Source: Squalus acanthias
Taxonomy: Eukaryota
Length of the DNA: 64,000 nucleotides
Direction of reading: 5' to 3'
Assembly (NCBI GenBank): GCA_030390025.1
Contig: CM059431.1
Location: 102,922,001 to 102,986,000 of the forward strand
Part shown: piece by piece, positions 1-64,000 of the stretch
How the letters are laid out: each line of letters opens with the position of its first letter
Numbering within the stretch: the first letter of the stretch is position 1
Translations under genes and position numbers: made by a program
The notes under the pieces: model-generated
The model's database searches: none
Told to the model about the DNA's origin: nothing
Seen by the model: only the letters and a program-made list of their open reading frames with translations

Positions 1-49
1 AATCACTGCCCACAGCAGGAACTTTAGAGCAACGAATTACTCCTTATAC

Positions 50-415
50 AAAAGCGAAATACGGCGGATGCTGGAAATCTGAAATAAAAACAGAAAATGC
101 TGGAAACGCTCAGCGGGTCAGGGCAGCGTCTGCGGAGAGAGAAACAGAGAGTTAAACGTTTCAGGTCGGTGACCCTTTAGGTCAGAACTGGAAAAAGTTA
201 GAGATGTAACAGGTTTTAAGGCAGGGAAAGAGGGGAGGGGAAGGAAAGAAAAGAACAAAAGGGAAGGTCTGTGATAGGGTGGAAGGCAGGAGAGATTAAA
301 TGACAAAAGGGATGATGGTGCGAGGCCAAAAGGAGATGGTAATGGGACAAGTAAAGAAACAAAAGGTGGGTCTAGAGGAGGTGTAAATGGAAATGGCAGA
401 ATCATCAACAGCTGC
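50..415 (-). mobile_element. Short non-autonomous Penelope-derived element (family 2), degenerate hammerhead core
   Basis: Reverse complement matches 15435..15770 and 20511..20841; core reads ctgacctaaagggtcaccgacctgaaacgtt. Confidence 0.7.
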
Positions 416-829
416 CAAGGAATTGCAATTACTTTTTATTGCAATTGTTGTGTATTTAATATTACGTCAATGGCTTCAATAAAATGTGTCTTTCTCCACA
501 AATGATTTCAAATATTCCAGCAATATCAAATATGACTTCCCTTTCAGTTAAAACCATAACCTCGTGGCTAATGGATAGCTATTTTATTACAAATTATACC
601 ACTTATGTAGAGAAATGACCTCCCAGTTAAAAGACAAAGCAAACTGATAATGAGAATATATGTTTAAAGGGAACATTTACTCAAACACTGATTAATTTCC
701 CCATCTAGTCCATAACGTTTGTTTAATAGGAATGATTGGCTGAAGGGAATTCTATTCTCACTACAGGGGTCTTCCCATTAACAAGCTGCTACTGCGCTGG
801 ATAAATCATATCCTGGACCGCTAGTTACA

Positions 830-1020
830 CCATTTACTCTGGCAGTTTAAGGAATTGCTGTTAGTTTGGGATGGCAAGAATCAGGCCGACTTGGTGAACG
901 CGAAGAACAGTCTTGTTCCTTTCTGTGTCCAAAACTGTCTAAATTGTGCCCCGAACCTCTACCACCAAAGTACCGGATCTCCTGCCCGTTATATCAGCGC
1001 AATCCGGGCGGAACCGGCGC
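830..1020 (+). repeat. Unclassified ~190-bp repeat, inverted copy at 2785..2977
   Basis: ccatttactctggcagtttaaggaattgctgttagtttgggatggcaag... recurs reverse-complemented; track translations of both copies match (LLVWDGK..LVPFCVQNCLNCAPNL). Confidence 0.8.
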
Positions 1021-1030
1021 AACCGGCGCA

Positions 1031-1635
1031 AAACATAGAAACATAGAAGATAGGAGCAGGAGTAGGCCATTCGGCCCCTCGAACCTGCTCCGCCATTCAA
1101 TGCGATCATGGCTGATCATCCAAATTCAGTACCCTGTCCCTGCTTTCTCCCCATATCCCTTGATCCCCTTAGCCTTAAGAAATATATCTAACTCCTTCTT
1201 GAATATATTTAATGAATTGGACTCAACTGTCTTCAGTGGTAGAGAATTCCACAGGTTCACCACTCTCTGGGTGAAGAAATTCCTCCTCATCTCAGTCCTA
1301 AATGGCTTACCCCTTATCTTTAGACTGTGACCCCTGGTTCTGGACTGCCCCGACCATCGGGAACATCCTTCCTGCATCTAGTCTGTCTAGTCCTGTTAGA
1401 ATTTTATAAGTTTCAATGAGATCCCCTCTCATTCTTCTAAACTCTAGCGAATACAAGCCCAATCGACCCAATCTCTCTTCATACGTTATTCCTGCCATCC
1501 CAGGTATCAGTCTGGTAAATCTTCGCTGCACTCCCTCCATGGCAAGAACATCCATCCTCAGATAAGGCGACCAAAACTGCACACAATACTCAAGCTGTGC
1601 ACACAATACTCAAGGTGTGCACACAATACTCAAGA
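1031..1635 (-). mobile_element. CR1 LINE 3' fragment
   Basis: ORF2 C-terminus ([39 protein letters not shown]), 3' stem-loop and ttctatgt tail. Confidence 0.95.
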
Positions 1636-1911
1636 CCGTGGAATTTTAAAAGTAGGTGAGTTACGCCCCCAAAACCACTCACGCTCGTGTTTTCCCCGAT
1701 CTTTTACGTTGGTTCGAGATTTGATTCGTGCCGAATCAGGCCCCGCCCGCCAGGTCGACATTGCGAGATTCCGCTGGTTCAGGAAGGCTCTTCAAATCGC
1801 GCTCATCGTCTGAGGTGCACAGGCACCAGTCGGCACCTTTTAAACGTTTTTTTTTCCATGTCAAAAAATATCTAATTTACGAAGAAACTGACTAGTGTAC
1901 ACCAATAAAGC

Positions 1912-2045
1912 TGTTCTGATGAAGGGTCATCGACCCGAACCGTTAACTCGGTTTCTCTCTCCACAGATGCTGCCTGACCAACTGAGTGTTTTCCAGCATT
2001 TTCTGTTGTTATTTCAGATTTCCAGCATCCGCAGTGTTTTGCTAT
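1912..2045 (+). mobile_element. Penelope-derived family 2 fragment with hammerhead-like core
   Basis: CTGATGA(1916)-A-GGGTC/atc/GACCC-GAAC(mutated GAAA)-CGTT-AACT, then tttctctctccacagATG. Confidence 0.75.
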
Positions 2046-2219
2046 TGCACAAGCTATGAAATGGTTCAGTATAGTTTTTTTTAAGAGACATTTTCAGTAA
2101 TTTTAAATTGGGTTACTTACAGGCGGAGGACTGGAGACTCTGATTAAAAACGTTGTCAGCTGTATTATTAATAAAACTGCACCAGGTTACCGCTCTTAGA
2201 ATACATCAAGGAAGACTTG

Positions 2220-2738
2220 TGTGATAGAATACTCTCCACTTGCCTGGATGAGTGCAGCTCCAACAACACTCAAGAAGCTCGACACCATCCAGGACAAAGC
2301 AGCCCGCTCGATCAGCACCCCATCCACCACCTTAAACATTCACTCCCTCCACCACCGGCGTACCGTGGCTGCAGTGTGTACCATCTACAAGATGCACTGC
2401 AGCAACTCGCCAAGGCTTCCTCGGCAGCACCTCCCAAACCCGTGACCTCTTCCACCTAGAAGGACAAGGGCAGCAGGTGCATGGGAAGACCACCACCTCC
2501 AGGTTCCCCTCCAAGTCACACACCATCCTGACTTGGAAGTATATCGCCATTCCTTCATCGTCGCTGGGTCAAAATCCTGGAACTCCCTCCCTAACAGCAC
2601 TGTGGGAGCACCTTCACCACACAGACTGCAGCGGTTGAAGAAGGCGGCTCACCACCACCTTCTCAAGGGGCAATTAGGGATGGGCAATAAACGCCGGCCT
2701 TGCCAGCGACACCCACATCCCAGGAACGAATAAAAAAG
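2220..2738 (+). mobile_element. CR1/L2-group LINE 3' fragment (distinct family; further copies 13154..13340, 61812..62260, 62875..63160)
   Basis: EYSPLAWMSAAPTTLKKLDTIQDKAAR...SLHHRR...WNSLP is a non-LTR ORF2 C-terminus; A-rich tail; four copies in the window. Confidence 0.85.
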
Positions 2739-2784
2739 AAAGCTGTGGTTCAGTTGGTAGCACGCTCACCTCTGAGTCAGAAGG

Positions 2785-2977
2785 TTCCGCCGCCTCCGCC
2801 TGGATTGCACTGATGTAACGGACAGGAGCTCTGGTACTTTGGTGGAAGAGGTTAGGGGCACAATTTAGACAGTTTTGGACACAGAAAGGAACAAGACTTT
2901 TCTTCGCGTTCACCAAGTCGCCCTGCTCCTTGCCATCCCAAACTAACAGCAATTCCTTAAACTGCCAGAGTAAATGG
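2785..2977 (-). repeat. Inverted copy of the 830..1020 repeat
   Basis: By-eye alignment to 830..1020. Confidence 0.8.
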
Positions 2978-3276
2978 CTTAATATACCGCCGAACATAAA
3001 ACCTGCCAAGAACCAGCGCAATGGGGCAGCATTTTAGAATGTAATTAAAAAAAAATGTTTGCATGAAAAAATATTCCTTGATGTATTTAAGAGCGGTAAC
3101 CTGGTGCAGTTTGATTAACACAGCTGAAAAGGGGATTATCACCAAAAATAAGCATTTTTAATCAGAGTGTCTGGTCCACCACCTGTGAATAACCTGATTT
3201 TAAATAACTGAAAATGACTTAAAAGAAAAAGATACAGAACCATTTACTAGTTACAGTGGTGTACAGTACTCAGTTT

Positions 3277-5007
3277 AAGAGCATAAGAAATAGGAGCAGG
3301 AGTAGGCCATATGGCCCCTCGAGCCTGCTCCGCCATTTAATAAGATCACAGCTGATCTTCAACCTCAACTCCACTTTCCCGCTCGATCTCCAGATCCCTT
3401 GATTCCCCAAGAGTCCAAAAATCTATCTATTTCAGCCTTGAATATACTCAAAGATTCAGCATGCACAGCCCTCTGGGGCAGAGAATTCCAAAGATTCACA
3501 ACCCTCTGAGTGAAGAAATTCCTCCTCATCTCAGTCTTAAATGGCCGACCCCTTATCCTGAGACTATGCCCCCTAGCTCTAGACACTCCAGCCAGGGGAA
3601 ACAACCTCTCAGCATCTACCCTGTCAATCCACCTCAAAATCTTGTATGTTTCAATGAGATCACCTCTCATTCTTCTAAACTCCAGAGAGTATCGGTCCAT
3701 TCTACACAATCTCTCATCATAGGACAGCCCTCTCATCCCAGGAATCAATCTCGTGAATCCTCGTTGCACCGCCTCCAAGGCAAGTATATCCTTTATTAGA
3801 TAAGGAGACCAAAACTGTGCATAGTACTCCAGGTGTGGTCTCACCAACGCCCTGTACAATTGTAGCAAGACTTCCTTACTCTTAGACTCCAACCCCCTTG
3901 CAATAAAGGCCAACATGCCATTTTCCTTCTTTATTGTTAGCTGTACCTGCATGCTAGCTTTCTGTGTTTCTTGTACGAGGACACCCAAATCTCTCTCAAC
4001 ACCAACATTTGAAAGTTTCTCACCGTTTAAAAAATATTCTGTTTTTCTATTCTTCTTACCAAAGTGAATAACCTCACATTTCCCTACATTATACTCCATC
4101 TGCCACCTTACTGCCCACTCACTCAGTCTATCTATATCCCTTTGCAGACTCTTTGTGTTCTCCTCACAACTGACTGTCCCACCTAGCTTTGTATCATCAG
4201 CAAACTTGGATACATTACACTCGGTCCCTTCATTCAGGTCATTAATATTGATTGTAAATAGCTGAGGACCCAACACTGATCCTTGCGGCACCCCACTAGT
4301 TACAGCCTGCCAACCTGAAAAAGATCCGTTTATCCCTACTCTCTGTTTTCTGTCCGTTAACCAATCCTCTATCCATGCTATTATATTACCCCCAACCCAT
4401 GAGCCCCAATCTTGTGTAATAACCTTTTATGTGGCACCTTATCGAATGCCTTTTGGAAATCCAAATATACTACATCCACTGGTTCCCCTTTATCTACCCT
4501 ACTAGTTACATCCTCAAAAAACTCTAATAAATTTGTTAAACACCATTTCCCTTTCATAAATCCATGTTAACTCTGCCTAATCATGTCATGATTTTCTAAG
4601 TGCCCTGATACCACTTCCTTAACAATGGATTCCAGCATTTTCCTGATGACTGATGTCAGGCTAACTGGCCTGTAGGTCCCTGTTTTCTCTCTCCCTCCTT
4701 TCTTGAATAGCGGTGTTACATTTGCGACCTTCCAATCTGCTGGGACCATTCTAGAATCTAGGGAATTTTGGAAGATCACAACCAATGCATCCACTATCTC
4801 TGCAACCACTTCTTTTAGAACCCTAGGATGTAGGCCATCAGGTCCAAGGGATTTGTTGGCTTTTAGTTTGTCCCATTAGTTTCTCTAGTACTTTTTCTCT
4901 ACTTATATTAATTACGTTAAGTTCCTCACCCTCATTAGACCCTTGGTTACCCACCATTTTTGGTATGCTTTTTGTGTCTTCTACTGTGAAGACAGATACA
5001 AAATATT
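3277..5007 (-). mobile_element. CR1 LINE, 5'-truncated, RT region
   Basis: 308-aa frame with PQGSVLGP and KFADDTKL; upstream DWKVANVTPLFKKG, YRPVSLTS; frameshifted. Confidence 0.95.
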
Positions 5008-5314
5008 TTCTTATTAAATTAAAAAAAATATATGTTTAGAAGCTTTTAAAACAAGCCTATTCGTGTCCTTGCCCCTAAAAAAAAGCTTAATTTTAAGAGC
5101 CTCCTTGAAGGCTTGCAAATGGGAGCAATTAGCGGAAACTCGCCCTGGTGATTAATTCGATCTGGGGGCGGGGCCAATTTTGTGGGGGCGGGGCCGGCTT
5201 CTAGCGCAATGTTTTTTAAAAAATGGCACAAAAAATTTTGGACAGTTGATTTGCACCGGATGTATTTTGCGCTTGAAATTCCTCGATCTTTTGCGCTGGT
5301 TTGGCTGATTTTGG

Positions 5315-5781
5315 AGTAGGCTATTGAGTAGACTAGGCCTGTAATTGAGTAGACTAGGCCTATATTCTCTAGAGTTTAGAAGAATGAGAGGTGATCTCAT
5401 TGAAACGTACAAAATTCTTACAGGGCTTGACAGGGTAGATGCAGGGAGGATGTTTCCCCTGGCTGGGGAGTCTAGAACCAGGGGTCACAGTCTCAGAATA
5501 AAGGGTCGGCCATTTAGGACTGAGATGAGGAGAAATTTCTTCACTCAGAGGGTGGTGAATCTTTGGAATTCTCTACCCCAGAGGGCAGTGGAGGCTCAGT
5601 CATTGAGTATATTCAAGACAGAGATCGATAGATTTTTGAATATTAAGGGAATCAAGGGATATGGGGATAGTGCGGGAAAGTGGAGTTGAGGTAGAAGATC
5701 AGCCATGATCTTATTGAATGGCGGAGCAGGCTCGAGGGGCCGAATGGCCGACTCCTGCTCCTATTTCTTATGTTCTTATGT
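5315..5781 (+). mobile_element. CR1 LINE 3' fragment inserted in a MITE-like remnant (~5010..5833)
   Basis: LGLYSLEFRRMRGDL...WNSLP; ttcttatg tail. Confidence 0.9.
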
Positions 5782-6020
5782 TTGGGTGAATTGCGGTGAA
5801 AAAAAGCGCGCAAGCGAGCGGAAACTCCCGGCCATAATGTGGAAAGTTTCCAGATGGGCAGCTACTTGAAAATTCCAGGTCAGAGAAACCAGCATGAAAT
5901 GACTGGCTTTCTATCTCTTTTTTTTTGTTGACAATTTGAAGTGTGATGTCAGAAATGTGACCATGAGAAGCGTGACAGTCATGTGCCAGACCCGAGGCTA
6001 TACAGTAGTTGGTCCCCTTA

Positions 6021-7627
6021 AACAACAACAACAATTTACATTCATATAGCCCCTTCAACGTAACAAAAAGTCTCAAGAAGCTTCACAGGAGCGTTATCAA
6101 TAACAAAATTTGACACCGGAGCCACATAAGGAGATATTAGGGCAGATGAGGTAGGTTTTAAGGAGCATCTTAAAGGAGGAGAGAGAGGTGGAGAGGCGGA
6201 GAGGTTTAGGGAGGGAATTCCAGAGCTTAGGGCCGAGGAAGCTGAAGACACGGCCGCCAATGGTGGAGCGATTATAATCAAGGATGCTCAAGAGGGCAGA
6301 ATTAGAGGAGCGCAGATATCTCCGGGGGGTTGTGGGGCTGAGGAGATTACAGAGATAGAGAGGGAGCGAGTCTATGGAGGGATTTGAAAACAAGGATGAG
6401 AATTTTGAAATCGAGGCGTTGCTTAACCGGGAGCCAATGTAGGTCAGCGAGCACAGGGGTGATGGGTGAACGGGACTTGGTGCGAGTTAGGACACGGGCA
6501 GCCGAGTTTTGGATGACCTCAAGTTTACGTCAGGTAGAACGTGGGAGGCCAGCCAGGAGTGCGTTGGAATAGTCAAGTCTAGAGGTAACAAAGGCATGGA
6601 TGAGAGTTTCAGCAGTGGATGAGCTGAGGCAGGGATGGAGGCGAGCGAAGTTGCGGAGGTGGAAATAGGCACGGATATGTGGTCGGAAGTTCATCTTGGG
6701 GTCTAATATAACACCAAAGTTGCGAACAGTGTGGTTCAGCCTCAGACAGTTGCCAGGGAGAGGGATGGAGTCAGTATCTAGGGAACAGAGTTTGTGGCGG
6801 GAACCGAAGACAACAGCTTCGGTCTTCCCAATATTTAGTTGGAGGAAATTTCTGCTAATCCAGAACTGGATGTCGGACAAGTAGTGTGACAATTTAGTGG
6901 CAGTGGAGGGGTCGAGAGAAGAGATAGTGAGGTAGAGCTGGGTGTCGTCAGCGTACATGTGGAAACTGACGCTGTGTTTTCGGATGATGTCGCCAAGGGG
7001 CAACATGTAGATGAGAAATAGGAGGGGGCCAAGGATAGATCCTTGGGGACACCAGAAGGTAATGGTGCAGGAGCAGGAAGAGAAGCTGTTGCAGGTGATT
7101 CTCTGGCTACGATTAGATAGATAAGAATGGAACTAGGCGAGTGCAGTCCCACCCAGCTGGACGACGGTGGAGAGGCATTGGAGGAAGATGGTGTAGTCAA
7201 CCGTGTCAAAGGCTGCAAACAAGTCAAAAAGGATGAGGAGGGATAGTTTACCTTTGTCACAGTCACAAAGGATGTCATTTGTGAGTTTGATGAGAGCCGT
7301 TTCGGTACTGTGGCAGGGGCGGAAACCTGATTGGAGGGATTCAAACATGGAGTTCCGGGAAAGATGGGCACGGATTTGGGAGGCGACAACACGTTCAAGA
7401 ACTTTGGAGAGGAAAGGAAGGTTGAAGATGGGGCAGTAGTTTGCAAGGAGGGAGGAGTCAAGGGTTGTTTTTTTGAGGAGAGGGGTGATGACGGCAGATT
7501 TGAGGGAGAGGGGGACAGTACCTGAGGAGAGAGAACTGTTAACAATATCAGCTAACTTGGGAACCAGAAAAGGAAGTTGGGTGGTCAGCAGTTTGGTGGG
7601 AATAGGGCCGAGGGAGCAGGAGGTGGG
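6021..7627 (-). mobile_element. L2 LINE 3' portion (RT remnant)
   Basis: [45 protein letters not shown]; (ttg)n tail. Shorter L2 3' pieces at 17741..18225 (+) and ~11505..11760 (-). Confidence 0.93.
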
Positions 7628-7756
7628 AAGTGCTAAGATAAGTAGAGGTGTGTTAACGGGAAGGAGAACAATATGCAGAAATGTTTAACTCTTCCTGCCA
7701 GACGGGAAGCGGGCAGCAGTTGATCAGCCACCTGTTTGACACCTGACTTGATTTTT

Positions 7757-8790
7757 TACATAGGATTACACAGGATATACGGCACAGAAACAGGCCATTC
7801 GGCCCAACCAGTCCATGCCGGAGTTTATGCTCCTCTCGAGCCTCCTCCCGTCTTTCCTCATCTAACTCTATCAGCATAACCCTCTATTCCCTTCTCCCTC
7901 ATATGCTTGTCTAGCCTCCCTTAATTGCATCCATACTATTCGCTTCAACCACTCCCTGTGGTAGCGAGTTCCACATTCTCACCACTCCCTGGGTAAAGAA
8001 GTTCCTTCTGAATTCCCTATTGGATTTTTTGGTGACTATCTTATATTGATGGCTTCTAGTTTTGCTCTTCCCAACAAGTGGAAACATTTTCTCTGTATCC
8101 ACTCTATCAAAACCTTTCATAATTTTAAAGACCTCTATTAGGTCATCCCTCAGCCTTCTCTTTTCAAGAGAAAGAGACCCAGCCTGTTTATCCTCTCCTG
8201 ATATATCTAACCTCGCATTTCTGGTATCATCTTGTAAATCTTCTCTGCACCCTCTCCAGTGCCTCTATATCTTTTTATAACATGGCGACCAGAACTGCAC
8301 GCAATACTTTAAGTGTGGTCTAACCAAGGTTCGATACAGGTTGAGTATAACTTCCCTACTTTTCAATTCTATCCCTCTAGAAATAAACCCTAGTGCTTGG
8401 TTTGCATTTTTAATAGCCTTGCTAACCTGTCCACTTTTAATGTCGCAACTTTTAGTGATTTGTGTATTTGTACTCCGAGATCCCTTTGTGCCTCTACCCC
8501 ACCGAGACTCGCACCCTCCAAGTAATATGTGACCTCCCTATTCTTCCTACCAAAATGTAATACCTCACAGTTATCTGTGTTGAACTTCATTTGCCAATTA
8601 TTTGCCATTCTACAAGTTTATTAATGTCCTCCTGTAACTTGTTGCAGTCCTCCTCAGTATTGACTATCCCCCTCCTTAATTTGGTGTCATCCGCAAATTT
8701 AGAAATTGTGTTTTTGATTCCAAGGTCTAAATCGTTAATATAAATTGTGAACAGCAGTGGTTCCAGCACTGATCCTTGTGGAATACCACT
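7757..8790 (-). mobile_element. CR1 LINE 3' fragment (subfamily B)
   Basis: GIPQGSVLEP, KFADDTKL, RRNFFTQGVVRMWNSLP; same subfamily as 36755..37680 and 51341..55985. Confidence 0.93.
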
Positions 8791-8949
8791 GATTTTACTT
8801 TCCATTGAAGCCAAAGGAGAGGAAAAATCGGACGGAGTCCAAACGCTTTCCTACCTCTCGGGAAAAGTAAAGATCGACCACGATATATTAAAACCTATTG
8901 TCTGTAAAAAAATGATTGAATGTCCTTTTAAGGAATTGATGAAGGCAAT

Positions 8950-9482
8950 GGGCCGTATTTTCCGATCGGAGGCTTCCCGCGTGCGGAGGCCTCCGATCTG
9001 GAAAAAATCTACGGACTTACCTGAGGGCTCCCGCGGTGTGTACAGTTCCGATGCTGGGCCTCTCCAACTCCAAGTGCGCAGGGCCCACGTATCCCAGGGG
9101 GCGCAGGCAGTTCGCAAGCGTCCCTGGGAATCACGTGGGCCATGGGGAGCCAATCAAAGAAGGGAATCTCCCTTCATACACTTGACAGATAGACCCGTCA
9201 AATATATGAATGGAGATCACCCCAAAAACAGAGTAAAACTTTAAACCAAGCGTAAGATTTCTAAGGGTTTTCTGCGGGCGGAGAGTCTCCAGAAAGCGGA
9301 ACTCTCCCCCCGCAGAGGCCCTTCTCCAGGGCAGGCGTCCGATCTGTCAAGAGCATTCTTGACAGATAGGAAATGCCGGTTTTCAGCGCATGCGCTATGC
9401 ACGCCTGAAACCGGCACTTCCGATGTTCCTACGGGTGGGTACACAGCGCGTACACACCCGTAGGGATCGGAATATCCGGGCC
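8950..9482. mobile_element. MITE family A, internally deleted copy
   Basis: TIR gggccgtattttccgatc / gatcggaatatccgggcc; body matches 11969..12689. Confidence 0.85.
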
Positions 9483-11500
9483 ATAGAGTCCAAGATCTTA
9501 GAGAAGATAGAGATAAACAGCGATAGAGCCATTAAAAAGAAAACTGGATTACTTACACGTAGAAGGAAATTGGACCAGATGGAATGTATCCAAGAACACT
9601 GAAGAAATTAAAGTAGAAATAATGAGAGCTGTGGGTGATGTATTTCACAGTTCATTAAGTACAGCGGAAATGCCACCAGATTGGAAAATGAAAATGTTGA
9701 TCTAATTCCTTTTTTAAAAAAGGTCAGGAGCATAATCCTGGGAATTATAACTCAGTTAACTTGAGATCTTTAGTCTGTTATAAAGAAAGAAAGAAAGACT
9801 TGCATTTATATAGCGCCTTTCACAATCTCAGGACGTCCCAAAGCGCTTTACAGCCAATGAAGTACTTTTTGAAGTGTAGTCGCTGTTGTAATGTAAAGGA
9901 ATTCATTCAACCATTTTTAACAAGCGTAAAGGTAGTAATCCAGATCAATGTGGATTTATTAAAGACTTGCCATACCTGTCAAATTATGGGGAATTACTCG
10001 AATATAGAACAGAATTGCAGATGATAGGATAATGGATGAAATATATCTTGACTTGACAGATGAAATTCAAAGTAGAGAAGTGCAAAGAGCTTCACATAGA
10101 GATGGAAAATCCAGGAAGGGACTTTTACTTAAATTGGAAGAAAATAATGTGCATGGAAAATTAAAGAGATCTGGGGGGAAAAATTCAGTATCGCCCTGTT
10201 TGGGGCGCAATTATCGGCCAGGCGCAAAGATTAGCGCCTGGCGCTAATTATCGCCTCCGACTGCAAACTTGACTTTTATCGCCCCTGGAGGTGATTGGAG
10301 CGCTAAATCAAGTGCTACACATCTGTCTTAAGGCGCAAAGGCCGAGGAGCGAGGCGCTAACTCAGAGCACTGGCGAAGCTCATGTGATGTCAGTCAGCAA
10401 TGGAACACAGACACAATGGCCCCGGCCAGTTCTTAAAGGGGAGGGTTGATCTTGCTTTCCATCCACATCCTGCTCATTGCAGCCTTGAATCTCGGCCTGG
10501 AGAGACCTCGACATCAAATGTGCTGGAAAGAACAATGGAAAGAGCTCAGAGTGCAGCCCCCACAGTCTCTTCTAAATCGATACAAGGAAGGGCAAATCAA
10601 AATGAACCTGCAAAGTGCTGCTCAGTACCCAAAACTCCTTCACACAGCGTTGAATCTCTCCAGAAGTCTCTCTCTCTCTCTCTCTCTCAGAATGCGTGGT
10701 TCAAAAATGTCGCCAACAAAAAAAGGCAGGAAGCGGTCGCCTTTAAATAGCGCTCCCCCAGTCCCTTCCTGACTGCAAAACGCTCCCCTCAACCTGTCGT
10801 TGCTAGCGGCAGGCGGTAAGGCAGGGAGCGCCACTCAATATCCGCTCCGGGGCGCTACCGGGGCATTGCGCACTCGACTGACGTCACGATCTGCCGGCGC
10901 AGGAGTTCGTGGCGGTAGTGTTTAGCGCCACCGCAAAATGTCTAGTTAATTTTGCGAGTGGCGCAAACATTGCCGCGCCCGGGCGCTAGTTGCTTTGCGC
11001 CCCATTAGCGCCCTCTTAAGGCGCTTACGGGAGGCGCAACCAACTGAATTTTCCCCCCCCTGATGTCCTGATTGACAATAAATTGAAGCTATCGCAGCAA
11101 TGCTCAGTGGCAGTGAGTAAAGCAAATCAAATGATGGGATGTAACAAAAGGTCAATATTGAGCCAAAATAGTAAGGTAATCCTGCCACTTTATAAATCAT
11201 TGGTGCGACCCCACTTCGAATACTGTGTACAGTTCCGGTCACCTTACTACAGAAAGGATATTGCAACTATTTGAAAGGATACAGAAAAGAGCAACCAGAA
11301 TGATTGAGGGGATGGAAGGATTGGATTATCAGGAGCGATTGTGTAAATTGTGCTTGTTCTCACTGGAAAAGAGAAGGTTGAGAGGTGATATGATTTTTAG
11401 GATTCTAAAGGGACGAGATAATGTTGACCACGACAAGCTGTCTCACCTTGTCCAGAACAGTAGAACCAGAGGACACGACCTGTGCTTGAAGGGGTTAAAT
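9483..11500 (+). mobile_element. Old degraded CR1 split by a SINE tail (9785..9895) and a MITE (10173..11060)
   Basis: LYKSLVRPHFEYCVQF, FSLEKRRLRGDMI, RTRGH remnants; 3' remnant resumes near 12700. Confidence 0.75.
10173..11060. mobile_element. MITE family B (G-run TIRs, PIF/Harbinger-like)
   Basis: ggggggaaaaattcagt ... actgaattttcccccc; plausible 3-bp TSD ctg; near-identical copy at 16002..16902. Confidence 0.88.
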
Positions 11501-11968
11501 TCAACAACCACTTGTATTTATATAGCGCCTTTAATGTAGTAAAAACATTCCAAAATAACAACAGAAAACGCTGGAAAAACTCAGCAGGCCAGGCAACATC
11601 CGTGGAGAGAGAAAGAGAGTTAACGTTTCAGGTCGAAACCCTTCGTCGGAAACATTCCAAGGCGCTTCACAGGAGCGATTATCAGACAAAATGTGACACC
11701 GAGTCACATAAGGAGATATTAGGACAGGTGACCAAAAAGCTTGGTCAAAGAGGTAGGTTTATCCTTCCATTCCAGGATGTTCCTGGATGTTAGAAGCACA
11801 TCGCCAAAGACAAATCAAAATATCTGGGTAGATTTGCAATCCCATTATATGTTTCCCATTGTAGGTTTCTTCACGTGTCCGCAGACCCACTTGCAAAAAC
11901 AACACATTATCGAATGAAAGAGTACAATTGGCCGCATGTTCCGGTCAAAACTAATCTGCGGAAACAAT

Positions 11969-12689
11969 GGGCCGTATTTCCGATCGGAGGCTTCCCGCGT
12001 GTGGAAGGTCTCCGATCTGGAAAAATCTACGGACTTACCTGAGGGCTCCCGGGACGCACACACTTCCGCTCCTGGGCCTCTCCAAACTCCAAGTGCGCAG
12101 GGCCCAGGTATCCCAGGGGCGCAGGCAGTTCGCAGCGTCCCTGGGATCACGTGGGCCATGGAGAGCCAATAGGAGAAGGGAATCTCCCTTCATACATTTG
12201 ACAGGAAGACCTGTCAAATATATGAATGGAGATCACCCCCAAAACATAGTAAAACATTAAATAAATTTAAAAAAAGACCATCACCTTTTAAAATTAGTTG
12301 AAATTACAATAAATTAAATATTTTAAACAAAAATTTAATTTTTTGAAAAATATAATTAAAGTTTTTACGGGGCTAAAAATAAATTTACCTTTTTTAAAGT
12401 ATTTTTAAATGATAAATGAGTGGGAAAAAAATTCTTTTTTACTTTTTTCAACTCTTATCCAGGCGTAAGATTTGTAAGGGTTTTCTGCGAGCGGAGGTTC
12501 TCCAGAAAGTGGAACACTCCACCCACAGAGGCCCTTCTCCGGGGCAGGCGTCCGATCGGCCAAGAGCATTTTCTGTCAAGAGCCGGTTTTCAGCGCATGC
12601 CCTGTGCACGCCTGAAACTGGCATTTCCGATGTCCCTACGGGTGCGTACACAGCTCGTACACACCCGTAGGGATCGGAATATCCGGCCC
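11969..12689. mobile_element. MITE family A, complete (PIF/Harbinger-like)
   Basis: TIR gggccgtatttccgatc / gatcggaatatccggccc; perfect 3-bp TSD aat; GC-rich arms and AT-rich centre. Confidence 0.92.
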
Positions 12690-13502
12690 AATGTTTCAGT
12701 AAGTGGTCAATCTGTGGAACAAACTCCCTCGGGGCAGTTAGCGTTGATTCATTCAAATGGGAATTGGATAGATTTCTCTCAGAAAATAACATTTTCAGAT
12801 ATTTTCTTTGCCCAAAGTTGGTTCACACTTGCAGAATTTGGATTCCAACTTGGCTGTAAGAATCCAAATCCTGTATTCTCATTTTGTCGTGTTTTTCAGT
12901 TATTTTTTGTCTTGGGTTGTCCATCCTGACTTTATTTTTCTCCACTGTTAACTCTTCTCTCTGTACATATAGAGAGAGATGGTATCCTGTAGCTTATCAT
13001 TCTAATTTACCCTTGGACTCAGTGGTAATGTTACCAGACTGCACAAATGTGCATTGTTATTATATTTGTTAAGCAGGGAGATCTATTGCGGTAGGACAGG
13101 CTCATTTTGCTTGCAGGTAACAGTTGGGTTACATTTTTTTACAGTTGTACTGTTCCTTCATCATCGCTGGGTCAAAATCCTGGAACTCCCTCCCTAACAT
13201 CACTGTGGGAGTACCTTCACCACACGGACTGCAGCGGTTCAAGAAGGCGGTTCACCACCACCTTCTCAAGGGGCAACTAGGGATGGGCAATAAATACTGG
13301 CCTAGCCAGCGACGCCCACATCCCGTTAATGAATTAAAAAATCCTCTTTCTTTCTATAATGTGTTGTTCTGTAGACGGGTCATTGAATATGTGAAGGAAA
13401 CTACAATGGAAACATATGATAAGGTTTGCAAACCTACCCCGATATGTGATTTGTCTTTGGCCGAGTGCTCCTACAAGCTGTTACCTTGGGAAAACTTTTC
13501 AA

Positions 13503-13980
13503 GTGTCAGCTGTGGCTCAGTGGGTCGCCCTCTCGCCTATTGAGTCAGAAGGTTGTGGGTTCACAATCCCACTCCATGGGACTTGAGCACATAAAGCTAG
13601 GCTGACACTCCAGTGCAGTGCTGAGGGAGTGCTGCACTGTCGGAGGTGCCGTCTTTCAGATGAGACGTTAAACCGAGGCCCCGTCTGCTCTCTCAAGTGG
13701 ATGTAAAAGATCCCATGGCACTATTTCGAAGAGCAGCAGGGGAGTTAGCCCCAGTGTCCTGGATCCAATATTTATCCCTCAATATATATCACTAAAGCAG
13801 ATTATCTGGTCATTATCACATTGCTGTGTGGGAGCTTGCTGTGCGCAAATTGGCTGCTGCGTTTCCTACATTACAACAGTGACTGCACTTTAAAAAAAGT
13901 ACTTCATTGGCCATAAATCGCTTTGGGACGTCCGGTGGTCCTGAAAGGCGTGATAGAAATGCAAGTCTTTCTTTCTTTCA
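13503..13980 (+). mobile_element. Deu-domain tRNA-derived SINE (SacSINE1/AmnSINE-like), full length
   Basis: A-box tggctcagtgg, B-box-like gggttcacaatccc, Deu core gctgcactgtcggaggtgccgtctttcagatgagacgttaaaccgagg...aaagatcccatggcact, L2-like tail ending (tctt)n. Confidence 0.88.
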
Positions 13981-15065
13981 TGTCCCCCCCCCACCACCCC
14001 AAATAAAATTGCCTTTAAATTATCATAGAATCGTGCAGCACGGAAGGAGGCCATAGATAACATAAAAGCTGCAAAGAATATACACAGATATCAGTAAGAA
14101 AAGTTCTGTTGCTACCCATGCAGAGCTGGGTTTACTGAGGGCACCTGTAGTTCAGGTCCACAGTCAGATTGGGTGTTTTGAACTTGGTCGTTTGACTCAG
14201 TTACAAACCGTGTTTCAGTGCTTCCAGGCTCCACTTTCATGTCTGGGAGCTCTGTGACATTAAGCTCCATTTTGACTTCTTGACTCTGGGCTCTGTGAAG
14301 GAGCTATCCAATTAGTCCCACTCCCCCTGCTTGTTCCCCCTAGCCCTGCAAATCTCTTTTCGCTTACTTCCTTTATTCTCTCTCCACCAGTTCTGGGGAT
14401 TAGGAACAAGTTCGGAATGATAATTTCCGTTGGCTGCGAACCAGGGAGGTCACTTCCTCAGCATTTCAGCCGTTGGCACAGAGAACAAATGGAAGCATTT
14501 CTCTTTAATTAACGGGCCTGCTAATGAAGTCGCACAAACGCACAGCTTGAAATGTACGATTTGCTGAGAATCAGATCCTCTTACCAGGTCGCTAATTACA
14601 GAGGGAAACAGACAGCCTCCTGGTTTTATTTTTTGCGTGAAAAGAGCTGTTTCACCCCCATGGGGTCTTCTCGAAGCTCAGTTTTACACCTTCTACTGAT
14701 CTCGTACAGAACTTCTCTCATTATTCTGCAAGTAAAACATGCAGTTCAATGGAACTGGAAAATAGGGGCATAATCGGAATCATATACACCAATATGATAC
14801 TGCGCTCAAATTAACCCTCTGGGGTCCACTTTGGTTCACCAGCACATTGTGCTCTCATATTCATTTCTGTTACTTGATTCCAAAAGCTCTGTATACATTT
14901 TGCAGAAGAACCCCTGTATACAAATGAACTCTCCACCAGCATGGCTGTGGGAATAAATAAGTGTGTAACGCATATTGTTCAGTAAAAGGCATAATTAAAC
15001 CAGGGTTTGCAATTGACTATTTTAATGTTGAACTTTAGTTACATTGCAATGATCATTTTTATTTA

Positions 15066-15282
15066 TGATGTGGAGATGCCGGTGTTGGACTGGGGTGGAC
15101 AAATGTGAGAAGTCGCACAACACCAGGTTATAGTCCAACAGCTTTATTTGAAATCACAAGCTTTCGGAGCGGCTGCTCCTTCGTCAGGTGAAGTGCTGAC
15201 GAAGGAGCAGCCGCTCCGAAAGCTTGTGATTTCAAATAAAGCTGTTGGACTATAACCTGGTGTTGTGCGACTTCTCACATTT
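15066..15282. mobile_element. Palindromic Penelope-like terminal remnant (two inverted hammerhead-bearing ends)
   Basis: 87-bp perfect inverted repeat 15101..15187 / 15196..15282; homologous to 31197..31325; 12-bp TSD catttttattta (15054, 15278). Confidence 0.92.
15154..15191 (-). ncRNA. Minimal type I hammerhead ribozyme motif
   Basis: UCAC-CUGACGA-A-GGAG/cagccg/CUCC-GAAA-GC-UU-GUGA. Confidence 0.75.
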
Positions 15283-15434
15283 TTATTTAGATCCAGGAAT
15301 CTATTTTTGTAAGCAGTCTTACTTTTATGGGTGTTGACTCACACTGCGCTATATTTACTTGTGCGGGGTGTAACAATATCAACATTGAGTTCAACAATTT
15401 CAGATCACAACCTCTGCCCCCATTTTCTCAGACA

Positions 15435-15770
15435 GCAGGTGCTGGCAGTGATTCTGCTGTTGCCATTTACACCTCCTCTAGACCCATCTTTTGTTTCTTT
15501 ACTTGTCCCATTACCGCCCCCTTTTGCCTCGCACCATCATCCCTTTTGTCTCTTAATCTCTCCTGCCTTCCATCCTATCACAGACCTTCCCTTTTGTTCT
15601 TTCCTCCCCTCTCCCCTTTCCCGCCCTCTGCACTTGCTTAAAAACCTGTTACATCTCTCACTTCTTCCAGTTCTGACGAAAGGGCATCGACCTGAAACGT
15701 TGACTCTGTTTCTCTCTCTCCGCAGATGCTGCCTGACCCGCCGAGCGTTTCCAGCATTTTCTGTTCTTAT
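15435..15770 (+). mobile_element. Penelope-derived family 2 element
   Basis: Pyrimidine-rich body, CTGACGA at 15673...GAAACGTT; matches 50..415 and 20511..20841. Confidence 0.75.
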
Positions 15771-16001
15771 TTGTAACAATGATATCCTCGTGTGACCTGA
15801 ACTGGATATTGGTGTCTTTCACACTGTGCGTTTCTTCAATTACTCTAAAGGCGGACCAAGTTCACACTTGGTGAGATGAGGTCTGATATGAATTTATGAG
15901 CTAATTCATAGGAACACAGGAACAGGAGGAGGCCATTCAGCCCCTCGAGCCTGTTCCGACATTCAATGAGCTCATGGCTGATCTGTATCCTAACTCCATT
16001 T

Positions 16002-16902
16002 GGGGGGAGAAATTCAGTATCGCCCCATTTGGGGCGCAAATATCGGCCGGGCGCAAAGATTAGCGCCTGGCGCTAATTATCGCCTCCGACTGCAAACTTG
16101 ACTTTTATCGCCCCTGGAGGTGATTGGGGCGCTAAATCAGGCTCGACTCATCTGTCTTAAGGCGCAAAGGCCGAGGAGCGAGGCGCTAACTCAGAGCGCT
16201 GGCGAAGCTCATGTGATGTCAATCAGCAATGGAACACAGACACAATGGCCCCGGCCAGTTCTTAAAGGGGAGGGTTGATCTTGCTTTCCATCCACATCCT
16301 GCTCATTGCAGCCTTGAATCTTGGCATGGAGAGACCTGTACAACAAATCTGCTGGAAAGAACAATGGAGAGACCCAGGGAAAGAGCTCAGAGTGCAGCCC
16401 CCATAGTCTCTTCTAAATCGATACAAGGAAGGGCAAATCAAAATGAACCTGCAAAGTGCTGCTCAATACTCAAAACTCCTTCACACAGCGTTGAATCTCT
16501 CCAGAAGTCTCTCTCTCTCTCTCTCTCTCTCAGAATGCATGGTTCAAAAATGTCACCAACAATAAAAGGCAGGAAGCGGTCGCCTTTAAATAGCGCTCCC
16601 CCAGTCCCTTCCTGACTGCAAAACGCTCCCCTCAACCTGTCGTTGCTAGCGGCAGGCGGTAAGGCAGGGGGCACCACTCAATATCCACTCCGGGGCGCTA
16701 CCGGGGCATTGCGCACTCGACTGACGTCACGATCTGCCGGCGCAAGAGATCGTGGCGGTAGTGTTTAGTGCCGCCGCAAAATGTCTAGTTAATTTCACGA
16801 GCGGCGCAAACATCGCCGCGCACAGGCGCTAGTTGCTTTGCGCCCCATTAGCGCCCTCTTAAGGCGCTAACGGGAGGCGCAACCAACTGAATTTCCCCCC
16901 CC
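16002..16902. mobile_element. MITE family B copy, inserted in a CR1 3' end (15907..17208, minus)
   Basis: Same TIRs and body as 10173..11060. Confidence 0.88.
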
Positions 16903-17211
16903 ATATCCCTTAATACCCTTGGCTAGCAAAAATCTATCGATCTCAGATTTAAAATGATTAATTGAGTTAGCAACTACTGCTTTTTGTAGGAGTGAGTTCT
17001 ACACTTCTATCACCCTTTGCGGGAAAAAGTGTTTCCTAATTTCTTTCCTGAATGGCCTGCCTCTGATTTTAAGGTCATGCCCCCTTGTCCTGGACTCCCC
17101 CACCAGTGGAAAAAGTTTCTCTCCATCTACCCTATCAATTCCTTTCAAAATCCTAAACGCCTCAATTAAATCACCTCTTAACCTTCCATATTCAAGCGAC
17201 TACAGGCATAA

Positions 17212-17669
17212 GTGTCAGCCGTGGCTCAGTTTGTAGCACCCTCACCTCTGACTCAAGAAGGTTGTGGGTTCAAGTCCCACTCCAGAGACTTGAGCACACA
17301 AATCTTGGCTGACACGCAAGTGCATAGTACTGCGGGAGTGCTGCACTGTCGGAGGTGCCGTCATTCGGATGAGATGTTAAACTGAGGCTCCGTCTGCTCT
17401 CTCGGGTAGATGTAAAAGATCCTATGGTGCTATTTCAAAAAAGATCAGGGGAGTTCTCCCTGGTGACCTGGGCCAATATTTATCCCTAAACCAACATCAC
17501 TAAAGGATGTGATCTGGTCATTATCACATTGCTGTTTGTGGGAGCTTGCTGTGTGCAAAATTGTCCACTGTGTTTCCTACATTACAACAGTGACTACACT
17601 TCAAAAGTACTTCATTGGCTGTAAAGTGCTTTGGGATGTCCTGAGGTCATGCAAGTCTTTCTTTCTTTC
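17212..17669 (+). mobile_element. Deu-domain SINE
   Basis: Colinear with 13503..13980; B-box ggttcaagtcc. Confidence 0.88.
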
Positions 17670-17740
17670 AATGCTCTGGTCTAAACTGCCCCCAGTGCTT
17701 GAGTCCAGGTGACAATATTCAGTTTGGTTCACGACTTGTT

Positions 17741-18225
17741 CTGCCCGTGTCCTATCTCGCACCAAGTCCCGTTCACCCATCACCTCAGTGCTCGCTGACC
17801 TACATTGGCTCCCGGTTAAGCAGCGCCTCGATTTCAAAATTTTCATCCTTGTTTTCAATTCCCTCCATGGCCTCGCCCCTCCCTATCTCTGTAATCTCCT
17901 TCAGCCCCACAACCGCCCCCCCCCAGAGATATCTGCACTCCTCTAATTCTGCCCTCTTGAGCATCCCTGATTATAATCGCTCAACCATTGGTGGCCGTGC
18001 CTTCTGTTGCCTAGGCCCTAAGCTCTGGAATTCCCTCTCTACCTCTTTTTCCTCCTTTAAGACGCTCCTTAAAACCTACCTCTTTGACCAAGCTTTTGGT
18101 CACCTGCCCTAATTTATCCTTATGTGGCTTGGTGTCAAATTTTTTGTCTTAAAATACGCCTGTGTAGCAACTTGGGACGTTTTACTACGTTAAAGGCGCT
18201 ATATAAATACAAGTTGTTGTTGTTG
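17741..18225 (+). mobile_element. L2 LINE 3' end
   Basis: RSTIGGRAFCCLGPKLWNSL, FKTLLKTYLF; ggcgctatataaatacaagttgttgttg tail. Confidence 0.9.
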
Positions 18226-18483
18226 TAGTGCTCGACTGTTCTGGCAGTCGAAAGGAAATTGGAACAATCCTTGATACAGTAAGGAACAAATGGACACGGG
18301 GTTCGGGACAGGAAGAAAGATGAAAATGGTTGGAACAAGCTGGATTGACTGAACAGCTCTTTTCTCCTCATGACAACACATCTAGTCTATCAATCGCATT
18401 TTTAAATAAGTTTTGATCCAAATTAGACTGCCCATTAAAAAGTTAAGACTCTTCAAAACTTGTTGTATTCAATAAATCTTAAT

Positions 18484-19256
18484 GGCCCATATTTTCCGAC
18501 CCCCACGGGTGCGTGCGAGGTGTGGACGCGCCCGTAGGGGCCGTGCAAGTGCCGGGTTTAGACATGTGAAGCGCACGCGCTGAAACCTGGAACTTGCGAT
18601 CTGTCGAGAGAAGTCTTGACAGATCCTCGCATGCCCAAGATAGGGCCTCCGCAGGTGGAGAGTTGCGCTATTTGCTCAACCTCCGCCCGCTGAAAGGCCG
18701 TGGAATTCTTACAACTGGTAAAAGCTGGCATAAGGCCTGCTTCTACCAGCAAAAGAGTTTTAAAAAATAGAAAAGTAAGATTTTATCACTCACTTATAAA
18801 TTAAAAATCCTGTTCAATAAGGTAAGTTTATATTAAGCCCTGTTAAAGCATATGAATTTTTTTTCCCAAAATTAAATTTTTGTTTAACATATTTAATTAA
18901 ATGCCATTTTAATTAATTTTATCTATGTAATGGTTTTTCTTTATTTAGTTCAGTGTGTTGGTGCATTTTTGCAGTCATCCCCATTCCTAGTTTTGACAGG
19001 TCTGTGCATATGGTACTGTCAAAAGTGTGAAGGGGGATTCCCTTCTTCCATTGGTTTGCCTGGCCCACGTGATCCCAGGGGGGGCTTGCGAACCGCCTGC
19101 GCCCCTGGGATACGCGGGCCTCTGCGCATTTCCAAGAGGAGAGGCCCCAGGATCAGAAGCCTCCGTATCTCCGGGACCAGCTGGTAGGTTCGTAGATTTT
19201 TTTGCCGATCGGAGACATCCGCCCGCAGGGAGCCTCCGATCGGAAATTCAGGGGCC
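18484..19256. mobile_element. MITE family A (opposite orientation)
   Basis: ggcccatattttccga ... tcggaaattcaggggcc; flanks aat/att. Confidence 0.85.
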
Positions 19257-20148
19257 ATTGCAAATGAAATGCTTGCGAATTTTAGCACATCAACAGTTGG
19301 GGAAAAAAAATCTTGCGTACAGAGGAATCTCTTTAAAGGTCACGTTCGCCCTCTTTACCTTACACTTTATTGTATTTGCGACACAACTTTAAGAACAAAT
19401 AGTTCCCACAAGATATGTCTCATTAAATGTACCTCCAGGAATTGATCTATTGCGCAAAAGACTAAGTGGTAAGTATTGAATGAATGTTTACTGGTTATTA
19501 CAATAATGATCACACATTCTGCAGTTAAAGCAGTTATGCGAAAGAACTGTAAATTTATTTCAAGAAGGTACAGTTTTAGAATCAACAGGCGGTGGGTCTC
19601 AAAGTGCCAAGAGGTGTCACGCTTCGATTAATCAGCCACTACACTATTTCAAAACTTTATTTTTGGTGCCATCTCTAATTATATGTGAAGCAGACTTGCA
19701 AAGGAAATTAATTAAACACAAGATCATTTAATACTTTAATACATTAACTTCATTAAATGTCAGCTATAGGGCACTGGCAGTCAGGCAGATTACTGCTGAT
19801 TCAATCCAGTTGCGCAACCGAACTATTGCTCCTTAGAGATTAACAGCAAATGTCATGAGGAAAAAGCAAAAAGCCTTCCGTGGCAGAAAGGATTACCACA
19901 ATGAAAAAAAAATCCCTCACCACCACCCCTTTGACCTCAAGTAGGCACATAGCCTCCGGAGAATCAGCAGATTAGAAGAGCTTTTTTTTTTCTCCCCGGG
20001 ACTAAACAGGTAAAGGTTTAACAGATCCTGAACACTTAATGCTGCGTAGACAGGGATTGCAAACCGCTCCTTCACTAGATAATCAAAATGGAATTATCGT
20101 ACAGGGAACGGTTGGATCATTCTTCACTTAGGGTAGCTTGTCTCACTT

Positions 20149-20927
20149 GTGTCTGCTGTGGCTCAGTGGGTAGTCACTCTCGCCTCAGAGTCAGAAGGTT
20201 GTGGGTTCAGAGTCCCACTCCAGGGCATTGTGCACATAAAGCTAGGAGTGCTGCACTGTCGGAGGTGCCGTCTTTCGGATGAGACGTTAAACCGAGGCCC
20301 TGTCTGCTCTCTCAGGTGGACGTAAAAGATCCCGTGGCACTATATCGAAGAAGAGTAGGGGAGTTATCCCTGGTGTCCTGGCCAATATTTAACCCTTAAC
20401 CAACATAAAAAACCCCAGATTATCTGGTCATTTATCTCATTGCTGTTTGTGGGGCCTTGCTGTGCGCAAATTGACTGCCGCATTTCCGACATTACAACAG
20501 TGACTACACTCTCTCACATGGCAGCTGTCGATCATTCTGCCATTGTCATTTAGAGTCATCTTTTGTTTCTTAACTTGTCCCATTACCATCTCCTTTTGCC
20601 TTGCACCATCATCCCTTTTGTCTCTTAATCTATCCTGCCTTCCATCCTATCACAGACCTTCCCTTTTGTTCTTTCCTCCCCTCCCCACTTTCCCTGTCCC
20701 TACACTTGCTTAAAAACCTGTTCCATCTCCAGCTTTTTCCAGTTCTGACGAAGGGTCATCGACCTGAAACGTTAACTCTGTTTCTCTCTCCACAGATGCT
20801 GCCTGACCTGCTGAGTATTTCCAGCATTTTCTGTTTTTATTTACTCCAAAAGTACTTCATTGGCTGGAAAGCGCTTTGAGACGTCCAGTGGTCGTGAAAG
20901 ACGCTATATAAATGCAAGTCTTTCTTT
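20149..20927 (+). mobile_element. Deu-domain SINE interrupted by a family 2 Penelope-derived element (20511..20841)
   Basis: SINE breaks after gtgactacact and resumes at actccaaaagtacttcattggc. Confidence 0.85.
20741..20777 (+). ncRNA. Minimal type I hammerhead ribozyme motif (family 2)
   Basis: AGUU-CUGACGA-A-GGGUC/auc/GACCU-GAAA-CG-UU-AACU. Confidence 0.72.
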
Positions 20928-20985
20928 AAATTATCACTGGTTCTTTGCATCTTTAGCTGCCCCGTTCCTACATGGCCCAGTTGAT

Positions 20986-21747
20986 GACCCGGATTTTTGC
21001 GGTGGTAATGACGGCGAAACTGCCAGCGTTCGCCGTCATTACTCCCCTGAAACTGATCGCAACTTCTGGATTCAGCGCACGTACAGATAAACGCGGAAAT
21101 GCTGAAGTTGCGGTCCGTCATTCCCTGCTCCACCACAGGTTGCGCTGTGGAACTCCCCGGAGCCGACAATCAATTCAAATCACAGTTCCTGACAAAAACT
21201 TCCCCTATTACGCTGGAATGTTGCTGTTAGACTCCCCCGGAAAAGTTAAGCGTTGTTGAAAGAGGTGTAACTGGATTTATAATGGCATAGTGACTGCTGA
21301 ACAACCGTTCTGGCCCTGAAAAACTAATTTTATATTTGTGGAAAGCTAAATTTTTCCATTAATATGATTAAGAATTATATTGTTTTTAAAATAATACATT
21401 TTTAAAAAGTTTGTTTATTATATTTCAGCTACTACCTTAATCCTATGTGCATGTCCCAATCTTTAATTCGCTCTCTGGAGCATTTATAAAAAGTAAATTA
21501 GAATCTGTGCATTTTACTTCCTGGTTTGCTGTCTGTGAGAATTCTTCAATGTGATTGGCTGCTCAGCCTACTTGATGACATCACTGTCGCTGGATGCTGG
21601 GGATTCGCTTGATTTGGCGCCAGATTCAAACTAAGTTCGGGAGAGCTGAAATTCACGCCACAGAAATCGTTAGATCTTTGTGGGCAGCTTTCTTCGAGAT
21701 CAGCGGCGTGCGCCATCGCTTCGCCGCTGACCGCAAATTCCGTGGCC
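20986..21747. mobile_element. MITE-like element
   Basis: gacccggatttttgcggt ... accgcaaattccgtggcc; GC arms and AT core. Confidence 0.7.
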
Positions 21748-22175
21748 TGTGTCTCTAGTCATTGTTCTTCTTCAGGCTGCATCCGCCTCGGAAAGGCTTT
21801 TGTGAATTCACTAATGACAAGTGCAAATATTTAGGGAGCTTTATTCCTTAGAAAAAACGTGTACTGCCAGAATGATGTGAACTTAAATTGCTATTTTAAA
21901 AACAATCTGGCTAACCTAAAAAAAACAGACTGAGAAGCTGAGGAACACAAGTTTAAAGTACTACAAGTACTAAATGGAGCAAAGTGCTCATACTGTATGT
22001 TACTGTTGAACAAATGGTTTTTCAATGATACAAATGAGTCGTAATGAATTACCTTTGCATATTGCTGATGCCGTGCCAGGGGTATATTTTCCTCTGGTTG
22101 GTTAATTTGAATGAAGAAAGTAGACGTGACTAAAACTGATTAAGGTCGATAGATCATATTAATCATAGATGCCAA

Positions 22176-24471
22176 GGGCTGGATTTTGATACTGAGGCGG
22201 GTTGGGGTTGTGTCATCCACTTTTCGTGTTATTCACCCGACTGCAATTGGATGTGGGAGATTGATGCAATTTTCACCTAATTGGGCAATTGAGTTCCAGC
22301 ATGTGGGAACCCATGAACCAATTAATGTTTTCAGTCTGAAAGTCGCCTCTGATGATGTCATCATTGCTGCTACTGTAGAATTCGCAAAATTATCGCGATT
22401 TTATAAAATAAGAAGGAGACATAAAGTTTCGTACAAACAGCTTTATTTCAGCAGAATGCTGTCAGGTTTCAAAACGGACACAAACAGCCTGCAAAATGGC
22501 CGCCACGCCTCGTGGCAGAAAGTTCTAGACTTTCAGTGGGCAGACAAGATGGCGTTCCAATAAACATTTGTGCAAGATCGTACAGGACTCAGCACATTTG
22601 AGATAATTGACAAGACATGATGGGTTTGCATTTTAAACATAAATACTGGAATCGGTCTCCCAGGTGCAAATAAGGGCTATTGTACCGAGCGATCAAGGAC
22701 CCATCCAAAGACATTAATATGCAAAATCCCCACGACTCTACGATGAGAGAGCCGTTTGCGGGTACTTACAGCAAGCATTTGGAAGCCCCAAAACCCCTCC
22801 AGGGAGACTACTAGCCGGTTCCACAATGGGAGAAGTATTAACGGGTACTCAGACAGTCACAAGTATCACCGAAACCCATTAAAGACGGAGATCACCCTAT
22901 ACAAGAAGTTTGAGCGCCAAAACCCTGACAAAAGATAGACATTAAGATTGGGCGGGAAAAGAGGAATTCCAGCACTATAACTGTCAGGTACAACCGTCCA
23001 TCTTTCTCTCTTCTTCTTGCGCTTGCTGCTTTGACTCGCTGGAAGGCTGCTGAACTTTTATTCTCTTGCCTGATGGCTCTGGACTCTGATCCGCTAGGAT
23101 CAACCTCGTGGCTTGCCGCGAAGATCTGTGGAGAACTGGGCTGTGAGGCCTAGAAGCGGGCGCACCATCCCGAGAAGTCGGTAAACGGTGTTGGAACCGA
23201 AGCCCCGAAAGGAGATGAGATGAGATGAGATGAGATGAGAAGAGAAGAAGACGACAATACGCATTGCCACGGTCAGTAAGCCCCGACCGCGCCTGTAAGT
23301 CGAATAAACACTTCTTTGAATTTTATCGGCTACTCCACAACTGGCCTAGGAAGACCCTTCTTTGAGTTCTACAGACAACTGGTGTAGGGCACAGGAAGAC
23401 TCTTTTTCGAGTAGTATCAGAACTCCGAGGGCAACACAGATCTTCATGACAGCAGACGGTCCAGCCTGCTAGCCGGAGCAGAAACGAGTAAACAAGTGGG
23501 GTACAGAGACCCCTGATCAACACGTGGATAGTCAGGTGCTGCGGTAAAAACATCCGAGCAGAGTTTCGGAATTCTCCGAGTTATCACGAGTGGTGAGCAT
23601 GAGTCTCGATCCTACAAATCTAGATTAGGACAGGTATTGATAGGGGAGGGTTTAAGTTTTAAGGATAATTATAATGTGTGTCCCCTTTTACGATGTGTCA
23701 TGCGCTCCTCGTTTCCCTAAAATTAGTTTCATAACTGTGTGTAAGATTGTACTGTCGTTAATCTGTGCTTATGACATGTATCTCGTAATCTTGAATAATA
23801 TGCAATAAAGATTTTCCATTTCGCACTATTCTACCGGGTCTACCTGAGTCTTTCTCTGCATTATTGCTCTCGCACCTAAGTCCAGTGTCAGAACCGTAAG
23901 GGCGAGTGGGTCGAACCACTCACAGGTGTCTAGTGTTACCAGGCTGGCTGGAGACCAGAACAGGCAACAAGGCCTAACCCCGCACTAGCACCCAGGCTAA
24001 GCACAGAGCTGCAGGTCACCCCTTACACTGCATTGAAGGTCTTCAGAGACTGCCTGGCCTTTGCTGTGAGAGGACCTGGATGCAAAATGAGCAGCAGCAG
24101 TCCTAAGTCTGCTCCCCACTCACAGAGAGAGAGAGAGAGAGAGAGAGAGATCTCCAGCCAGCCAGCCAAATGTGCTCCCGCCAGCTTTCACAATCGTGGT
24201 TCGGAACAGGCGTGCTTCACGTACAACAAGGGTTAAAATCACAAAGGCCTTTCAAAATGGCATTATAGAGCCAATTTAGTGCTTGTTAAGGGCCTTGACA
24301 GCCTATCCCGTCTCTTAAAGGCGGGACGCAGGCAGGACGAGCAGACACAATTTCATCAAAATTGCGTGGAGGCGGGATGGAGGCGGACTTGTGCCCGCCC
24401 GCCAGTTTTTGCAATTTTAACCCCCCACATGCCTCCAAACCCGCCTCCACGGGTCAATGAAAATCTAGCCC
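22176..24471. mobile_element. MITE with nested solo LTR
   Basis: TIR gggctggatttt / aaaatctagccc; 3-bp TSD caa. Confidence 0.75.
22374..24027 (+). mobile_element. Solo LTR (1654 bp)
   Basis: TGTA...TACA termini, flanks ctac/ctgc, TATA-like near 22976, AATAAA 23804; ends resemble LTR 44104..45844; (gatga)n inside. Confidence 0.8.
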
Positions 24472-24500
24472 CAAGTGTCCACGTTTTGCATAGACAGTGA

Positions 24501-25346
24501 GGGGGCGATTTTGCCAGCACTGGGGAGGCGGGTTTGGAGGCGGGATTGCCGGGAAAATGGCAGAATCTGGGAGCGGGTACCCATCCCGCCCCCAACCCGC
24601 CTCCGTGCCATCTTCCCAGGAGGCGGGTCCCCGACCCGCGCCGGGTCCCGTCTCCTCAAGGCGGGAAGGGGATTAGTGCCAATTAACTGCCTGTTAACAG
24701 ATAGTTAACAGGCAGTTTTTTGGCTAATCCCTATCTTGAGCCCTAAAGTGTGGGCTTCCCGACGGCTCCGAACCTCGCCAGGGTCAGCGAGGCGAGCTGT
24801 AGGTCCGCGGGGGTCGGAGGGGCCGAAATGTCCGGTGTGCAGGTGAGTGATGAGTGCAAGTGTGGAGAGGTAAGTGTGTGAGGTGAGTCTAAAGTGTTTT
24901 AATAAGATTACTCACCTTTGCTTCTTCCTCCAGGCTTCATCCCTTTAGGCTGCGGAGCTGCCTCATCTCACTGGCAGAGAAAGCAGAATGGCCGCTGCAT
25001 TCTTAAATGCAGCAGCCTTCTGTTTTCTGCTCTGGAAAGCTTTCTAAGTGAGTCTTGAATACAAGGACTCACCAAAGAACAGAGATTGTCAGTGTTTGAG
25101 AGCTTCTCAAAGCTGTCAAACGATGACAATTCATCTGTCAAAAATTTTTGACAGATGAAACGTCATACGCTGACGTCCTCTGTCACCGGCTTTCCCTTAA
25201 TTGGCCGGCTAAGCCTGCAGGGCGGGCTTGACAAGGTCAATCAAGGGAAAGTAGCGTGGGTTGGCCAGACGTCGATGGAGGCGGGACTAAAACCCGACAA
25301 GCAGCTTTCCCGCCTCCATCACGTCCCCATTGATAAAATCACCCCC
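24501..25346. mobile_element. MITE (PIF/Harbinger-like)
   Basis: gggggcgatttt ... aaaatcaccccc; flanks tga/taa. Confidence 0.82.
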
Positions 25347-25959
25347 TAAGTGTTTCGGGCACATATTTGTGCGTCCAATTTTTGCATCTAAAAATCCACA
25401 GAATTTAACATTCCTGCACTGTTGCCTGGATTGACCAATAATACACCCTACACTCTAGGGTTGTCTCTGTGGCTCACTCACTTGTTGGAGCTGGTGGCAC
25501 TTTGAGCGCAAAGCAGAAGGTGATGATAGTCAATGCTGATCAACAGAAGCTGAGCAACTTTTCTGTAGCTTAGTTTGCATTAACGCGACAGACATTGAGG
25601 GAATTGGATGAATACTTAAAGGATAAAAAATTGCAGGGTAACGGGGAAAGAGCAGGGGGGAGTGGAGCTAATTGGAGAGCTCTTTCAAAGAGACGACACA
25701 GGTGCGATGGGCCGAATGGCCTCCTTCTGTGCTGTATCATTCAATGATTCTATAAGGCTGAAGCCAGGCTGGAGTCCCTAGCACACAATGCAGGTGCATG
25801 ACTCTATGTATAGGAGTACCAGGTAGAATAGCTATAGTAAGCTTTTAAAATATTTATCCACATATTGGTACTCGTTCTGCAATGATTATACAAGGTCAGG
25901 TTTGGAGCATTACCTTATTAACCATCTAGGAGAAGAGATTAATAGTAGGCATTTAGCTG

Positions 25960-26397
25960 CGAGGAAAGATTGGATAGGCTGGAATTGTTTTCTTTGGAAC
26001 AGAGGAGGCTGAGGGGAGAATTGATTGAGGTGTATGAAATTATGAGGGGCCTAGATAGAGTGGATAGGAAGGACCTATTTCCCTTAGCAGAGAGGTCAAT
26101 AACCAGGGGGGCATAGATTTAAAGTAATTGGTAGAAGGATTAGAGGGGAGTTGAGGAGAACTTTTTTCACCCAGAGGGTGGTGGGGGGTCTGGAACTCAC
26201 TGCCTAAAAGGGTGGGAGAGGCAGAAACCCTCATCACATTTAAAAAGTACTTGGATATGCACTTGAAGTGCCGTAACCTACAGGGCTACGGACCAAGAGC
26301 TGGAAAGTGGGATTAGGCTGGATAGCTCTTTGTCGGCCAGCACAGACACGATGGGTCAAATGGCCTCCTTCTGTGCCGTAAATTTCTATGATTCTAT
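25960..26397 (+). mobile_element. CR1 3' fragment
   Basis: Matches 47445..47879; attctatg tail. A shorter CR1 tail lies at 25598..25753. Confidence 0.9.
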
Positions 26398-28145
26398 AAT
26401 AGATCAGCCTGTAGGGAGGTAATCTGGCATGAATGTACTGGGGAGAGATAAGGAGAAGGCCATAACGGTTTCTCATTAGTGATTAAACAGATGTTGTTGC
26501 GCAGACTCGTTGAAGGGAAACTTACCAGACGTAGTTAGAACGCGTTGACATGATGGCACTACATTAGGAGGACGTCATTAAACATCTAAAGACATAGACC
26601 CTGGGGACTTTTTGATCTAGTCTTGCTAAGGCTAGTGTAAGCAGGCAAGGTGACATGCTTTCGATCTCCTGAAGGAGTCCCTGATACGTGAGTTATAATG
26701 TTACAATCGGTACCTATTATCTCATATGCACTGCATATGAGGGGTTTTGTTTTATTATCTTATTCACTGGATTTAATAAAGTGTATTAACCAGATGTTTC
26801 AATGTTTCCTAGTCCTCAAACTTGTATTAGTGGTAAAGGATATATGGCAATATCCTATAATACCCCACATAAGGACAATGGGGATATATGGCAATATCCT
26901 GTAATACCCCACATAAGGACAATGGGGATATTTGGCAATATCCTGTAATACCCCACATAAGGACAATGGGGATATATGGCAATATCCTGTAATACCCCAC
27001 ATAAGGACATAGATACATAGAAGATAGGAGCAGGAGTAGGCCATCCGGCCCTTCGAGCCTGCTCCGCCATTTAATGAGATCATGGCTGATCCTCCAATTC
27101 AGTATCCCGTCCCCGCCTTCTCTCCGTAACCCTTAACCCCTTTTGCCTGTAGAAATATATCTAATTCCCTCTTAAATATATTTAATGAGCTGGCGTACAC
27201 TGCCCTCTGTGGCAATGAGTTCCACAGGTTCACCACCCTCTGAGTGAAGAAATTCCCCCTCATTTCTGTCCTAAATGGTTTAGCCCTTATCCTTAAATTA
27301 TGTCCTCTAGTTCTGTTCTCACCCGCCAAGGGAAACATTCCTTCTGCATCTAGTCTGTCTAGACCTGTCAGAATTTTATACACTTCTATGAGGTCCCCTC
27401 TCAATCTTCTAAACTCCAGTGTGTACATCCCTAAACTACATAGTCTCTCCTCATAGGTCAATCCCGCCATTCCTGGTATCAGCCTGGTGAATCGCCGCTG
27501 CACCCCCTCCATGGCAAGAACATCTTTCCTCAGATGAGGCGACCAAAACTGTACACAGTACTCGAGGTGTGGTCTCACCAGTGCCCTGTACAGCTGCAGC
27601 AAGGTATCCCTGTTCCTGTATTCCAACCCTTTTGCTATGAAGGCCAGCATACCGTTTGCCTTCTTGACCGCCTGTTGCACCTGCATGCTCGCCTTCAGTG
27701 ACTGGTGTACAAGAACACCCAGGTCTCTCTGTACTTCCCCCTCTCCCAATTTATTGCCATTTAAATAATAATTTGCCCTCCCGTTCCTGCACCCAAGGTG
27801 GATAACTTCGCACTTGTCCACATTATAGTGCATCTGCCATTTATCCGCCCAATCACCCAGTCTGTCCAAATCGCTCTGGAGCTTCCTGGTCTCCTCCTCT
27901 GAGCCCACCCCCCCTCCTAGTTTAGTGTCGTCTGCAAATTTGGAAATGCTGCATCCGACTCCCTGATCCAGGTCATTAATGTAAATTGTGAACAGCTGGG
28001 GACCCAGGACAGATCCCTGTGGTACCCCACTTGTTACTGCCTGCCATTCAGAAAATGAGCCGTTTATTCCAACTCTCTGTTTTCTATCTGACAAAATTGA
28101 GAGGTCGCACAACACCAGGTTATAGTCCAACAGTTTTATTTGAAA

Positions 28146-28183
28146 TCACAAGCTTTCGGAGCTATCACTCCTTCCTCAGGTGA
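28146..28183 (-). ncRNA. Minimal type I hammerhead ribozyme motif, 3' pLTR
   Basis: UCAC-CUGAGGA-A-GGAG/ugauag/CUCC-GAAA-GC-UU-GUGA, followed by AAUAAA. Confidence 0.78.
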
Positions 28184-28517
28184 AGTAAATTGGATACAGA
28201 ATCGCCAGAGCATATATAGATGGAAAAAAAAGCATGTGTACTTTACAATTGCAGACCAATAAATTAAATCATCCTGACTATCTGCCGAGGTGTGATAAAG
28301 TTAATTAAGTCAGCCAGGAAGGTACCACATCAAAAGACATAGCAAGATACAACTGAGACAATGAGGTGTAGTCGCAGGGGTTCCAACGTGTCAAAAGCTG
28401 CTGTCTGTATGTAAAACGAAAAGCTTTAAAAAAAAATTTACTTTTTTACTGGGAAAATTTTTACTTTTTTACTGGGAATCACATCTGTGAACAAGCTAAC
28501 GACGACTCGAGTCCGGA

Positions 28518-31196
28518 TCACGTCATGTATCGTGACATAAACCCAAGATCCCGATTGAGACCGTCTTCATGAGTTCGGAACTTGGCTATCAGTTTCTGCT
28601 CGATGATTTTGCGTTGTCGTGTGTTTCTAAGGTTGCCTTGGAGAACGCTTACCCGCAGATCCGAGGCTGAATGTCCTTGACTGCTGAAGTGTTCCCCGAC
28701 TGGGAGGTAACAATCCTGCCTGGCGATTGTTGCGCGGTGCTCGTTCATACGTTGTCTCAGTGTCTGCATGGTCTCGCCGATGTACCATGCCGCGGTGCAT
28801 TCTTTCCTGCAACGTATGAGGTAGACAACGTTGGCCGAGTCACATGAGTATGTACCATGTACCTGGTGGGTAGTGTCCTCACGTGTGATGGTGGTATCTG
28901 TGTTGATGATCTGGCATGTCTTGCAGAGTTTGCCATGGCAGGGTTGTGTGGTGTCGTGGTCGCTGTTATCCTGAAAGCTGGGTAATTTGCTGCGAACGAT
29001 GGTACTTCTGAGGTTAGGCGGCTGTTTGAAGGCAAGTAGTGGAGGCGTGGGGATGGCCTTAGCGAGGTGTTTGTCGTCATCGATGACATGTTGAAGGCTG
29101 CGAAGAACATGTCGTAGTTTCTCCGCTCCGGGGAAGTACTGGACGACGTAGGGTACCCTGTTGGTTGTGTCCCGTGTTTGCCTTCTGAGGAGGTCTATGC
29201 GATTTTTCGCTGTGGCCCGTCGGAACTGTCGATCGATGAGTCGAGCGTCATATCCCGTTCTTACGAGGGCGTTTTTCAGCGTCCGTAGGTGTCCATCGCG
29301 TTCCTCCTCGTCTGAGCAGATCCTGTGTATTCGCAGGGCTTGTCCATAGGGGATGGCTTCTTTAACATGGTTAGGGTGGAAGCTGGAGAAGTGGAGCATC
29401 GTGAGGTTGTCCGTGGGCTTGCGGTAGAGTGAAGTGCTGAGGTGTCCGTCTTTGATGGAGATTCGTGTGTCCAGGAATGAGACCGATTCTGAGGAGTAGT
29501 CCATGGTGAGTTTGATGGTGGGATGGAACTTGTTTATGTTATCGTGTAGTCTTTTCAGTGATCCTTCGCCATGGGTCCAAAGGAAGAAAATGTCGTCGAT
29601 GTATCTGGTGTACAGCGTTGGCTGGAGGTCCTGTGCAGCGAAGAAGTCTTGCTCGAACTTGTGCATGAAGATGTTGGCGTATTGGGGTGCGAATTTGGTC
29701 CCCATGGCTGTTCCGTGTGTTTGGGTAAAAAAATGGTTGTCGAAGGTGAAGACATTATGGTCAAGGATGAAGCGGATGAGTTGTAGGATGGCGTCTGGAG
29801 ATTGGCTGTTGTTGATGTTGAGTACTGAGGCTGTTGCAGCGATGCCGTCATCGTGGGGGATACTGGTGTAGAGTGCCGATACGTCCATCGTGGCAAGGAG
29901 TGTTCCTGGTTCAACTGGTCCGTGGGTGCTGAGTTTCTGTAAGAAGTCTGTAGTGTCGCGACAGAAGCTGGGGGTTCCCTGTACGATGGGTTTCAGAATG
30001 CCCTCGACGTATCCAGAGAGGTTCTCACACAGGGTTCCATTGCCTGATACGATAGGACGTCCGGGTGTGTTGGCTTTGTGTATCTTTGGGAGGCAGTAGA
30101 AGTCTCCCACGCGGGGAGTACGTGGGATGAGAGCGCGTAGGATGTTTTGAAGGTCTGGATCGAAGGTCTTGATCAGTCTATTGAGTTGGCGGGTGTGTTC
30201 TTTGGTCGGATCTGCGGGTAGCTGTCTGTAGTGTTCCTGGTTGTCCAGTTGTCGGTATGCTTCTTTACAATAGTCCGTTCTGTTCTGTATGACGATGGCT
30301 CCTCCTTTGTCCGCTGGTTTGATGACAATGTTGCGGTTGGTCTTGAGAGCGTGGATGGCGTTGCGTTGTGCTCGGGTGACATTCTGGACTGTCTTGTGAG
30401 TGCGGCTGATGAATCTGGCGTTGATGCATTTCCTGACAGCTTGAGCATACATGTCAAGCTTGGGGCAGCGACCCTCCGGAGGGGTCCAGTTTGACTCTTT
30501 TTTCTTCGGTTGCTGCACTGCGAGTCCCTCTGTCTGCTGTTCTGGATCATTGATTGTCTCATTGGGTTTGTTGCTGACATCTTGGGATTTGTGGAAGTAT
30601 TCCCGGAGCCTCATTCTCCTGATGAATTCCTCCGTGTCTGCCGCGAGACCGATGGGGTCCATTTTGGTGGTTGGGCAGAACTTGAGCCCTAGGGCGAGAA
30701 CTTCGATTTCGTCTGGTTGAAGGGTGTGGTCCGACAGGTTGACGATGGACTTCCCTGTGGTTGCAACCATGGTACCGGGGGAGGCTTGGTTGCTGCTGGT
30801 GGTGATGCCGAGTTTCTCAAGCTTCCTGTTCTTGATGCGCATGTAGGCAGCGTAGTTCCGTTGCCTCGTCTGTTTGGTGGTGTCTCGTAACTGGTCTGCT
30901 GTGTCCTGAGCACAGGCTGAGAGCATGGACTCTATCTTGGTTTCGAGGTTGTGGCGTTTGCTGTAGAGCTGGTGTACGAGATGGTTGAGGAGTGTGCGAG
31001 AGGTACGACGGCAGAGTCTCTCAGCGTAGTCTGTGTTGTATGTCGACTTGAGTGGGTTCGTGATCTGTAGTCCTTTCGGGATCTTGTCTGCTTTCTTGCA
31101 TCTCTGTAGATACTTGATGTCGGTGTCGATATGCGCGATCTTCTTGGCGATTCTCTCCACTTTGAGCCGGCAGTTTGTGGTGTCGATAGTGGTCAT
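28518..31196 (-). CDS. Penelope-like RT / GIY-YIG endonuclease polyprotein, 892 aa from first ATG (frame open from TTG at 31268)
   Basis: IKPADKGG, LPKIHK, PGRPIVS, MDVSALYTSIP, GTAMG, RYIDDIF, FLD; Zn finger PCHGKLCKTC; VVYLIRC...WYIGET...LRQRMNEH...IEQKLI...GLN; no internal stops. Confidence 0.96.
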   Translation of the reverse strand: MTTIDTTNCRLKVERIAKKIAHIDTDIKYLQRCKKADKIPKGLQITNPLKSTYNTDYAERLCRRTSRTLLNHLVHQLYSKRHNLETKIESMLSACAQDTADQLRDTTKQTRQRNYAAYMRIKNRKLEKLGITTSSNQASPGTMVATTGKSIVNLSDHTLQPDEIEVLALGLKFCPTTKMDPIGLAADTEEFIRRMRLREYFHKSQDVSNKPNETINDPEQQTEGLAVQQPKKKESNWTPPEGRCPKLDMYAQAVRKCINARFISRTHKTVQNVTRAQRNAIHALKTNRNIVIKPADKGGAIVIQNRTDYCKEAYRQLDNQEHYRQLPADPTKEHTRQLNRLIKTFDPDLQNILRALIPRTPRVGDFYCLPKIHKANTPGRPIVSGNGTLCENLSGYVEGILKPIVQGTPSFCRDTTDFLQKLSTHGPVEPGTLLATMDVSALYTSIPHDDGIAATASVLNINNSQSPDAILQLIRFILDHNVFTFDNHFFTQTHGTAMGTKFAPQYANIFMHKFEQDFFAAQDLQPTLYTRYIDDIFFLWTHGEGSLKRLHDNINKFHPTIKLTMDYSSESVSFLDTRISIKDGHLSTSLYRKPTDNLTMLHFSSFHPNHVKEAIPYGQALRIHRICSDEEERDGHLRTLKNALVRTGYDARLIDRQFRRATAKNRIDLLRRQTRDTTNRVPYVVQYFPGAEKLRHVLRSLQHVIDDDKHLAKAIPTPPLLAFKQPPNLRSTIVRSKLPSFQDNSDHDTTQPCHGKLCKTCQIINTDTTITREDTTHQVHGTYSCDSANVVYLIRCRKECTAAWYIGETMQTLRQRMNEHRATIARQDCYLPVGEHFSSQGHSASDLRVSVLQGNLRNTRQRKIIEQKLIAKFRTHEDGLNRDLGFMSRYMT

Positions 31197-31283
31197 GATG
31201 CGGAGATGCCGGTGTTGGACTGGGGTGGACAAAATTGAGAGGTCGCACAACACCAGGTTATAGTCCAACAGTTTTATTTGAAA

Positions 31284-31321
31284 TCACAAGCTTTCGGAGC
31301 TATCACTCCTTCCTCAGGTGA
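31284..31321 (-). ncRNA. Minimal type I hammerhead ribozyme motif, 5' pLTR
   Basis: Identical to 28146..28183, about 90 nt upstream of the ATG. Confidence 0.78.
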
Positions 31322-33707
31322 AGTAAATTGGATACAGAATCGCCAGAGCATATATAGATGGAAAAAAAAGCATGTGTACTTTACAATTGCAGACCAATAA
31401 ATTAAATCATCCTGACTATCTGCCGAGGTGTGATAAAGTTAATTAAGTCAGCCAGGAAGGTACCACATCAAAAGACATAGCAAGATACAACTGAGACAAT
31501 GAGGTGTAGTCGCAGGGGTTCCAACGTGTCAAAAGCTGCCGTCTGTATGTAAAACGAAAAGCTTTAAAAAAAAATTTACTTTTTTACTGGGAAAATTTTT
31601 ACTTTTTTACTGGGAATCACATCTGTGAACAAGCTAACGACGACTCGAGTCCGGATCACGTCATGTATCGTGACATAAACCCAAGATCCCGATTGAGACC
31701 GTCTTCATGAGTTCGGAACTTGGCTATCAGTTTCTGCTCGATGATTTTGCGTTGTCGTGTGTTTCTAAGGTTGCCTTGGAGAACGCTTACCCGCAGATCC
31801 GAGGCTGAATGTCCTTGACTGCTGAAGTGTTCCCCGACTGGGAGGTAACAATCCTGCCTGGCGATTGTTGCGCGGTGCTCGTTCATACGTTGTCTCAGTG
31901 TCTGCATGGTCTCGCCGATGTACCATGCCGCGGTGCATTCTTTCCTGCAACGTATGAGGTAGACAACGTTGGCCGAGTCACATGAGTATGTACCATGTAC
32001 CTGGTGGGTAGTGTCCTCACGTGTGATGGTGGTATCTGTGTTGATGATCTGGCATGTCTTGCAGAGTTTGCCATGGCAGGGTTGTGTGGTGTCGTGGTCG
32101 CTGTTATCCTGAAAGCTGGGTAATTTGCTGCGAACGATGGTACTTCTGAGGTTAGGCGGCTGTTTGAAGGCAAGTAGTGGAGGCGTGGGGATGGCCTTAG
32201 CGAGGTGTTTGTCGTCATCGATGACATGTTGAAGGCTGCGAAGAACATAACCTGGACTATAACCTGGTGTTGTGCGACCTTTCTATCTGACAGCCAGTTC
32301 TCTATCCACGTCAATACTTTCCCCTTTATCCCATGAGCTTCAATTTTCCATGCTAATCTTTTATGTGGGACCTTATCGAAGGCCTTTTGGAAGTCCAGGT
32401 ACACCACATCTACTGGCTCTCCCCCATCTATTTTACCAGTTACTCCCTCAAAAAATTCCAATAGATTAGTCAAGCACGATTTACCCTTTGTAAATCCATG
32501 TTGACTCTGTCCTATCCTGTCCCCATTTGCTAAGTGCTCCGCTATTTCATCCTTAATGATGGACTCCAGCATTTTGCCCACAACTGATGTAAGGCTTACA
32601 GGTCTGTAATTACCTGCTTTTTCCCTACCCCCCTTTTTTGAATAGTGGGGTAACGTTAGCTACCCTCCAATCCATGGGCACTGTTCCCGAGTCTAATGAA
32701 TTCTGAAAAATCATACTTAGTGCATCCGCTATCTCTAGGGCCACCTCCTTCAGTACCCTAGGATGCATGTTATCAGGCCCTGGGGATTTGTCCGCCTTCA
32801 ATCCCTTTAGCTTCCTTAACACCATATCCTTAGAGATATTGATTTGCGTCAGTTCCTCCTTTGCCAATGTCCCTATTTTTCCCGATATCCCAGGGAGGTT
32901 TTTTGTGTCTTCCTTCGTAAAGACTGACCCAAAGTATGCATTTAGTTGGTCTGCCATTTCCTTATTTCCCGTTATATATTCCCCCGTATCTGACTGCAAT
33001 GGACCAACTTTGGTTTTCACCAGTCTTTTCCTCTTGATATACTTATAAAAGCTTTTGGAGTTAGTTTTTATATTTTCCGCCAGCTTGCTTTCGTAAGCTA
33101 TTTTGCCCCTCTTGATTAAGCCCTTTGTCCTCCTTTGCTCTATCTTAAACTGTTCCCAATCTTCCGCTCTGGCGCTTTTTTTGGCTATTTTATATGCCCT
33201 ATCTTTGGATTTTATGCTGTCTCTAATTTCCCCTGTTATCCACGGTTGAGTCACCTTTTTAGATTTCCTTTTATGCCAGATTGGTATAAACAATTTTTGC
33301 AATTTTGTCATTCTATCTTTAAATGCTTGCCATTGTTTATCTACCTCCAGTCCTCCCAGGAACGTTGTCCAATCAGACCTACTCAGTTCCCGTCTAATGG
33401 CATCATAATTCCCCTTGTTTAAATTCAGGACCTTAGTCTCTGAGTCAATTTCTTCGTTCTCCATTTCGAGTGAGAAATCGATCATGTTATGATCGCTCTG
33501 ACCCAAGGGTCCCCGTACAACAAGATTACTAATTAGTCCCTTCTCATTGCACAGTACCCAGTCCAATATAGCCTGTTCCCGAGTTGGTTCCTCGACATAT
33601 TGATCCAGATAACCATCCCTTAAACACTCAATGGGGATATTTGGCAATATCCTGTAATACCCCACATAAGGACAATGGGGATGTATGGCAATATCCTGTA
33701 ATACCCC

Positions 33708-34519
33708 TGTAAGAATAAGACATTTGCTGTAAGAATTTGCTGTAACTTGACCAAACTTAAAAAGTTGACCGAATTTAATATACCAGCATGCTTCGGGCGG
33801 TTGAGAGGTTGGTTCCTGTGGGAACTTTGTACGAAAGCTGTTCATCAGATATGGAAGCGACAGACCCTGAGCAGGAACAAACAGCTGGGCGTTACAAAGA
33901 CCGGAACATCTTCAGGCAACCTGTGTGAACGGCTTTGGGGCCCACTGATAAGAAGAGGAAAACAACTGCCGACCATTTGTCACACAGTTTGGGACACACA
34001 CGCATTGAGGAGCCTGCCCAGGTTTGTAGGGTATAAGAGATGCTGTTTTAAGACACTCGGGGCTGCTCCAGTCAGGGGGAGCAACTTGGCCAGTTGCCTG
34101 TTGAAGTCGTACGTCTAGTCACTGCCAAACTGACCACTCGCTGGTGTTAGTACGTACGTAGTGTTGGCTTATAATCGTTTGAGCTTAAAGTAAAGGAATA
34201 AACCTGTGTTTGCTCAGATATAATCGGGAGTTATATATGCAACAGTTTTGTGTGAGCTTACTTGTAACCTCTTGCTGATTTTAAGTAACTTATTTTCGCT
34301 TGATCTTAAAGTAAGAGAATAAATCTTGTGTCTGCTTAGATATAATCAGGAGTATTATATCCAAAGGGTTTGTGTGAGCTCACTTGTAACCTCTTGCTGA
34401 TTTTAATAAAAAGAAAGTTATTCTCGAATCTTTGTGTTTTGTGTTGTCTGTTCCACGAGTCTGAACTTTGGAAACTGTTGGACGGATTAAAGGACAAGGG
34501 CGAATTTAAACATCTTACA
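33708..34519 (+). mobile_element. Solo LTR (812 bp) inserted in the 44-bp array
   Basis: Inverted termini TGTAAGA / TCTTACA, 4-bp TSD cccc, TATA-like gtataag near 34031, three AATAAA. Confidence 0.92.
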
Positions 34520-36754
34520 CCCCACATAAGGTCAATGGGGATATATGGCAATATCCTATAATACCCCACATAAGGTCAATGGGGATATATGGCAATATCC
34601 TATAATACCCCACATAAGGTCAATGGGGATATATGGCAATATCCTGTAATTCCCCACATAAGGACAATGGGGATATATGGCAATATCCTGTAATTCCCCA
34701 CATAAGGACAATGGGGATATTTGGCAATATCCTGTAATACCCCACATAAGGGCAATGGGGATATATGGCAATATCCTATAATACCCCACATAAGGTCAAT
34801 GGGGATATATGGCAATATTCTAGTTAAATTCGACAATGACCAGACCATCTAGGGAGTTGAGTGACTACTTGGATCTCAACCCTTTTGGTCTCCAGCTGGC
34901 AATCTAAAGATGTCGGTCATTCCCTAGACCAGTACTAGCGGAGCACACAGCAGTGGTCTCCCAGAATGTAGCTGTTCCCTCAGGGGCCCAGACTGAATCA
35001 TGTGATCATCATGTGTCTTTCATAGAATCCTAGAATCTTATGGCGCAGAAGGAGGACATTCGGCCCGTCGTGGATGTGCCGGCTCTTTGAAAGAGCTATC
35101 CAAGGGAATCAAGGGATATTGGGATCGGGCGGGAAAGTGGAGTTGAGGTTGAAGGTCAGCCATGATCTTATTGAATGGTGGAGCAGGTTCGAGGGGCCAT
35201 ATGGCCTACTCCTGCTCTTATTTCTTATGCTCTTAGTCCCACTCCCCCTGCTCTTTCACCATAGCCCAGCAAATTTTCTCCCCTTCAAATATTTCTGAAA
35301 TTTTTAATATTTGGGTGACAGTTCCATCCTCAGTTGTAAAATTTTTTTTGACTTGATTGAAGTGGAAACTGCTCTTGCACCTCAACACAAATTGTGCTAA
35401 CCCAGAGGAATGAAACGTTTGAGTCAGGACATTGGAGGTTAAGTTGTGACCCAGGAACTTTCATACATAGTCTATGCTGACACACTTGGTAGAAAACTCA
35501 CTATTGAAACTAAAACTAGAAGTATTTTTGTGCAGCGAGTGATGTGGGCATTACAGGAGGAGTGCTTTGTTTATCGAGAGAGGACTTTCAACTCTCTTAT
35601 CCGATTCCTTTTAAAAGACAATGGAAGCACTTGAATAGCACAGAGACTACGAGGTTTTCAAATTGAAGTGTATTGTTGTCCAGTCAACCAGACCCATAAA
35701 TCCCTTGATCCAGTGATGGCTTTTGAAATTGAAATCAGATAATATGACTGTAGGATAAAACCAGGAAAAGAAAGTTTTGCAGATATTTCCGGGGTTTAGC
35801 AACTCAATTAGTGCCTAAAAAGTGGGCACTATACACAAGAAGATTGGGCGCTAATCTTTTGCCCCCATTCAGGCTGGTCTTGTCAAGAAAAGTCTTTACA
35901 TTTGGCTCTTTTGATTAGAAATGGTTTCGCTACTTCATGATGTAGCTGCAGAATGTTGTAATTCTTTTTCATCACTGATGGATACCGCAGTTGTTACCAT
36001 GGTTCCCCGCCGCCCCCCCTCCACCCCCCACCATTTGGCAAAACGGCTTATTTAGAGACAGACGTGAAGCAACAGGCACAATTATTTATTATGCCAACAA
36101 GGTGATTGGCAAAAGAGCCAGAGGGGAGATGAGGAAACATTTTTTTTAATGCAGAGAGTTGTTGTGATCTGGAACGTGCTGCCTGAAAGGGCGGTGGAAG
36201 CAGATTCAATAGTAACTTTCAAAAGGGAATCGGATAAATACTTGCAGGGAAAAAAATTACAGGGCTCTGGGGAAAGAGCAAGAGGCGTGGGACTAATTGG
36301 AGAGCTCTTTCAAAGAGCCGGCACAGGCACGATGGGCCGAATGGCCACCTTCTGAGCTGTATGATTCTATGATTCTTGATGAGTTTAACAGAAAGATGTG
36401 GGTTATTGTGATCAATATGAAATTGATGGCATGCTGCCGATCTATTACATTTGGTGCTACTTTTTGTCAAAAGCACCTTTTAAAATCGCAAACAGTATCC
36501 ATAAACCTCTGCATGATTTCTACATTACCTATAATAGGAGAGTCAATAAAATTCCCAAGTATTTGTTCGAAGGGTAATATGGCTGCAAAATCCCAGACGT
36601 CGGTTGTTCCATGACCCTTTAATCAGCTTTGGGTCTGTAAAGCCTGTCAGCCGGGATGAAGTTATACTGACGAGGGTCAGCAGGAGGTCCCAGCTCCAAT
36701 TCGTTGCTGGTACGTCACACGCCCCCAGGGAGTGACCACCCAGGAAAATCACAC

Positions 36755-37680
36755 CAAATTGTGGTGGTGGTGATAGTCAATACTGAGGAGGACTGCAACA
36801 AATTACAAAAAAGACATTAATAAACTTGCAGAATGGGCATATAATTGGCAAATGAATTTCAACACAGATAAATGTGAGGTATTACATTTTGGTAAGAAAA
36901 TTAAGGAGGTCACATATTACTTGGAAAATAAATAACTAAATAGGGTAGAGGAGCAAAGGGATCTCGGAGTACAAATACACAAATTATTAAAAGTAGCGAC
37001 GCAGGTTAATAAAGCCATAAAAAAACCAAACCAAGCACTAGGGTTTATTTCTAGAGGGATAGAATTGAAAAGTAGTGAAGTTATGCTAAACCTGTATCGA
37101 ACCTTGGTTAGACCACACTTGGGGTACTGCCTACAATTCTGGTCGCTGTATTATAAAAAGGATATAGAGGCACTGGAGAGGGTGCAGAGAAGATTTACAA
37201 GGATGATACCAGAAATGCGAAGGTATACATATCCGGAAAGGATGAACAGGCTGGGTCTCTTTTCTCTTGGAAAGGAAAGGCTGAGGGATGACCTAATAGA
37301 GGTCTTTAAAATTATGAAAGATTTTGATAGAGTGGATACAGAGAGAATGTTTCCACTTGTGGGGAAGAGCATAACTAGAGGCCATCAATATAAGATAGTC
37401 ACCAAGAAATCCAATAGGGAATTCAGAAGGAACTTCTTTACCCAGAGAGTGGTGAGAATGTGGAACTCGCTACCACAGGGAGTGGTTGAGGCAAATAGTA
37501 TAGATGCATTTAAGGGGAGGCTAGACAAGCATATGAGGGAGAAAGGAATAGAGGGTTATGCTGATAGATTTAGATGAGGAAAGACGGGAGGAGGCTCGAG
37601 TGGAGCATAAACGCTGGCATGGACTGGTTGGGCCGAGTGGCCTGTTTCTGTGTCGTATATCCGATGTAATCCTGTGTAAT
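36755..37680 (+). mobile_element. CR1 subfamily B 3' fragment
   Basis: 170-aa ORF2 C-terminus. Additional CR1 tails at 35023..35290, 36100..36374 and 38288..38724. Confidence 0.93.
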
Positions 37681-39171
37681 CAGCTCTATCATGCCGTGAC
37701 ACCCAAACGCAGACTCTCTGTGGGAGCTGCTGTTCAAAACTGGCTGTAGAGCTTATCAGTTTCATTGCATGGTTTGTGACTCCAAAAGGTGTTTATGATT
37801 GATGATGTCGAACAAGAAATGATGATACTTTGCTACACGTTGTGATACGGATAACGCTTTGTGCCAGGGTAATGCCTTCACAACACCGCAGATTACGTTA
37901 GTTTTATTTGCAGAAAGAAATCTTACAGGAAAACCAACTTGTGGACACTGGCTGGAGCGAGTGGACGTGTCTCAGAGCTGTGATGACATTTTTTAAGCGT
38001 CCATAGTTCATGAGCATGCAAGAAAAATAATTTGCAATTTTTAATTGTGCTTCAATTCAATTCAATGCAGCAACACAATTATATGTCTAGTTAAAATAAT
38101 AACGATAAATACATTTAGGAAAATCAAAGTTAACACCCCTGTGTCTTTGGCAGCTGTGTTGTGTGAGGGAGAATGGTCTGGCATTGATTCCAGTTAGATT
38201 GCACCGACTGTTTCTTCAAGGTTTCCCGAGTCATTAGTGTTCAACTGTACCTCACCCCCTCCCCTTTGAAGTTATGGCTTTAGCACGTGGATAGACTGGA
38301 GAAGCTGGGGTTGTTCTCTTTAGAGCAGAAAAGGTTGAGAGGAGATTTGATAGAGGTGTTCAAAATCATGAGGGGTCTAGACAGAGTAGACAGTGAGAAA
38401 CTGTTCCCATTGGCGGAAGGGTCGAGAACCAGAGGACACAGATTTAAAGATGATTCGAAAAAGAACCAAAAGGCGACACGAGGAAAAGCTTTTTTTATGC
38501 AGCGAGTGGTTGGGATCTGGAATGCGCTGCCTGAAAGGGTGCTGGAGGAAGACTCAATCACGGCTCTCAAAAAGGAATTGGATAAGTACCTGAAGGAAAA
38601 AATTTGCAGGGCTACGGGGAAAGGGCGGGGGAGTGGGACTAGCTGAGGTGCTCTTGCAGAGAGCCGGCACGGGCTCGACGGGCCGAATGGCCTCCTTCTG
38701 TGCTGTAACCATTCTATGATTCTAGTACGAATTTCATTCCCTCACCTTCTAAGTGGCATAAATTGTTAAGTGCAATAATTTGTTTGCCAGGACACTGCAG
38801 TTTGAAAGTTTCCGCATTTTCCTTGAAACCAGTGGAAATTCACAAATATCACACAGCATTTCTGTAAGCCATGGCAATGGTAGAAAAAACAACCCCTTGG
38901 TGTTAATGCATGTGCCTAGTCAACAGAGGAGTGTGGGTTCTACTGCAAAGATCAGTGAAAGTCTACTATTTGAACGTTTGGAGGTAGACCCTATCAAGAA
39001 TGGGAACGAACCGTCTAAGATGTTTTAGGATCCCCCCCCTCCCAATATTATTTTTAGAAAGTTCCCTGTCGATACAGGTATAACTGCAGGGACAGTAATT
39101 CTGCAGGTTACATTCATCCCCAGGATAAGATTTATGCAGTAATCTTTTAGTCTTTATTATTAATAATAATT

Positions 39172-39639
39172 AAAGAAAGACTTGCATTTATATAGTGCCT
39201 TTCACAATCACCAGTCATCTCAAAGCGCTTTACAGCCAATGAAGTACTTTTTGAAGTGGAATCACTGTTGTAATGTGGGCCAACACAGCAGCCAATTTGC
39301 GCACAGCAAGCTCCCACAAACAGCAATGTGATAATGACCAGATCATCTGTTTTAGTGATGTTGGTTGAGAGATAAATATTGGCCAGGACACTGGGGATAA
39401 CTCCCCTGCTCTTCTTCGAAATAGTGCCATGGGATCTTTTACGTCCACCTGAGAGAGCAGACGGAGCCTCGGTTTAACGTCTCATCCAAAAGACGGCACC
39501 TCCGACAGTGCAGCACTCCTCAGTACTGCACTGGAGTGTCAGCCTAGCTTTATGTGCTCAAGTCCCTGGAGTGGGACCTGAACCCACAACCTTCGGACTC
39601 AGAGGCGAGTGTGCTACCCACTGAGCCACAGCTGACACT
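39172..39639 (-). mobile_element. Deu-domain SINE, full length
   Basis: Reverse complement of the 13503 family. Confidence 0.9.
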
Positions 39640-41207
39640 GATTTAATCTAATTCTGAAAGCAATACTGTATTATATAAAAACAGGCGTTTCCATCATCTG
39701 ACAGTTATGGAAATAATCACTGATTATAACTCCAAACATTGCCATAGTTTTTGGGTGAAAAGCCGATCTTGGAATTGCCCCTTTCCAGTTTGGTACCTTG
39801 GCAAAATACAGAAAGTAGTATCTAGTTACACGAGACAAAACGTGACATACCGTGAATTATTACACCAGAGTTTTGTCCACTGATAACCGATAGGTATAAC
39901 CTCTCAGTTCTGGTATCATCCTTGTCAATCTTTTTTGCACCTTCTCCGCGGAGTGCCTCTCTAACATGGAGACCAGAGCTGTGCACTGTGCTCCCAACTG
40001 TGGTCTAACCATGGTTCGAGACAAGTTTGAGAGGGGTTAACGGGGCGCTGAGACTACTGACCCTATTTTGAGGCCGTTACCGCCCCATTAACACCAGCCG
40101 AAGAATCGTCAGAATCAACCCTCTTAGCAATTGTATAAAAAGCTGATGAGTCGATATATATTTTTTTACCCATTTGAATAGAAGTGTAAACAGATCGAAA
40201 AGTTAAAATCAAGTGGCAGTAAATGCCAAAATACTTTACAAAAATGTGTTCACAAAGTACCATTGACTTCAGAGTGGGTAGGGTGACAAATTTGATCATT
40301 GAGTTAGGAAATGGCTGCTTTGCAATGATACTGAAAATGAACACATCAGTGCAAGCTTCTTGAGTAAAATTCACAAAAAACTCTCTTGTTTGCAGCGATA
40401 GCAGCAGGCAGGCTTTGCATTGATTTTTTTTTGAAATTACCATTCCCTTTTTTTGTGAAGTGCAGATTTTCACTTCTAATTCCCTCACCTCTTCATCATT
40501 CAGTTCTCACACAGGGCGCTACGCCAACACCACGGTTCAGCTAGTTTCTGCTGACTGGTGGATTGATCTGAGCTCAATTGAAATGTTCTCCTATTCATAG
40601 ATTCTTATTGCATCTTCAAAAAAAAAACACCACGACCCATAGAGACGAGAAAGATACACCCTTAGCTTTGAGATGCATGTAAACATAGGAACACATAAAA
40701 GAGATGATTCGGGGCCACAAAGGAATATAACTTTAGTGTACGGGCTGATGAATTAGTCATACGTAGAACGATTAACAAAAGGGGAGACCAAAAGAGGGAC
40801 CCATCTTTATATGTATTATATGAACTGGAAATAACTTGGATCCAACAATGTTTCAGGAAAAAAGATTTTCATTATCGAATCATAAAGAAAGACTTGCATT
40901 TCTATAGCGCCTCTCACGACCACCAGACGTCTCAAAGCACTTTACAGCCAATGAAGTACTTTTTTGAAGTGTAGTCACTGTTGTAATGTGGGAAACGCGG
41001 CAGCCAATTCACACACAGCAAGATCCCACAAACAGCAAGACAATAATGACCAGATAATCTGTTTTAGTGATGTTGATTGAGGGATAAATATTGGCCAGGA
41101 CACCGGGGATAACTCCCCTGCTCTTCTTTGAGCAGCCGAGGAGGAGCGGACCGAGCCGGGAACCGGAGCAGAGAGGAAAAAAGTCCAGGAGTCCAAAAAA
41201 TAAGGAG

Positions 41208-41335
41208 TGACGTCACAGGAAAACAGGGAAGTGATTGGTTGGTGAGTATTTCTCTCTTTACCTTGGGCATTGGTTTAAATTAAGAGCCGGGATTAAAAAC
41301 TAAACGTTCAAAAAGTGGGAGCTGATTGGTGAGTA
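41208..41335 (+). promoter_or_regulatory. Putative CR1 internal promoter motifs
   Basis: TGACGTCA (CRE) 41208..41215 and repeated ATTGG (reverse CCAAT) boxes in the 5'UTR. Confidence 0.45.
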
Positions 41336-41417
41336 CCTGGTACGTGTTTTTATTTGGCTTTCTTAAAGTTTTAAGTTTATTCCAGCTAGGTTAGTAAATA
41401 GTCTGTTAATTAGAGGT

Positions 41418-42360
41418 ATGGCAGGGCAGCTCACACCCGTGGAATGCACATCCTGTGCCATGTGGGAAGTCCTGGACACCTCCCGTGGTCTGGACGACCA
41501 CATGTGCGGGAAGTGTCGCCAGCTACAGCAGCTCGAGCACCGGGTTACGGAGCTTGAGCGACAGCTGGAGTCACTGCTGTGCATCCGCGAGGCTGAGAGC
41601 TACGTGGATAGCACCTTTCGGGAGCTGGTCACCCCGCAGCTTAAGAGTGTGCAGGCAGAGAGGGAATGGGTGACCGTCAGACAGAAGAGGAGGACCAGGC
41701 AGGTAGTGCAGGAGTCCCCTGAGCCCATCTTGCTCACCAACCAGTATTCGGTGCTGAGTACTGGTGAGGGCGTTGGTTCCTCTGGGGAGTGCAGCCAGAG
41801 CCAAGTCCACAGTACCATGGAAGGCTCAGCTGCACAGGCGGGGGGGGAAGAGGAGAGGGAGAGCAATAGTGATAGGGGATTCAATAGTTAGGGGAGCAGA
41901 CAGGCGTTACTGCGGCCGCAGACGTGACTCCAGGATGGTATGTTGCCTCCCTGGTTCCAGGGTCAAGGATGTCACTGAATGGCTGCAGGGCATTCTGAGG
42001 GGGGAGGGTGAACAGCCAGAGGTCGTGGTCCATATTGGTACCAACGACATAGGTAGGAAGAGGGATGAGGTCCTGCAGGCCGAGTTGAGGGAGCTAGGGA
42101 AGAGGTTAACATGCAGGACCTCAAAGGTAGTAATCTCCGGATTACTACCAGTGCCACGTGCTAGTGAGTACAGAAATAGGAAGATAGAGCAGATGAATGC
42201 GTGGCTGGAGAGATGGTGTAGGAGGGAGGGCTTTAGATTCCTGAGGAATTGGAACCGTTTCTGGGGGAGGTGGGACCTCTACAAGACGGGTTGCACCTCA
42301 ATGGGAACGGGACCAATATCCTCGCGGGAGGGTTTGCTCGTGCTGTTGGGGAGGGTTTAA
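41418..42360 (+). pseudogene. CR1 ORF1 (Zn-finger/coiled coil + SGNH esterase), frameshifted
   Basis: CxxC...CxxC, LEHRVTELERQL, IGDSIV, HIGTND; split over two frames at a G-run near 41840. Confidence 0.9.
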
Positions 42361-42951
42361 ACTAGCTTGGCAGGGGAATGGGAACCTAAGTATAGAGTCA
42401 ATAGGGAGGGAAGAAAAACTGGAATTGGAAAACAAAAACGTAGAAAGTAAATTGGAAGGACAGAGGAATCAAGGACTAGATAGTAGTCAACAAGGAGGTT
42501 TGCCTGTACTAAATGGTATATACTTCAATGCAAGGAGTATAGCAAACAAGGCAGATGAGCTGAGGGCACAGGTAGATACTTGGGACTATGATATTATAGC
42601 TATTACAGAGACGTGGCTGAAAGAGGGGCAGGTATGGCAGCTCAACATTCCTGGTTACAGGATTTTCAGACGGGACAGAGAGGGAGGTATAAAGCGGGGT
42701 GGGGGGGGATCATGGTATTGATTAAAGAAACTATTACAGCTGTGAGGAGGGATGATATGTTGGAGGGATCATCAAACGAGGCCATATGGGTCGAATTGAA
42801 AAATAAAAAAGGGGCGATCACACTGCTGGGAGTGTACTACAGACCCCCAAACAGTGAGAGGAAGATAGAAGAGCAAATATGTAGACAAATTTCTGAGAAG
42901 TGCAAAAACTATACGGCAGTAATAGTAGGGGATTTCAACTACCTCAATATT

Positions 42952-43687
42952 GGCCCAGAAATTTGACTCGGAGGCTTGCCGCGGGGGTAAGGATCGCGCG
43001 CGATATCACACACCGCGCCGGCCGTTGTGTTTTGGGCCCACAGGAACTTCAGGTCCTGGGCCTCTCCCTAGTGCCGGCGCGCAGTGTGTGCGTGTCCCAG
43101 GGGCGCAGTTAGTGCGATGCGACCTCTGGGATCACGTGGGCCATGGAGAGCCAATGGCAGCAGACCATCTTTCATTCATAGATTTGACAGGAGACCCCAA
43201 AAGAACAGCTAAACCTCAAATAAATTTAAAAAAAACCCATCACATTAATAAAATTACTATAGTTAAATAAATTAACCACTTTAAACAAAAATTTAAATTT
43301 TTGAAAAAATTAATTTTTTTAAAAAAAGTTATAAAAATAAACTTACCTTTCTTTAAAGTCTCTAAAAAAGATAAACCTGTTGAAAAAAATTAAAAATTAT
43401 ACTTAATTAACTACTTACCTTGTTCAAAAGGGGTTTTACGCCTCCTTTTTACTTGTGTAGAATCTTCCATACTTACCCTCGCGTTGAAACCTGAAAAAAA
43501 CCTAAGTGTGCTGCGTGCGCGCAGCCTCTAGTGCGCACGCGGTTCACCTAGGAACCGCCCCCTTCACCATACCAGAAGTGCCGGTTTCCCGCGCATGCGC
43601 AGTGCATGCAGGAAACCGGCACTTCGGGACCGAATACGGGTGAGTACACAGTGCGTACTCACCTGTTCTCGGACGAATTTTTGGGCC
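42952..43687. mobile_element. MITE (family A related) inside the CR1 endonuclease region
   Basis: TIR ggcccagaaatt / aatttttgggcc; perfect TSD att; removal restores GDFNYLNINWD. Confidence 0.93.
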
Positions 43688-44103
43688 ATTAACTGGGATA
43701 AAATTAGTGTGATGGGTATAGAGGGTGCGGAATTCCGAAAATGCATCCAGAACTTTTTTAGCCAGTATGTAGCAAGCCCAAAAAGGGAGGGGGCGGTTCC
43801 GGACTTAGTTTTAGGGAATGAAGCTGGGCAGGTAGAAGGCGTATCAGTGGGGGAGCATTTTGGTGCTAGTGACCATAATTCTGTTAGATTTAAGGTAGTT
43901 ATGGAAAAGGACAAGGATAGACCAGGAATAAAAATTCTAAATTGGGGAAAAGCAAATTTTGCTAAGCTCAGAGGGGATTTAGCCATAGTGGACTGGAAAC
44001 AGCTACTTGAAGGTAAATCAGTGTCAGAGCAGTGGGAGGCATTCAAGGAGGAGATCCGGAGGGTTCAGACCAAATATGTGCCCTTAAAGAAAAAAGGTGG
44101 GAC

Positions 44104-45844
44104 TGTAGGCTTCGCAAAATCCCCCAGAAACTCGAACAGAACCCTAACCCATGCGAATTTGGGATGATGGGGCCTAAGTGAAGTGATTTGAGGTAAAAAC
44201 CTCAGTTTTGGACATTTTAAAGATTAGGGAAGAAAAACCCTGAGGAAAATGACTTTTGAATCTTACTGTTGGGAAAGACACCTTTCACAGACACAAGACA
44301 GGCTGCGGAGGGGTGTGGCAAGGCAGTGGACAGCTTTTGAGTATTGGGGCCCAGTCAAGCTGTCTGGGAATTGTTTACACTGCAATCCAACCAAGGAGGA
44401 AGAGACAAACCCAAAACCTCACACACACATCCAAATATGAATAATCCAAGACCCCTTTTGAAATTCCCAGGCCCAAACAGGATACCAGAAGCCTGAAAAC
44501 AATAAAACATCTAGTACACCCATTACTTCATCAAAAACCAATCAACCAAGTATCTACAGGGACAGATTTACAAGCCCGCCAAAAACCTAAGACAATAGGG
44601 ACAAGATTTGGCATGTAGATAAAGGCCCTGCCTAAATGGGAGACATCGGAAGCCATCAGGACAATTTAACACCAAGTTAAAGTCATCGAAACTTAACAAG
44701 CCCGCCAAAACTAAGACAATGGAATGAACAGGCCTCAACTGAAACCTAAAGGAAACTGATTTAGTAAAGGGGTTTTGGGCGGGAAAAAGACAAAGGGCCT
44801 GAACAGTATAATTGGGGGCCTAGTCCCCCAAGAAAGTCTCAGTTCCAGTTCCAGCAAGACACTACAAGCCACACGACACGAGCAGGAGGAGGAGAGGAGC
44901 AGCAAGGCCACGAGGCAGACCCGGGGCGAGATCGGAGGCAAGGACAGACAAGGCCAGGCAAAGGCTAGAGTTGAGACCACTGGGAGCGAGTCGGCATCGC
45001 TCAGCACACGGTCCAGCACTAACAGCCACTAGCCAAGGTCACTGGAGGCTGGGAGCGAGTCGGCATTGCTCAATCCACGGTCCAGCTCCAGGAGGTACCA
45101 CCCCGACAGGCCTCCAACGCAACAAACCAACAACCAGAGCCACCAAGGGCTCCACGAGGTGAACCGACACTCGAAAGTCCCGCGGAAACCAAGGCCCCGC
45201 GCAACAACCAACCATCAGGCAACCACGACCAAGAACCAGACCAACACCAGGGAAAAACCGAAGACACTCTACAAACTATTCCTGACTTACCCCTGGGTAA
45301 GATTTTCCCTTAAAAAACTCTAAACCCTACTTCTAGGGAAGAAAATTGGGTACTCACCTGATAGAATCCAAAACGCACCTTACCGCATCAGCGGACAAAC
45401 CCAAACTGACCTGGAGTGCAGCTGGAGTCTTCAACCACATCCGGGGTACGGCAGGTCCCAACAACCAAAAACTTTAGTGAACCCCGAAATCGCGAAATAC
45501 CTCAACTGTCAAGAACTGTCATTGGTGAGCATTATCTCTGATCCTTTGAAATTGAAACCTAGCTAGACAGTGGGATTGGGAGGGATAAGGGTTTTGGTAT
45601 ATTGTCATTCTCCCTCGCCTGTACCGTGTGTTCCCCAACCTGTGTGTAAGCATCTAAGTGTGTTTTAAGTTTGTTACCTTTTTCTTTTAATAAAGTCAAA
45701 ATTCTTTCGTCAGAACCTGCTGTCTACTGCATCTTTGTTCACAACCCCTAAATAAGTCCAAAGTCTAGAACCAGGGGCGTGGGAGCGATTCGAACCGCTC
45801 ACTGAGTCAGAGGTGAAGGCTGACCCCACACATCACCCCCTACA
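44104..45844 (+). mobile_element. Solo LTR (1741 bp) inside CR1 ORF2
   Basis: TGTAGG / CCTACA termini, perfect 4-bp TSD ggac, AATAAA 45689, internal short duplications. Confidence 0.93.
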
Positions 45845-48711
45845 GGACTAACAAATCTAGAGCCCCCTGGATGTCTAGGGACGTACAGGGTAGGATAAAG
45901 AAAAAAAGGGAGGCGTATGACAGATACTGAGGGCTAAATACTCCAGAATCTTTAGAGGAGTACAGAAAGTGCAGGGGTGCAATTAAAAAGGATATTAGGA
46001 AAGCAAAGAGAGAGCATGAAAAATTCTTGGCAAGTAACATCAAGGAAAATCCAAAGATGTTTTATAAATATATTAAGAGTAAGAGGATAACAAAAGAAAG
46101 GATAGGGCCTATTAGAGATCATGAGGGTAATCTGTGTGTGGAGGCGGGAGACGTCGGCAGGGTTCTTAATGAATACTTTGTGTCTGTTTTCACAAAGGAG
46201 AGGGGCGAAGCAGACATTGCTATCAGAGGGGAGGAGTGTGAAATATTAGATGAAATAAACATAGTGAGAGGAAGTATTAAGGGGTTTAGCAGCTTTAAAA
46301 ATGGATAAATCCCCAGGCCCGGATGAAATGTATCCCAGCCTGTTAAGCGAAGCAAAAGAGGAAATAGCAGAGGCCCTGACCATCATTTTTCAATCTTCTC
46401 TGGCTTCAGGTGTGGTGCCGGAGGACTGGAGGACTGCTAATGTGGAACCCTTGTTTAAAAAGGGAGAAAAGGATAGACCGAGTAATTACAGGCCAGTCAG
46501 CCTAACCTTGGTGGTGGGAAAATTATTGGAATGAATTCTGAAGGACAGGATAAATCTTCATTTAGAAAGACACAGTTTAATCAAGGATAGTCAGCACGGA
46601 TTTGTTAAGGGAAGGTCGTGTCTGACAAACTTGATTGAATTTTTTGAGGAGGTAACAAGGAGGGTAGATGAGGGTAGTGCGTTTGATGTAGTGTATATGG
46701 ACTTTAGCAAGGCTTTTGATAAGGTTTCACATGGCAGACTGGTCACGAAGTTAAAAGCCCATGGGATCCAGGGCAAAGTGTCAAGTTGGATTCAAAAGTG
46801 GCTCGGAGACAGGAAGCAGAGGATAATGGTTGATGGGTGTTTTTGTGACTGGAAGGCTGTTTCCAGTGGGGTTCCACAGGGCTCAGTACTAAGTCCCTTG
46901 CTTTTTGTGGTATATATCAATGATCTAGACTTGAATATAGTGGGTATGATTAAGAAGTTTGCAGATGATACTAAAATCGGCTGTGTGGTTGATACTGAAG
47001 AAGGAAGCTGTAGACTGCAGGAAGATATCAATAAATTGGTCAGGTGGGCAGAACAGTGGCAAATGGAATTCAATCTGGAGAAGTGTGAGCTAATACATTT
47101 GGGGAGGGCTAACAAGGAAAGCGAATACATATTAAGTGGTAGGACACTGAGTAGTGTAGAGGAACAAAGGGACTTTGAAGTGCATGTCCACAGATCCCTG
47201 AAGGTAGCAGGCCAGGTAGATAAGGTGGTTAAGAAGGCATACGGAATGCTTGCCTTTATTAGCCGTGGCATAGAATACAAGAGCAGGGGGATTATGCTTC
47301 AACTGTATAAAACACTAGTTAAGCCTCAGCTAGAGTACTGCGTGCAGTTCTGGTCACCACATTACAGGAAAGATGTGATTGCACTAGAGAGGGTACAGAG
47401 GAGATTTACAAGGATGTTGCTGGGAGTAGAGAATCTGAGCTATGAGGAAAGACTGGATAGGCTGGGTCTGTTTTCCTTGGAACAGAGGAGGCTGAGGGGA
47501 GACCTTATTGAGGTGTATAAAATTATGAGGGGCCTAAATAAAGTGGATAGAAAGGACCTATTTCCCTTAGCAGAGGGGTCAAAAACCAGGGGGCACAGAT
47601 TTAAAGTAATTGGTGGAAGGTTTAGAGGAGATTTGAGGGGAATTTCTTCACCCAGAGGGTTGTGGGGGTCTGGAACTCACTGCCTGAAAGGATGGTAGAG
47701 GCAGGAACCCTAACCTCATTTAAAAAGTACTTGGATGTGCACTTGGGATGCTGTAACCTGCAGGGCTACGGACCAAGAGCTGGGAAGTGGGATTAGACTG
47801 GATAGCTCTTTGTTGGCCGGCGCGGACACGATGGGCCAAAATGGCCTCCTTCCGTGCTGTAACTTTCTATGATTCTATGGGATCTTTTACATCCACCTGA
47901 AAGAGGGCCGACGGGACATCCGAAAGACGGCACCTCTGACAGTGCAGCGCTCCCTCAGCACTGCACTGGGGAGTGTCAGCCTAGCTTTATGTGCTCAAGT
48001 CACTGGAGTGGGACTTGAACCCACCAACCTTCTGACTCAGAAGGTGAGAGTGCTGCCCACTGAGCCACAGCTGACACATGAATCATAGAATGATACAGCA
48101 CAGAAGGAGGCCACTCGGCCCATCGTGCCTGTGCCAGAGCTCGCCAATTAGCCTCGCTCTCCTGCTCTTTCCCCGTAGCCCTGCAAATGTTTCCCCTTCA
48201 AGTATTTATCCTTTGGAAAGTGATTATTGAATTTGCTTCTACCACCCTTGCAGGCAGTGCATTTCATTGATCTAGTCAGATTCAGGATGTAGCCGTCTCT
48301 GACGGTGATGTCGATGTTTGAATTCACAGCAAGTATGGTGACGGGTGCCTTTGCTTTTGTGCCATTCCATGGGTATTTTAATGAGTTCCAATAGTCACAG
48401 GGCTGACAGCGTTTGTAGAACAAAGGTAAATCTTTGAAGCTCAGGCCACTTCATCATTTCAATGCTTTAACATGTAAGGATCCAATCTCCAGAGACAGCT
48501 GGTGATTCATTCCTTGGTGCATCGCCTGGTCTCTATGGGCTAAGAGCATGTAACTTAATTCAAGTGTTTTAGGAGCTGAGCTGACAAGTGATAACACCTC
48601 GAGGAATGCTAGGATCAGAACAATAGCAGCCCCATCCTTCAATCGCCGATGGAAAATCTGGCAAGGCAGCAACATAGGCATGAACCGTCCTTTGTTAACA
48701 GTGCTGATCCT

Positions 48712-49263
48712 ACATAAGAACATAAGAATTAGGAGCAGGAGTAGGCCATTCGGCCCCTCGAGCCTGCTCCACCATTCAATAAGATCATGGCTGATCTGAT
48801 CTTGGCCTCAACTCCACTTTCCTGCCCGCTCCTCATAACCCTTGACTCCCCTGTAGCTCAAATATTTGTCTATCTCCACCTAGAATATATTCACTGACTC
48901 AGCCTCCACAGCTCTCTGTGGAAGAGAATTCCAAAGATTCACGACCCTCAGAAAGAAGAAATTCCTCCACATCTCCATCTTAAATGGGCGAACCCTTATC
49001 CTGAAACTATGCCCCCTAGTTCTAGATTCCCCCACGAGGGGAAACAACCTCTCAGCGTCTACCCTGTCAAGCCCCCTCAGAATCTTATATGTTACAATGA
49101 AATCACCTCTCATTCTTCTAAACTCCAATGAGTATAGGCCCAACCTGCTCAACCTTTCTTCATAAGACAACCCCTTCATCTCAGGAATCAAACTGGTGAA
49201 CCTTCTCTGAACTGCCTCCAATGCAAATATATCCCTCCTTAAATAAGGAGACCAAAATTGTAC
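48712..49263 (-). mobile_element. CR1 3' fragment
   Basis: 113-aa ORF2 C-terminus and tail. Confidence 0.93.
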
Positions 49264-49267
49264 CTAT

Positions 49268-50783
49268 TGTAAGGTATAACTGTGAGACAAGGACTTAAGA
49301 AAAATGGTGATAATGTAATGGAATAAGCCATATTCCAAGAAATACATCATCCTATGAACAGATTTTGATAACATTAATACATGACATACTGGGTTTAAAA
49401 GTCTGGAAAGCCTCGGCGACACAGGCTTCAAACCCAACACAGGCTTCTGAGATAAGATGGTTTGTTAACACAAAGCTGTGAAAACAAGCTTTGAAATGGG
49501 AATTGGTTTATAAGTACAGAGACAAAGCCCCCTATTGAAGCAAACCATTGGTGCTTCCAGAATGTCTAGAGTTTGGAACAAAACAATAGCAATGCCCAAG
49601 TAAAGTGTCAAAATCTAACACGTCGAACAGGTGCACAGAACATTAAAAAAACCAAGTGCCTTTGAAAAAATGACATCAAGTAAAAGAAATACCTGCCGTA
49701 AAATAGTTTTATGTTAAACTTAGAAACAGGAAACACGATTAAATATGCAACCAATTGAAATAGCTAAGAAATGCAAAAAACACCCTGGTTGAAGTGTTTT
49801 TGATTTACAAGTTGTAAAAGGTACAAATAGGAAGGCTTTGAAAATATAATATCAATAGATGACACCAAGCAATTACATTGTGTTTGTATTGAACTTGGAA
49901 CACCACGGAGTCACGACGCCTGGCTCACAAGCAGTTAAGTGATATTAAGAATTCAATAGAAAGACTTCCTAAGAATAGCATCAAAAGATAAATCTATAAT
50001 AACCATAAAATGATAGTTTTTGAAACACCTCAAGGTAGAGACAGAATTCTAAAAGTTGGCAGCTGAAATGACAGTATCAATAAAGTATCACTAGAGACAA
50101 TTAGCTTACATCAAAAGAAAACTTCAAAGAATATACCACTAAAAAAGAGTATAAAAATAAGAGCTTTTCAAATGAGAAAACAGAAGTCGCTGGAAGGGCA
50201 AGCATTTCTCAACTTCACAGGCACGCTCTGTAAGTTTTTAACTCTGAGTCTCGGGTAATTAAGGTATTTGATTTTGGTGGATATTCTGGATTAAGAAATA
50301 AGTAGAAGTGTGGAAATATAATGAAGTTAAGATTTCAGAATAAGGATCTCTGCTAAAAAATGTAAGCAATTTTATTTTGAATGGTTAAAAGTCGCGATTG
50401 ACTTATCAGCTGTTAACTGAATGTCGGCTCTTAAATAAATCTATATATTTTTAGAATTGTCTCAAGTAGTATTTCTGTATCAACCTCACGAACTCAATTT
50501 CTGTACACTCTTCAGAGAGGAGTTGCAGAATTCTGGGGGGTTTTCCGGACCCTCATAATATCCGGAAGGTTACAGTCTAGTTAAACTTATTAAAAGTGCT
50601 ATCCAGAGGACGGTAACATCTTCAGGCCATTTTTTTCCTTTAGGGAGAGGTAGTCTGACCTTTAGACCCAATTAAGCGTCTCTAGGATTCGGCTACCGCT
50701 AACTTTAGTTGAAGGTGAACGTCTGGGGAATACGCCTGATCTGGGGTAGTCCGAAAGGGCTAGGACTTGTAATTATCCCTTCA
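49268..50783 (+). mobile_element. LTR-like element (probable solo LTR)
   Basis: tgtaagg ... cccttca, TATAAAA near 50149, AATAAA near 50434, hairpin-rich end; no clean TSD. Confidence 0.5.
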
Positions 50784-53659
50784 ATAAGAAGCTCAGAAAT
50801 GTTGATCTGAGGAATCTAGAGCAAAGCAAACCATAACAGGACAAGTTAGGCTCAAAGAAGATTTGCTGAGTGTGTTGATTAAACACAACTAATGGCTGGG
50901 GTATTCCGAATAATAACAGCTTCGCAGCTGTCTGAGCAGCAATGCCCCTAACCAAGCCTATTTTTTGTCAGTATTAACCGTTTGAATATTAGACTTCCTT
51001 GGTGCATTTCGAAAGAAACAAAATCCCCAGTTTTCTTGTTCTCCTGAAGTGCAAGGGGTTTAAAAAAGTAAATGAATAAGTGAGAAGATTTGATAAACAT
51101 TCTAAATAATGTTTCTCTTTTAAATACTTCTGTTTTTATTAATTTCAACAGAAAGCATTTATCCATAGAATTTACAGTACAGAAACAGGCCAACCGGTCC
51201 GTGCCGGTGTTTATGCTCCACACGAGCCTCCTCGCACCCCTCTTCATCTCACCCTATCAGCATAAACTTCTATTCCTTTCTTACTCATGTGTTTATCTAG
51301 CTTCCTCTTAAATGCATCTTACATACATAGGCTAACATAGGATAAACCGCACAGAAACAGGCCATTCGGTCCAACCAGTCCATGCCGGCGTTTATGCTCC
51401 ACTCGAGCCTCCTCCCGTCTTTCCTCATCTAAATCTATCAGCATAACCCTCTATTCCCTTCTCCCTCATATGCTTGTCCAGCCTCCCCTTAAATGCATCT
51501 ATACTATTTGCTTCAACCACTCCCTGTGATAGCGAGTTCCACATTCTCACCACTCTTTGGGTAAAGAAGTTTCTTCTGAATTCCCTATTGGATTTCTTGG
51601 TGACTATCTTATATTGATGGCCTCCAGTTATGCTCTTCCCCACAAGTGGAAACATTTTCTCTGTATCCACTCTATCAAAACCTTTCATAATTTTATAGAC
51701 CTCTATTAGGTCACCCCTCAGCCTTCTTTTTTCAAGAGAAATGAGGCTCAGCCTGTTCATCCTTTCCTGATATGTATACCCTCGCATTTCTGGTATCATC
51801 CTTGTAAATCTTCTCTGCACCCTCTCCAGTGCCTCTATATCCTTTTTATAATATGGCAACCAGAACTGCATGCAGTACTCGAAGTGTGGTCTAACCAAGA
51901 TTCGATACAGGTTTAGCATAACTTCCCTACTTTTCAATTCTATCCCTCCAGAAATAAACCCTAGTGCTTGGTTTGCTTTTTTTATGGCCTTGCTAACCTG
52001 TGTCGCAACTTTTAGTGATTTGTGTATTTGTACTCCGAGATCCCTTTGTGCCTCTACCCCACCTAGACTCGCATCCTCCAAGTGGTAAGTGACCTCCCTA
52101 TTCTTCCTGCCAAAATGTAATACCTCACATTTATCTGTGTTGAACTTCATTTTTCAATTATTTGCCCATTCTGCAAGTTTATTAATGTCCTCCTGTAATT
52201 TGTTGCAGTCCTCCTCAGTATTGACTATCCCCCCCTAATTTGGTTTCATCCGCAAATTTAGAAATTGTGTTTTTGATTCCAAGGTCTAAATTGTTAATGT
52301 AAATTGTGAACAGCAATGGTCCCAGCACTGATCCTTGTGGAATACCACTACCCACCTTCTGCCACTGTGAATAGCTACCCTTTACTCCTACTCTCTGCTT
52401 TCTGTCTTGAAGCCAGCCAGCAATCCATTCTGCTACTTGTCCCCTGACTCTGCATTCTCTGACCTTATGCATTAGTCTATTATGGGATACCTTATCGAAG
52501 GCCTTTTGAAAATCTAGATAAATTACATCTACTGCATTACCATTGTCTACTTTCTCTGTCACCTCTTCAAACAATTCAATGAGGTTGGTCAAACAAGATT
52601 TTCCCTTTTGAAATCCATGCTGACTATTCATTATTATACTTTTCATTTCTAGATGCTCTTTTATTCTCTCCTTTGGTTGGGATTCCATTATTTTTCCTAT
52701 CACCGAAGTTAAGCTGACTAGTCTATAATTCCCTGGACATGTTCTATCCCCCTTCTTAAATATAGGTATTACGTTAGCTATCCGCCAGTCCTCTGGCACT
52801 ACACCTTTTTCTAATGAATTATTAAATATGCGTAGTAATGCATCTGCTATCTCTTCTCTAGATTCTTTTAAAATGCGTGGATGCAATCCATCCGGACCAG
52901 GAGTTTTATCCTCTTTGAGTTTGATTAGTTTCTTTAATATATCCCCTTTTTTATTTTAAATGCACTTATCTCATGACTAATCTCATCATCCAATGTCATG
53001 TCCACCTGTTCTATCTCCCTGGTAAATACCGAAGTGGAATAATGATTTAATATTTCTGCCATCTCCCTATCATTACCTATTGTCCTGTCTATCCCTTAAT
53101 GGCCCTGTTCCCATCCCAACCTTTCTTTTTTTATTGATGTGCCTGTAAAATATTTTACTATTTTGTTTTATGTTCCTTGATAATTTAATTTCATAGTTCA
53201 TCTTTGCCTTCCTAATTGTTTTGTTTGACTTCTCTCCTAATCCCTTCATATTCTCCCTTATCATGCTCTCCCCTGCTGTCCATGTACTTAATGTATGCCT
53301 CTTTCCTTACCCTCAATTGTTCCCTTATGGCTTTATTCATCCATGGAGTCTCATTATTGTTTAGTTTGTTCTTTCCTTTTAGCGGAATATATTGTTCCTG
53401 CACTCTGTTGAACACCGTTTTAAATGTTTCCCATTGCTGTTCTACATCGTTGTTTGCCGATATTGTTGCCCATTTTATCTTCCCAAGTTCTATTCTCAGC
53501 CCCTCAAAATCAGCTTTTCTCCAATCTATTAACCTGGTTTTTATCATACTTATGTCCTTCTCAATTATCATCTTAAAGCGTACTATATTATGGTCACTAT
53601 TGCCAACATGTTCCCCTACTTTTACTTCTCTTATCTGCTCTGGCTCATTCCCCATTAAG

Positions 53660-54931
53660 AACATAAGAACATATGAACATAAGAACTAGGAGCAGGAGTA
53701 GGCCATTCGGCCCTTCGAGCCTGCTTCGCCATTCAATGAGATCATGGCTGATCTTCTACCTCAACTCCATTCACTGGCCCTATCGCCATATCCCATGATG
53801 CCCTTACTAGTCAGAAATCTATCGACTTCTGTTTTGAATATACCCAATGACTGAGCCTTCACAGCCCTCTGGGGTAGAGAATTCCAAAGATTCACCACCC
53901 TCTGTGTGAAGAAATTTATTCTCATCTCAGTCCTGAATGGCCTGCCCTTTATCTTGAGGCTGTGGCCCCTGGTTCTAGACTCCCGCAGCCAAGGGAAACA
54001 TTCTCCCAGCATCCATTCTATCAAGCCCTGTAATAATTTTGTATGCTTCAATGAGATCCCCTCTCATTCTTCTGAATTCAAGAGAATACAGGCCTAGTTT
54101 ACTCAATCTCTTCTCATACGACAGTCCCGCCATCCCAGGAATCAATCTCGTGAACCTTTGTTGCACTCCCTCTATGGCAAGTATATCCTTCCTTAGGTAA
54201 GGAGACCAAAATTGTACGCAGTACTCCAGGTGTGGTCTCACCAAGGCCCTATATAATTGGAGTAAGACTTCTTTACTCCTGTACTCAAATCCTCTTGTAA
54301 TGAAGGCCAGCATACCATTTGCCTCCCTAATGGCTTGCTGCACCTGCACATTCACTTTCAGTGACTCATGTACAAGGACACCCAGGTCCCTTTGAGCCTC
54401 TGCAATCCCCAATCTTTCACCATTTAGGAAATACTTTGCCTTTCTGTTTTTTCTACCAAAGTGGATAACTTCACATTTATCCATGTTATATTCCATCTGC
54501 CATGTTCTCGCCCACTCACTGAGCCTGTCGAGATCCCCTTGAAGCCTCTTCACATCCTCTTCGCAACTGCTACTGCCACCTAGCTTTATATCATCAGCAA
54601 ATTTGGAAATGTTACATTTAGTCCCCTCATCCAAATCATTGATATAGATTGTGAATAGCTGGGGCCCAAGCACCAATCCTTGCGGTACCCCACTAGTCAC
54701 AGCCTGCCATCCTGAAAAAGACCCGTTTATCCCTACTCTTTGTTTTCTGTCTGTTAACCAATTCTCAATCCATGCTAGTATATTACCCCCAATTCCATGT
54801 GCCCTAATTTTGTTCACCAACCTCTTGTGTTGGACGTTATCGAAGGCCTTTTGAAAATCGAGATACACCACATCTACCGGTTCCCCTTTGTCTACTCCAC
54901 TAGTTACATCCTCAAAGAACTCCAATAGGTT
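53660..54931 (-). mobile_element. Nested CR1 3' fragment (RT)
   Basis: 316-aa frame with YLDFQKAFD and KFADD; own tail at 53660. Confidence 0.94.
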
Positions 54932-55239
54932 AGTGTGATTGATCCTTTATTATCTTTTATCTCTATCCATATGGATTCTGTTTTTGTCTTGCTGATATCT
55001 ACGTCCCTTTTTTCTACTGCCATTCTGTTATCCCTAATAAGTACAGCTACTCCACCTCCCCTTTTTCCCTCTCTATCTTTTCTAAATATGTTATACCCTG
55101 CAATGTTTAATTCCCAGTCCTGATTTTTCTGTACCTATGTCTCAGTAATCCCTAGTATGTCTGGCTCCTCCCAATGCATGATTACCTCCAGCTCCCCTGT
55201 TTTATTACGGACACTGTGTGCATTGCTGTACAGGCAGTT

Positions 55240-55690
55240 TAACTAGAACTAGGGGGCATAGTCTTAGAATAAGGGGCTGCTCTTTCAAAACTGAGATGAG
55301 AAGGAACTACTTCACTCAGAGGGTGGTAGGTCCATGGAATATGCTGCCCCAAAAAGCTGTAGAAGCTACATCATTACATAAATTTAAAACAGAAATAGAC
55401 AGTTTCCTAGAAGTAAAGGGACTTAAGGGTTACGGGGAGCGGGCAGGAATTTGGACATGAGTCTAGGTTCGGATCGGTCATGGCCCTGTGGGTAGCGTAG
55501 CGGGCCCAGGGGCTGTGTAGCCTGATCCTGCTCCTATTTCGTGTGTCCAATTCTGTTAGGTTCAGGAGATGGTTCTGTGATAGTAGATTGGCGGTTAGGA
55601 TCAGATCAGCCATGATCTTATTGAATGGCGGAGCAGGCTCGAGGGGCCAATTGGCCTACTCCTGCTCCTATTTCTTATGTTCTTATGTTC
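55240..55690 (+). mobile_element. Nested CR1 3' fragment with doubled 3'UTR module
   Basis: TRTRGHSLRI...WNMLP; two successive ...cctgctcctatttc ends. Confidence 0.85.
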
Positions 55691-56904
55691 TAACTCATTT
55701 TTAATAGGATTTCCTCTCACTTTATGGTTATCCATCTTTTTAGACTCCTGTTCGATAACTCTATTTGCTCCCTTGCCATCAATGTCCTCCCTTACATTAT
55801 TCTTTCCTATGCTCTCTTTTCCTGTTTTGTTTATATTGAGGCTGCTTATGTTTCTTGTAGATCCCTCCCCCCTTCTTACTAGTTTAAAGCTTTTGCCACC
55901 TCCCTATTTACCCTTTCCGCTCGGACACGGGTCCCATCCCGGTTCAGGTGGAGCCCGTCAATGGTGAGAGAGGTTGTTCCAGTGAGGTGACACTGGATAG
56001 AGAGTTTGCTCCAAACACTTGCAAGCTGCATAAAGCTCAATCTGTCTTCCAAATGCAGTAAGCAACAGCTTCTGAGCTTGGAAAGTGAAGACCTATGAAA
56101 TGGGAGCTTTCATAGACCATTTGCAGCTGTCAGATTAGTAAATCATCCCATGCTGACACAACGCCCGACCTACTTACCTGACGTGATCCCCTCGTGCCGG
56201 GAAACTCATGGAAAAGCTGGTAAAATGGTAAGTACATGGCAAAATCCTGCTTAACTACCTTTTAACAAGCTTTTAAGTATCTAAATTGGCTGACCCGCCG
56301 CTTAGTGTCGGGTCTGTTCAGGGATGGCAGACCCGACACTTGGGAAACTACAAGGAGGCGGGTTCAGAGCGGGATCCCGACCCGCTGTCAATCTTTTTGA
56401 TTTTGACAGCAGACCCGCCTGCGATCCTGCACTCTGAGCGCCGGTAAAATTCCGGCCCTGGTCTTCGAATAACTTTGAAGTGATAGTTATTACACATAAC
56501 TCTTTCATGTGTAATAACTATCCCTTACCCAAAACAGGAGCAACATGAGTTTAATTTGCAGTGCACTGTACTGGAGTAAGCGGTTGGAAGTTGCTCACAG
56601 AGGAGTCGATCGATTGTGTCGGTATGTCCCAATGCTTCCAGGAGTTATCAAAAATAGCTCAGAAACCAATCTCAATGCAAGTTCCCACTACATACAAGCA
56701 TTTATCACTACCCCCCCCCCCGCACTTCTCTCTCTATATCTCTCTCTCTCTTTCGAGTCAGAAGGTTGTGGGTTCAAGCCCCACTCCAGGACTGCACCAA
56801 GTGCTGTCTTTCAGACGAGACGCCAAACCGAGACACCATCTGCTTGTTTAGATGGACGGGCAAGATCCCATGGCACTATTTGAAGAGCAAGGGAGTTCTC
56901 CTGG

Positions 56905-57533
56905 GGGGGGGGGGTGGGGGGGGGAGAAATTCATTATCGCCCCGGTTGGGGGTGGTAACTTTTGAAAGCTGGGAAACTTAAGCGCCTGGAGCGCGAAAGG
57001 ACGCAGGCGAGGGCGTTGATGGTGCAGTGCTGCCACGTTCCAAGGCTCCTTCCCTCCCTTAAAGGGAAGGGCCATCGCTGCAGGCTCTGCATCAGGACTA
57101 GTCAATTGGTCCCCGATGGTGGTAGCGATCCGACTCCATCAGCCCCATGCACTCCAGCACGGTGCCGGGCTGATCGATCGCGGCCCAGGAGAACTAAAAA
57201 AAAAAATTGAACAGACACATTTCAGAAATTTAGGTACTTACCTCGGCAACCTCCCCTTTAACTTCCGCCCCCACCGAAGCGCCCGGCCTCCCGATCAACA
57301 CCTCCTTGGTCGGGTCTGGGGCGCTACCGGGGTGATGCGCACGGCGATGATGTCACGATCTCCGGGCGAAGGAGATCGTGGCGCTTTGTGATACCGCCGC
57401 TGCAAACCTCTCACCGAAGTTCGCGGGAGTTGTTCATCTCACCGCACGAGCCCGGGCGGTAAGTTGTTAGCGCCCTTGTTATCACCCCCTGGGGGTGCTA
57501 ACGGGAGGCGCTAACCCACCAAATTTATCCCCC
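56905..57533. mobile_element. MITE (family B related) inside a Deu-SINE (56755..57600)
   Basis: gggggagaaatt ... aatttatccccc; shared gcgcta motifs. Confidence 0.8.
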
Positions 57534-58534
57534 TAGTGTCCTGGCCAACATTCCTCCCACAGCCAACATCCTCAAACAGATTAAACTGATCATTCATCTC
57601 AAATGAATGTTATAGTAAACACTGTATAGAAATCGCTATACCGGCCCGCCTCCCATCTTCCACACTCCATAAACTTGAGATCATGGGGGGTTTGCACAAG
57701 GCAGTTTCTCTGTGTTGGGGGTGGGGGGGGGGGGTGCGTGTAACCATAGGTGCACTTAAACAAAGTGCAGAGTGAAGGGTGAGTAGTGAGTGTTGCTTTA
57801 AGAGGGTGGAGGAGTGTGATGATGCCCAGTGTGCACAAGGTGAAAAAAAAAACCACTGTAAGTACCTTACCTTGCCAGATCTGGTGAGGTCATTGAATTT
57901 TTTCCCGCACTGCTCTGCTACCCTGGAAGTGAGGGAGTTGACTGACAGTACCTGTGGTGTCCGGTGGTCATGATAGGCGCTATATAAATGCAAAACTTTC
58001 TTTCTTTTTTGCCATTCAGCTACCTTTACAATTTGTTTCATTTTGTATTCCTGGATGCATGAGTCCTGAAAAACTGCACTTTTAATGGATTACAGAACAA
58101 AGTGTTCCCAGCGACAGATCCCACATTATTGGCATAGCATTGCTTTTGCTTTTTTATCAATAAATTCCGAAAATGTTGGTGTCTGGGAATTTATTTAAGC
58201 GTCAGAAGTGCATCATAAATATGCAATATTGATTTCCTGTGGTGTTCGTTTCTGTAACAAATTTTAAATGGACAGGAAAAGTAATTCTAGGGAACGAAAC
58301 CGAGTATTTCCACTTGGATATATCACAGGTAAGTGGCTATTTTCTTTGTGTCAGTTAGTTTTGAACAATTTTTCCGTTGATGGATCACCCTTTGCGGAGC
58401 CCTGCGGGTCTTAAAATCACTCGATAACACAGCGGTGCAAAATGTCCTGATGTTCGGAGTCAGGGGAAAGCCCAGGAAAGGACAATTGCCGTTCTTGCAT
58501 TTCTACCAGGATCCTGCAAACTGATTACGTAGAA

Positions 58535-58990
58535 TGACACAGGATATACGGCACAGAAACAGGCCATTCGGCCCCACCAGTCCATGCCGGCGTTTATGCT
58601 CCACTCGAGCCTCCTCCCGTCTTTCCTCATCTAAATCTATCAGCGTAACCCTCTATTCCCTTCTCCCTCATATGCTTGTCCAGCCTCCCCTTAAATGCAT
58701 CCATACGATTCGCTTCAACCACTCCCTGTGGTAGCGAGTTCCACATTCTCACCACTCTCTGGGTAAAGAAGTTTCTACTGAATTCCCTATTGGATTTCTT
58801 GGTGACTATCTTATATTGATGGCCTTGAGTTTTGCTCTTCCCCTACAAGTGGAAACATTCTCTCTGTATCCACTCTATCAAAACCTTTCATAATTTTAAA
58901 GACCTCTAGTAGGTCGCCCCCGCCCCCCACCCCCCCACTCAGCACTTCTCTTTTCAAGAGCCCAGTTTATCCTTTCCCCTCCTTCCCCCT
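58535..58990 (-). mobile_element. CR1 subfamily B 3' fragment
   Basis: Matches 51341..51750. Confidence 0.9.
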
Positions 58991-59339
58991 CCCCACAGCC
59001 CTTTCCCCCACCACAGTTTCCTTGTGCATTTTTTGCTACATCACTGAAAGCAGAGCTAGGTCTAGAATAGCGAAGAGATTGCCTCAGGGCACTGAGAGAC
59101 AGGCTGGCCTTGGCATCTATACCAGTGCCTTCTTGGGGGAAAAAAAAATGTCTACTTGTTTTCAGAAGCTGCCGATTTATCCTTGAATAAATGTTTGAAC
59201 ACAACAGCTGTGTTCAGCCGGCACTTTTATCAATGCATTCCAAAAAAAAAAAAGTCTGTCGCTGCGATTTGCACAAAGCAAGAGGTTTTATTCGGTTTAC
59301 TTCGGCCAGTGGGTGTACACATTCGAGGGAGAAAATGAA

Positions 59340-59825
59340 AAAGAAAGACTTGGCATTTCTACGACCTTTCATGACCTCGGGACGTTCCCAAAGCGCTTTA
59401 CAGCCAATTTCATGGTCATTATCACATTGCTGTTTGTGGGAGCTTGCTGTGCGCAAACTGGCTGCCGCGTTTCCTACATTACAACAGTGAGCACACTTCA
59501 AAAAGTGCTTCATTGGCTGTAAAGCGCTTTGAGACGTCCGGTGGTCGTGAAAGGCGCCGTAGAAATGCAAGTCTGTCTTTTCTTTTCAATGAATTACTTT
59601 TTGAAGTGGAGTCACTGTTGTAATGTGGGAAACGCGGCAGCCAGTTTGCGCACAGCAAGCTCCCACAAACAGCAATGTGAGAATGACCAGATTATCTGTT
59701 TTTGTTCGCGATGTTGGTTGAGGGATAAATATTGACACCGGGGAGAACTCCCCTGCTCTTCTTCCAATGGTGCCGTGGGATCTTTTATGTCCACTTGAGA
59801 GAGCTCGGTTTAACGTCTCATCTGA
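59340..59825. mobile_element. Cluster of Deu-SINE 3' fragments in alternating orientation
   Basis: 59340..59408 (-), 59412..59585 (+), 59595..59825 (-). Confidence 0.8.
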
Positions 59826-59947
59826 AAAACGAGAGACTCCATATTGGTTGTGCGGTGACTTGATTGTATTTACTTTACTTAATTCCTTTCAATCACTTGA
59901 GCAATAGTACAGAGGATTAAGTAAAATGGTATTACCCACTTCTCTGA

Positions 59948-60556
59948 AACATAGAAGATAGGAGCAGGAGTAGGCCATTCGGCCCCTTGAGCCTGAATTG
60001 AATTGAATTGAATTGAACCCATTTAATGAGATCATGGCTGATCATCCAAATTCAGTACCCTGTCCCTGCTTTCTCCCCATATCCCTTGATCCCTTTAGCC
60101 TTAAGAAATATATCTATCTCCTTCTTGAATATATTTAATGAATTGGCCTCAACTGCCTTCTGTGATAGAGAATTCCACAGGTTCACCACTCTCTGGGTGA
60201 AGAAATTCCTCCTCATCTCAGTCCTAAATGGCTTACCCCTTATCCTTAGACTGTGACCTCTGGTTCAGGACTCCCCCGCCATCTGGAACATCCTTCCTGC
60301 ATCTAGTCTGTCTAGTCCTGTTAGAATTTTATAAGTTTCAATGAGATCCCCTCTCATTCTTCTAAACTCTAGCGAATATAAGCCTAATCGACCCAATCTC
60401 TCTTCATACGTCATTCCTTGCCATCCCAGGTATCAGTCTGGTAAATCTTCGCTGCACTCCCTCCATGGCAAGAACATCCTTCCTCAGATAAGGCGACCAA
60501 AACTGCACACAGTACTCAAGGTGTGGTCTCACCAAGGCCTTGTACAACTGCAGCAA
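59948..60556 (-). mobile_element. CR1 3' fragment (same subfamily as 1031..1635) with (tgaat)n in its 3' stem-loop
   Basis: Near-identical to 1031..1590. Confidence 0.93.
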
Positions 60557-60858
60557 GTTTAAACTGCCTCCCTTCCTGCCTGTGACCAGGTTCAGTGGCT
60601 CTACTTTCCCCTCTTTCTTGCATTGTTACTTTACCTAATTGCATGCAAACCCACTTCATTAATATGCAGACTCGCCTTTGGATTGTGTGAAGATCGTAAT
60701 CTCACCCATCTGCTCTTACTTCCCCTGATCAATAGCCCTCCCGTGCTGTGATCAAATGGTCCTCTTATCAGCACCTCACACACGATCAAACTGCGCGTTG
60801 AGTTTACTGTTGCATCATCCGAAACTCACGCCAGCATCAGTATCACCCGAAACTTATT

Positions 60859-61567
60859 GGGCTGGATATTCCGACCCCCACGGGTGCGTGCGAGGTGTGT
60901 ACGCGCCCGTAGGGGCCTCGCAAATGCCGGTTTCAGGCGTGCGAAGCGCACGCGCTAAAACCCGGCACTCCCAATCTGTCAAGAAGGGCCTCCGCGGGGG
61001 TAGAGTTCCGCCTTCTGCACAACCTCCGCCTGCTGAAAATCTTTAAAAATCTTACGCCCGGTAAAAGCCTGCGTAAGGCCTGCTTTTAGCAGCTTAAGGG
61101 TTTTCACTCATTTATAATTTTAAAATACTTTTAAAAAAGGTAAGTTTATTTTTAGCCCCGTAAAAAACAAATTATTTTTTTCAAAAAATTTAATATTTGT
61201 TTAAAATATTTAATTTAATGTAATTTTAACTAATTTTAAATACGTGATTAAAAAAAAATGTATTTAATGTTTAACTGTGTTTTTTAAGTGATCCCCATTC
61301 ATACTTTTGACAGTTCCGTGCGTAGAGACCCGTCAAAAGTGTGAAGGGGGATTCCCTTCTTTGATTGGTTCCCCATGGCTCACGTGATCCCAGGGACGCT
61401 TGCGAACCGCCTGCGCCCCCTGGGATACCTGGGCCTCTGCGCATTTCGTATAGCAGAGGCCCAGGATCGGAAGTCTCGGGACCTACGGAGCCAGCGGGTA
61501 AGTGCGTAGATTTTTTGCGATCGGAGGCATCTGCCTGCAGGAAGCCTCCGATCGGAAAATCAGGGCC
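60859..61567. mobile_element. MITE family A
   Basis: gggctggatattccga ... tcggaaaatcagggcc. Confidence 0.87.
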
Positions 61568-61621
61568 AAAGAAAAGTGGTATTGCTTTGTGACACTTTGT
61601 GTTCATTGCTGCCTATATTGG

Positions 61622-62522
61622 GTATGGTAATATAGTGGTTATGTTACTGAACTAGTAATCCAGAGGCCTGGACTAATGATCTGGAGATCATGAGTTCAAA
61701 TCCCATCACGGCAGCTGGGGAATTAAAAAATTCAGTTAAATAAATCTGGAATTAAAAGCCAGTATCAGTAATGGTGACCATGAAGCTGTCAGATTGTTTT
61801 CAAAAAGTTCAACACCATCCAGGACAAAGCAGCCCGCTTGATTGGCCCCCCATCCACCACCTTAAACATTCACTCCCTCCACCACCGGCGCACCGTGGCT
61901 GCAGTGTGTACCATCTACAAGATGCACTGCAGCAACTCGCCAAGGCTTCTTCGGCAGCACCTCCCAAACCCGCGACCTCTACCACCTAGAAGGACAAGGG
62001 TAGCAGGCACATGGGAACACCACCACCTCCAAGTTCCCCTCCAAGTCACACACCATCCTGATTTGGAAATATATTGGCCGTTCCTTCATCGTCGCTGGGT
62101 CAAAATCTGGAACTCCCTCCCTAACAGCACTGTGGGAGTACCTTCACCACATGGACTGCAGCGGTTCAAGAAGGTGGATCACCACCACCTTCTCAAGGGC
62201 AATTAGGGATGGGCAATAAATGCTGGCCTTGCCAGCGACACCCACATCCCATAAAAAATGAATTGAAAAGAAACCCATCTGGCTCACTAATGTCCTTTAG
62301 AGAAGGAAATCTGCCGTGCCTTACCCGGTCTGGCCTATACCTATATGTGACTCCAGACCCACAGCAAAGTGTTTGACTCAACTGCTTTCTGAAATGGCCA
62401 AGTAAGCCACTCAGTTGTATTCAAGAAGGCCGCTTGCCACCACCTTCTCGCGGGCAATTAGGGATGGGCAATAGATGGTGGCCTTGTCGGCGACACCCAC
62501 ATCGAATGAATGAATTAAAAAA
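61622..62522 (+). mobile_element. tRNA-derived SINE (second family) interrupted by its probable partner LINE (61812..62260)
   Basis: A-box-like tggtaatatagtgg, B-box gagttcaaatccc; 3' ~100 bp shared with the 2220-type LINE tail. Confidence 0.75.
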
Positions 62523-63453
62523 AATATAGATTCTATGTAAATGATTTACAGAGAACTTGTAACTCCAAAGGAGCATTTTGCCAATCCCGAACACCTTGCA
62601 GCAAGAGATGCAATGTGAGGGATAAGCTAATTGCACAGTGATTCCGCTGCCCTGCTCATTCCCCTGCCCTGAAATCTTACTCAAAGGGCCCCTGCATTAA
62701 CAATCCTTATTACACATCCTTCACCACTCCTGCATTGAAGAACATTGAGCCCAATCAGCCAGCTTCTATATCAATGACATACAGACGATGTAGACTCTCA
62801 AGTTGCTATAAAACCACACTGCTGACCGCAGAGCCAGCGGCAATAATGGTGATGAACTTAACACCAAACACAATAAGGACAAGGGCAGCAGGCGCATGGG
62901 AACACCACCACCTCCAAGTTCCCCTCCAAGTCACGCACCATCCTGACTGAGAAATATATCGGCCGTTCCTTCATCGTCGCTGGGTCAAAATCCTGGAACT
63001 CTCTCCCTAACAGCACTGTGGGAGCACCTCACCGCACGGACTGCAGCGGTTCAAGAAGGCGGCTCACCACCACCTTCTCAAGGGCAACTAGGGGATGGGC
63101 AATAAATGCTGGCCTTGCCAGCGACGCCCACATCCCATAAACGAATAATAATTAAAAAAAATTGCCTTGAATTCATTTCCCACTCAAGCGTCAATGCAGG
63201 TTGCCTTTCTTATAAGAAGGTTTCCTAACTCTACTGCTACTATGAGGTGCTTCCCCTAGTGGCCTCAGCGAAGCTGGTGGAAGGCGACTGTTCCTCATGT
63301 TGGGACCCTTGAGATGCTAGTGTCCAGCGGCTTCTGGGTGCTTGAACCTGTGAAAGAAAGAACTTGCATTTATATCGCGCCTTTCACAACCTCAGGACAT
63401 CCCAAAGCACTTCCCAGTCAATGAAGTACTTTAGAACTGTAGTCTCTGCTGTA

Positions 63454-64000
63454 ATGGGGAGGGCTAACAAGGAAAGGGAATACACATTAAATGGTAGGAC
63501 ACTGAGTAGTGTAGAGGAACAAAGGGACCTTGGAGTGCATGTCCACAGATCCCTGAAGGTAGCAGGCCAGGTAGATAAGGTGGTTAAGAAGGCATACGGA
63601 ATGCTTGCCTTTATTAGCTGTGGCATAGAATACAAGAGCAGGGGGGGTTATGCTTCAACTGTATAAAACACTAGTTAGGCCTCTGCTAGAGTACTGCGTG
63701 CAGTTCTGGTCACCACATTACAAGAAAGATGTGATTGCACTAGAGAGGTACAGAGGAGATTTACAAAGATGTTGCCGGGAGTAGAGAATCTTAGCTATGA
63801 GGAAAGACTGGATAGGCTGGGTCTGTTTTCCTTGGAACAGAGGAGGCTGAGGGGAGACCTTATTGAGGTGTATAAAATTATGAGGGGCAGAGATAAAGTG
63901 GATAGAAAGGACCTATTTCCCTTAGCAGAGGGGTCAAAAACCAGGGGGCACAGATTTAAAGTAATTGGTGGAAGGTTTAGAGCGGATTTGAGGGGAAATT
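63454..64000 (+). mobile_element. CR1 fragment running off the window
   Basis: Close match to 47100..47645. Confidence 0.93.

What the first reader, a model, noticed from the sequence alone, without database searches (positions are those of the whole stretch)
28081..32292. Intact, very young Neptune-type Penelope element with full integration footprint
Seen: uninterrupted 892-aa RT-ZnF-GIY-YIG ORF; ~1020-bp tandem terminal repeats in which I saw one mismatch (28402 T vs 31540 C); 13-bp TSD with GACA microhomology to the element end; stuttered inverted 5' tip (ataacctg + ggactataacctggtgttgtgcgacct). Established: partial tandem pLTRs and inverted ends are PLE hallmarks, and a Zn finger between RT and EN marks the Neptune group. 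Inference: a potentially active vertebrate source element.
Basis: partly seen in the sequence, partly recalled or inferred. Interest (0 to 1): 0.7.

Follow-up and report, generated by a model that had tools for sequence, protein, structure and literature searches.

The report
Intact shark Penelope-like jumping gene
This is a complete, recently inserted copy of a Penelope-like jumping gene in a shark-like genome, built to the already described plan for such elements, so it is a good specimen for experiments rather than a new kind of system.

Summary
It is a 1.33-unit partial-tandem Penelope-like element of Neptune architecture, inserted into a young CR1 LINE; its closest named proteins are from sharks (80-95%). 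All of this is the textbook PLE plan. 'Very young' holds only relatively: at the one shark mutation rate I found, 1/1021 means about 7e5 generations (2e4-4e6), or zero if the mismatch is not post-insertion. The lineage was under purifying selection (19 synonymous, 14 non-synonymous) and no catalytic residue is lost, so competence is plausible; transcription, mobility and polymorphism are not shown. The family is abundant, and this scan already noted other intact young PLE copies in the same genome and palindromic stumps in another shark genome (unchecked notes). One lead: 3 of 3 short-end junctions pair with the target, the one long-end junction does not. New member of a known kind; interest 0.3.

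The parts
28081..28093 (.). Target-site duplication, left copy (last 4 nt, GACA, also match the element's 3' end)
28090..29110 (-). Downstream (3') pseudo-LTR, 1021 bp = last 593 nt of the ORF + 428-nt 3' UTR; ends at the 'short' end, without tail
28146..28183 (-). Minimal hammerhead ribozyme motif, 3' copy (helix I 4 bp, CUGAGGA, unpaired A, helix II 5 bp, GAAA-GC-UU)
28518..31196 (-). Single ORF, 892 aa: helical N-terminus, telomerase-like RT, linker Zn finger, GIY-YIG endonuclease
29202..30389 (-). RT core (about aa 270-665; DKGG, motif 3 D438, GTAMG 495, YIDD 532-535)
28842..28940 (-). Linker Zn-finger-like motif C753-x4-C-xx-C-x23-C785 (Neptune-type spacing)
28554..28829 (-). GIY-YIG endonuclease with CCHH motif and R, H, E, N residues (aa 790-881); low model confidence here (pLDDT mostly under 60)
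31195..31231 (-). 37-nt 'tail' between the short and the long 3' end of the family; doubles as the 5' UTR and ends in the AT of the start codon
31228..32248 (-). Upstream (5') pseudo-LTR = 5'-truncated second unit, 1021 bp; presumed promoter (inferred from Penelope, not tested)
31284..31321 (-). Minimal hammerhead ribozyme motif, 5' copy; predicted cut 91 nt before the ATG
32247..32280 (+). Stuttered inverted tip: 9-nt re-copied piece plus 28-nt inverted copy of the element's 3' region
32280..32292 (.). Target-site duplication, right copy
27010..33629 (-). Host CR1 LINE (5'-truncated ORF2), interrupted in its RT by the element; reads in frame across the empty site; frameshifted at a homopolymer near 32634; itself inside a 44-bp tandem array
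15054..15288 (.).

Best explanation
A recently inserted, structurally complete copy of an abundant shark family of endonuclease-bearing Penelope-like retrotransposons of Neptune architecture. The unit is a 3138-bp monomer (tail/5' UTR, ORF, 3' UTR with minimal hammerhead). SHOWN: the anatomy, the insertion into a young CR1, the family's 5'-truncated abundance, two recurring 3' ends about 37 nt apart. INFERRED (from PAc biochemistry and PLE genomics): the protein binds a more-than-unit (or circular) RNA, the GIY-YIG domain nicks both target strands about 13 nt apart, and the RT starts inside the RNA just upstream of the AUG; one target end primed a 4159-nt cDNA (1.33 units), the other end was joined through a 28-nt inverted copy that slipped once, and microhomologies of 1-3 nt closed the junction. 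The extra third of a unit restores an upstream pseudo-LTR, which is why this copy could act as a source. It is as old as, or younger than, typical shark polymorphism, and whether it is transcribed or moves today is unknown.
For: Anatomy. Fold closest to TERT, ranks 1-14. 105 of 120 listed homologues carry GIY-C-C-YIG, all 105 after the RT, 101 of 105 with the full linker. Hammerhead motif: 4 scan hits in the window vs 0 in 20 shuffles; 4 pattern matches vs 0 in 100 shuffles; sense-strand hit in 28 of 79 related loci vs 2 antisense and 0-2 in 5 shuffle rounds. Depth falls from tail to ORF 5' end in all three contig runs (X13: 1112, 41, 4). Long end at 31195 in both the sister copy and 3 raw reads of organism F. 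19 synonymous: 14 non-synonymous differences, expected share 0.23-0.33, p 1.5e-5 to 0.004. Differs at 6 of 311 columns fixed in close relatives, none catalytic. Same layout in PMC8557442 sect. 6 and PMC3846280.
Against: No contig or read was seen across the locus-specific junction (truncated lists). Best runs hold 0.86-0.89 of the words, not all, and window letters at 29757 and 30769 were absent from X3 contigs (55% of the run read). The 'RNA' label of X8 is a guess and its depth follows the genomic copy gradient. Pfam found RT only, not GIY-YIG, for this protein, and the EN part of the model is low-confidence. An open frame is weak evidence of competence: it survives 0.2% neutral divergence with probability 0.57-0.82. 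No labelled Neptune reference was in the tree.
Confidence: 0.88

Rival explanations
1. Same element, but an old, fixed and silent copy: it only looks new because sharks mutate slowly; the family is no longer moving.
For: 1 mismatch in 2x1021 sites gives about 7e5 generations, upper bound 3.9e6, at 7e-10 per generation (rate from PMC10587355, another species). Four organism labels hold 57-89% of its 31-mers. 16127 of 24456 laid X3 contigs are under 99% alike (whole stretch with CR1 flank).
Against: Repeat divergence (0.001) is half the within-species diversity reported for that shark (0.002); CpG o/e 0.87; host CR1 only 0.2-0.6% from its family contigs; 8329 of 24456 contigs at 99% or more; the sister palindrome's arms are 87/87 identical.
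Confidence: 0.4
2. The inverted tip is not a second priming on the RNA but fold-back: the growing cDNA annealed to its own start, copied it, slipped, and jumped to the far target end by microhomology.
For: Gives the same sequence; AT overlap is self-complementary; self-priming was proposed for PLE inverted junctions (PMC3846280); the sister palindrome has a hairpin-like centre.
Against: The second target end matches the RNA continuation at 6 of 9 positions (p about 0.015, post hoc); PAc cuts and extends both strands in vitro (PMC11167929).
Confidence: 0.4
3. The tandem repeat is an assembly artefact or a post-insertion segmental duplication.
For: Near-identity of the repeats; no spanning read seen; repeat-dense region.
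Against: A clean TSD restores the CR1 reading frame; the monomer junction is crossed by family contigs and by the sister copy; partial tandems are the PLE norm; the one mismatch is a CpG transition.
Confidence: 0.04
4. The family moved recently between species by horizontal transfer.
For: Organisms A-D hold 57-89% of words; X13 (organism C) contigs are 99.0% alike (22 differences in 2240 nt, 6 records).
Against: In X13 the unrelated host CR1 subfamily is equally near-identical and equally shallow (depth 35-67) while other CR1 copies reach depth 1e5, which fits low-level foreign DNA or close kinship better; named shark proteins fall off in steps (Heptranchias 87-95%, Scyliorhinus 81-87%, Mustelus 81-83%).
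Confidence: 0.1

Closest known systems
Neptune-clade PLEs (Neptune-1_Ac, DrerioNep1, Neptune1_Nv; PMC8557442 Fig. S1-S2 rows read; killifish repeat.CL27, PMC12602865 passages)
   Same: RT followed by CX2-5CxxC linker and CCHH GIY-YIG; linker spacing 23 aa vs 25-27; RT motif 4 GTAMGxxFAPxYAN (12 of 17 residues equal to DreriNep1, counted by eye); partial tandem, hammerhead in the pLTR.
   Different: A shark family; no paper naming it was found (0 papers; Repbase not searchable). Direct sequence identity to the named Neptunes was not computed.
PAc, Poseidon element of Anolis carolinensis (PMC11167929, parts 1-2 of 4 read)
   Same: Single RT-EN ORF, tandem pLTRs, hammerhead, two RT start sites bounding a 30-40-nt tail, both strands cut and extended.
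   Different: PAc lacks the linker Zn finger; its hammerhead overlaps the ORF start and its start sites lie inside the ORF, whereas here the hammerhead cut is 91 nt upstream of the ATG and the tail ends at the ATG; PAc initiates without target homology, whereas the short ends here overlap the target by 4-5 nt.
Minimal hammerheads of metazoan PLEs (PMC4209133, parts 1-2 of 4 read)
   Same: Short helix I, unpaired base before helix II, G-C at its base, palindromic AGCU in place of helix III, one per pLTR about 3 kb apart; reported there for fish Neptune, Poseidon and Xena.
   Different: Helix II is 5 bp rather than 7-8; cleavage untested here.
Pen2/Pen2a of Adineta vaga (PMC3846280, passages)
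   Same: Full-length plus 5'-truncated unit in partial tandem inserted into a non-LTR element; inverted pLTR, 8-10-bp TSDs, 31-bp optional tail, microhomology at the 5' junction.
   Different: Different host and family; inverted part here is only 28 nt and stuttered.
Nematis and Naiad PLEs (PMC8557442)
   Same: Share the linker Zn-finger motif and CCHH.
   Different: Nematis linker is reduced (7 aa in 3 rows read); Naiad has the endonuclease at the N-terminus and lacks the canonical hammerhead.

Membership tests
EN+ Penelope-like elements | Single ORF with telomerase-like RT | tested here: met
   RVT_1 E 1.4e-8; model's top 14 PDB ranks are all TERT; sequence search of PDB gave only weak group II-type hits, E 0.1-0.7
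EN+ Penelope-like elements | GIY-YIG endonuclease with CCHH motif | tested here: met
   VVY790-C796-C800-YIG805, R, H, H, E, N located by motif and alignment against the rows of Fig. S2; Pfam GIY-YIG did not score on this protein though it is listed for many homologues
EN+ Penelope-like elements | Pseudo-LTRs from partial tandem, inverted 5' piece, TSD | tested here: met
EN+ Penelope-like elements | Hammerhead motif in the pLTR | tested here: met
   (motif only; cleavage untested)
EN+ Penelope-like elements | Optional 30-40-bp tail | tested here: met
   37 nt between ends at 31231 and 31195, from the focal copy, the sister copy and 3+3 reads of organism F; few junctions
EN+ Penelope-like elements | Spliceosomal intron in the 5' UTR (some families) | tested here: inconclusive
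   No splice-type joint listed for X8; 25 joints not shown and the RNA label is a guess
Neptune clade | C-terminal EN with full-length CX2-5CxxC linker | tested here: met
   C-x4-C-xx-C-x23-C; 92 of 101 linker-bearing homologues have 23-26 aa; named Neptune rows 25, 25, 27 (by eye)
Neptune clade | RT phylogeny groups with reference Neptunes | tested here: inconclusive
   Tree of 118 RT regions had no labelled references; motif 4 nearest to Neptune rows by eye, motif 3 ties with a Nematis row at 13 of 28; the paper itself finds Neptune paraphyletic
Penelope/Poseidon clade | No Zn finger between RT and EN | tested here: not met
   Linker motif present at aa 753-785
Nematis clade | Reduced linker | tested here: not met
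   23 aa vs 7 aa in 3 Nematis rows
Naiad/Chlamys clade | N-terminal endonuclease, DKA, no canonical hammerhead | tested here: not met
   EN is C-terminal, DKG present, hammerhead present
Active source element | Own transcript, daughter copies, polymorphic or de novo insertions | not testable with these tools
   No genome; contigs cannot show strand, level or absence

The most novel reading that the evidence does not exclude
Neptune-type elements integrate by two primings on one short RNA window with two rules: a homology-free start fixed at the AU of the start codon, and an upstream start whose register is chosen by base-pairing with the cut target (4/4, 5/5 and 6/9 matches in the three short ends seen). 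That would differ from the only PLE studied in vitro, explain the tail, the inverted tip and the stutter in one step, and this intact copy with both hammerheads would be a ready substrate for the first biochemistry of a Neptune protein from a family that may still be moving in sharks.
Probability: 0.3. Interest if true: 0.55.

Novelty: new member of a known kind. Interest (0 to 1): 0.3.

Why it matters
PLE integration is still poorly understood: in the papers searched only one full-length protein, a Poseidon, has been reconstituted, and Neptunes are called poorly characterised. A complete vertebrate Neptune with readable junctions is a usable reagent and its junctions suggest a testable difference in priming. 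It is also a caution: in sharks near-identical terminal repeats do not by themselves mean present-day activity, and an empty-site test here is confounded because the flanks are a multicopy CR1.

Tried and rejected
Whole-genome work: no genome held. Rfam at gathering threshold: 0 matches in 64 kb, so the minimal hammerheads are below Rfam's models. A structured tail: two alternative 9-bp helices can be drawn around the short end, but 5 of 5 folds were not clearly better than shuffles (z -1.57 to +0.27); rejected as evidence. Intron: no splice-type joint seen, inconclusive. More junctions of this family from public collections: 0 matches in metagenome and 0 in viral contigs; the protein scan gave only 29-49% relatives. 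Empty-site contigs in X8 (loose end equals 28051-28080) rejected as evidence of polymorphism, because neighbouring CR1 contigs run at depth 800-1200 with 0-2 differences, i.e. paralogues. Cruder motif counts (94 RT-EN, 7 apparent EN-RT; 69 RT-EN, 51 unclassified) were artefacts of loose patterns and are replaced. Small-share runs X19 and X20 and unlaid runs are not used as evidence. PMC9977147 passages did not bear on PLE junction homology. Look-up of earlier notes by sequence and near this place gave nothing.
Full report
OBSERVATION. The minus strand holds an 892-aa frame at 28518-31196. Comparing the window with itself at offset 3138 gives one run, 28090-29110 against 31228-32248 (1021 bp), with a single mismatch, 28402 T / 31540 C; the C is in a CpG. 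The 13-mer TTTCTATCTGACA flanks the insert at 28081-28093 and 32280-32292 and occurs nowhere else in the window; its last four bases also continue the element. The 5' end carries a 9-nt piece and a 28-nt inverted copy of the element's own 3' region, joined by overlaps of 2, 3 and 1 nt. Removing the insert and one TSD copy leaves a CR1 reverse-transcriptase frame open across the site, so this is a real insertion into a LINE, which in turn sits in a 44-bp tandem array.

WHAT IT IS. The unit is a 3138-bp monomer; the insert is 1.33 units (4159 bp) plus the tip. The protein scores as RVT_1 only, but its predicted fold (mean pLDDT 74.9; EN region weak) ranks telomerase RTs in places 1-14 of the PDB search, the PLE hallmark. 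Of 226 homologues 120 were listed; the nearest named are shark proteins: Heptranchias perlo 87-95%, Scyliorhinus torazame 81-87%, Mustelus asterias 81-83%, so the host is inferred to be a shark; the exact protein is not in the collection. 105 of the 120 have a GIY-C-C-YIG motif, all after the RT, and 101 of those 105 have the full linker, 92 of 101 with 23-26 residues before the last Cys. In the supplement of PMC8557442 (part 54 of 59 read) named Neptune rows have 25, 25 and 27, Nematis rows 7, Penelope/Poseidon none; ours has 23. The paper states that the Zn finger is shared by Neptune, Nematis and Naiad and that Neptune is paraphyletic (passages). My RT tree (118 sequences) places the query with the shark proteins (support 0.96) but had no labelled references, so clade membership by phylogeny is open; by architecture it is Neptune.

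(1) A minimal hammerhead motif in each repeat (28146-28183, 31284-31321): 4 hits of my descriptor in the window (these two, one arm of a sister copy, one in another repeat) against 0 in 20 shuffles; 4 pattern matches against 0 in 100 shuffles; the local fold gives helices I and II as predicted. It matches the description in PMC4209133 (parts 1-2 of 4 read), which reports such motifs in fish Neptunes. In 79 loci of distant relatives 28 have a sense-strand hit, 2 an antisense hit, and 0-2 in five shuffle rounds (several loci are near-duplicates and many lack flank); where a motif precedes the first Met closely it is 70-170 nt away in 5 loci, against 91 nt here. (2) A palindromic mini copy of a sister subfamily at 15054-15288 with an 11-bp TSD and arms 87/87 identical; one arm ends at the position equal to 31195, the AT of the start codon, the other at 31231. 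Three raw reads of organism F also leave the element at 31195 and three at 31238 (56 reads laid). The 37 nt between the two ends is the PLE tail described in PMC8557442 section 6 and tied to two RT start sites in PMC11167929 (parts 1-2 of 4 read).

FAMILY AND AGE. 18 of 24 listed runs hold half or more of the monomer's words, under four organism labels and one unlabelled run. I laid 4 of them on 29111-33500. Depth falls steeply from the tail to the 5' end of the ORF in all three contig runs (X13 1112, 41, 4; X8 133900, 9885, 107), the profile of an abundant 5'-truncated family; the tool warns that this is no copy number. The window copy is about 1% from the long contigs (X13 22 of 2240 nt in 6 records; X8 10 of 964 nt in 3 of 4 listed records, the fourth, with 15 differences in 144 nt, left out as a diverged copy). 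Of the 40 difference rows shown (114 in all), 13 lie in the repeat and are shared by both copies, so they were inherited from a parent element; position 31540 is not among the rows shown. 32 rows plus one from the joint table lie in the ORF: 19 synonymous, 14 not, against an expected synonymous share of 0.23 (0.33 for transitions), p 1.5e-5 and 0.004 (two codons carry two rows each). The protein differs at 6 of 311 columns fixed in close relatives, none catalytic. CpG observed/expected is 0.87 in the element, 0.55 in the window and 0.38-0.49 in the host CR1. The host CR1 is itself 0.2-0.6% from its family contigs. So the copy is young relative to its family. In absolute terms, at 7e-10 per site per generation (epaulette shark, PMC10587355, passages) one mismatch means 7e5 generations, Poisson range 1.8e4-3.9e6, wider with the rate's own interval, and zero if the mismatch is an RT error, inherited or an assembly error. 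That divergence is half the diversity within that species (0.002), so polymorphism is possible but not implied.

ACTIVITY. Not shown. X8 holds contigs across the ORF, but its RNA label is a guess and its depth mirrors the genomic gradient. A contig of X8 crosses the empty site, but neighbouring CR1 contigs at depth 800-1200 with 0-2 differences show near-identical paralogues, so short reads cannot genotype this insertion. No listed record spanned the 5' junction (lists truncated). Earlier notes of this scan, unchecked, describe another intact young PLE and a 3.3-unit intact array in the same genome, so this copy is unlikely to be the only candidate source. Neptune subfamilies described as active are published for killifish (PMC12602865, passages), and a preprint finds Neptune and Poseidon in five vertebrate classes (10.64898/2026.07.22.740005, parts 1-2 of 5 and passages; supplements closed).

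MECHANISM. Shown: anatomy and ends. Inferred: staggered nicks about 13 nt apart leave two 3' ends; one, ending GACA, pairs with the RNA at the short site and primes 4159 nt of cDNA on a more-than-unit or circular template; the other, which matches the RNA continuation at 6 of 9 positions (p about 0.015, post hoc), primes 28 nt, slips back once through a 3-nt repeat and joins through AT. Fold-back of the first cDNA onto its own start gives the same letters and remains about as likely; self-priming was proposed in PMC3846280 (passages), which also shows the same layout in a rotifer. Chance of the exact 4- and 5-nt overlaps is about 0.002-0.003 each, but both were noticed after the fact, targets are AT-rich, and only four junctions are in hand (three short ends with pairing, one long end without). 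PAc starts without homology in vitro; the long end agrees with that, the short ends may not. The tail's possible helices did not beat shuffles.

NOVELTY. Searches found no paper naming this shark family or reconstituting a Neptune protein; the library lacks most subscription journals and Repbase. Every structural feature is described for PLEs. Verdict: new member of a known kind, interest 0.3; the paired-priming reading has probability 0.3 and would deserve 0.55.

Noticed in passing
window 15054-15288: Head-to-head palindromic mini insertion of a sister subfamily (about 90% alike), two hammerhead cores, 11-bp TSD, arms 87/87 identical, one long and one short end.
   Followed up: yes
window 26838-33718 and 34519-34822: Three-level nest: 44-bp tandem array, interrupted by a young CR1, interrupted by the PLE; a further 6.9-copy array of the same unit lies 0.8 kb beyond.
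   Followed up: partly
window 32634-32639: Host CR1 frame shifts at a homopolymer where family contigs are one base shorter: post-insertion mutation or long-read error.
   Followed up: partly
window 20737-20785 (+); related repeats 82-417, 15449-15772, 20519-20842: A different minimal-hammerhead-like motif inside a third short repeat family, probably the end of another PLE family.
   Followed up: no
run X13 laid on window 29111-33500: Organism C holds both this PLE and the host CR1 subfamily near-identical at depth 4-67, while other CR1 copies reach about 1e5: low-level foreign DNA, close kinship or transfer, unresolved.
   Followed up: partly
window 31206-31270 (-): The tail's AGUCCAACACCGG can pair with either of two upstream 9-mers, and a pyrimidine run plus CAG 30 nt before the ATG resembles a splice acceptor; AATAAA lies just after the hammerhead cut. 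Folding was not better than shuffles and no splice joint was seen.
   Followed up: partly
proteins P0013, P0128: RefSeq models of Heptranchias perlo epn2 and a divergent protein kinase domain 2Ab isoform include long stretches of this PLE protein: exonisation or annotation error.
   Followed up: no
L002, L012, L072/L074/L075: Distant relatives in metagenome contigs show paired sense-strand hammerheads 3.4-4.0 kb apart with varied but paired helix II; some use the U3-A8 core.
   Followed up: partly
window 10169-11059 and 15998-16902; 34168-34406: A 0.9-kb repeat pair at 94% identity with similar short ORFs, and a two-copy 122-bp tandem; not identified.
   Followed up: no
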